NCBI GenBank assembly: GCA_951406725.2
Contig: OX597816.1
Span: 93,186,001 to 93,250,000 of the forward strand
DNA length: 64,000 nucleotides
Direction: 5' to 3'
Source: Octopus vulgaris
Lineage: Eukaryota
This document shows positions 1-64,000 of the stretch, piece by piece. The notes under the pieces are model-generated. The model saw only the letters and a list, made by a program, of their open reading frames with translations, did not search any database and was not told the DNA's origin. Position numbers and translations under genes: made by a program. How positions within the stretch are numbered: position 1 is the first letter of the stretch; each line of letters opens with the position of its first letter.

Positions 1-366
1 TATGACACTGACTACTCCAAGCGAGGAGAGAGAACCTTCACCATTTGGATGTTTGATGTGTTGGCTCATTGCTGCTACTAACTCTTACACCAAGATGTGT
101 GGAGTTGCTGCTGCTAACTCCTACACCAACGTATGGGGAGTTGTTGCACCTGATAACTCAACCTCTAGACTATCCAAAATGGCAGGATCTATGCAAATAC
201 ATATTTATTTGATGGTATTCTTGTGAAGAAACATCTTTATATCTGAAATGTAATGGTTTTTCAAACTTTGTGCATTGTAAGATTTTCTTATTTCTCATTT
301 CATTCATTTTTCTAATTCTGTACTAATTACTTCAAGTGAACTACACTTTTCTTTCATATATATATA

Positions 367-1575
367 TTGGGTCATCCCATAAATAATGTGATTTTTTCAA
401 TTGCATGAACTAAAAGTGAGAGGGGATGGAATAAACTACCTGCATCAACTCACTATAAAAGCAGGTAGTAATATTACCTTGTACTTATTCTAAGGGCAAG
501 TTTTGAAAAGTACAATTCGATTTTAACAGTTATTTTTTTAAAGCTATAATGGAAGTGACATAGGAGCATATTCGGCGTATTTTGCTTTATGAGTTCAATA
601 AAGGCAACAATGCAATGGAAAGGGCAAGGAATATTAATACAGTATATAGGGATTGGACAATAAACATAAGCCAATGTCAAAAAAGAGTTCCAGAAATTCT
701 GAGCTGGAAGCTACTTCCCTTAAGATGAGCCTTGTCCTGGAAGATCTGTAGAGCTTGATGAGAACGTCCTGCAAAGCTTGGTGGAACAAAATCTCATCTT
801 AACTGTTGAGGAACTATTAGAGAAGCTTGGATTTGGTCATTCAACCATTCATCAACACCTGCATGCTATTAGAAAAGTCAACCAATTGGATCAATAGATT
901 CCCCACAAACTTTCCAAGACTAATCGCTGTAACATTGCATGAATGAACCTTTTTTGGACCAAATAGTGACTGGTGATGTGAAATGGATTCCCTACAAAAA
1001 TGTCAAGCACCAAAGACTGAGCACCTTAAGCTAAAGAAGGTCTTCACCCATGTAAGGTGTTGTTATATGTTTGGTGGGATATGAAAGGTTTAGTCCACTT
1101 TGAACTTTTAAACCCAAACCAAACAATAACAAAGGAGATCTTCTGAAAGTAGTTTGAGTGGCTTAAGTCAGTCCTAGAAGAAAAACAACTTTCTTTGGTT
1201 TTAAGATGAAATATGTTCTTCCATCAGGATAGTGCTCAGTTACATACTGGAGCAGTTTAAATGGGAAACAATGCCTCACTTGCCATATTTGCTGGACACT
1301 GCCCATCAAAGTATCATTTATTCCTCAGTCTTCAAAATCATTTGGAAGGAAAAAATATGACTTCTGTAGACGAGGTCAGAACAGTATTAGAGGAGTATTT
1401 TTCGTCACATACAAGTGAATTTTTGAAGAGGGGCCTTGCAGGTCTACCAGATAGATGGAAGAGCATTGTACAAAATGAAGGAGAGTATATTTTAAATTAA
1501 AAAAGAACATTGTTTATCATAATTTTGAAAAATAAAATAAGTATGAAAAAAGACATTATTTATGGGATGACACAA
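367..1575 (+). mobile_element. Mariner (Tc1/mariner) DNA transposon, full length, decayed
   Basis: TIRs TTGGGTCATCCCATAAATAATG (367) and CATTATTTATGGGATGACACAA (ends 1575), one mismatch, each flanked by TA; transposase remnant inside. Confidence 0.93.
549..1500 (+). pseudogene. Mariner transposase pseudogene
   Basis: Starts MEVT*EHIRRILLYEFNKGNNA; IVTGDVKW catalytic-D region; C-terminus YHLFLSLQNHL...LPDRWKSIVQNEGEYILN; several stops and frameshifts. Confidence 0.9.
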
Positions 1576-1586
1576 TATGCATAAAT

Positions 1587-1636
<50 letters not shown>

Positions 1637-1996
1637 AAATCCATTCTCTCTGTCTGTGTGTGTCTTCTAGGATCTTGGGTATCCTCCGTCTGATTGCACT
1701 TAAATTTGATATGTAGATACTGACGGTATCAGGGCGTGTATAAGTCTTGAAAAAATTACAAAATTCGATTCCAGGTGAGAATGCGATCAATAAAGCCGTG
1801 GGAATGTGCATTTGTAAAATCGTTTTTCTCGGAATAGAAAAAAAGTCTATTTCTTTTGCTGGTGTCTCAAATTTAGGTTAAATCGGTGTTTCTCAAAGGG
1901 GAGGCCTATGAGAAGGTCGGACAAGTTGTTTTGAGAAAATTTGGTTTAAATGTTTGACAACTCAGCACCGTCCATTGGACGGAGGGCGTTTTGCTC

Positions 1997-2044
<48 letters not shown>

Positions 2045-2469
2045 ATGTGTGTGAGTGTGTATAGCTCAAACTTACAGCAAACAAAAGATGAAGGCAGGTG
2101 AAGGAATAACAAACAGGTGTATTAGTTTAAAGCTCAGGAAGAAAAAAAAAAGTCTTAGACATTTTGACAGAAAGGATTGAGAGGGAAAAAACAGAAAGAG
2201 AACAAAAAAAAAATGGAGAGAGAAAAAAGTAAGGATTAATGGTTCAACATGATGAAAATATATAAATATAATGATATGTATTAATTGTTTGAAGTGGTGT
2301 ATAAATCATATATGCTATTATGGAAAGCAGGCATTAAATGATGAACAAAGGTAATTAGGATCTGGATAAAAACTATTTATTTAGCACTTTCATCCTTTTC
2401 AGGGGTTCATCATGAATGATTTCTTGTAGAAAATTCATACCTTTATACATGTATGTATATATTCTTTTA

Positions 2470-2838
2470 TCTGTTTCAGTCATTTTGACTGTGGCCATGC
2501 TGGAGCACTGCCTTTATTCGAACAAATTGACTCCAGGACTTTTTCTCTGTAAGCCTAGTAATTATTATATCAGTCTCTTTTGCCAAACTGCTAAGTTTAC
2601 AGGGATGTAAACACACCAACATCGGTTGTCAAACAATGGTGGTGGGGGACAAACTCAGACACACAAACACACACACATGATAGGCTTCTTTCAGTTTCTG
2701 TCTACCAAATCCACTCATAAGGCTTTGGCTGACCTGAGGCTATAGAAGACACTTGTCCAAAGTGCCACGCAATGAGACTGAACCTAGAACCATGTGGTTG
2801 GTAAGCAAGCTACTTACCACACAGTCACTCCTGCGCCT
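2470..2838 (-). mobile_element. tRNA-derived SINE (CORE-like family A)
   Basis: Minus strand begins AGGCGCAGGAGTGACTGTGTGGTAAG (tRNA-like head) followed by GGCACTTTGGACAAGTGTCTT; homologous copies at 27243, 36060, 40283 and 46325. Confidence 0.8.
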
Positions 2839-2849
2839 ATATATGTGTT

Positions 2850-2885
<36 letters not shown>

Positions 2886-4042
2886 AGGTGTTTTGCTATA
2901 GAGGAGATGCATCCCTACCAGATATATTATAATGGTGAGAGTAACTGGGAAGAAGATAAAGATGATAGTGACAAGGCACCAGAGCAAACTCACAAGGTAG
3001 ATGAAGGTGAATAGAAGAGAGGATACAAATAGTGGATAAGCGTTGGTGGGGAGGTTTGTGATTTCATAAGAATGTGACCAGATGGTTAGAGGAGGAGAAA
3101 GAAGGAGAGATCAGAAAGTTTGGGGATGATATGCAAAGTGTAAGAGTGATAGGGAGGGAGAAGCAGAAGTACATAAGAGATGCTGTAATGAGTGAGGTAT
3201 GATGGCAGGTGTGAAACAGTATAGAGCATGACAGTATAGAGATATAAGACGTGTTATAGATGAAGTATGGCAAAGGTGAAGGAGAGATAGATGTGGACAC
3301 AGGAGATGATTGGTAAAAACAGTGTGGGAAGGGATGATAATGAGAATGAGGGCTGGATGTTAAAAGGAAGTGGTTTCAGGTGGTGGTGGTGGAGGAGGAG
3401 GAGGGAGTTAACTAGTTGTAAAAAGAATGGGGGCTTGAAATATGAGCTAATTCTGCTCTCAAGTGATTACAGCAGGCTAGCAGCACCACAGATAGAAGAT
3501 TGATGGAGGGATGGGTGTTAATGGGATGAGATGTGGAGAATGCTTAATGGGGTAGAATGAATGCAGGTACAGGGGAAGCCTACATGTACATATGCTTGAT
3601 AATGCTTAAATATTACTGGGAAGCAAGTTTTATTTTGTTGATCAGATAGATGATATTATAGATGATAGATGATTAAAATGTGGCTTTCTAACCTGGCTCT
3701 CTTCAATCAGGATTCCAATTGAGTTCATTTATCTTTGAATAATAAGGAACTGGTTTTTCTTTCTCCTTAAAACAAAATAGGATTTATTCTGTTTTGTTTG
3801 CAAAGTAAAGAATATAACACTACTTTTCTAGTCTCAGTTTTCTTGGTTGAGAAAAATATATCTGTCTTACCTATGTTACAATAAGAATAGTATTTAAAAA
3901 AAAGAGAAAATTGGTTATAAAATGTCTAAATTAGCTAAGAACTTAATTGATCCAATTAAATTGCACACAAGCTGTTTACACCTGAACTTGTCTTCCTATA
4001 TATGGAAAATAAACATTAAATGATAAATTGTTGTTTTTTTCT

Positions 4043-4760
4043 GCTGGTGGTGGTGGTGGTGGTGGTGGTGGTGGCAGCATCGGCACTGGCAATGGCAGCA
4101 GCTGTGGTGGTAGTGGTGGTGGAGGGAGTAGCAGCAGCGGTGGTGGCAGTGTTGAGGATGACAATGATGATGTTGATGCCAATGATGACAAAAATGATTG
4201 TAATGGTAATGATGAAAATGGTGATGTTAATTATGATAAAGCTAGGAATCAGGCAAAGTCATTATTCTTTACTGTCTATATTTGAAGAACATGGCTGAAG
4301 ATGGCATGTGGGTGGAGGAGATGAAGTATAGTTCAGATCATAACCAGAATCTCTAACCTTTGTCTAAAGTAGCAGACTTTTCATTCAGGTAGCTGAAGAA
4401 CTTTCTTATCAGGTAAATGCAGGCGTCTGGAACCTCTGCATTAATCAGCACTGTCTACAGCAAGGTAGATGACAATGATGACTAAGATGATGATGATGAT
4501 GAGGTGCCACTGACAATGATAACAAAGATGAAGACGGTGATGATGATGAGACTAATCACATCAATGATGGCAGGAGTGGTGGCAGTATTGATAGTAGCAA
4601 TACTGCTGCTAATGATGATCATGAATGATGATGAATGATGATGAATGATGATGAAGATGGTGATGATGGTCATGGTCATCATCACGAGCAAGATAATGCT
4701 GCTTGTGGTAGTAGTGATTGTGGGCTTAGTAGTATCGGTGATGATGATAATGGTGAGAAT
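4043..4760. repeat. Degenerate (GGT)n/(GAT)n trinucleotide low-complexity tracts
   Basis: Directly visible; accounts for the poly-V, poly-G and poly-P ORFs. Confidence 0.85.
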
Positions 4761-5267
4761 TTAATTAATATTGATACGAATTTGAAGACATCTTGGATTC
4801 AATAATTGTACTCACAATGCATTGAGATCATTGCCAATGATTGCAACTAACAATGGACTGCACTTTTATCCTTAGTTAAAAACTGATATCAAGATAAGAG
4901 CCATACTTCAAAATATTATTTCCATTTATCAGTTTCATAACTATACATCCTCTCTTATTTGACCTCATTCTTTTCCTATTAAATTTTGTGCTAATCAATA
5001 TTGTTTTATTGTAAGCCAGTGGCTGCAATAGCTGTGTGCTGTTTTACATGTTACATTGATATAAATTCACAAATCAGAAATAGATAAAAATATACTTGAT
5101 TGAATTGTCCTGATTATATGACTGGCAGTTACTTTATGTAGGTGTATACATAGCTGCTTGGTTATAAAAGTATGCTGAATTAAAGACTTTATATATATAT
5201 ATGGTATTAAGCCTCATTCACTTATAGTCTGATTCCAAACCCTACTGGGATTATAATTAAAATAATA

Positions 5268-6052
5268 ATCGTGATCTGCTATACAGGAAGAGAAGACATG
5301 GAGGAAGAGGACTGATAAGTGTGGAAGACTGCATGTGTATTGAGCTCAAGAGCTTAATGAGTTACCTTGCCCAAAGTAAGGAAACCTTGCTAAAGACAGT
5401 TAGGAACAAGGGAGTGCTGAAAGCAGAGAAAAAAGGAAAAACAAAGGAAGAAGTACAAAAAGGACATGAAGAAGAATTACACAAGAAGGAACTACACAAT
5501 CAATTCCTTATAATCACAACAGAAGTTGCTGGAAAAATAGGTGGGGTTGGGTGAAGAAAGGAACACTAAAAACAGAGACTGAGAACACTATACTGGCAGC
5601 ACAAGACCAAGCTTTGGCCATGAACTGGAGGGTCAACCTTAGGAATGAGCAATGTCTCTGCAGTGCTACATCTGCAATAGAGTGGATGAAACCATTGCCC
5701 ATATCACAAACAAATGTCCTAGACTTGCCCCAAACCACTACAAGTTGTGGTGACACTACCAGGTAGTGTAAGTGCTACAATGGAAACTGTGTGAAAAGTG
5801 GGGGCTAGCGAGAGGCAAGTCATGGTATGAGCACAAACCGCAGAGAGTGGCAGAGTCAGAGACCAGCAAAATCCTCTGGGATTTCTCAATCCAAACAGAT
5901 CAGATGCTAGTGCATAACAGACTGGTCCTAGTGGTGATGAACAAGGTGCACCACATATGCTATATAGTTAATGTTGCATGTCCCTTTAATCCACAAATAG
6001 TCAAGAAGGAAGACAGAAAGATAAATACAACCCTCTTAAGTACGAAATAGCC
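5268..6052 (+). mobile_element. R4/Dong-clade (RLE-type) non-LTR retrotransposon fragment, decayed
   Basis: Frameshifted motifs GGRGLISVED, LKTETENTILAAQDQAL, ETIAHI..KC, WYEHKP and KILWDFSIQTDQMLVHNR, typical of the R4/Dong C-terminal zinc-knuckle and RLE region. Confidence 0.82.
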
Positions 6053-6916
6053 CAGCTTCTATCTAACAAATCTACTTGCAATGTTTTGGCTGGCCTGGAG
6101 CTAAAGTAGAAGATGCTTGCCCAAGGTGCCTCATAATGAGACTGAACCTGAAACAATGTAGTTGAGAAGTAAACATCTTAACCATACCAATCATACAATT
6201 AAATCAACTATAATTATCCTTTTCTGATTTGTGACTTTGTAGTAATGTAACACACAAAATAACAAAGTCACTGGAACAAGTAAATCCATGAGTATGAGAA
6301 ATTTTAAATTGCAAGGCAACACTTTTAACTTTTAATTACTGCTAAGATTAAATTCAGCCTTCAGCTTATCAGATTTGGTAAAATAAGTAGCAGTGATATA
6401 CTAAGAAGGCCAAGTTAATCTACTTACAAAACTATGCCTAGAGGAAAATATCCAGGTATGTCTGCTGCATGAAAACTTAATAGTAAAGTGCATACTTGAT
6501 TTGATAAGCCAAGAAGTTTTAACTAATAAAATTTTTCTGATCAAGCAAAAATTGCTCTGAATGAAATTAATGCTGATTTATTTTCACTGGATAGCTTTAT
6601 ATTTCAAGATAAAAATGGAAAATTTTGCTGTTCATCATCTTCTCAAGGGCAATTTTTAAATACATTTACTCAAAAAGAAAGATAGAGGCCATGTTTTTTC
6701 ACAAGGCCTCCAAGATTGATGGCAAAGAGGTAGAAGGATATCCTGAAACAGGAGAATTAGTCTAAATGTTTGTAACTGAATGGACTCTTCTAAAGACAGT
6801 GAAGTGGTATTAAACCAGATAACAGATAAGTCTGACATCCAAGTTGGCCATGGCAGAATTTGGATTAAGAACAGTAAAAGACAGAGCAAAAACGGTAAGG
6901 CATCCATCCATCCATT

Positions 6917-6990
6917 AATACATACATACATACATACATACATACATACATACATACATACATACATACATACATACATACATACATACA
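6917..6990. repeat. (ACAT)n microsatellite
   Basis: Directly visible. Confidence 0.95.
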
Positions 6991-8825
6991 AGTGGCACAG
7001 TGAAGATTTGTAAGACATTCCAAAAATTCTCCATCTCAGATTCTTATGTGAATAGATGCACACACTTGGATGTATGCATCAATAGTTCAACCAACACACA
7101 AACTCAACTACATACTAACAAGCAGCAGGAATTCTCTTAACTCAAAAAGTCTTGTTGTTTTGTTAGCAACCAGCTTGAACTCTTTGAAGAACTTAAATTA
7201 AACTCTAAGGATGTATATATGTATGCATGTATGTATATGTGTAGGCTGTTTACAAGTAGGTAAATAGGTTGGTTGGTTAGTCACTTGCTCACTTGAGGTA
7301 GGTAGGTAGGTAGGTAGGTAAGAATACCTGTACAAACAGTGGTGGACAAAACTGAAGAACCTATGCTCTTTGAGCAAAGCACTTTGTTATATTTGTTCTG
7401 TACCAAATTACAAACAATCAGTTGTCACTCTCACCATCAGATAAAAAGTGAGCCAATCTTTGGCTCACTGAAACTCAGTAACCAGCAACACTATTCTTCA
7501 CCAATTGCTATATTAAGTAAAAATAAATTTATAGTAGATTTATAGTAGAAATAAAATGACATGATGGGGCATATACTGCTGTTTGAAAGACATCACCAAT
7601 ATAAGTAAAGTAAAAGTTATTACAATCATATATCAAAACCAGTCCATGGATTAAGTTCACTGGGAGTTTACTTTCTCTATTTAATGGTACTAATCTTGTA
7701 AATAAATCAATATTGTTTTGTTTCATGTGTGCATGTATGTGCATATATGATATGTGTGCATAAGTATGTCTGTGTATATGAATGTGTGTATGTATATATT
7801 TGCAAAATTCTTTATAAGTTCATTTTATTCTGTAGCTAAAATATTTCGAATGAATTTATAGTTTATAGCTTCAATTCGAAAATAATCTTTAATTTCCCAA
7901 TTAAAAACTATACATAAAACTCTACTATTAATTTATCATTTATGACAGCTGCCATAAATTTCAGATATTGGGGATATGAGAAAAAAAATTGCTTCACTTC
8001 CATCAATATGTGATTTCAGATTTTAACTATTGAGGTTATCTACATATATCTGATTCTACGGCTGGCTGATTTAGTAGTAAAGTCATTGATAACCAGATAT
8101 ATGACAAAAGCTGTGTGTTTTTAGTTTGTTTTTTTTTCTTTGGGCAGAAAGATCACAGTTAATTTGATTTGGTGCCCTTTCCATGATGTAATTGTATATG
8201 AATTATAATGAAAGTGTATTGAAAGTATGAACAGCAGTGAACAGAAGTTGCTCCAATCGTTTTTCAATTACCACAGTACATTTCTCAGATTAGTGGTAAT
8301 GCAATTGTTTTACTCATTATAGGAGTTTAGCATAGTACTTGCAAGTTAATTAAATGATAATTAATTGCACAATACTTTTCCCTATTTACTGATATGAATT
8401 GAACTCTTACATGTACCTATAAACAAGTGAACTTGGCTAATGAAATATGACTGTTTTTACAAATGACTTATTAGAGCAATGAGGATGGATATAAACTGTT
8501 ATATTGCCTGTTATTCATCTAGTAGTTTAATAATATAATCACAAGTAGCTTTGATGATGACCAATAGGGAAAACTGTTATGTGGTCACAATATCTGCTCA
8601 AAGTAGCTGAAAAATTTTTCTCAAACCATGCACTGTCATCTTTCGAAAGAGTAGGTCACTTTCAACAATATAGTCCTGAATACATGCTCAGAACATAAAA
8701 TGAAATAGTCATGGTTGGAATGTTTTGATCATTAGTCTTGTTGATCAGAGCTGTCTCAGGGTTAAACAACAACAAATCAATGATTCCAAGTGAGTGTTTC
8801 ACCTCTCAACGTATTTACCTGATTA

Positions 8826-9012
8826 AGGCATCAAGCTGGCAGAATCATTAGCACACTGGCCGAAATGCTTATCAGCATTTCGTCCGTCTTCATGTTCTGA
8901 GTTCAAATTCTGCTGAGGGTCAATAGAATAGGTACCACTTGAGCACTGAGGTCAATGTAATCAACTTACACCCTCCCTCAAAATTGCTGCCTTTGTGCCA
9001 AAATTAGAAACC
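8826..9012 (+). mobile_element. SINE family B
   Basis: GGCAGAATCATTAGCAC...GAGTTCAAATTC (B-box-like); homologs at 30450, 32010 and 49600-50030. Confidence 0.75.
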
Positions 9013-9082
9013 TGACAATACATTTACATAAGCTGAAAATATTGCTTGGTTAGTATCCAAACTTAATGTCCAGATGATCACT

Positions 9083-9111
9083 TAGATAGATAAATAGATA
9101 GATAGATAGAC

Positions 9112-9196
<85 letters not shown>
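9083..9196. repeat. (GATA)n microsatellite
   Basis: Directly visible. Confidence 0.95.
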
Positions 9197-9673
9197 TGTA
9201 TGAATGTATATACATGCATACATACATGTGTATATACACATGCACAAACAAACACACATATGTATGTATATAATTTGCTTGGGTAGTTTACTGCAACTGA
9301 TGGCTGTTTAATCTACTAATAGAAGAATGCCATGAAACATAGCAGCAACAGCTGAAACATGCAAAACCAAGAAGAATAAGAAATACCATTCTCATAAATT
9401 CCACATCAATATATCTAGCTGAAATATTAGAACAACATTGGACTAAAGAAATAGTAACAGACCAGTTAGGCTCTCTACTAGCCCTACTCAAAAATTTTGC
9501 AAATGTTCTGTCAATGTCATTGCACAGGTAGAAATTCATTTCTCTGCTGAAAGAAGATGTAAGGCAGAATGATATATATTTTTATAAGACAACTTTGAAA
9601 TTGTGAGGTGTGCTTCAGATATTACCTTGTAATAAAACCTGAGCTTGTACAAGGGCTCAAAGAGCAACCTTAA

Positions 9674-9871
9674 CTCTTTAGCATTCAAATTATTCAATTA
9701 AATGTAATGCTTATTGATTCACATTTTCAAAAATTTGCCATATGTTACCTTGTAACCTCAAGATTTTGAAGACATGATTGTTAGTACGTGTGAGAGACCA
9801 GATCTGGCTGATTTGAACATGATACTGGTAGAATATTTGGGCCAAATATGACTGGTTTAAATGCTTTAAGG
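9674..9871. mobile_element. Old piggyBac-type MITE
   Basis: TTAA|CTCTTTAGCATT ... AATGCTTTAAGG|TTAA: degenerate TIRs with TTAA on both sides. Confidence 0.6.
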
Positions 9872-10014
9872 TTAATGAGTACCAGACAGACTAATAGCAT
9901 TGCTCTGTTCTTTCAGTAGAGGCCGTTACTTTTATCTACCATGATCTAACCTGGGATTCCTTTGATGGGAAATTGCTCAACCTCACTCTTCTACTTCAGG
10001 AAGCTATTATAGTA

Positions 10015-10260
10015 GACATCTGTTAGTCTTGAAAAACCAAGGATCTGTGCCCAAATCATGTCAGTTGCTGATAGTCGTGTGGCATCTACTGTGGCTGCAG
10101 AGGCCCACACAGGAGTGGTAGTCATGCATACAGTGACTGCATTTGAAAGAGCTCTCTGCCAGCACTACTGGTTTTTCCTTAGGAAAGCTATTACCTTCAT
10201 TAATGGAAAAAGGCTTCAATCTCTGACTGAAGTCAGATTATATAAGGGTTTATAAAAAGT
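10015..10260 (-). mobile_element. RTE-type LINE 3' end remnant
   Basis: Minus strand reads SSFKCSHCMHDYHSCVGLCSHSRCH, resembling the terminal C2H2 motif (CxxC..SRIGL.SH) of RTE/BovB-like ORFs. Confidence 0.55.
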
Positions 10261-11852
10261 GTGATGTTGCTTTGTAGCAAAACATAAATACAGAATACAA
10301 AGGATGTACAAAAGCTGGAAATATGTAAAGTAAGCATGCTCTACTGGATGTGTAATATCAGTATGCATGAATCAGGAAACACTAGAATGCAGAAAGAATG
10401 ACTAATGATAGGATGTAATGTATAAGAGGGAAGACTGGGCTGGCATAGATGTGTGATGTGAAAAGAGGTGATTATAGTGATCGTGATGAAAAGAGCTTGA
10501 AGAAGTGGACAACCAATTAAAATATGGAAAGAAGTTGCAAAATTTGATCTTGGGAGGTTAAATCTCCAATGGAAATGTAAAAGATCTACAAAAAGTGATG
10601 AAATTCTGTGATGGAGGGTACTTAGTAAATATATGTAAAATAAGCACAGGAAATTTAATGTAAAATGCTGATGATGATGACAATGATGTATGAGTAGTGG
10701 ATGTGAGTGGTATGTATAGGTAGGTATGTGGGTAGGTAGGTAGACAGACAAACAGACAGATAGATAGACAGATAGATATTACAATTAAGAAATGTAGGTT
10801 TTGAACTCATATCACAGCATTTTATATTGCCCTAAAGGAGTAACATATTAATATCAACCACAGCAGGATTTTATATTAAGAGTTGTAAATTTCCGAGCAG
10901 CAATATTATCCAGTTCATTCCAATATCTTCTTTTAGTGTGAGTAAATTTAGTTATTAAGTATTTCTATTGAAAATGCATGAGCTAACAGTATGATACTAA
11001 GAATTTAGCTTCAATGTCTTTATAGAAGCTCATCGCGTCTGACATGTTTTGATCATCTACTCAGAACACTAATCACTAACTTAAAATGAAAAAGGAAAAG
11101 AAAATAAAGAGACCAAGAAAAAAAAAGGTGGGGGGGAGAAAAAGAAAAAGTTTCAGCTGGTTTAGTTGTTAACCATTTCCTTTAGTTCTGAATGGTTAAT
11201 CACAATCCTGACACTTCTAGAGCAGTGCTTTACAACTGAATATCTACTCTTAAATGGTAACATTTGAGGTGTCTTGTAGATATTTCAACCAAGGGTACAC
11301 TCTTTGTATAGAATTCAGAGTTAACACTCCTGACTAATATGAACTTAATTCAATGTATCAGAAGCGGTCACTGTCAATGTTGCAAGACAATGAATGTGGG
11401 AGAAAATTAAACTAAGAAACATTTAGAAGGGAATAAGAGAAATCAATGAACATTAAAATGTAGGTAATCTAAAATAACCTCAGAAATGCTTTAGAAATGG
11501 AATGAAGATGTTTAAGATATTAAATGCAGAAGATAAGTGTCCTTGCTGATTTCACTTACTCACTATGGGGAACATTTATATATTTCTTTTATTTCCATAT
11601 AGAATTTCCAAAACAACAAAACAAAAAAAAAACAAAAAAAATAGAATAAAATTCTGCAAAAAGCAGATAAAATTTATTAATATAGGTCGCTTTCGTTGGG
11701 AAGTTGTCTTGTCTTGTTTATTTGTGTAAGTTGCTTTGCTACTACTACTACTACTACTACAACTATTACTACTACAGCTACTACTGCTAATGCTACCACT
11801 ACCACCATCAACAAAAACAACAAGACCTCCACCACTGTCGGCATCATCATCG

Positions 11853-11887
<35 letters not shown>

Positions 11888-12171
11888 GTTATTATTATTA
11901 GTTTTTGCTTTTACTTGTACTAAATGAGATTTGGGAATTAAAAGAAAATAGATTTCATTGATGGAAGTTTAACTTTGGGATATATCTTGAAATATTTTAT
12001 TGATGTTTGGCTGGTCTCTTATGATTTACTTCCTTTATCAACAACAAAACCATTGAATGACAAAGAAAGTCAAATAAATAAACTAATGACAACAACACTG
12101 AATGAAAAATGAAATGTCTGATGCATACACACACATATACGAGTATGTATGTATGTATCTATCTATGTATC

Positions 12172-12237
<66 letters not shown>

Positions 12238-12477
12238 AAGTATTATTACCATTATTTATAGTAATAATAAGGAGGCTAGCAAGTTCCCACCATTACAGGC
12301 ACAATATAAGGTAAATTAAGATTCAATAGGGTATATAATACCACATGCTAAAATCAGAGGCAATGCTCTAAAAACCAACATAAAACTCACAATTAAGATA
12401 CATACGAGCAATGCAATGATCATGAGAAGTAGGCTTACCTATATATATATGTGTGTGTGTGTGAGCATGTATATATA

Positions 12478-12567
12478 TACACACACACACATACACACAT
12501 ACATACATACATACATACATACATACATACATACATACATACATACATACATACATACATACATACA

Positions 12568-12599
<32 letters not shown>

Positions 12600-12600
12600 C
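12478..12600. repeat. (CA)n/(ACAT)n microsatellite
   Basis: Directly visible. Confidence 0.95.
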
Positions 12601-13721
12601 AGTCTGCAGTCTGCATGATTGATGAACTTTATTTGACAGAAACTTTTTAATGTATTCTGTTTACAATAATCACATCAACAATTAAACCATCTTTTCTTTA
12701 GACCTGACAATAGTTTCAAATACGTATATATATATATATATAATTATTTATTTGTAGCATTTTGTTTTAGTCAATTTGTTTTTAATAACAATATTAGTTA
12801 TTTATTCAACAGTGGTTGTAATATATATTGAAAATAATTGCATTTACTATTCTAAGCAAGTTTGAAAGTTAAGTAAGCATGAAAATAACTAGCCTAATTA
12901 ATAAAATGTGTTATTGGTAGACTAATAAATAGCTAAAGTTAGATTTTAGATTCAAAAGTTAAAAAACATAAACCCAAATATATAAAAGAAATGCAAATTA
13001 AAATGGAACATTTTAGTCTGTAATGAAATTTCATTATTCAAAATATTTTAAGTGTTTTTTTCCATAATGATGAGTTACTTTTATTTTTGTTTCTTTCTTT
13101 TTAATTCTAGGTTATTAAAATATCTTTGTTGATTAATTTTAAGAATTTTACAGGTTTTTGGAGCCTCTCTTCAAACAGAAATTTTCCTCAACTGTCAAAT
13201 AATTTCAGAACTGTTATTCTAATTTTAATAAAGTCACTGATCTAATAACAGACTTTAGATTCTGGTATCATTTGTCTCTTGGAGAAAAGATAAAAAATAC
13301 ATTTTATTACCTATGGAAATATTTAATATTAGCTCTACTAAATTTGCATGAAGTAGCTGCCAAATATTTCTATCATTATGCCTTACTGTCTTGAAAATTG
13401 GAATGAAATAGGTAAAATTTAGATAAAGATATACAACTCCCCACCCAAAAAAAGCCTAAACAACAACAGGCAGTATCTAAGAATCAAGATATAATTTGAA
13501 TACAAAGTTTAATATCATTTCAAGGAATAAATAATATTGCCATTCTAAAAGTTTTGTAAGTGAAATAGATTGTTACAAGTGATCTGATATAGTTGAATTG
13601 ATAAATATAATAGAATTGATATTACATGGAAGGTGGAAAAATTCATAAAGCTGGGAGTGTGTTGCACAGAACCTCTCAATTCCTTTGACTTCCAGCCATC
13701 TGACATATATATATATATATA

Positions 13722-14049
13722 TGGAGATGTACTTGCATAGCACGTGACCTGATCTGAGATCATGTGCTGGAACGAAAACAGTTGCAGCATGTAAGGTGTT
13801 TATAAGCCATTTAAGAAACATGCAAAAACCGTTAGATTCACTTCAACATTTAAATTTAATTTGTCAAAATATTTTTGTCGCTTTGAGACTGCAACCTGTT
13901 CACTGATGCAGCACGAAGTTTTGTCTGTGAACAGGTCATGGTCTCAAAGCGACGAAAATATTTTGACAAATTAAATTTAAATGTTGAAGTGAACCTAACG
14001 GTTTTTGCATGTTTCTTAAATGGCTTATAAACACCTTCCATGCTGCAAT

Positions 14050-14055
<6 letters not shown>
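13722..14055. mobile_element. Fold-back element between TA tracts, probably Penelope pLTR-derived
   Basis: 13775-13904 is the reverse complement of about 13923-14055; the unpaired left tip 13722-13774 has its complement at about 15882-15935. Confidence 0.75.
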
Positions 14056-14089
<34 letters not shown>

Positions 14090-14501
14090 CACCATCTGAC
14101 CATATGTATGTGTGGTCAGGTGATTGGGTCTAAAGGACAACTTTGGTTACAACATGTCTCTGATTCTTATACATTCTCATAGCCAGTATTGGCTATAAAC
14201 TAATTAAGATAAGTATTCTGAAATAGTAGAATCATCTGATCTCTTTGCTTCTTGTATGCCTGTTAAGGACATTCCTTCAAGTTTCTTTATAAATTCAAAT
14301 GTTACTTTTTAAAATACCACTTTTCCAACTAGGTTGGTTGGATTCACAATGAGCAAGATATTATCTCAGCTGTTTATACTTGTTTAAAATTTTACTTGAA
14401 GATGGTGGATTATATACTGTGGTATAATCTATGATTACATCAATAAAATTCTACTGAAGCAGCTGTCATAAATTTCAAACCCCATTTGTGTTCTTTTTCA
14501 T

Positions 14502-15833
14502 AGGGGGAAAAACTAGAAGTAGTTGATAGCTTCCGTTATCTAGGTGACCAAGTCAGTAGTGGGGGTGGGTGCGCTGAGAGTGTAACTGCTAGAATAAGAA
14601 TAGCCTGGGCAAAGTTTAGGGAGCTCTTACCTCTGCTGGTGACTAAAGGCCTCTCGCTCAGAGTAAAAGGCAGACTGTATGATGCATGTGTACGAACTGC
14701 CATGCTACATAGCAGTGAAACATGGGCCGTGACTGCTGAGGACATGCGTAAGCTCATGAGGAATGAAGCCAGTATGCTCCGATGGATGTGTAATGTCAGT
14801 GTACTTATTCGACAGAGCGTTAGTGCCTTGAGAGAAATGTTGTACCTAAGAAGCATCAGTTATGGTGTGCAAGAGAGATGATTGCACTGGTATGGTCATG
14901 TGGCGAGAATGGATGAAGATAGGTGTGTGAGAAAGTGCCAATCCCTAGCAGTTGAGGGAACCCGTGGAAGAGGTAGACCCAGGAAAACCTGGGACGAGGT
15001 GGTGAAGCACGACCTTCGAACGTTAGGTCTCACCATGGAAATGACTAGAGACCGAGACCTATGGAAGTATGCTGTGCATGAGAAGACCCGGCAAGACTAG
15101 TGAAGCCATAACCCGTGGCCCCTACCTGGGACGTAGTCAGTCCACCTGTGCATACCTTCCTTCTTGTGACACTTGTGAAGACCTGTTGAGGCAAGTGAAA
15201 ATCAAATCAAATCAAAACAAATCAAAACAAATCAAAATAGATGAACATCAATGGAAATTGTATCCTTGTGGTACCAGTGCCGGTGGCACATAAGAAAACC
15301 ATTCGAACGTGGCCGTAGCCAGTACCGCATCGACTGGCCTCTGTGCTGTGGGCACGTAACAAACACCATCCGATCGTGGCCGTTCGCCAGCCTCGTCTGG
15401 CACCTGTGTCGGTGGCACATAAAAAACATCATCCGAGCATGGCCGTCTGCCAGCCTCGTCTGGCACCTGTGTCGGTGGCACATAAAAAACACCATCCGAG
15501 CGTGACCGTCTGCCAGCCTCGTCTGGCACCTGTGTCGGTGGCACATAAAAAACACCATCCGAGCGTGACCGTCTGCCAGCCTCGTCTGGCACCTGTGTCG
15601 GTGACACATAAAAAACACCATCCGAGCTTGGCCGTCTGCCAGCCTCGTCTGGCACTTGTGTCGGTGGCACATAAAATCACCCACTACACTCTCGGAGTGG
15701 TTGGCGTTAGGAAGGGCATCCAGCTGTAGAAACACTGCCAGATCTGACTGGCCTGACCCCAGTTGAACCGTCCAACCCATGCTAGCATGGAAAGCGGACG
15801 TTAAACGATGATGATGATGATGATGATGATGAT
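14502..15833 (+). mobile_element. 5'-truncated RTE-clade LINE (ORF C-terminus, 3' UTR, (GAT)n tail)
   Basis: LEVVDSFRYLGD...RIRIAWAKFRELLPLL...AMLHSSETW...WYGHVARM...RGRGRPRKTW to the stop at 15100 with one internal stop; ends ACGTTAAAC(GAT)n. Confidence 0.92.
15355..15669 (+). repeat. 63-bp minisatellite, about 5 copies, in the RTE 3' UTR
   Basis: Unit CATAAAAAACACCATCCGAGCGTGACCGTCTGCCAGCCTCGTCTGGCACCTGTGTCGGTGGCA at 15418, 15481, 15544 and 15607, with a variant copy at 15355. Confidence 0.92.
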
Positions 15834-15936
15834 ATATATTCCATGCTGGTTTATAAACACCTTCCAGGTTGCAATTGTTTTCATTCCAGCACACGATCTT
15901 AGATCAGGTCACTTGCTATGCAAGTACATCTCTGTA

Positions 15937-20700
<4,764 letters not shown>

Positions 20701-21405
20701 CAGGAGAATAAAGTTCACAAGTCATCTTTTCCAGAGGGTATGGAGGTTGGTCTGTACTTTTGTGAAGGCAATATTTTGAATGATGCTTTCATGTTGAAGT
20801 AATGGATTAAGTGGTTAGCTAGTATGTAAATGGTTCACATGTGTATATAGAGTGAGAACGACAGACATCAAGATAGACTGAAATAGGCTGTGAGTAAATA
20901 GAAGAGAGAGGAGAAAGAGAGAAAAAGGAATGGGATGGGTGTGGGAAAGAATGAATGAGAGTGAAGGTAAAGTACAATCAAAAATCGAAATCAAAATAAG
21001 AAATAAAAAATAGAAATAAAGATAAGATTCCAGTATTATTTTCCATCAGGCGTTAAGTTTTGGTGAAGTGGAGGAGGGAGGTATTTGTGTCTATTAATTA
21101 AATAGATTAATTCTAGGTTGGGTGTGGTCTGAGAGAAATAATTAGTTCAGTGGTCAGTAGGGATAGATAAAAATAGATGTCTAGCTTAAGTGGGTATACA
21201 TAGAATAAAACTGCAATTAAATGGATAAAAGACACAAATTAAAGAACTAAAAATTAAAAATTAAAGGTTAAATTGAAAAGTTAAAACATTAAAGTGTTAA
21301 AGAATTAAAGCTTGCTAGCTTCTAAGATACTTACGTTGACAGAGAAGAAAATGAAAAGAAAAACGCACGTGTATTGTGATGACCGTGGATGCATATGGGC
21401 AAGTG

Positions 21406-21790
21406 TTATGTGCGCTGATTTTGCTTGCATTTGGACCTATGGAAGAATCTAAAGGTGCGATAGAACTTATGCTTACATGTAGAGAATGCTTTGTGTGGTT
21501 TACTGAGTAATGGCGGTGAATTATGAATTAATATTCGGAGAGCTTCTTTCAGGCAGAGTCCACATGTTGGGTGCTGGCCTTGATATGGGACACCAGAATC
21601 TATTATAGCCCAGGATATCCTATATGGTATTTTCATGTTTATCAGATAGTGATTGGCTAGGGACATGAATTTGCTATGCTCCTCATACTTAAATGAGTTT
21701 AGATGTACAAATCTCTGTTTAAAATTAATAGTAGACCCGATGTAGTAGCTAGTAGAGTTATGTAAAGTTTTGGACAATACTACGTTAAAC
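21406..21790 (-). mobile_element. Penelope-like element, GIY-YIG endonuclease remnant
   Basis: YYIGSTINFKQRF..HLNSF...SLANH...YRISWAII...CGLCLKE...CKHK follows the PLE endonuclease pattern (YIG.T..FK.R..H..SF; C.LC..E). Confidence 0.8.
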
Positions 21791-22054
21791 CTTCTGCAGA
21801 GGGCTTGCAGTGAGCATTAACTTAATTCCAACTACCTAAATAGATATAATAATAACATAGGTCAATGCAGTGAAAACACTAACACCGAACATGATAACAT
21901 GTACTTCACCCGTAATCCTAGCACTATACCGGCATAAACCAAGATATGAATATCTCCTCTTTCGAGGAAGGTTGGAAAATGGCTAAAACGAATGTTAATA
22001 CTAACAGCATTACTATTACTAATGCTAATAACTCTAGCACCATCACTACTGCCA

Positions 22055-22059
22055 TTACC

Positions 22060-22140
<81 letters not shown>
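22055..22140. repeat. Compound (CAC)n(TAC)n(TAA)n microsatellite
   Basis: Directly visible. Confidence 0.95.
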
Positions 22141-22142
<2 letters not shown>

Positions 22143-23063
22143 GGGCCAATCCCCTAATGCCACCCTAAACTTTAACTTGTCGATAAATATCAAACTGAAT
22201 AAAAAGTAAGCAACGTTTTGAAACATGAAATTCACCACAATATATTTCAACAATGCAGAAATGTTATTCACCAAAGTAAGTACCATTACAATCAGCACAT
22301 TTTTGCCAATGAGTTACAAGTTTGTTTATTCAGGTAACATAAAAATTTGGAGTTCTGGAGCTGATGAACTCGTTGAACGCACTTTCAGCATCGGCTTGAT
22401 TTTTGGATTCCTTCATTCGTACGAAACCATCAAGGTGTTTGAAAAAGTGGTAGTCGGTAGAAGAAATGTCTGGGGAATAAGCTGGGAGGAGAAGAACATC
22501 GTAGCCAAGTTCCCTCAACTTATGGAGCATCATTAGTGTGATCGAACATTGTCATGAAGAATGATTGGCCTTCTTCTGATGACCAGTCTGGGACGGAGGA
22601 GTAGCAGTTTTCCGTTCATTTTGGCAATTTCATGGCAATATGTTTCTGCAGTAATGGTTTTTCTGGGTTTTAAAATGTTATAGTGGATGAGTCCAGCAGT
22701 ACACCACCAAACAGTCACAGTAACCTTCTTTTTGAAGCGCTCAGGTTTAGAGAAGGTTTTCGGTGCTTCATTTTGGTCCAACCACTGAGAAGAACCTTTT
22801 ATTTTTATTATTGTACAGAATCCAATTTTCATCACAAGTTACAATACGGTCGAGAAATGGAACGTTCTGGTTACGGAGAAGAAGCGACAATCATATTTCA
22901 TATCTGCGCATTTTCTAATTTTCCTTCAAATCGTGTGGTACCCATTTGTCAAGCTTTATTGATTTTCCAATCGCATGCAAATGGTTGCAGGCAGTTTTCT
23001 AGCTAACTTGAAGTTCTTTTGCCAGTTCTCGAGTGGTTTTACATGAAACTTTCTCAATGACGA

Positions 23064-23651
23064 TGTAGTGACCCTATAGCGGTGCGCGCTCGCGCACCGT
23101 CCATTTGTATTTCGCGCGTGTTGGTGCCTTTACCAAGGCACAGAAAGGAAGGGCCCTCTCGCGCATGCGCGAACCACCGGAAGCACGACCCTGGCCAAGG
23201 CAGAGGGATCGTAGAACGTTTGACCGCTAGCAGCAGCAGCGGCGACTTGGGACAGCAGCGACCTAAGGAGCAGGACGTTAATATTTTCTCTCCGTTCGAA
23301 CTGATTCTAGCAGTCCTTACCAAAAGGCCTTTAACCTGGATTGTTGCAGACATCATCTTCTTCCTCTGGACGCCATTTTGACCCGTTCTGTTTTTGGCGG
23401 TGTAATATTGTAAATATTACAATCGATTAACTTTCAGCCTTGCGCGCCCAGAACCAAGGACATCAGATAACACACTTATTGTTATTGTTACCAAGAAAGA
23501 GAATAAAGTAGTTATATGTATATTTTACGTCTGCGTCTTGTTGTTTCTGACTGGTAGAATTCTGGATTATTAAAGCAACGGCTAGTGAGTGATTGCTTTC
23601 TTGTACCCCGAAAGTACAAGATAGATAAACACTCACACCAAGTTCGTTACA
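23064..23651 (+). repeat. 5' LTR, 588 bp
   Basis: TGTAGTGACC...TTCGTTACA; contains AATAAA near 23503; near-identical to 25189-25809. Confidence 0.95.
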
Positions 23652-23652
23652 C

Positions 23653-23673
23653 TGGTGGACCCCCGACGTGATT
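23653..23673 (+). promoter_or_regulatory. Primer-binding site complementary to tRNA-Trp
   Basis: TGGTGGACCCCCGACGTGATT, 1 nt after the LTR; the canonical tRNA-Trp PBS is TGGTGACCCCGACGTGAT (two extra homopolymer bases here). Confidence 0.88.
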
Positions 23674-25177
23674 CTGGTCTAAAACCAGAGATCACTTAAC
23701 AACAAAAAAATCCAGTTTTTCTGCGAAGTCGGAACACGATTTAACTCTACGCATTCATCTTTCGACGATTTGTTTCCGGCCACTACAAACAGTTGTAGAA
23801 GGAGCCTCTTTCTTCTTCTACAGCCATGATGACGGACGCCATCATATATTCGATGCCTTTTCTCCGCCTTCGTCATCATCATCGTCGTCTGTCTACTTCA
23901 CGTCGTCGCCATCATCACTAAGAACGATGTTGTCTCAAGTCCACTCCAGTCGCCTTCCTCCACCACCGTCGCTTTCAACACCGTCGACCTCCACCAAGAT
24001 GTACATAGCAACTCGCGGAAGTTTGGTCCACTTGCCGTTTGTGCATTAGCACACCAAGAATTCACAGCCCAGCACTATCTACGAGATTTCTTCTGTTCCA
24101 GTTAACCTGTCACAGCATTGAAGCCACAACCGCTACACGATATGTGTTCAATCGGCATCTGCATTTGTGATTTCAACATTTCTGTTACAGAACGAACTGC
24201 TATTGTGCATCAGGCTATTACAGACTGGTAATTAACTCTTGTCTGGAATAGCACTTGAGAGACATTTTTTTCTATGCGCTGTATTTTTTGTATTTTGCTC
24301 GCATTCACCTTGTATGTATTTCTGTCGCACACACGTACACACACATAAATGATCTCTCTCACATACATACGTCACACATGCTTTTCTCGCTTGTTTTTTC
24401 CATGCTAAATTTGCCTTTTGTGGACACCCCTCATTTCTATAGACCCTAGGGGTCACGTATACATAGAGAGGGTTGTTTGTTCATTATAACGCGCCAGCAT
24501 GTCATACCTTTGTTCCTGTACGAACGAGGCATATAATCGCTCAACCACTGGCATATTCATTGCTGTTTTTCGGTCTGGCAAGCTCTATTGCATTTCATGC
24601 ACCTTTGCTTCGCACGTGTATTGCCTTGTTTTTTGCAACACGTTTGCAGTAGCTTAGTTTTTTTTTCCCGACTAATAGGACGTCGGATGTTCACATGCGC
24701 TGCGCCTATGTATGGGCGTAATTATTTTTCCCTGTTAGACCACTGTTGGTCACGTAAATAACAGAAAATTATCTGTGTCGCGCATCACACCAGCATGTTT
24801 GCACTTTTGCCTTTTGTGTTACTAGCGAGCTTCTGTCAATTCCATTTCCTCTCCTGCAGCAATTGATTTAACTGCTATTTTGCAGGATCAACCTCCTTTA
24901 GAGAAGTTGGATTTTAATTTCGCCTAGGTACATTAACTGTGAGTTTGCTTTCCCTCCGCTCCTTTCAGCGGAAGGGTTTATACTTTTGTGACGTATACAC
25001 TTTCATGCATGCACTCTTGATTTTTGCTCATTGAGTATTTTTTCTCTTTTTCCTTTAGTAAATTTCTTGTGTATGTTATAAATTTTGCCATTATATTATT
25101 GTGTGCTATTTGGTTATCTGGTGTCCACCTTGAGTTTTGCAGTCACTACAATAAGTTTCCTTTCGTGCGTACGCACT

Positions 25178-25186
25178 GGAGGGGAG
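25178..25186 (+). promoter_or_regulatory. Polypurine tract
   Basis: GGAGGGGAG, 2 nt before the 3' LTR. Confidence 0.85.
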
Positions 25187-25188
25187 CC

Positions 25189-25809
25189 TGTAGTGACCCT
25201 ATAGCGGTGCGCGCTCGCGCACCGTCCATTTGTATTTCGCGCGTGTTGGTGCCTTTACCAAGGCACAGAAAGGAAGGGCCCTCTCGCGCATGCGCGAACC
25301 ACCGGAAGCACGACCCTGGCCAAGGCAGGGGGATCGTAGAACGTTTGACCGCTAGCAGCAGCAGCGGCGACTTGGGACAGCAGCGACGTTAATATTTTCT
25401 CTCCGTTCGAACAGGACGTTAATAGGAGCAGGACGTTAATATTTTCTCTCCGTTCGAACTGATTCTAGCAGTCCTTACCAAAAGGCCTTTAACCTGGATT
25501 GTTGCAGACATCATCTTCTTCCTCTGGACGCCATTTTGACCCGTTCTGTTTTTGGCGGTGTAATATTGTAAATATTACAATCGATTAACTTTCAGCCTTG
25601 CGCGCCCAGAACCAAGGACATCAGATAACACACTTATTGTTATTGTTACCAAGAAAGAGAATAAAGTAGTTATATGTATATCTTACGTCTGCCTCTTGTT
25701 GTTTCTGACTGGTAGAATTCTGGATTATTAAAGCAACGGCTAGTGAGTGATTGCTTTCTTGTACCCCGAAAGTACAAGATAGATAAACACTCACACCAAG
25801 TTCGTTACA
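25189..25809 (+). repeat. 3' LTR, 621 bp
   Basis: Same as the 5' LTR except three substitutions seen by eye and one net +33-bp complex insertion. Confidence 0.95.
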
Positions 25810-26089
25810 ACGATCTTTAATTGACTGTCATCGATGACAGATGGGCTTCTACTACGCTCACGACATTCAAGGCTAAGGCCTTCACTGCGAAAGCGTTTAA
25901 ACCATTTTCGAGCTGACCACTCACTGGTTATTTCCTCAGCGAACATTTCGTTGATCTCACGGGTAGTTTCAGCTGCTTTATGTCCTTTCTCGAAGTTGAA
26001 TAGCAAAATTTCTCGAATATTGTGCTTTGACAGTTCCATTTCAGATGATTGTAACAACGGTGAAAAAATATCAAAAATTCCTCACAAGT

Positions 26090-27180
26090 GCTAAATTACC
26101 TTCTACAATTCCTACACCAACGGCCAAAAAATGTGGGCTCCCCTGCTGTGGGACTTGCATCTACCTTATTGAAGGCACAACATATAAATTTAAATCAGGA
26201 TAGGCTTTTACCGTAAAAAAATCACTTTACATGTTCTTCAAGGAATCTGATACGTGCTATCAAATGTCAAGGATGAAATGAAGATTACATAAGTCAAACA
26301 AAGCTTACTCTAAGAAATAGACTGACCATTCAGCGACAGCAAATACGAAACCCCAGTACTAAATAGATCCCACTGAGTGATCACATAGACATATGTGCAA
26401 AAAATAAGTTTCCCAAATTCTAGGTCTTCCTATTCTACCTATGTTCAGCGAATACTACAGATGAAGCACAGATAAACAAAGAAAATACTTTCATAAAAAA
26501 GTACAAACCAAAACTTAAACTTTAACAGAGAACATACTCAAATAACTATTCACACACAAAATTAATTCTGCCACTTATTATGAAGAAGCTACGCAGCTAA
26601 CAACCTAAATTTTAACCATTGAACTGCATACAAACTACTCCTGTCCACTCTTCCACCAGACAGATTAAATTTGGACTATCTTGATAATAACTAAACATGT
26701 TCTCTCAACCGTGTCGGCCTTCCTTTTAGGTACAAAATATAGTCATATGACACTAACGCACAGACGTAGCAGGAAACAAACAAAAGGTTATAAACTTAAT
26801 CATGTGTTCATTCTCTACAAACACTTGACAGAAAACATTCAGAGCATTGATTGTTTGGACATGTTCAGTCAACCGTGTCAGCTTTAACTTACTACGCCAA
26901 ACATTGTCACTTGATAATGACACACAGACATAGCAGGGAACCTACAAAAATTTTTTAAACCAGTCATCACGTGACTATCCTCTACCAATCAAATCCTATT
27001 CAAAACATACTCTGTATAAAAACAGGACAAACTTCAAACCACTAGTCAGAAGCAAGACAGCTGTGACGTCTTTCTATTTGAACAAATCATTGTAAACTGT
27101 GAAATCAGTTAAAGCTTCAAATATTTTAATATAAAAATATATTAACTATTCTCAGTGTATTTTCAGCTTTTATTTTTCCA
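26090..27180 (+). mobile_element. Penelope-like element 3' portion (GIY-YIG remnant and downstream non-coding region)
   Basis: Frameshifted KKCGLPCCGTC...HFTCSSRNLI.AIKCQG*NEDYISQTKLTLRNRLTI...LSDHIDIC...KENTFIKKYKPKL*; two similar ~165-bp units follow at about 26690 and 26855. Confidence 0.78.
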
Positions 27181-27200
27181 ATATGTGTGTGTGTCTGTAA

Positions 27201-27239
<39 letters not shown>

Positions 27240-27242
27240 CAT

Positions 27243-27408
27243 ATGATGGGCTTCTTTCAGTTTCCTTCTACCAAATCCACTCGCAAGGCTTTGATTGGCC
27301 TGAGGCTATAGTAGAAGACACTTGATCAAGGTGTCATGCAGTGGGACTGAATCTGGAACCATGTGGTTGATAAGCAAGCTACTTACCACACAGCCATTCC
27401 TGCGCCTA
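27243..27408 (-). mobile_element. SINE family A, 5' half
   Basis: Homologous to 2678-2838. Confidence 0.8.
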
Positions 27409-29495
27409 GGTGATTGGAATTAATGTAATGGATTGTACACAATCTCAGATGGGCAGGAAGTGGTTAATAACTAATCCAAGAATGAAGTAATCTTTAATTT
27501 TCAAAGAGAAATCTGAAAATTTTAATAGAATTTTGAAATTTGGTAAATTTGATGTTCTCCCCAGAGTTATGAAGTCTAGTACATGTAGTTAATTGAATTC
27601 ATAAAGAGTTGTTGTTGTAATTCCTGTTGTTACTGCTGCTATTGGAGTAGCTATTATTTGGAAATAGTACAGTTGTGTATGCAGATGTGTGTGTGTCAGA
27701 GTATTTGTTTGCCTTTGTGCTTCTCTGAAAGCTTGTGAGCTAAAAGTGGTGATGTTGTCATACTTCATGTCAACATCAGCAGATAATATGCTAGTGTATC
27801 TTCAGAGACATATGAATGAAAGATTCCTTACTTAAGAAACAAGCAAGGGTTGGCAACTGGAAGGATATCAGTAATACATTAAAATAATGTCTCCATAATA
27901 TATTCATCTACATAGGCGAACACGGAGAATTTGGCTTAAAAATGAAATGACAAAATGAGTGGATTAGAGACACATTTTGCCAGCTAAAACACCTGAGTTG
28001 TAAGGACTGTTAGATATAATACGTAAATGCTATGTGATTAACTCCATCTTGTAATGGAATGGGCAGCACTTCACTTAGATAAGATTAATATTTAGAGTGA
28101 AAACTGCCGTTCAGATGTTGATTATTACTACTTAAAGAACTGCTGTCATCATCATAATCCTCAATTCATCATCATCAATGTGGTGTATAGCTTAGTGGGC
28201 AAGGTATTTGGTTCATGATCATAAGGTGTTGAGTTCGATTGTTAGTGGGATATTGTGTCCTTGAGCAAGACAATTTATTTCTCATTGTTCCACTCTGCTC
28301 AGCTGTCAAAAATTAGCTGTACTTGTAATTCAAAGAGCCAGCCTTGTCACATTCTGTGTTATGCTGAATCTCCTCAACAACAGCACAACTGTTTCTGTCC
28401 TCATTCTTGATCACTCTCTCTTTCCTCCTCTTGCTTTTCCCTCTGACTAGGTAACCAAGTATCTCCTTTACATCAGCACACCTGTTTCTGTCCTCTTCCT
28501 TGTACTTCACTCTCTCTCTGTTTCTCTCTTCTCTCTTCCTCTCACTCTCTCTCCTTCTCTCTTCCTCTATTTCTCTTCTCTCTTTCTCTCTATATTCTCC
28601 TTTCTCCCTCTCCCTCTCACTGATTAACCATGTACCTCTTCTATAGCAAGACATGCATAGCTGAAAGATTGCACATTTTATTAGATCAAAGAATTCCATA
28701 ACACTACTTAATTCCAAGTCCGAAATTTTCAGCAAATGCAAGCATATGGGCAAATTTCTTTTGTTGAACTGGAGGACACCATCCTCTCCAGATCGAGCAG
28801 CTGTCTCACAGACTTTGGACTCTTCTCCATTGAATTACTCAACACTTGCTAGTGGTGTAGAATATCATAGATTTGATTCATGAATTGGGTAGTTCATTGC
28901 ATTCTTGAGCAAAACCTCACTGTTTCAAATTTATCTGTGATCATTTTCATGTCTGATATGTAGTACATGGTGCACCTGTACAAGCCATGTTGACTTGGAG
29001 GAAGTGTGCTTACATGTAGCACAAACATTTGATCACTATTAGCAAATCATCAGTGCATGTGGTTCAGTAAGTCACAAACCTCTCAGTTGTCATTTACAAC
29101 ATATTTACAATATATGTATGTACATATGTATTCATGCATTATGTATGTATGTATGCATATATATGTATATATTGTGTGTGTGTGTGTGAGCTCCATGTGT
29201 ATGCATATTTTAATCTCAACTCTTTGCATAAAACCATCTCCCTTTCTACTATACTACCACTCAAATGTAGGGATCTTTTTTATGTTGTGAGTTACATGGT
29301 AACCTAACTAGAGCTGGTACCATGTAAAAGAAGACACCTAGTACACTTTAAAGTGGCTGGCATGAGGAAGGGCAGCCAACCATAGAAGTTGTGCCCAAAC
29401 AAGCACTGGAACATGATGCAGTCCTCCAGCTTGGAGGGTCCTGGTAAACCATCCAACCCATGGCATGATGATGATGATGTAGATGTAGATATCTT

Positions 29496-29762
<267 letters not shown>

Positions 29763-30449
29763 TCTAGGGTGAACATGGAATATAGAATTAGGTGCTGCTG
29801 GAACTCTCAACTCCTGATTGAGATGTTTGTATCTAGAGCATCTTAAACCCTGATGAGGGCCATCCCACTACAAGTTTGAACACAACCATTTGATGCAAAG
29901 AGAATGTGTGAGATGGAGAACGAGAGAGAGTAAGAGAGAGAGTGTGTGTGTGTATGTGCGTGTGTGTGTGTGTGCGAGAGATTGAGAGAAAGAGGAAAAA
30001 GAGAGTGAAAGAGGTGGATAAAAAAACAACCCAGTACTTGACTGGTACTTCATCAATCTCAAAAGATGGAAAACATAGTTAACCTTGGCAGGATTTGAAC
30101 TCAGTGTGCAGAAATCCAAAACAAATACTACAAAGTATTCCATCCCACTCTCATACAGTGTGGCAAGGGCAAACTTTACTGAGAAGCATGCCACATAAGT
30201 CATAGCTCACCACCAAGTGGGCTCACTACTAAATAAACACAAAGAATTTTTCATCAGATGTACCACTCAGAAAGTCCCACAGGCCACATACAGCCTATGA
30301 CTGTCCCAGTGACTGCCAGTTGATGGAGATATTATGTATATTCTTCAAATACTCAGTAAAATACATTCGGTGAATTTGAATTCAAGAGTTGGTTTTATGC
30401 AAAGAGTTGGTGCTTTAATATCTTATCCACTTCATTATTTTCCTCTTCT

Positions 30450-30668
30450 AAGGTGGTGAGCTGGTAGAATCATTAGCATACTGGACAAAATGCTTAGTGA
30501 TGTTTTGTCCATTTTTATGTTCTGAGTTCAAATTCCACTAAGGTCAACTTTGGCTTTCATCCTTTTGAGGTCAATGAAATAAGAACCAGTCAAGCAATGG
30601 AGTCGATGTGTTCAACTATCTCCTTCCCACAAAATTCCAGGCCTTGTGCCTAATAGTAGAAAGGATTA
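30450..30668 (+). mobile_element. SINE family B
   Basis: Homologous to 8826-9012 and to the reverse complement of 49600-49790. Confidence 0.78.
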
Positions 30669-32253
30669 TTTTTCATTTGTGAGGGTCATAATAAACAAAT
30701 ACAAAATCTTTCACGTTCTGCCCAATTCTGTAGAACTTGAAACTGGCTAACCAACCAACTCGTCAGTCAATTATATTACTTGAAGGAAAACATATCAAAA
30801 TTAACAATTCATCAATAAACTGGCCTTTGTTAAGAAGAATTGGTTAACGACAGGCAAGACACTGGTTAGTGGCAGAGAGAGTGAGGTAGTTTTTCTCAAT
30901 CCATGCCAAATGGAAAATGAATGTAAAACCATTGATGTTGATGTGTGTTGAGATGTTACAGTAGTGGCATTGATAGTGGTGTTGGTGGTGATGGTGTTGG
31001 TGGGGGTAAAGATTGTGTTGATGTCAGTAGTGATGATAGTCGTGTCGGTGGTGATGACATGGTGGGTGGTAGTAATTGTAGTCAGTGTAGGAGAGGAGAT
31101 AGATGATAACTGATATGGTGTTTAAGTAGTTACTATGTGCATTTTACCTTTTGATTCTATTTTTGTTATCTTCTTCCCCCCCCCCCCCTTTTTTTTTTTC
31201 ATCCACCAAACATAGCCGACCTTGATGGAAGGGAATTATCAAAAGGGAGAAAGTTACTGACGTGTTAAATAATGACTAATCATTTGCTGGAATAAAACAT
31301 TTTATCTTGGAGAAAGGAAGAGGGAGATAATAATTTTTATCGACCAACTGTCAAAGCGAAATGGTGGTGGGATGGACGGTGGGGAAATAAAATACATTTT
31401 GCTGCTGCACATTCTTTTTACATCTTTCATCTGATTTTGGATAATCACAGGTCAGAAACAGGAAATAGAATTAACAACAGAATGTGAAAATAGCAACAGA
31501 AATGCAAGCATTGACTTTAATACAGGATGATGGAGACAGAAACAGAGAATGTGCTATTGTTGCCAGCTGCATTGATCAATGAAGGATGGTGTTATTTAGG
31601 TCACAGAACATTGAGATGCACAGTGTAACTTAAGGAATATAGATAACTAATGATGTATCATGGATGTAGATACAACATAGAGAAGAGTTCATAAGTCTGT
31701 GAGATAATAACTTACATATTCTCCATTTGTGTGTGAGGGGTGCATATGCGCACATGCATAAAAGCATATGTGAGAGAGTGGGTAAGTCTGGGGTTTGACT
31801 ATACTGTTCATATATATGGAATAATAGTATATGAGATTCAGTTTTGTATTCATACCAGAAGAGCATATTTTTGTACCTATCCTTATGGTTTTGTAGTTGA
31901 TTCACTTATAAATATCTCTCAATACAGCTTATGTCCCAAGTCTTATATTTAACAACTTGCCATATATGGTTTGTATATTCCTTGGTTAATATTCAAATAG
32001 AAAGTAAGAGAGTGAGCTCACAGAATTGTTAACTCTATGGGAAAAATGTTCGGTGACATTTCTTCTGTCTTTACATTCTGATTTCAAATTCCGCCGAGGT
32101 CGACTTTGTTTTCCATCTTTTAAGAGTTGATAAATTAAGTAGCAGTTGGGCACTGGGGACAATGTAATCGACTTACTCACCCAAAATTACTGGCCTTATG
32201 CTAAAATTTGAAACCAAAATTTATACACACACACATATATATATATAGATATA

Positions 32254-32472
32254 CAAAAATCCCTTGCCATATCGCGGTTCACCTATTGTGGTTTATTTAT
32301 TATTTGAGCTTATGTCGATTCCTCTGTGATGTTGCCTTGCATTTATAAAATAAATATATACAAATTATAAAAATAAAACAAAATATACAGTACAGTACTG
32401 TTTCTACTTCGCAGATTTTCACCTGTCGTGGGATCTTGGAATGTAACACCCGCAATAGTCAGGGAATTACTG
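32254..32472. mobile_element. Tigger/pogo-type MITE
   Basis: TA|CAAAAATCCCTTGC ... GTCAGGGAATTACTG|TA; the same right end recurs at 47280-47338. Confidence 0.62.
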
Positions 32473-33119
32473 TATATATATATTTATGTATATGTATAAA
32501 TATATATAACACTCCACTTTTTCCATTCAATCTTTCAAATTTTATATCCATACATTTTATGTATGGGTTATTATGTATTTATATAAAATGTTTTGATATA
32601 TTTGTTGTATTTTTTCTAAATAGATAGTAATTACAAATTTTTCATTAACCCCGTAGGAAACCTTATGTAGAGGCTTGTTATGGATATATATTGTACAAAT
32701 ATCATGTGAATGGTAATTATGGTGCATGTAACTCATTAAATAAGTCTTGCAACATGTAATTTACTGAGAGGGAATGTTGGGTCTAAATTAATTTATATAA
32801 TTAGATGGGTTATGGCTATACATGGGAGGCTAGGTAGAAAGTATGGAACTAATAAAGAAAATAGGATAGATCTAAATGTAATCTTTCTATGATAGGCAAA
32901 ATGCTTGAAATTTTGGGATGGTGGGGATAGTCAGTTTTATTGATTCCTGTTCTTGAGTGGTTCAGATTTTATTGACTCCAAAAAGGATGAAAGGCAATAT
33001 TGACCTCAGCTGAATTTGAACTCGGAATGTAAAGACAGACAAAATGCTGATTAGCAGCCGTTTGCCCAGAATACAAAGAATTCTACTAGCTCACTGCCTT
33101 TGATAGGTGTGATTGTTGC

Positions 33120-33340
33120 TAGCATCACCTTACTGGCACCTGTACTGGTGGCATGTGAAAAGCACCCAGTACACTCTTGGAGTAGTTGGCATTAGGAAGG
33201 GCATCCAGCTGTAGAAACCTTGCCAGATCAGATTGGAGCCTGGTGCAGCTTTCTGGCTTGCCAGTCCTCAGTCAAACCATCCAACCCATGCCAGCATGGT
33301 AAACAGACGTTATACAATGGCGATGATGATGATGATGATT
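33120..33340 (+). mobile_element. RTE 3'-end-related short element
   Basis: GTTGGCATTAGGAAGGGCATCCAGCTGTAGAAAC...CCAACCCATGCCAGCATGG...(GAT)n, matching the tail at 15690-15833; further copies at about 34050-34235, 47600-47885, 29310-29480 (+) and 37845-38000, 44490-44700, 63275-63385 (-). Confidence 0.78.
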
Positions 33341-35474
33341 TGTTTGCCATGCTAGCATAGGTAGGATAGTTTGACAGGAGCTTGTAAACCAGAAGACTGC
33401 ACTAAGCCCTGGTGTCTGTTTTTGGCATAGTATCTATGACTTGATAGCCATCCTAAATGCTAACCACTTTACAGAGAGTACCGGGTGATTATCTCATGCC
33501 TTTGGCATTCGTGAGGGCACTAAAACAAGACTCTTCAATTTCTGTGTGTGTGGGTGTGTGTGTGTATTCCCTTTCCTCCATTTTTCTAATTGAAAGACTA
33601 GCATTTGAAATGCATATGTGTGTGCATCTGGGGGTATATATGTGTGGCGCTGTATGTGTGTGGGAAGCGTATGTGTGTGTCTATGCACTGTATGTTTATA
33701 TTTGTTGTTTATGTATTTTAGTAAAGGTTGTAAGCATCCCCAAGAAATCTTGATGCTCTTTGAACAAATCATTTGAACCATGCTACAGAGGCTCCCTTGT
33801 CATTATTACTATCAGAAGTGCAGTAAGTCAGTGAGTCACCTATCAAGGATCTGAAGCAATGGTAGTCTTCTTTGCAGAAATGAAACAAAGAAAAATGCCC
33901 ATGGCATGTGAAAAGCACCTTTTGAGTGTTGGACCTCATGGAGGCAATGTTGAATGTCAGAAACCTTTAGCATTATGTTGTGTTTGTGAAGAAAACACAT
34001 CAAGCCAAGTAAAATCACAGTCGTGGCAGATACTGGTGTCATGCAAATGGTACCTGTGCCAGTGGGACGTAAAAATACTCATTACACTCTCAGAGTGGTT
34101 GGCATTAGGAAGGGCATCCAGCCATAGAAACCTTGCTAAATCAGACTGGAGTCTGTGCAGCCTTCCAGCTAACCATCCCTGGTCAAACTATCCAACCCAT
34201 GCCAACATGGACAACGGACATTAAATGATGATGAAAAATCCCCAAAAAGAACAATCTCTGTTTCCAGTACCAATTATGTAACAATGGCTTTGTCTACTTA
34301 GTATTGTAATCTTCACTATGTAATTTATTAAGTGTATCTTGCCTTGAAATTTAAGGCTTAACATATGTGATCCTTATTTATTAAGAAACTAGTTAGTAAG
34401 ATATATATTTGGCTGCTACATTGTTTAACCAAAGAGTCTTTGTAATTTCTTCATAAATCTATGAAGTATGAATTTTGTAACTGTATTGTAGAAGCTCTAC
34501 TTTATTTATGATATTGAGTACAAGTCTGTTTAATGGTGCCTGTACCACACCCAGTAATGTTCAAAGAAAAACTTGACCTCAGCACTAAAAACTAATAAAT
34601 CACTTGTCAGTTACAGACTATTGCCTTTCCTTACAGTCTTCAAAAGTGAACTGATTGACTTAAATCTGTGTGTCCTGGCTAATACATCACAAGTGATAGG
34701 ATACAAACAAATGATCTTTGATCTTTTAGTTGGCAGCTTGACATCCTACCACTTATAGGTCATTTCAATGTTTGTTTCTGATACAAGCATTAAAGTTGAG
34801 ATTGTTGGAAGAGAATTGAAAGCTTGAAACATTCATGTGTTTGCCAAGAAAAATAAGTAATTTAGGTCATGTAAAGTATTTATTAGATATCACAGATATG
34901 TCTCATTTATTTGTTCATTTAATGTCCATTTTTCTCAGCTAGCACAGCTTGGATGGGAATTGATTTTCAGGCAGAGTTTTATGGCTAGATACTCTTCCTG
35001 TCATATTTGGTCATAAAATCCTGTTTTTTCAGATTAGGGATGCGTTTGTAATTTTACTTCCATTGCATAAAATGGATTTTTATTCAGCTGAGTTGCTATT
35101 TGCAACACCAGTGATCGTTCATTCACTGTTTTCCTATATTGGTGGTGACAGATTTTATCTTAGCTTCATCACCATGATTACATGCTATTGACAAAGCCCA
35201 ACAAGGCAGAAGTGAGCCTCTAGCATTCTTTGGATAACTTTGGTTTGCTACAGATATATTGTGTTTTTAAACAAGGCACATCTATGAGAGATATCATCTC
35301 TGCATGGAGACAACAGTATATTTGCTTCTCTGCAATGAATTTATATTAAGTATGATTGAATGATTGATTCCTAGACAGGCAGAAAGGCAGGCAGGCAAAT
35401 GGCAGGTAGATAGGTAGGTAGATAGAAATGGAAATCGCTATGCTAAACTCATGACAAATTACTATATTAGTCTG

Positions 35475-35476
<2 letters not shown>

Positions 35477-35568
<92 letters not shown>
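35477..35568. repeat. (CT)n(CA)n microsatellite
   Basis: Directly visible. Confidence 0.95.
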
Positions 35569-35569
<1 letters not shown>

Positions 35570-36279
35570 AATAATAAATAAAATAGTTTTCAAATGAGTT
35601 GAAGATCCATAGCCACAATTATAACTGGAAATATCTAAGAAAGTGAGGGAAAAGATAGCCTGGTCTTTTAGCAGACATTATGACAACTTCCAGATATTCA
35701 TAAGCTTTACTAGACCTTTTTAGGAAAGTGTAAACTTTTTCGTATTTGCTGCATCAATAGAGGTTGGAAGTCTAGAACAGGTCAAGAATTATTTTGTTAT
35801 TGATTTCTTAAAGAAGCTGAAAGTGTTAGATTTAAAGTGAAAATTGATGGCAACATAACAGATTAGATTTTTAAATATGTGATTCCTATTCAATGCAACT
35901 CAGATGATGGATATCAGGTATGGGATATCCTTAAATCTCAGCAAGCATGAAACCATAGAGTTTCACTAAAAGATTTCAACAAGAAATTTTCCACATTGGC
36001 ATTTTTAGAAGCAGAGCATCTTAAAAGGAAAATTTTTTCTTTGTTACATTTTTTTCTCTTTACTTGTTTCAGTCATCAGAATGTGGCCATGCTGGGGTAT
36101 CACCTTGAAGAATTTTTAGTTGAATGTACTTATTTTTTAAAAGCCTGGTACTTATCCTATCAGTATATTTTGCGGACTTGCTAAGTTACAGGGACATAAA
36201 CACACCAACACCAATTGTCAAGTTGTGGTGGGGAGGATAAACACAGACACAAAGACCCACACACACACATGTATGTATG

Positions 36280-36320
<41 letters not shown>

Positions 36321-36839
36321 GTATGTATGTATGCATATGTATATACATATGACAAGCTTCTTTCAGTTTCTGTCTGCCAAATCCACTCACAAGATGGTCA
36401 CCCAAGGCTATAGTAGAAGACACTCGTTCAAAATGCCACAAAATGATCTTCCATAAAAAAAACCTTAGGTGAGGCAACTTTCTACCCAGACTTGTATCAA
36501 GGAGGGGAACCTCTTAACTTCACCCATGGTCATTTGTAACCAACATAGTCGAGTTTTGTACATGTATGTGTAAGCACTATTGACAAGAACCAAGAATACT
36601 GAAATGCATCTGATGCTTATATGAGTCACTGTAGGAATGATGTTTGCCTCACTGCAAGACATACTGTGTTTTAATATATTTCTACAAAGAGGTTTTCTCT
36701 CAGACAAAAATCACATCTTACCTTTCAGTTGTTTACATACATTAAGTAAGATACACAGATACTTATTTCAATTTAATACTTTCAATTGTTTACACCAAAT
36801 ATGTGTATGTGTGTGTGTCTATCTATCTATCTCTCTCTC

Positions 36840-36873
<34 letters not shown>

Positions 36874-36949
36874 TAGACTTACACACGCACATATGTGTGT
36901 TTGTGTTATATATACTTATATGTATACATATATATACATACACATACAC

Positions 36950-36980
<31 letters not shown>

Positions 36981-38683
36981 TGTATGTATGCATGCATGCA
37001 TGCCTGCATGTATGTATGGATGTAGGTAAATATTTATGTGGTTACAAAGTTTTCTTTGCAAGCACATGGTTTTGGATTTGGTCCAACTGTGTGACATCTT
37101 GGGTAAGTGATTTTTACTGTAGCCTTGGACTGACTAATGCCTTGAGCGGAATTTGTGAATGGAATCAGTGAAAAAGCCAACCACATATATATATGTGTAT
37201 GCGTGTGTGTGTGTGTGTGTATATGTATATATATACACACACACACACAAACATATATACAGACATGTACTTTTATGTGTATGTGAACATACATGCAACT
37301 GTGCATGTGTGCGTCAATGTTCATTCTGTATGCTTTTATTAACATAGTTGAGCAAAATGCTGGCATTGATTACATTCTCCCATAAACAAAATTTGAATAG
37401 CTTCAGCAGTTTTGACCTGTGTGGATCCATGGAATGAAAATACAATATTAGAAAGTCAGGGGATGTTTACTGACAGAATGAGCATCTAGCCATAGAATAT
37501 CTGCTTTCATAAGTTTTGTCTAAACCATGCCAGCCTGGGAAACATATATAAAAATAATAGTGATAATGATTATATATATATATATATACATATATATATT
37601 TGTTATTTAAAACAGTTTGATTCAGCTCCATACAGAAACCTTAGGTTTACAGAAACCTTAGGTTTACAGAAACCTAGTTCATTCAGGTTCAGTTTACTCA
37701 GTTCAGTAATCTGAGCCTGAATGAGCTACATTTCTGGAAGAAACCTGTGAAACTTGGAGCCCAATGAAACTTTTAAATAATATAACTCCTACTAAATGAG
37801 TTGGTTGCCTTTTTCTTTCATTTGTCCAGTCACTCATATCGTTATCATCATCATCATTTAACATCTGTTTTCCATGCTGGCATGGGTTCCTGGAATGTTT
37901 GACAGGGGCTGGCTAGGCAGAAGACTGCACCAAGCTTCACTGTCTGTTTTGGCAGGGTCTTTATGGCTAGATGCCCGTACTAACATCAACCACATTACAA
38001 TATAAATACATAAACATATATATACACACACACACAAACACACACACATATTATACACATTCACAAGTGTGCACACATATGTACATATTCATACAGTGGA
38101 CATCTGCATACTTTCTGTCAGCCAAATCCCACTCCCAAAATATTGGTCATCTCATGTCTTTGTTAGGAATCACTTAATTCAAGGTCTGTGCTGTACTCTG
38201 AGAATGAACCCAAAACTATATTGTTGTAACACAAACACCTTGACCACACCACTGTACTTGAATGAATTACAATCAATTTATTATGTAAACTAAATCATCT
38301 CTCTATTATAGTAAAATTATATTTCTGCTCTTACATCTTTGCAGTTAGAAACCTATAAAATATCATTTAAAAAATAAAAACAGGAGATGTATTGATGATA
38401 CCAACTTATAAATTATTTTGATTATTGATATCTTTTTCTCCACTTACTTTACATGAAGTCACAAATTATAGCAAAGAGGATATGAATCATATCACATTAA
38501 TGCCCCTCTCGAGAGCATATTTCAAGTTAAATTTCTATAATCAGAAAGTATCCAGATCAAAGAGTCAATTTTCAGGGTATTGATTTCAATTCTAACTCTT
38601 CCATTTCCTTTCAATTTTTGATTTTTCTCAAGTGGTCTCAAAACCTCGAGTTTATAACAAAAATAAACTGAAAATTTGTTGAG

Positions 38684-38725
<42 letters not shown>

Positions 38726-38795
38726 TGTGTGTGTGCGTGCATGTGTGTATATATGTGCACACACACACACACACACACATATATGTATACATATA

Positions 38796-39941
38796 TTGTG
38801 TCAGCCCGTAATTAATGGGCTTTTTTATATACTTTTATTTTTCAAAATTAAGATAAACAAAGTTCATTTTTAATCTAAAATATACTCTCATTTTCTACAA
38901 TGCTCTTCCATCTATCCGGTAGAATTGTAAGGTCCCTCTTCAAAAATTCACTTCTCTGTGATGAAAAATACTCCTCCAGTACTCTCATCTTCTCTACAGA
39001 ATTCATATTTTTTCCATCAAAGGATTTTGAAGACTGCAGAATAAACGATAATCAGATGGGGCAATATTCAGTAAATATGGTGGGTGGGGCATCACTTCCC
39101 ATTTAAACTGCTCCAGCCTTTGTAATGTCATCCTCGTATGTGGCTGAGCAATATCCTGATGGAAGAACGGTCTTGAAACCAAAGACAGTCATTTTCCTGC
39201 AAGCTACTTGCCATAGATCTCCTTTGTTATCGTTTGGTTTAGGTTTAAAAGTTCAAAGTGGACTAAACTTTTCATATCCCACCAAACAGATAACAACACC
39301 TTACATGGGTGAAGACCTTTAGCCTGAGGTACCAGTATTTTTCCTTTCCCTACCCACTGTCTTCAGTGTTTGACATTTTTGTAAAGAACCCATTTCTCAT
39401 CATCAGTCACTATTTGGTTCAAAAAAGGTTTATTCATGAGATGTGATAGCAATCTGTGTGTGATTAGACTTGGAAAGTTTGTGAGAAACCCATTGACCCA
39501 ATTTACTGACTTTTCCGATGGCATGCAGGTGTTGATGAATGGTTGAATGACCAAATCCAAGCTTCTCAGCTAGTTCCTCAACAGTTATGATGGGATTTTG
39601 TTCCACCAAGGTTAGCTTCCAGCTCAGAATTTCGGGAACCACTTACTGTCCGATCCCCATGTACTGCATTAATATCCCTCACCCTTTTCATTGCTTTGTT
39701 GCTTTTATTGAACTCATAAAGCAAAAATATGCTGAATATGTTCCTTTGTCACTTTCATTACAGCTTTGAAAAAATAATTGTTAAAATCGAACTGCACTCT
39801 TCAAAACTTGCATTAAGAATAAGTACAAAGTAAAATTACTACCTGCTTTTATAGCAAGTTGATGCAGGTGGCTTATCCCATACCCCTCTGACTTTTAGTT
39901 CATGCAATTGATAAAACCACATTATTTATGGGTTGACCCAA
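38796..39941 (-). mobile_element. Mariner transposon of the same family as 367-1575, decayed
   Basis: TA|TTGTGTCAGCCCGTAATTAATG ... CATTATTTATGGGTTGACCCAA|TA; VEQNPIITVEELAEKLGFGHSTIHQHLHAIGKVSKLGQWVSHKL and IVTDDEKWVLY. Confidence 0.93.
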
Positions 39942-39973
<32 letters not shown>

Positions 39974-40884
39974 CGTACGTATGTACATACATACATACAT
40001 ACATGTGTTTAAATATATATATATAATCATCATCAATATCATCATCATTTAACATCCATTTACCACGCTGATATGGGCTGGATGGTTTGATCAGAGCTGG
40101 CAACAAAAAAAAAAAAAATGAATAGAAATAGCTTTTCTGATAAATTTTCTACTTTAATAACTAGATGTCTATAAACTATTACATGTTAAGCATCTAATTA
40201 TAAAAGTGTAAAAATTATCTCAAAAGCCATTTCTGTTCATTTTTTCAAATATATATGTATGTGTGTGAACATATCAACATGTGGTAGTGGGGGACAAACA
40301 CAGATGCAAAGTCACACACACACACACACACACAAACACACCCACACACACATATAAATTTATGCATACGATAGGCTTCTTTCAGTTTCTGTCAACCAAA
40401 TTCACTCCCAAGGCTTTGGTCAACCTGAGACTATAGTAGAAGACACTTGTCCAAGGTGCATCACAGTGGGACTGAACCTGGAGCCATGTCGTTGGGAAGC
40501 AAGCTTCTTACTACACAATCATACCTGCACCAACCATGTGGTTGAGAAGCAACCTTATACAAAAGAAAGTGACATGCATCACAATTGCTAGGATGTACAT
40601 ATATATTATTTTGTAACAGTTTGACTCACTCCATTCAACTTAAAATTTCATAGACTCATAGAATGTTCTTAACTTGTCAGGCATCTAAAAGACTAACAAA
40701 CAGTTATCAAAGAATATATATATTTTAAGTTAGAGTTGAGGTTATAAGAGATAATGGTGTCATTGAGACCCAAAGGTGTCAGGTAATGCTGAATAAGTGC
40801 TATAGACAGATCATAGTTAAGTTCCAGATTTGGTAATTTTGCGAATAAGGGGTTCAACGTTGGTTCTATGTCAGTATGTGTATA

Positions 40885-40997
40885 TAAGAATTTTTTACAT
40901 AATGAGATAAAAAAACCAAGGCTGTGTAGATATTAGAACATATGTTCTAATATCTACACAGCCTTGGGTTTTTATCTCATTATGCAAAACATTCTTA
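40885..40997. repeat. Spacer-less palindrome, about 113 bp
   Basis: CCAAGGCTGTGTAGATATTAGAACAT|ATGTTCTAATATCTACACAGCCTTGG, centre at 40941/40942. Confidence 0.9.
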
Positions 40998-41026
40998 AAT
41001 TTTAAGTTTCATATATATATATATAT

Positions 41027-41248
41027 TGTTGTGTCTGGAGAGAGGCATTCTCTTTTAGTGCCTTATTATTTAACACACTCACTGGTAGCGCAGCTTGGAT
41101 AACGGACAGTGTCAATGACTATTGAAAAGTTTGCAAGACGCAATGAAAATTTTAGGTAAAATAAATGAGTAAATGAGCGGGAACTTTACCAGTGAGTGTG
41201 TTAAATGATAAGGCACTAAAAGACAATGACCCTCCTCAGACACAACAA
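41027..41248. mobile_element. MITE-like element with ~60-bp inverted arms
   Basis: TTGTTGTGTCTG...ACACACTCACTGGTA pairs with TACCAGTGAGTGTGT...CAGACACAACAA; directly follows a (TA)n tract. Confidence 0.75.
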
Positions 41249-43161
41249 AATATGTTTCAACACACGAACTCACATGAAGAATCTTGCAAACCAAACCCAA
41301 AAATAAAGTATATATATAGGGTGTACATAACGGAAGCAATTTTGAATCAAAATAGCCATCTATGTATCATACACAATATATATGCATCGTTGATGATAGA
41401 TCAGTTACTGCAGTGCTTATCCAGAGATAAGCTGTTGCATAGCTGTGCTGTCTTAAAAACATCCAATATTTATAGTATTTTTAACACAGCATGTCCAAAA
41501 GAGATTTTATCTCAGAACAAATATTGCAGTAACAGGTCTACCAATGATGTATATACATTGAATAGGTTACAGAGATGTGTGAGTGAGTGTGTGTGTGTGT
41601 GTAAAGGAAATGGAATTGGATAGAACTCAAAATTGAAACTAGGTTACAAAGTGGTCTTGACATGTGCTTACTTCAACAGTATTGGTGAATTCTCTTTAGT
41701 TATTTACATTCTCAAATCACTTACAAGTATTTTAACCTTATTTCTTTGTATAAATCAACCAGAATATTAGATGAATGTCCTAACTGCCCTTATTTAACAC
41801 CAACTGTAAAAGCAATACTGCGGGAGAAAAGATTTTTGCCTAATGTTGGCAGCTGAGGCAAAACAAATGCTTCTTATTGTAGGATCAGTAATAATTCCAG
41901 TTCTAGGATCTGCTAAGCTGCAGCAAACTATTAACTGAAATAATATACAGTATCATAAATTTGCTGTAACTATCCCTTAGGATCAATAAAGTGCAAAGTG
42001 ATGCCAGACTGGGACTAAATCTTGATTGTGTGCCAAGCAAAGGAAACAAATTATTTATGTTAATTTACGTTATATATGTATAAATTGCTATTTCTTTCTC
42101 TCCATGGCTATCTGCCTCTCTGTTTATCAACATGTACGTGTTATGTTTGCTTGTTTGTTTGATTTTTAATTTAGTGTGTGCATTGTGTGCACAAAAGGGC
42201 ATGTATTCTTGAGAGAACATAAATGTGTGTATAAAAACAGACAGACAGATACATACATAGGCATATATTTATATATGTATATGTGAGTGAATATATATGT
42301 ATGTATATACATGTATATATATTTATATATGTAAATGTCTTCATATATTTATATGTGTATATGTATTTAATATATATGTATGTATATGTATTTAAAGAGA
42401 GAGAAATACGTATATTGAACAAAGAAGAAATTAGATAGAGAAAAAGAGAGATTGAAATATAAATGTACAAACAAATAAAAATGCGAGCTATTTATCTGTG
42501 TTTATGTTTTGACATTTCAAAATTACTATGAAAGCTGAAATTATTGACCAATGAGAAATGTTTAGTTAAACAAGAGTGTTATGAGGTGTATGTAAGGTTA
42601 TAACTTATATTGATTTCAATTCACCAAAGTAACATAAAGCAGGTCAACTTTGACGTAGCTCAATCTAATCATCATTATTCACATTAAGTTAAACTCATAG
42701 ATGAACCATAAGTGCCCAGTAGCTAGTAGCGAATTAGGGTCACATTGTTGACACAAGGTCAGGGATAATGAATTGAGAACAGCAATATAAGCATTCAAGA
42801 CAGGTGGCTGCAGATGATGGCTATAGCCAGATACATATATATTGTGCACTGTATGGTTTTGTGGTAGAATATATGAGAGGGCTATTCGAAGCAACCATTT
42901 CACAATCAAAGGTGAGAAAGGTGGAAATAAAACATGGCTTGAGACTTAGTTCTATAACAGTTGCTGGTAGAAAACACACCAAAATTAAATATGTGATAAA
43001 CTGGCAGAAACAGTGGGGTAACTGACTAAATGATTTACAGTATTCATTCTTGTTTCCCAACATTCAAGGATCAAATCTCATAAGGGTTGATTTTCAATTT
43101 CATAATTTCAAGGTAAACAAAATACTCATCAGTAATAATTAATCTGCAAGTGTCAGTTTAA

Positions 43162-43373
43162 CCCTTTCATTACTGTATTTATTTTGAGATGCTCTGTGTC
43201 TCTTTCAATTACTTTAAATATAACAAAGAATTTAGTAAAGTAACTTAGTTATCATTCAGCTAGTGTTAGGAACATAAAAAGGTTTGGTGGAAGATTTTAA
43301 TTCAAAACTTTTGAAAACAGAACATTTGTACTCAGAACCAGAGCCGGTTTCAGCCGGGTTGGTAATGAAAGGG
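43162..43373. mobile_element. piggyBac-type MITE, 212 bp
   Basis: TTAA|CCCTTTCATTAC ... GTAATGAAAGGG|TTAA: perfect 12-bp TIRs and TTAA TSD. Confidence 0.88.
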
Positions 43374-45249
43374 TTAACTAGCTAGGCATGCAACCACACA
43401 GAATTTGCTCAAATGACTAATTAAGCAATTACTGACAGTATATTACTGATGGCAGTGTAGTCGCATAAGACAGTTGTTTCTAAAAGAGTATTTTGCTTTA
43501 GTTCACTGTTCAAATCTCATCAGGAATATTAATGAATGAAATAAGTACCACTTGTAGATTGAAGCTTAATTAAATTAGCTATCTCCCTTTAGCCAGTGTA
43601 ACCTTCATTGTACTGCTCACATATCTGGAATGTTGTAGCTGCAGGTTTTCTAAACTACTATCAAAGTATTGTTATTTAGCCCTGATTCTTACATTAACAT
43701 GCTATACCTACTAGCACACAAATGGTGTTGCTTCTTCAATACACTTTACCAACTGTAACTATTATAGATTCAGAATTGTACTTGTTTGGCAAATAACTTG
43801 ATCAGAGATTGTGTTGATACTGAAACAATTATATACTTGAAAAGTCATTTAAGAACACAAAATTGTTATCTTCCTATTTGTTTATTTCTTAATAGTACTG
43901 TCTTTGTCCTATATATTCTTCCATAGTGATTATTCTGCTAAACTTTCTTCTTTTGTACCTTATCTTAAGGTTACAAATTAAGTGGCTCATCTTTCTACTA
44001 ATTCTCGTTTTCTCACTGTTGTTTCCTTTCACACAAATGTTATCTTCTCTAGCAGTTTCTTCCCTCAAACATCTGACTTATACAACTCTTTCTGTCTTCT
44101 TTCTTTTTGTTTTCCTGATAAATGTTATCTTAATTGTTTACAATCTTACTTTGCTTATTTCATGAGTTTAAGGGCAACTTTTTAAGCTGTTTTATTATTT
44201 TTTCTCATTTTCTTTAGAAGATCCAAATGTATTAAGTAATTGCTTGCCTTCTGGTTGGGAGTGGCTTCTAAAATAAAATAAATAGATAACCTATAAAATA
44301 TCAAAATGTTTGAGAGTACTTCTGTGATCAGGTCTCTGACACAATTCTACTTGCATTGGAACTGTATCTATGACCAAGTTGCAAAACTGACATCTTTTTG
44401 ACAATTCATTGTACATGGTAATATTGGAAAATAAATTGAAATGAAGATAACAGCCTTTGATTTTTTTAAACAGCTAAAATGACTCTTTCAAGATCATCAT
44501 CGTCATCATCATTTAATGTCTGTTTTCCATACTGGTATGGGTTGGACAGTTTGACAGAATTCAGTGAGCTGCAGGGTTGCACCAAGCTCCAGCGTGAGCT
44601 TTGACATGGTTTCTACAGTTGGACAATCTTCCTAACACTAACCTCATTACAGTGTGTACTGGGTGCATTTTACATGCCACTGGCATTAGTGAGGTTGCCA
44701 AGAGATTTGCATGACAGAAGAAGAATGGGGTGAAAGGAAAAGGAACAAACACAAGATGTGAGTGTAAAATAGCTTCTGCTCCTTCAAACTAGTAAAATGG
44801 TTACGACTCTTACCAACAATATGTACTACTTCTCTGCTCATTATTCCTACAATATTTCAACCAATAAATCCTTCAGAAACATTGTGTTTTTTGTTTCTTG
44901 AATGGTACTGAAGATTTCCCTCCATGCCTACATTTTATTACATTCATCATGAAACTTGCTGCCTTCTTCTGCCTTTGATAAATTAGGAAAATAACCTGCA
45001 CAGTAAGAGGTTTTATTATCTATCTCTTACTATGCTCTGACTGAACAGATATGATATATGATCGAAGATATTCCAGATGTGACAGTTCTGTCTTTTTAAT
45101 ACATCTAGGACTATATTATTCAACATCTTTTCCAGTTTTTTATTTTTCAGATAGGGAAATGCTATTTTGGGAGATTTTAATTCTTTTCTTTCAGAGAAAA
45201 AAACCATATTGAGGATTCCTCATTTGCTTTGGTGAAAATTCTACGTCTT

Positions 45250-45259
45250 CAACTTCTGT

Positions 45260-45305
<46 letters not shown>

Positions 45306-45705
45306 GTTACTACTACTACTACTTCTGTTACTACTACTACTACTACTTCTGTTACTACTACTACTACTTCTGTTACTACTACTACTTCTGTTACTACTAC
45401 TTCTGTTACTACTACTACTACTACTACTACTACTGTTACTACTACTACTTCTGTTACTACTACTACTACTACTTCTGTTACTACTACTACTACTACTTCT
45501 GTTACTACTACTACTTCTGTTACTACTACTACTTCTGTTACTACTACTACTTCTGTTACTACTACTACTTCTATTACTACTACTACTTCTGTTACTACTA
45601 CTACTTCTGTTACTACTACTACTACTACTACTTCTGTTACTACTACTATTACTACCTCTGGTACTTCTACTACTTCTTATGTTACTACTACTACTACTAC
45701 TTCTT
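45250..45705. repeat. (CTA)n microsatellite with periodic CTTCTGTTA interruptions
   Basis: Directly visible; accounts for the poly-Leu ORF. Confidence 0.95.
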
Positions 45706-46324
45706 TCAATGTTTATCTTCCATACTCAAATGGGGTAGACTACTAAACAAGATCTGACTGGTTGGAGAACTGCTTCATGTTCCATTGTCTGCTTTGACAA
45801 GATTTCTATGGCTGGATACCCTTCCTAAATGCCAACCATTTTACAGAATGTATTGTATGCTTTTTCCATGGCCATAACATCAGTGAGGTTACCATGTAGC
45901 TTTCAAGACTAAGAACCCCTTCAACTTAGTGGGGCTAGAGCAGAGAGGGAGGCAGCTTTATGCTAGTTGATGAAAGGTTAGAGTATGAATAAAGGGGCCA
46001 GAACAGAGATACAGAGCCATGCATCTCATCTACATTGCTCGCATTTTAGGGGAGGTGGTGGGAATGATTAGCTTGGAGCTAGAAAGTGAGATGAAGATGG
46101 TTGTGATAAAGTAGCAGGTGAACTCTAGGGCAGGAGAACAGGAAGGGTAGATGTGCAGGGGTGGCTAGAACATTTGGATAAAGTGAAAGATAGACAGAGA
46201 TAGAGTAGCAGTGTGAATTTACTGAAGGATGAATGAAAAATGAAATAAGAAATTTCATAATATTAGTAATCTGGGAGATTGTTATTATGAGTTCATATGT
46301 ATACGCATGTGTGTGCATATACTC

Positions 46325-46722
46325 TTACTTGTTTCAATCATGTGACTGTGGCCATGCTGGAGCACCACCTTTAGTCAAACAAATTGACCTCAGCACTTAT
46401 TCTTTGTAAGCCTAGTACTTATTCTATCGGTCTCTTTTGCTGAACTGCTAAGTTACGGGGACGTAAACACACCAGCATCGGTTACCAAGCAATGTTGGAG
46501 GGACAAACAGACACATACATATACACACACACATATATATATATATATATACATATACACGATGGGCTTCTTTCAGTTTCCGTCTACCAAATCCACTCAC
46601 AGGGCTTTGGTTGGCCCAAGGCTATAGTAGAAGACACTTGCCCAAGGTGCCATGCAGTGGGACTGAACCCAGAACCATGTGGTTGGAAAGCAAGCTACTT
46701 ACCACACAGCCACTCCTACACC
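46325..46722 (-). mobile_element. SINE family A, near full length
   Basis: Collinear with 2470-2838. Confidence 0.82.
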
Positions 46723-47196
46723 TATATGCATTTATGTGCATGTATATCCATGTGTATGAGCATTCATGAGTGTGTATACATGTCCATATACATGCATGTG
46801 TAGGAATATTTTTATGTTATCTTTTCTTTGATATAATGCAAAACCTTGAGATTCAAACACCATCATCATCTACAAAAGGCAAACTATACATGTTGATCAT
46901 TATTTATATTATTTTTACTACCCTAACTTCTATTCAATACATTCTCATTACTCAGGAATATTTCTAGGCATTTAATGAACTGCTTTGATGAGATTAATAA
47001 AACCGAAAACTGAAATATATTTTATTGTTATCATAAAGCTGTAATCAATTCTGATTTTCAAGTCATCAGAGTCAATAAAATATAGACCAGATTCAATATA
47101 TATATATATAGAAATATCAATATAAGCATCAGGTGCAGGCATAGGAATGGGGTTAAGAAGTTTGCATTACAGCTACACGATACCAGGGTATATATG

Positions 47197-47238
<42 letters not shown>

Positions 47239-47886
47239 GCTAAGTAAAAAGTAAGCAACATTTTGAACCACTTAGGGAATTTTCACCTATTGCAGGGTTT
47301 TTTGGAATGTAACACCTACGATAGTCAAGGGATTACTGTATATACATATGTAAGTGTGTGCATGTATGTATATATATATGCTTGTATCTATGTGTTTTTG
47401 TTTGTCCTTCACTACCACTTGACAACCAGTGTTTGTTTATGTTCCCCATAATTTAACGGCTTGTTAAAAAGAGACAGATACACTAAATAACCATATTTTA
47501 ACATGTATAAGGAACCCTTGTGTATAAGTAATCCCCTAATTTTGGGGACTTAAAATTTAGAAAAAAGGTTTTGTAAGAGGTTAGGTAAATTTTGGTAAGT
47601 GCTCCCATGTTTGCACTGGCTCCTGTGCCGGTGACACATAAAAAGTACCATACAAATGTGGCCAATGCCAATGTCGCCTGACTGGCTCTTGTGCCAGCGG
47701 TAGGTAAAAAGCACCCACTATACTCTCAGAATGATTCGTGTTAGGAAGGGCATCCAGCTGTAGAAACTTTGCCAGATCAGATTGGAGTCTGGTGCAATCT
47801 CCTGGCTTGCCAGTCTCCAATCAAACCATCCAACCCATGCCAGCATGGAAAACGGGTGTTCAACGATAATGATGATGACGATGATG

Positions 47887-47917
<31 letters not shown>

Positions 47918-49599
47918 ATGGACCTCTTTCAGTTTCCATCTACCAAATCCATTCATAAGGTTTTGGTCAGACTGGAGCTATAGAGAGAGACATCATGGTG
48001 CAATGTAGTTGAACCAGAAAGACAGACAGACAGACAGATAGATAGACAGATAACTAGATTAGATATGTCTGTGCATATGTGTGCACACATTCATATACAC
48101 AAAGACACAAATGGGCATTGGCCTTTCACACAGGGACAGAAGTAAACAACACACACCAAGCAAAAAAAAAAAGAAAGAAAAAAGGATGACATATTATACT
48201 AAACTAAGATTAAAGTCAAGCTCGTCAGATGTGATCTTTACATGAACTCACAACCCTTAAAACATGGACTGGGCCCAATAAGTGTTTTAAGGGATATGAG
48301 TTCGATAAAAGGTTATATCTATGGAGATTGTCATCAATTTTGATCTTATTAAAGACACTCAACAAGTGGAAAGCATGAAAGCACTTGGACTGCCTCAAAC
48401 AAGGAAACAAGCACTGCTGAGGTACAATGTTTTGTCCTTATTTTTTCTCTTTGTATAGAAAAGACTGTTCTTAACTGATCACAGAAATTAAGCAATATTG
48501 GGCATTAGTTCCCTTTTGGGAAACTTAGATGCTGTAAGTACAACCTGCTGTTGGCAGCATGAAGACCATCCAGCTGTAGAAGATCTGTCTCAGTGAATTC
48601 TATGTGATACATGCAAGCATGGGAAAGTTTGTTAAAACACTGATGAAGATGATGAAGGTTATGATGATGATGTGTGTGTGTGTGTGTTTATATGTGTTTC
48701 ATCAAGAAACCCCAAAACATTAGCACTATATGAATGATGTACATCACTGCGATATTTGTTATGTATTAGATAGACACTCCCTTGTCACTCTTGCTGTCAG
48801 AAATGCAGTGAACCAGTGATTGGCTTGTTGGGAATCTATAATCAATGATGCTATTGTTCATCAAATATAATATAAAATGAATAAAGAAATAATAAAGAAA
48901 TAAATTAACCCTTCACAACAGACAACACACACACAAAAAATATTATTTTGTAACAAAAAAAATCATTATTTTGCAATTTCTTATCATTCCACATTTCATT
49001 TAATATAATTTAGTTTATTGAAGGTTGGGGTTAGAGTTAGTGAAGCAAGTTAGGTCAGGGATGGGCTGAGTCAATAGAGCATCATGTTAAATGTATTACA
49101 GTATTTAGTTTTGTTACTCTAAATGCTGAGTTCTAATCCTTTATTAATAACTACATCTTTTGTTGAGTTGATAAGATGTATCCCAGTCCCATAAATAAAA
49201 TACTAGTAATATACTCTGGTCAGCTCTATACAGTAATATGCTTATGAAAAATAAACTGATGTATTCATATCATCATCATGAGAGAGGGCCAAGATATGTG
49301 GCACATTGCTATACACAAGAAGATCTGCCCATCACAACAGAATTGACATCTTAAGTGTGGTGGCAGGGTAACTGGAATGCCACCCTGTGATTTTTTAAAA
49401 ATCAAAGTGTCAAGTAAAAAGCATTGGTACTGGTTCTGGTGCCATGTAAAAGCACTGGTGCCCATGCCATGTAAAATTCACTGGTGATAGTGCCATGTAA
49501 AAAGCACCTATGCTAAAACAGACTTTGGAACATGGTGCAACCACTGGTCTTGCCAGTTCCTATCAAGCCATCCAGCCCATAGCAGCTTGGAAAATGGAT

Positions 49600-50030
49600 A
49601 TTCTTTTCTACTCTAGGCACAAGGCCCGAAATTTTGGGGGGAGGGGGGGCAGTATATTTGATCAACTGCAGTATGCAACTGGTGCTTAATTTATCGACCC
49701 CGAATGGATGAAAGGCAAAGTCGATCTCGGTGGAATTTGAACTCAGAATGTAAAGAAATATTGCAAAGCATTTCGCCAAGTGTGCTAACGTTTCTAATTT
49801 CTTTACAGCCCACAAGGGGCTACACACAGAGGGGACAAACAAGGACAGACAAACAGATTAAGTCGATTATATCGACCCCAGTGTGTAACTGGTACTTATT
49901 TAATCGACCCCGAAAGGATGAAAAGCAAAGTCGACCTCAGCAGAATTTGAACTCAGAATGTAGCAGCAGACGAAATACTGCTAAGCATTTCGCTTGGCAT
50001 GCTAACACTTCTGCCAGCTCGCCGCCTTTC
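49600..50030 (-). mobile_element. Two adjacent SINE family B copies
   Basis: TCGACCCCGAA.GGATGAAA.GCAAAGTCGA..TC...GAATTTGAACTCAGAATGT occurs twice, at about 49694 and 49904. Confidence 0.8.
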
Positions 50031-51249
50031 GAAAATGGATATTAAGTGATGATGGTGATCATCATCATCATTATCATCATTTTACATTCATTTTTCCCTT
50101 ACTGTCATGGATTGGATGTGCTAGACAGTGGCTTGTTACATATTGTGGTTCTTCATCCTCTAATTTACACATTCTCTAGCTTACAACAAAGATAAAACTG
50201 CTGAAAGCATATTATTTTTGGCAGAGTTTTTATGGCTAAATGCCATCCTTACCTATTAGAAAACACTGTATCACATGGACTTGAAGCATTTTAATCTTCA
50301 TATATACAAACACACACATATATACATATATATATTGGGGCTCAGTCCTCTATGAGGAATCTTGGGCAAGTGTTTTCTACTGTAGCCCTGGGTTAAACAA
50401 TGCTTTGTGTATGAATTGAGTACATGGAGACTGTTCAAAGCCCATTGAATATTGTCATCATCATCATCGTCGACATCATCATCCTTGTCGTTGTTGTTGT
50501 TGTCATCATCATTGCTATCATTATTCTACATCTGCTTTCTATGCTGGTAAGGGAAGGATAGATCATCAGGGTTGAAATCAACACATACTCAAGACATACT
50601 GCTAACCAACGCAGATTAGTGGATCACATTTTGCCCACATTTCAGTTTTGGTTTGCTTTTTACAGCTGGATGTTCTTCCAAACTCTTTAAAGAATAAAAA
50701 GCATGAATGATAGAAGAGAAACAGGTAGTTATGAGAGATGTGCGATATGAGATGGAATATTAAGAGTATTCATTACTCTAGGATAGCTAAGTATAGTTAA
50801 GACAGTATATCTGAAATGGTTGGTAGATGACAGAAGTTGTCATTACTTGGAGATGGAGCAATGAAAGTGACCCAGGATACGTGGGGGAAAAAGAGCAAGA
50901 GTAAGATTGTAGACAGATTAAAACAGTATGTGAAATGCACAAAAGCATGAAAGTGTAAATGTAGAGTGAACTGGGCACAAATGATTGGGGTCTATTTTGC
51001 AAGTTCTCTTAGTATAAGCACTTATTGCTCTTGTGCACCTGCAACTTATGAAGTATAACTTCTACAAAATACGTGTGTGTGTGTTCTGTTTTTAATCATT
51101 TAAATTCTTCCTCTGAAGAAAAAGCTGGTCTCTAACAAAGATACAAAGCTCCATTATTGGAATGTAGATAACGTAAACAATGCATGCATGCATGTATGTA
51201 TGCATGTGTGTGTGTATATGTGTGTATCTATGTATGTTTAGTATGTATA

Positions 51250-51482
51250 TATACTTTATTTATGGGATAACCAGACTACCCTTAGTTTTATGTTAATAGC
51301 TATATCTCTCAACAGTCAGTTAACTCTGCTACATGGGACATTGGTGTTCATCACCATCTTGTTTTTAGTGAAGATAGAGACAAACACTAACGTCCCATGT
51401 GACAGACTTGAATAATTGTTGAGAGATATCTCTCTCAAGATGAAACAAATGGTAGTTTGGTTATCTCATAAATAAAGAATAT
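51250..51482. repeat. Degenerate fold-back element, about 230 bp
   Basis: CTTTATTTATGGGATAACCAGACTACC pairs with GGTAGTTTGGTTATCTCATAAATAAAG; inner pairs TATCTCTCAACA/TGTTGAGAGATA and ACATGGGAC/GTCCCATGT. Confidence 0.75.
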
Positions 51483-52259
51483 TTATTCAATAATGCTGAG
51501 CGTTTGTTCCCGCTGTTCATAATTAACATTTGTATGTGTGTAGTCACCAGCATGGAAGGCGGACATTAAATGATGATGAATCAATTTAAATAAATGAATA
51601 ATAGAATTAACAGACAGTAGGAGGACATGCACAAGGAATGTAGTAGTTTGACTCTTGGTAAAAGAAGAGAGTTTGACATTTCTAGCATAGCTCTTCATCA
51701 GAAAGGAGAAAGGGAAAAATTCAAAGAAGGAAAAGAAATCACCAACAGCACAAGTAATTACACTGTATATGTTTGGTTGTATTGCTTTCAGGTCAAATCA
51801 AATATGCTTGGGACAGCCTTTTGTAATCTTTTCAAGAAATGCCTCATTTTTCCTCATCTGCCCTGACCATGTGGCATATGGCCAGCTTCCATAAGCCATC
51901 ACCACAGCTGGAATACAATGATACACAGGAACCAATTTGGAAAATTGAGCAACATGACAAAACAGTCTGAGCTGATGTTCCTAGAAGCATACAAGCAACA
52001 GATCACATTCTTGTTTCTGAGAACATTCATTGGTTGGATATAAAATTTGGCCCTTGGTAACCCATAGTCCTGCAAAGTGTCCTGATACTGCAGGAGTCCA
52101 TGGGTCTTCTAAGGGCCCCAGACGGTATCAAGTCTTGCTACAACAGAGCAAGACAGGAAGGTCCAGAGACTTGAACCTTTGTCCTTTTGCTCAGATATTG
52201 ACAGCACCAATCACCATTGCCCATTGAGTCCAAAACTGTGCCAGCATGTCCAAGTCACT

Positions 52260-52770
52260 TTAAGACTTTGGATGCACAGCTAATGCTTTTATGGATCCCA
52301 CTACAAAGATAAATGAAGCAGTCAACATTGACATTCTCATCTGCTACCAAGACAAACAAAATGACATTCAACACCTCTAAATCAGTTGGAGCAAGGTTTT
52401 TTCAGCAAAAATATTTTCATGGACATCAAAGACTTCCTAAGCATATTCTATATGGAAATTGTGTTCTAGAAAAAGACTTCCTTACAAACCAAAATCAAGG
52501 TGCAAGGACTGACTTATCTAGTTGAAAAAAAGATAATATTTATGTATGAGGTTGAGAAATAACTGGAGTTCTTAAGACATCAAGTGGGTAAAACATTGAT
52601 TGTGTCCTTACATTTTGAAGAGAATCATATTAGATACCGAAAATTAAAATGAAACTCAAGGAAAGGAAATCACATTGATTTCCATAATTCCTTCAAGTAT
52701 ATCCACCCTATCACAAATATTGTCTATCTAAGGCCAATTTTTATTAGTCATTCTAGGATACATAAATAAA
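52260..52770 (+). mobile_element. Highly decayed RTE/BovB-like LINE remnant
   Basis: FSSATK...TFNTSK, RLPKHILYG, FEEN and terminal ISHSRIHK* resemble the RTE C-terminal consensus. Confidence 0.5.
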
Positions 52771-53163
52771 GCAAGTTAATAATAGATCTTTGCTAGCTGA
52801 AACGGCTAGTCATGGGAAAAAAATTATGATGAGTGAAATGATACATATTTGAACATAATGTGAAACATGATTCTGCAATACTTTTAGCTAAAGAGAAAAT
52901 TTAATATGGCAGTTGTAGCAAAAGCTAATGATCATCAACAGGACTAAAACGTTATCTTTGCTTCACAACTACATAGTTTTGGGTTCAGTCCACTTGTATA
53001 ACACCATGTACAACAGCCCAACAGCCTTGGGCTGACAATTGCCTTGGGCTGACAATTGCCTTGCGAGGAAGCTAGGCATATATGTATGTATTCATATGTG
53101 TGTGTGTGTATGTATATATATATATATATACTTTATTTTAAGCAGCAGAAAATTCAACAAAAT

Positions 53164-53201
53164 CTGTTACTCTGAGTTTCTCGTTGCCGTTCATCAGACA
53201 G
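53164..53201 (-). ncRNA. Minimal type I hammerhead ribozyme motif, mirror copy
   Basis: Exact reverse complement of 54298-54335. Confidence 0.72.
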
Positions 53202-54297
53202 TTTTTGCTAGAATGGAACATATATATTAATTCAATCTATACTCTTACAAACGCTACACCTTTAAAAAGAAATGGACTTGTTTGATTGGCCCTTTAGAAA
53301 AAACGGTCAATCTTCGAGCGATAAACAAAAAGGTCAAAAATATATGTATATAAATATAAAAAACTTATAAAAATTATAAAATCCGAGGAAAAAACCGAGG
53401 AAAAAACCTATTGCCGTTAATGAAGACAGTACAAATTAATGCATAGAAATTAAACCTGTTATAAATACTGCAATACATATTTATATTAAAATCCACATAT
53501 ATATATCAACATACACAAAAGGATGCGCGTAAACGCCATACATACATATACAGACGTATGAATATGAATCTAAATTATACACATAAAAGCATGTGTACAT
53601 ATATTCACGCAAACCGTCTCGCACGCAAGCTAAAATTCATCTATGTAGCAATTCTCATATACTGAGCAAGGAGGGGGAACGAAAGAAAGGGAAAGAGAGA
53701 AAAAGGAACGAAGGAGGGGTGGGGATCCCAGTGGGGTAACTGACTAAATGATTTACAGAAGGAGAGGTGGGGATCCCCACCCCTCATTCGTTCCTTTTTC
53801 TCTCTTTCCCTTTCTTTCGTTCCCCCTCCTTGCTCAGTATATGAGAATTGCTACATAGATGAATTTTAGCTTGCGTGCGAGACGGTTTGCGTGAATATAT
53901 GTACACATGTTTTTATGTGTATAATTTAGATTCATATTCATACGTCTGTATATGTATGTATGGCGTTTACGCGCATCCTTTTGTGTATGTTGATATATAT
54001 ATGTGGATTTTAATATAAATATGTATTGCAGTATTTATAACAGGTTTAATTTCTATGCATTAATTTGTACTGTCTTCATTAACGGCAATAGGTTTTTTCC
54101 TCGGTTTTTTCCTCGGATTTTATAATTTTTATAAGTTTTTTATATTTATATACATATATTTTTGACCTTTTTGTTTATCGCTCGAAGATTGACCGTTTTT
54201 TCTAAAGGGCCAATCAAACAAGTCCATTTCTTTTTAAAGGTGTAGCGTTTGTAAGAGTATAGATTGAATTAATATATATGTTCCATTCTAGCAAAAA

Positions 54298-54335
54298 CTG
54301 TCTGATGAACGGCAACGAGAAACTCAGAGTAACAG
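54298..54335 (+). ncRNA. Minimal type I hammerhead ribozyme motif
   Basis: CTGT-CTGATGA-ACGGCAACGA-GAAA-CTCAGAG-TA-ACAG: stem I CTGT/ACAG, intact core, short stem II (CG/CG, GCAA loop, A.A closing mismatch), stem III CTC/GAG, GUA cleavage triplet. Confidence 0.72.
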
Positions 54336-54437
54336 ATTTTGTTGAATTTTCTGCTGCTTAAAATAAAGCATATTACTCTACCACTGGTATTTGAGTACTC
54401 TTTTTTCCACCTTGTTTCACATTTATGTGTTTACACC

Positions 54438-54494
<57 letters not shown>

Positions 54495-54501
<7 letters not shown>

Positions 54502-55740
54502 CAAAATGGGAACGCAAAACATCTGGACAGCTAGGTGATACAAAAAAGGGACAACAAAACATCTAAATAGACGATACAAAGACAACAAGGACGGGTCATT
54601 CGAAGTTTTCTTTCATCGGTCAAGTACCAGATTTTCTTCGCAATATCGGCTGATTATTCTTGAGATTGCTCCAATATGGCCATCCCCAAGGAAAAACTAA
54701 GTTAAGAGCATTAGATTCCTTGGAAGAAAGCAGCGAATGTATACAGAAACAAAGACGGAAAAAACGGAAAATGTTACACAAATATAAATACAATAAAAAT
54801 AATAACAGGATATAATAACAGGTGTCTTTCGACTAAGGATGAATTGAATTAAGCTGGCGTGTGTGGAAATGAAGCGGAAAAAGGGTTCGAAATTTTGAAA
54901 ATTAAGGCAAGATTTTTGAAGTTGAAAAAATTTCTCATTTTTATGTATTTTTGCCTTTTATTTTTTATTGTTTACAGATTTCATTTTTTCTGAAAGAAAT
55001 TTACAGCTGCATGTAGCTCGTGTTTATTTGCATGGTCAATCGTCGAAAAATAAGTACTAAATTTAACAAAGAAATCCTTTTTTTCCTTATTTTTAATCGT
55101 TCAAATAGTGGAACGTACAAAAGGCAAGTGTGCTTTCCGTTGTCATTGCCTGGTATTTATGATTGAGCTTTCAAAATATTTTCTTTCCCAACTTACTGAA
55201 GATCTTTTGCTTTTTATAAATGGGAGAGAAATAGATAGAGAAAAATAGAGAGTAAGAGAAAGCTAGGGACAGTCTGAGAGAAATGAAGTGTAAGAGAGTG
55301 GGAAAGTGAGAGAGAAACAAAGAGGGAGAATGTGGCGATAAGAAACAAAGGAACCAACAGAAAGTAACAACCACACCCTCACCCGCGCGTAGATCGGGTC
55401 GCCATAAGCTAGCATATATATATATAAATACAAAATGGGACAAGAACTCAAAACATCCGGACATCTAGGTGATACAAAATGAGATAACAAAACATCCAGA
55501 CAGACGATACAAAGAAAACAAGGATGGGTCATTGATCTTTCAAAATAAGTTAAGAGCATTAGATTCCTAGGAAGAAAGTAGCGAATGTATACAAAAACAA
55601 GAACGGAAAAAAAAAACGGACAATGTTACACAAATATAAATACAATAAAAAAATACAATAAAAATAATAACAGGATATAATAACAGGTGTCTTTCGGCTA
55701 AGGACGAATTGAATTAAGCTAGCGCGTGTGAAAATGAAGT
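54495..55740. repeat. Two diverged direct repeats, probably PLE pLTR-like
   Basis: About 54495-54876 and 55420-55740 share AAAACATC.GGACA.CTAGGTGATACAAAA...TAAGTTAAGAGCATTAGATTCC...ATAACAGGTGTCTTTCG; the second copy lacks about 95 bp; each starts at a TA run. Confidence 0.8.
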
Positions 55741-56672
55741 GGGTTCGAATTGACATGAAAAAACGTAACGTATATTGAATGTAAAAACGAATGGAAGACA
55801 AATACAAGGTCCATATTTCTTCAGTTATTGACCAATTGGTACTGTTTGGTTTCACACCTTTAATGATAAAACTGAGTGCTTCCCAATTGGTGGTGCACGC
55901 GAGAAAAGTTTTCTTGCATAGAATTAAGGACAAGAACAAACAAAACAAACAAAACGACATAGAGTGTGATTTAGAATGGTGGACGAACATGAACAGTTGA
56001 ACAAAATATAGCCTTGGGGCCAAGGAGACGAGAATAGTGGGTAACGCTTAGAAAATGTATCTAAGGATGGAGAATGGAGATAGTTTGCAAATGGTCAGCT
56101 AAGAGACCTGTCTAAGAAAGGATGAAAAATGGGAACTGGCCACGTGACAGCAGCAGGCTGAGGAGAAAGACAGTAATACTGCGTTGATGGTAATACTGCA
56201 TTCAAAAATATCACTTCTTTGTCTATCATACAACACACATGCGGCACTTCTAAAAAGACAAATGTAAGCCTGTTTATATATACATGTGGTTTATATATAT
56301 ATATATATAAGTTTTAGAGACAGAACCACCTTCTACTCAATCAACACTGAAAGATTTTATATCCGACCACTCCATAAAATGTTAAATATTAAATATTATA
56401 CTACCTATATCTATTCTGAATCCCGTATTTTCCGTTTATAAGACTACACTATTTCATGAAAGTACGTCGGTATTGATTAGATACGAGGTATCTAGTTTCA
56501 ATACTTAATCAGGTCGACATACTCCCAATCTTCAGGTCTGGATTCCTCAACATTTTTCACTACCTCCACCTTTTATATACCTCCATGATACTCTATATCT
56601 TCAATATAATCTTCTTTAACAGATACAAATGAATTGAAATACCAACAATAAATAAAATTAATAACTGAATAT

Positions 56673-56940
56673 TAAAAATTTAAGGAATAAAAATTCAAGG
56701 AATAAAAATTCCAGGAATAAAATTTAAGGAATAAAATTCAAGCAATAAACATTTAAGGAATAAAAATTTAAGGAGTAAAAATTCAAGGAATAAAAATTCA
56801 AGGAATAAAAATTCAAGGAATAAACATTTAAGGAATAAAAATTTAAGGAGTAAAAATTCAAGGAATAAACGTTTAAGGAATAAAATTCAAGGAATAAAAA
56901 TTTAAGGAATAAAAATTTAAGGAGTAAAAATGCAAGGAAT
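56673..56940 (+). repeat. 15-bp minisatellite (TAAAAATTYAAGGAA), about 18 units
   Basis: Directly visible; only 2-3 inverted units at the matching position of the right TIR (62625-62670). Confidence 0.9.
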
Positions 56941-57276
56941 AGACAAGGAATAGACATTTAAGGAGTTTAAGGAAAAAATTTAAAGAGAAAAAAATACGAG
57001 TAAAAATTACGAATAACGAATAAAGAATTGCGAATAAACAAATACGAAATAAAAATGAAAAATAATGAAACAACAATGAAATAATAATGAAATAAGAATA
57101 GAGACGAAAATAAAACGAATCTTAACTTATCTTTTCTTTCCTCGGCGAAAATTAGACATAGCTACATCTTGCAACTAAGGTAAAATCCGCGTTTGATAAT
57201 ACCTATGTACAAGAGGTGCTACAAATAAATGTCAAAAAGTTCTACTGGTGTCTATTCCTTTATATAGTACTGTCAG

Positions 57277-57739
57277 GTGATGTTAGGCCTGGAGGACAAG
57301 GTTACTGTCCTCCAGGCTACAGTAGAGGAGGAGGAGGAGGAGGAGTATTGGCAAGGCCAATGCATCTCAATGGCGATGCAGGCGGAGGTTGTATCTAGAG
57401 ACATTGAGGATCAGCGAGGAGGAGAGGGTGATAGTGTTTGTGGAGGGCAGAAAGCCGAGGTGTTTCGGCTGCGGTAAAAAGGGGCACGTGAGAGCGGAGT
57501 GCCAACTTAGGCCGCAGGAAGCAGCACCGCCAGAAAAAGAAAAACCAGAAGCGAAAACACCAGAAACTACAGAATCAACAGAAAACAAAGAAGCAACAGA
57601 AACAACAAGCGGCGAGGAAAAGGAAAAAGTGGAGGGGTGGTCAAAAATCACCATGAAAAATACGGAAAACAGAAACCACCCCTCAGAAAGAGAGCCAAAA
57701 AAGGAGAAAAGAAACTACGAATACATTTATAGCCATTAA
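57277..57739 (+). pseudogene. LINE ORF1 C-terminal remnant with gag-like zinc knuckle
   Basis: VIVFVEGRKPRCFGCGKKGHVRAEC (CX2CX4HX4C) followed by an E/K/T-rich tail; frameshift near 57390. Confidence 0.82.
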
Positions 57740-58014
57740 GGCAGCCAACAACAGGCTAATTAACTTTTTGGCAGCTATGGCAAAGGTGGAAAAAATTTAA
57801 AAAAAACGAAAGACTTTATTGTTTATAGAATAGGCCGGAAGGATTACGGACGGATAAAGTCCGAATTTTTTCATGACGTGGACCCTCTGAGATTGGACAA
57901 ATCTCCATATATATACGAGGGCCTGCGTCGGACTCCTCCACGAGCCCAGGAAAAAGAAAGTGAAGAAAAAAGTGAAGAAAAAGAACAAGTCGAACCACTG
58001 ATATAAGGTAAGCC

Positions 58015-61000
58015 GTGGATTACATTTATGTTGGTTGTTTAAATGTGCGCGGCCTGGGATCAAGCTGGAAGCAAGGCCGTTTCCTTAATGATATCAGGTC
58101 GCGTAATTTGGATGTTATTGTTGCTACAGAAACCCGGTTAGAGGGACCAAGAGGTCTACTCCCGCTGTTTGACGGCTACGAGAGTTTTTTCTCTCCGGCC
58201 AGTCCTACCGGCGGGGGTGGGGGTGTTGGTCCTATTAAAAAGAAACCGGGTTTTTGAGAAAAAGTTAATTTTTTCAGATCCAGAAGGTAGGCTGGTCGTC
58301 ATGGATTTGACGTTCAGTAACGGTAAAGTTATCAGACTGGTTGCAATTTACGCACCCAACCAAAAGATGCAAAGTGATTATTTTCGAGAGCTAGAGAAGT
58401 TTCATGGTACTTCACATTCATTAGTTGTGCTAGGAGACTTTAACACAATTTGCAAACCGGATGTAGATTGTGTTGGCTTGCGTCCAGATAGAAAAGGCAA
58501 CATCGGCTTCCTGGAACTGCTAAGCCGCTTTGAGCTAGCAGATCCTTATAGGTTGGAATTTCCGAACGCCCCATTGTGGACATGGTCAAGCAGCGACGGA
58601 TCTTCCAGGTCATACATTGATAGGATACTAATTAGAAAAGTAGACAGAAAAATAGCTAAGTGTCCAGTTTTACCTGGTCAGCTACAGTGATCATAAAATG
58701 GTCACTTATAAGCTTGACATAGATAAGGTTAATAATAGAGGCTCCGGTTATTGGAAACTTAATACGTCCCTTTTGACGATTAAGGAGTACAGAGACCGGA
58801 TTAGTGCTATAATTCAGAGGGCGCTATCTGGTGCCATCATTAATAACAAATGGTGGTATGCCCTCAAGCAAGCCATCAAATTCGAGTCTATTAGATATAG
58901 CATAGGATTAGTGGCTAGAGAGGCTAGGAGGGAATTAACTCTAGTTAAGGAATTAGAGGAAGCCTTGAAAACTGGCTCTGCGGCTCAGGTGACGGCCAAG
59001 AGACTGGCGTTAAACCAGCACCTCGAGGCCAAACACATGGGCTGCATTGTCAGGGCTAGGATCCGCGCAATGGGTTGTGAAGGAATCAACGCCGTGAGAT
59101 GGGCCCGAGTGGTGGAAGCTCAGCGTGGTAATGATGCCACAATTCGATCTTTGATGAACCAACAAGGTAAGTTGATAAACGAAGCCGAGGAGATGTGTGA
59201 GGCCTTTCAGGAGCACTTCGCTCAGCTTTTCGGTGGGGGCAGCGGACTGAATAGAAGGAGGGTCTTTACAGACCTCCTCGACGGGCTGCCGCGCCTATCG
59301 GGGCGAGATGCGGAGGGCTGTGAGGGGCCAATCACTCCTGAGGAGGTGGTTGAGGCGATGGCGTTCTGCGGCGTGGGCAAGGCGCCGGGTTTGGATCGTC
59401 TACCCTATGAGTTATATAAGAGTATGCCAGACTTGTTCGGTCACCTACTGACGGAGGTCTATGCGAACTGGCAGCAGAACGGGCTTATACCCAGATCTGT
59501 GCGCCGGGGAGTAGTGACACTTGTCAGAAAGGACCCGAGCAAGGGGAAGTGCATTGATAGTTTCAGGCCCATCACTCTGCTAAACACAGAGTTGAAGATT
59601 TTGGCCAAAGTGTTATCGAAAAGATTGGCGCGTGTCGCAGATGGTCTGATCCGGGAGGCACAGACATGTGCCGTTCCCGGTAGATCCATTCAGGATAATC
59701 TCCATCTTATGCGGTACACTATAGAGGGGTTTAATAGTGATTCTGACAAGGGTGGGACACTGGTCCATTTAGACCAATCTAAAGCATTCGACAGGGTCGA
59801 CCATCGCTACCTGGTGTCTGCCCTGGCACAGTTCGGGCTGGGCCTTGGCTTCCTCAGGTGGATTATCCAAATTTATGATAACATCGACTCGGTAGTTCGG
59901 GTGAACGGCTTCTTTTCGAGGCCGTTCAACATCAAGCGCTCGGTTCGTCAAGGGTGTCTGCTCTCTCCGCTTTTGTACGTGGTGGCTCTTGAGCCACTAC
60001 TGCGAAAACTGAGCGGCATCCCGAGACAGCCAGGTTGTGGAAAATCGGTGTCAGCTTACGCGGATGACATCACCATCATCGTAACCGAAATGGATCACCT
60101 ACAGAGGGTAGGCAAGGCCATAGAGGTTTACGAGACGGTGACAGGAGCAAAGATTAATCGTGAAAAGTCAGTCGGCTTGCAGCTCGGCACCTGGAGAGGC
60201 AAGTCGATGCCTCCTGACAGCATCGTGGGACGTTGGATGGAGGGTCCGATTAAGTTGCTATGGGTTTGGTTCGGACCAGACCTCCAAATAGAGAAGAACT
60301 GGGGCGAGGTATCGAGCCTGGTCTTGGCGGTGGCTATCCCTGAAAGGAAGGGTGGAGGTAGCCAATGTGTTTATCGCATCGGTTATCACCTACCGCCTAT
60401 CCGTCGTTCCTTGCCCTGATTCGTGGTTGATCAAGTTGGAAAGACAGCTCTTCTACTTCTTGTGGAAGGGCGGGAAACCACTTGTGAAACGCTCTACTTG
60501 CTGTCAACAACCGTTAAAGAGTGGACTAGGGATACCTTGGCTGATGATGCAGACATGCGCTGAGGTTAAGACATCTGTAGCTCTACCTGGATGGTGAACG
60601 GGTGTGGTCTCCGCTAGCAAAACTGATGTTTCCCAAGTTCACTAGTTTCGGTGGATGGGAAACCTGGCTGAATCGTAGATCGAAACTGGGCACATGGTGC
60701 ACGAAGTGTCGCAAGGCTCTCCTGCTATTCCGTCGCTCGGGCAACGCCTGCGGTTGGGGTTCCACCACATTCTTCTATAGGGGGTTGGTAGAGGCGGAAT
60801 GTGAAGATACCTTAGGGGAAGCCCTAGGTCTCGACGATAACCAGCTGGCCAGTCTGTTCCAACGTACATTCGGGCCGAAGACCCTGGACAACTTCCAGAA
60901 GTCTCTGGCATGGCAGTGTTACAGAGGAGCTCTACCTGTTCGGGATAAACTCGCAAGGCACGGTGGCCAAGACAGTCCGATATGTCCAAGATGCGAGCGG

Positions 61001-61384
61001 GATAGGGAAACCGTCCCGCACGCTATTGTTCATTGTTCGGTCGTGTCAGAGGTGTGGGTTTATGCCGAACAGCTGTTGTCAAGCACACGAAGAGTACAGC
61101 TGTTGAATGAGTCTATTATAAAAATTGACCCACCAGATTTCCTCGCGAAAGAAGGTAAGAATTGTTTTCTCGTTGTAGTAGCAATTGCGAAAGAGGTGAT
61201 TTGGAAGACTAGGATGAAAGGTTTACGGTCAGGTAAGTTCATCTCCGGCCCTGGATTGATGAATTACTTCATCTTTCACCTAAAAAGGAAGATAGGACTG
61301 GAGAGAAAATGCCTGACTAAGAGAGTGTATGAAGAACGATGGAAGGATGTAGCACGAAAGTTGCGAGTGGATGATACCACATAA
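58015..61384 (+). pseudogene. LINE ORF2 (AP endonuclease, reverse transcriptase, zinc-binding), frameshifted
   Basis: APE: CLNVRGL, ATET, AIYAPN, LGDFN, YIDRI, SDH. RT: KAPGLD, FRPITLLN, DQSKAFDRVDH, SVRQGCLLSPLLY, AYADD. C-terminal CPRC..ETVPHAIVHC. Split over five ORFs. Confidence 0.93.
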
Positions 61385-61794
61385 ATGTAAAACTAGACGA
61401 AACCAAAGTATCAGTGGGGAGGCGGGGCTCGTGGGGTCCGAGCTAAATCCGCTCCCACTCCATCCGTAATGTCTTCCGGTCTGTTCTTCATTCGATTTTA
61501 TATTTGTAGTTTTTGAATTTTTAAAACTCATCTTTGTATAACCCCATTCGTGTATCTGACCCCACATCAGATTGTATTGTCCCCTCTATGTTCGCCCCTA
61601 GTGGGTAATAATAAAACAATTATTTAATATCTATTATTTATATTATTATTCTTAAATATTTGACGTTACATTTAAACTAAATTTCAATTACAATTGTGTA
61701 ACGTACAACAATTTAATTAAAAATCTAAAGTATCGTATTTTAACCAATTAATATTATATATTTTGTATGACTAAGTGCTAATATAATTATAATT

Positions 61795-62383
61795 ATATCG
61801 TTGTATTTAGGAATGGTCATTTTGCCAGTTTAGCCAATAAAAAACACACGCACTATATATTTGGTGTTACTTTACTTCAGCGTTATTTACTTTTTACATT
61901 AATCTTAATCTTATTTCGGCCAGAGTTTTTTCGTCACACTTCTGTGACCTCATGAGTGGTCCTTTGCTGTCTTCTTTCTTATTATAATAATAATAAGTAG
62001 TTGTAAACACATGAGCAAAATAAAAATAAACAAAAACAAATTACACGAACGTATATAAACAGGAGATACAAATATTACAGGCACTTCCCCAAACACACAC
62101 TAACTAAACATAGACACACATAGAGGTATGCGCAAATGAAGACACATACAATAGGAATACAAAATGGCTGACCGTTAGTAAAGAGAAACACACAAATAAG
62201 AAAGAAGAAATCAAAGGACCACTGATGAGGTCACAGAAGTGTGACGAAAGAACTCTGGCCGAAATAAGATTAAGATTACTGTAAAAAGTAAATAACGCTG
62301 AAGCAAAGTAACACCAAATATATAGTGCGTGTGTTTTTTATTGGCTAAACTGGCAAAATGACCATTCCTAAATACAACAATAT
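61795..62383. repeat. Inverted repeat with ~190-bp arms and ~210-bp spacer, PLE pLTR-like
   Basis: 61795-61983 is the reverse complement of 62195-62383 with scattered mismatches. Confidence 0.88.
62216..62260 (+). ncRNA. Minimal type I hammerhead-like motif, partly degenerate
   Basis: GGACCA-CTGATGA-G-GTCACA(GAAG)TGTGAC-GAAA-GAAC-TC-TGGCC; the mirror arm has the core mutated to CTCATGA. Confidence 0.55.
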
Positions 62384-63141
62384 CTTGTTTCAATACACGA
62401 TTTCACATCAAAAATCATGCAAAACAAATATATAAATATAATTATATCTTTATCTAAAAAAACATTCATGAGTTTTCATACTTTATAAATAAGGTTTAGT
62501 TTATTTACTAAAGAATCTAATCTTAACTTATCTTATTAATTAAACAATTTATCCTGTTTGCATATAATTTTTCGTTCGTTCTGGGCATTGAGCAATATTG
62601 TTTTGGCTTTTAAGATTTCCAAAAATTCCTTGCATTTTTATTCATTACATTTTTACTCCTTAAATTTTTAACATTCAGTTATTATTTTTTATTTATTATT
62701 GGTATTTCTATTCATTTGTATATGTTAAGGAAGATTACATTGAAGGTATAGAGTATCATGGAGGTATATAAGAGGTAGGGGTAGTGAAAAATGTTGAGGA
62801 ATCCAAACCTGAAGATTGGGAGTATGTCGACCCGATTAAGTATTGAAACTAGATACCTCGTATCTAATCAATACCGACATACTTTCATGAAATAGTGTAG
62901 TCTTATAAACGGAAAATACTGCATTCAGAATAGATAAAGTTAATATAATATTTAGCATTTTATGGAGTGGTTGGGTATAAAATCTTTCAGTGTTGATTAA
63001 GTTGAAGGTGGTTCTGTCTCTAAAACTACTTATATATATACGAATTAAACATTTAGAGATGTTCATTTTAGTACATCTAATTTGAATGTCTTTTTCCTGT
63101 CTTCTCAGAAGTAATATTCCCTGATAATCCTAATAATTATA

Positions 63142-63187
<46 letters not shown>

Positions 63188-63203
63188 TGTGTGTGTGTAC
63201 ATA

Positions 63204-63241
<38 letters not shown>

Positions 63242-64000
63242 CATACATACATATGTGCGTGAGTGTATATATATCATCATCATTTAGCATCTGCTTGTCA
63301 TGCTCGTATGGATTAGACAGTTTGACTAGAACTGGTAAACTGAAGAGCTGTACCAAGTTCGAATCTGATTTGGCATGTTCTAGTCTGATTATACATACAC
63401 ACATGTATAATGTTATAATAAAAACTATAAGTCTTGTTAAATACAGCTACTCAGGGTTTCCTTTTTTAAGCTGAGAACAAGACCAGTTGTCTTTTGAGCA
63501 GATGACGTTTAAACAAGAGGTGCTGATAAGGATGAAAACAAGAAAACACAAGAGAGATAACCAGCATTACAATGAATCAATGACAAGCAGATGCAAAGAG
63601 GTTAATGGTTTATTATGTGTCTAGTGGCCTATTTTTTTAATTCCACAAGATGCATTTCTTAAAACGTGTGCATGCAAATAAAAATGTATCTTAAAATATA
63701 GAAAAATGTCTATGTCCACATTTTACTCTCTGACTAACCTTCCTTTCTTGCTCAACTGGAATATTCATGTATTTACTCTATGGCAAGATACCTATTACTA
63801 TCCTTCTATACTTCTAATATTTCATCAACTGGCACAAAGTCACCACCCCATCACTACTATTCCCTCCTCCCAGCTGAGAGGGTTTTTGTCTTGAAACTTG
63901 CTTGGTGACCTGTCAGTGGTGATGCCCTGTAAAAAGCACTGGTAATAGTGTCACATAAAAAGTATTCAGTACATTCTGTAAAGTAGTTGATGTTAAGAAG

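Follow-up and report, generated by a model that had tools for sequence, protein, structure and literature searches.

A 30-nt filler matching single-copy host DNA 10.7 kb away at the apex of a Penelope-like head-to-head insertion in Octopus vulgaris

That Penelope-like elements can carry a truncated copy in inverted orientation, with a tail on one side, is already described (Craig et al. 2021, PMC8557442; PMC3846280). Copying of nearby DNA into junctions has been described for other systems. L1 insertions may carry sequence templated from DNA near the insertion site, with three insertions in one study (PMC11702581) and 22 cases, typically within 15 bp, in another (bioRxiv 10.1101/2024.08.27.596794). 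Polymerase theta leaves direct and inverted templated insertions of 3–30 bp, mostly with <2 bp of microhomology, and distal templates account for <0.1% of its repair (PMC7165422), while a survey of MMBIR limited its template search to within 100 bp (PMC8421209).

The insertion analysed here lies in a 64,000-nt stretch of the Octopus vulgaris genome (contig OX597816.1), hereafter the window. It resembles the Hydra clade in its reverse transcriptase (RT) with C-terminal endonuclease, its RWK, DKT, CxCX5C, CxxC and CxH motifs, its (TA)n targets, its inverted 5′-truncated copy and its tail at one end, but the tail is ~70 nt long here as opposed to 30–40 nt, and the available text on that clade describes no distant host DNA as filler between inverted copies (PMC8557442). 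With L1 it shares a short piece of near-site genomic DNA copied into the junction and opposite-facing cDNAs joined end to end (PMC11702581; bioRxiv 10.1101/2024.08.27.596794), whereas L1 templates are typically <250 bp and within 15 bp and the donor here is 10.7 kb away; in addition, the insert here sits internally, between two arms, and belongs to a Penelope-like element. Scars of polymerase theta are similar in their 3–30 bp size, their direct-repeat and snap-back classes, their repeated rounds and the little microhomology that we see in the family's fillers, but distal templates are very rare there and the element's own RT is an alternative here (PMC7165422). In Adineta vaga, Penelope elements likewise show head-to-head inversions, junction palindromes attributed to self-priming and capture of host DNA, although the captured spacers are 0.9–1.5 kb or whole genes between pseudo-LTRs, in contrast to a 30-nt patch from one local donor (PMC3846280). 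In R2, too, the cDNA 3′ end uses itself or nearby target DNA for priming ahead of the join, but with one cDNA and the immediately adjacent rDNA, unlike the two arms and the donor kilobases away in our case (PMC11371274). Templated inserts at L1 junctions and in theta-mediated end joining (TMEJ) are known; what is unusual here is that a Penelope-like element shows a reach of 10.7 kb. Our literature search, which covered listings and passages of main texts, returned no report of kilobase-distant host filler at a Penelope inverted junction.

The features of the locus are listed below (window positions).

43011–43040, + strand: filler donor, single-copy host DNA (exact match, genome-wide count and 251-nt query)
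53078–53130, no strand: left simple-repeat flank ending in (TA)n, the putative insertion target (family ends adjoin (TA)n in inspected copies)
53131–53725, − strand: left arm, an antisense 595-bp element 3′ end without tail, with no private variant relative to the fetched copies
53710–53729, + strand: first copy of a 20-bp unit across the palindrome centre (last 16 nt of the arm plus TCCC), with one exact genome-wide match
53729–53758, + strand: 30-nt filler, copy of 43011–43040, its end bases common to the adjoining element sequence
53758–53777, + strand: second copy of the 20-bp unit, with one mismatch
53774–54368, + strand: right arm, a sense 595-bp 3′ end with the same truncation base as the left arm and two near-private substitutions
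54292–54341, + strand: hammerhead-like motif in the pseudo-LTR (CTGATGA...GAAA...GTA plus closing stem), found by eye and mirrored in the left arm
54369–54438, + strand: family tail of ~70 nt, in which the next unit begins, carried by the right arm alone; in locus L077 it is contiguous with the unit start
54439–54496, no strand: right (TA)n flank

The original prediction described two 595-bp arms with an exact, co-oriented 30-bp copy of upstream sequence between them. The arms are confirmed, with two internal differences between them (53589/53910 and 53713/53786). The copy was likewise borne out by sequence comparison, since 53729–53758 and 43011–43040 agree at 30 of 30 positions on the same strand, with no extension possible on either side. 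In the 2.8-Gb assembly the 30-mer has only two exact matches, donor and apex (reversed control: 0), so it is not common genome-wide. It also falls outside the family sequence, with a longest match of 9 nt to natural element references. The donor region is single-copy, as a 251-nt donor query matched only its own site and the apex (2 of 2 candidates). Donor and filler are 10,718 bp apart; the composition-based chance expectation for the 30-mer is ~1e-8 per genome, and the chance of a single-copy donor falling within 10.7 kb is ~8e-6. A unique donor at this distance supports the earlier claim of a templated filler from a nearby cis locus.

Unambiguously foreign bases in the filler number 28, as the C at 53729 is common to TCCC and the G at 53758 is common to the re-copied arm sequence; both donor joints overlap by 1 nt. 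The GTGGGG noted as shared is indeed present in donor and apex, but it lies 3 nt inside the donor and is in register at neither joint. Among random 30-mers from the window (15,964 draws), a 6-nt match to the 20-bp unit occurred within the first 10 nt in 0.9% and anywhere in 3.8%. As for the predicted re-copying of about 20 nt of the arm, the duplication exists, but its arm part is only 16 nt (53758–53773, with one G-to-A mismatch) and becomes a 20-bp direct duplication of 53710–53729, with the same single mismatch, once the following TCCC is counted. This mismatch is absent from 210 family arms, and no arm base has been lost at the palindrome tip. On this sequence, the apex reads best as two copies of the 20-bp palindrome centre with 28 net foreign bases between them. 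We regard the filler as a single repair scar, with no sign of a function.

The arm sequence is highly repeated, with at least 41 matches at 99–100% identity among the matches listed (from 1382 candidates) and 3172 exact genome matches for a 28-mer from its outer end. Other copies run past the truncation point in the window into a 3.37-kb unit, and the full unit in L077 encodes an open frame of 727 aa with 1938 homologues at E ≤ 0.001. The 727-aa protein itself matched no Pfam family, and among four homologues scanned GIY-YIG (PF01541) was above cut-off in one, a top match, with no Pfam match in the other three. Its sequence contains RLRWKAFF, NSDKTRN, CNCKNESSC, CRLC and CRH (corresponding to RWK, DKT, CxCX5C, CxxC and CxH), and (TA)n flanks were found at element ends in the copies inspected. 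The element has the features of an EN+ Penelope-like element: a single ORF with RT plus a GIY-YIG-type endonuclease at the C terminus, a pseudo-LTR from a partial tandem, an inverted 5′-truncated copy and a tail at one end. Its motifs and (TA)n targets agree with the Hydra clade as described in the available text of PMC8557442, and against this description they identify a putative Hydra-type Penelope-like element. The RT/endonuclease frame and its homologues thus support the Penelope-type origin that had been proposed. The palindrome is no special element; it consists of two 5′-truncated 3′ ends, placed head to head, from a young retrotransposon of Penelope-like type. The ORF and the one-sided tail led us to reject a DNA transposon with terminal inverted repeats, and a search of solved structures gave no match.

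The core of the hammerhead-like motif at 54292–54341 was judged against what we take to be the hammerhead consensus. Rfam returned no hammerhead match at E up to 5, and the fold z-score of the motif was −0.01. Rfam matches to microRNAs were rejected as hairpin noise under the gathering scores.

To place the window among its relatives, we surveyed stretches around the family copies listed first by several patterns; these lie mostly on contigs 1–4 and form a non-random sample (L-numbers denote loci). Of 114 two-arm insertions, 104 had one tail, eight had two and two had none. Within the one-tail class, the tail-less arm was longer in 42 insertions, the tailed arm was longer in 31 and the two were within 20 nt of each other in 31. 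At a diagnostic variant site the two arms agreed in 52 of 52 pairs. The normal form of this family is a head-to-head pair of arms, one of them tailed and the other tail-less. Where the tail-less arm is the longer, simple fold-back of one cDNA without later loss is impossible, which fits two priming events. This agrees with in vitro work, as presented in the available text, in which a Penelope-like protein cut both strands and extended them, with two RT start sites bounding the tail (PMC11167929). At L162:4470-4615, equal truncation is combined with a 144-nt element-derived spacer, and the new junction is inverted on both sides, so that one arm was copied through a junction formed in that same event; fold-back copying thus occurs as well. 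A second young Penelope family (L255, L254-L273), with a 782-aa frame and cysteines within the endonuclease core, repeats the head-to-head, one-tail, (TA)n pattern.

Many copies of the first family are palindromes of 120–200 bp with apices concentrated immediately 5′ of the hammerhead-like motif; they may mark a hotspot of stops or form a sub-family that is non-autonomous. Five loci have the same self-complementary 4-nt junction.

Among 141 head-to-head junctions, 59 had an overlap of at least 2 nt, 52 were near blunt, 11 had 2–7 extra bases and 19 had at least 8 extra bases. By inspection and longest-match tests, 18 of these 19 longer fillers were re-copies, snap-backs or other element pieces, the shortest being too short for firm placement. 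Unique host DNA was the filler at 1 of the 141 junctions, that of the window, and at 0 of 16 head-to-head junctions in the second family (20 loci). The suggestion that apex spacers across the family would be of local origin thus failed in the sampled test. Local capture is therefore a rare single event and no family rule, and the case for locality has a sample size of one.

Processing of ends without host DNA is more widespread. Re-copies of 9–23 nt of the arm end were found in equal pairs (L043, L083, L107) and in an unequal pair (L135), and snap-back fillers in L037, L141, L177 and L212. In another unequal pair (L155:4386-4456), a 10-nt arm end is re-copied in tandem about seven times, a pattern that recalls telomerase-like addition of repeats. 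Solo ends without a palindrome have re-copies as well (L199, L203, L194); donors for solo ends are assessable inside each fetched stretch. Mismatches are frequent in re-copies (window, L107, L155), which fits new, error-prone synthesis.

Copies of local 18-mers were found beside 9 of 37 5′ ends, compared with 232 of 2820 controls. Two of the matches in this screen came from the window and two from an internal tandem re-copy, the others being repeats. Several further candidates for local filler were rejected. A 215-nt filler (L208:4430-4644) with a copy 1.35 kb away belongs to the second young Penelope family, with 100% identical copies elsewhere; a 51-nt filler beside (TA)n (L189) is a repeat with 17 matches and ~10% mismatch; a 23-nt filler (L216) with a copy 1.04 kb away is a tandem repeat with 1203 matches; an 18-nt filler (L197) matches only itself and has no donor; and the candidate in L080 is a subfamily variant.

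Some 5′ ends are joined directly to other repeat families (L208:4430-4644, L185 near 7007, L179 near 3505 and L108 near 2208). The partner pieces are of Penelope type in L208 and L185, and some direct joins are then followed by (TA)n. It is possible that these cross-family joins are template switches or mixed head-to-head pairs. A tRNA-like insertion (by eye) lies at L208:1581-1664, in one arm of a host inverted duplication whose other arm lacks it.

We favour the reading, at a probability of roughly 0.55, that the filler arose during the joining of the two cDNA ends at integration, by polymerase-theta-like activity or by RT template switching. What can be seen is the outcome, a putative Hydra-type element inserted in (TA)n with tailed and tail-less arms head to head. 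In the proposed sequence of events, the endonuclease would cut (TA)n and cDNA would extend from the cut ends; both arms would derive from the same RNA, or one would be copied from the other, with both ending at the same base here. A free 3′ end would then undergo short aborted rounds of synthesis, the first few bases by fold-back, jump to the donor via a 1-nt overlap and copy 30 nt, and jump back via a second 1-nt overlap to re-copy the centre with one error, after which fill-in and ligation would fix the spacer. The acting enzyme could be either a host polymerase theta-like enzyme or the RT of the element, as the sequence gives neither the enzyme nor the first strand. The 10.7-kb reach probably reflects local proximity, and is rare. 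Copying of non-element genomic DNA of the L1 type is directly visible in the filler, and we infer that it took place during integration.

Integration-time joining is favoured since end processing without host DNA, in the form of re-copies and snap-backs, recurs across the family. The sizes of the fillers, their direct and inverted classes and their short overlaps match polymerase theta scars as far as the available text describes them (PMC7165422), and the element's RT could leave them too. The window filler resembles TMEJ inserts (3–30 bp identical to other DNA, short microhomology, repeated rounds) in its 30 nt, its 1-nt overlaps and its adjoining re-copy, but TMEJ templates lie within tens of bp, and with the donor 10,718 bp away only the 20-bp re-copy is locally templated. 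Since published templated inserts, in the texts available, are nearly always within ~15–100 bp, a reach of 10.7 kb is atypical for either enzyme. Two further points count against synthesis at integration: the double GGGGA|TCCC centre is simply explained by a pre-existing perfect palindrome, and equal truncation and filler showed no association (4/17 against 14/84, Fisher p=0.5).

A later event at a perfect 595-bp palindrome is the main alternative, a real but less likely one. It would involve an off-centre opening of a cruciform or hairpin on both strands, or a replication stall 4 nt past the tip with restart 20 nt back, and TMEJ or FoSTeS/MMBIR-type switching would add the 28 donor nt. The apex has precisely the form that staggered opening or stall-and-restart gives, a direct duplication of 20 bp across the centre; two switches suffice, and the donor is co-oriented. 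Templated repair of family copies after insertion also appears to occur, given that a truncated 3′ end (L216:6437-6490) is pieced together from element sequence and the flanking 850-bp tandem repeat, which is consistent with it. On the other hand, the arm bases at the tip are intact, and the mismatch in the second copy, which none of the 210 family arms has, would not be needed with pre-existing overhangs. Furthermore, long near-perfect family palindromes persist without filler (L222, L084, L074). The break at a cruciform tip that the original prediction put forward fits the 20-bp duplication, but it is not required, because asymmetric pairs show the same re-copying, as do solo copies, which lack a palindrome.

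It is unlikely that the RT instead jumped to a local RNA at its free 3′ end, for instance an intron that was excised and ended at 43040, and used 30 nt of it as template. The donor ends in CAG, and we counted in favour of RNA capture its CTGAC, which we take to be a branch-like motif. Directly after the donor, 72 nt (43041-43112) are open in one frame and end at a GT donor-like site. Nonetheless, the pyrimidine tract is weak (6/12), YAG is present at 3% of positions, and the site failed a simple exon filter that eight other places in 38-57 kb passed. The 38-aa frame gave only five matches at 31–43% identity, the one inspected being a repeat protein; neither protein nor RNA evidence backed the 72-nt stretch, and no host gene was identified. 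The 1-nt overlaps would fit end-to-end jumping, as would the joins to pieces of other repeat families in L208 and L185, and R2 5′ junctions with extra RNA templates are reported in the available text of PMC11371274.

An assembly or chimeric-read artefact at the palindrome is very improbable even though the apex is known from one assembly only, as a fold-back read cannot create two differences between the arms and a tail on the right arm only, the re-copy pattern is common to other loci, and the window is without any N. Contigs from four public DNA runs compared with 52300-55300 count neither way; the left-flank contigs differ from the window or break before 53081, and among those listed none lies over the apex or bridges an empty site.

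The available texts of PMC11167929 and PMC8557442 call for experiments on how Penelope-like elements finish integration and form inverted structures. The family gives sequence constraints on these steps: the arms come from one source (52/52), either arm may be longer, and a junction newly formed in one arm can be copied into the other (L162). The joining step would run through aborted rounds of synthesis and rarely reach 10 kb along the chromosome. What makes the filler valuable is that, as a marker, it opens the joining mechanism to testing at the ~3,000 element ends of a single genome. A more speculative idea, which we consider unlikely, is that Penelope-like integration intermediates stay open for so long that a cDNA end can find templates, whether DNA or nascent RNA, at kilobase distances. 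In that case the occasional host filler among the thousands of inverted junctions in genomes of this kind would preserve, like a fossil, germ-line chromatin contacts or excised intron ends as they were when the element inserted, and the telomerase-related RT itself would have written it. The broader idea of the original prediction, that spacers of this type may record local contacts, has one case in 141 behind it.

Other features of the window were observed in passing. An AT-rich simple repeat of ~5 kb with long internal inverted pairs occupies 15800-20700. A duplication of several hundred bases in translated frames links ~23057-23570 and 25400-26000, the second copy with a short internal rearrangement. 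On the + strand, 57300-61400 contains open frames of up to 587 aa with endonuclease- and RT-like stretches, which we presume to be LINE-like.
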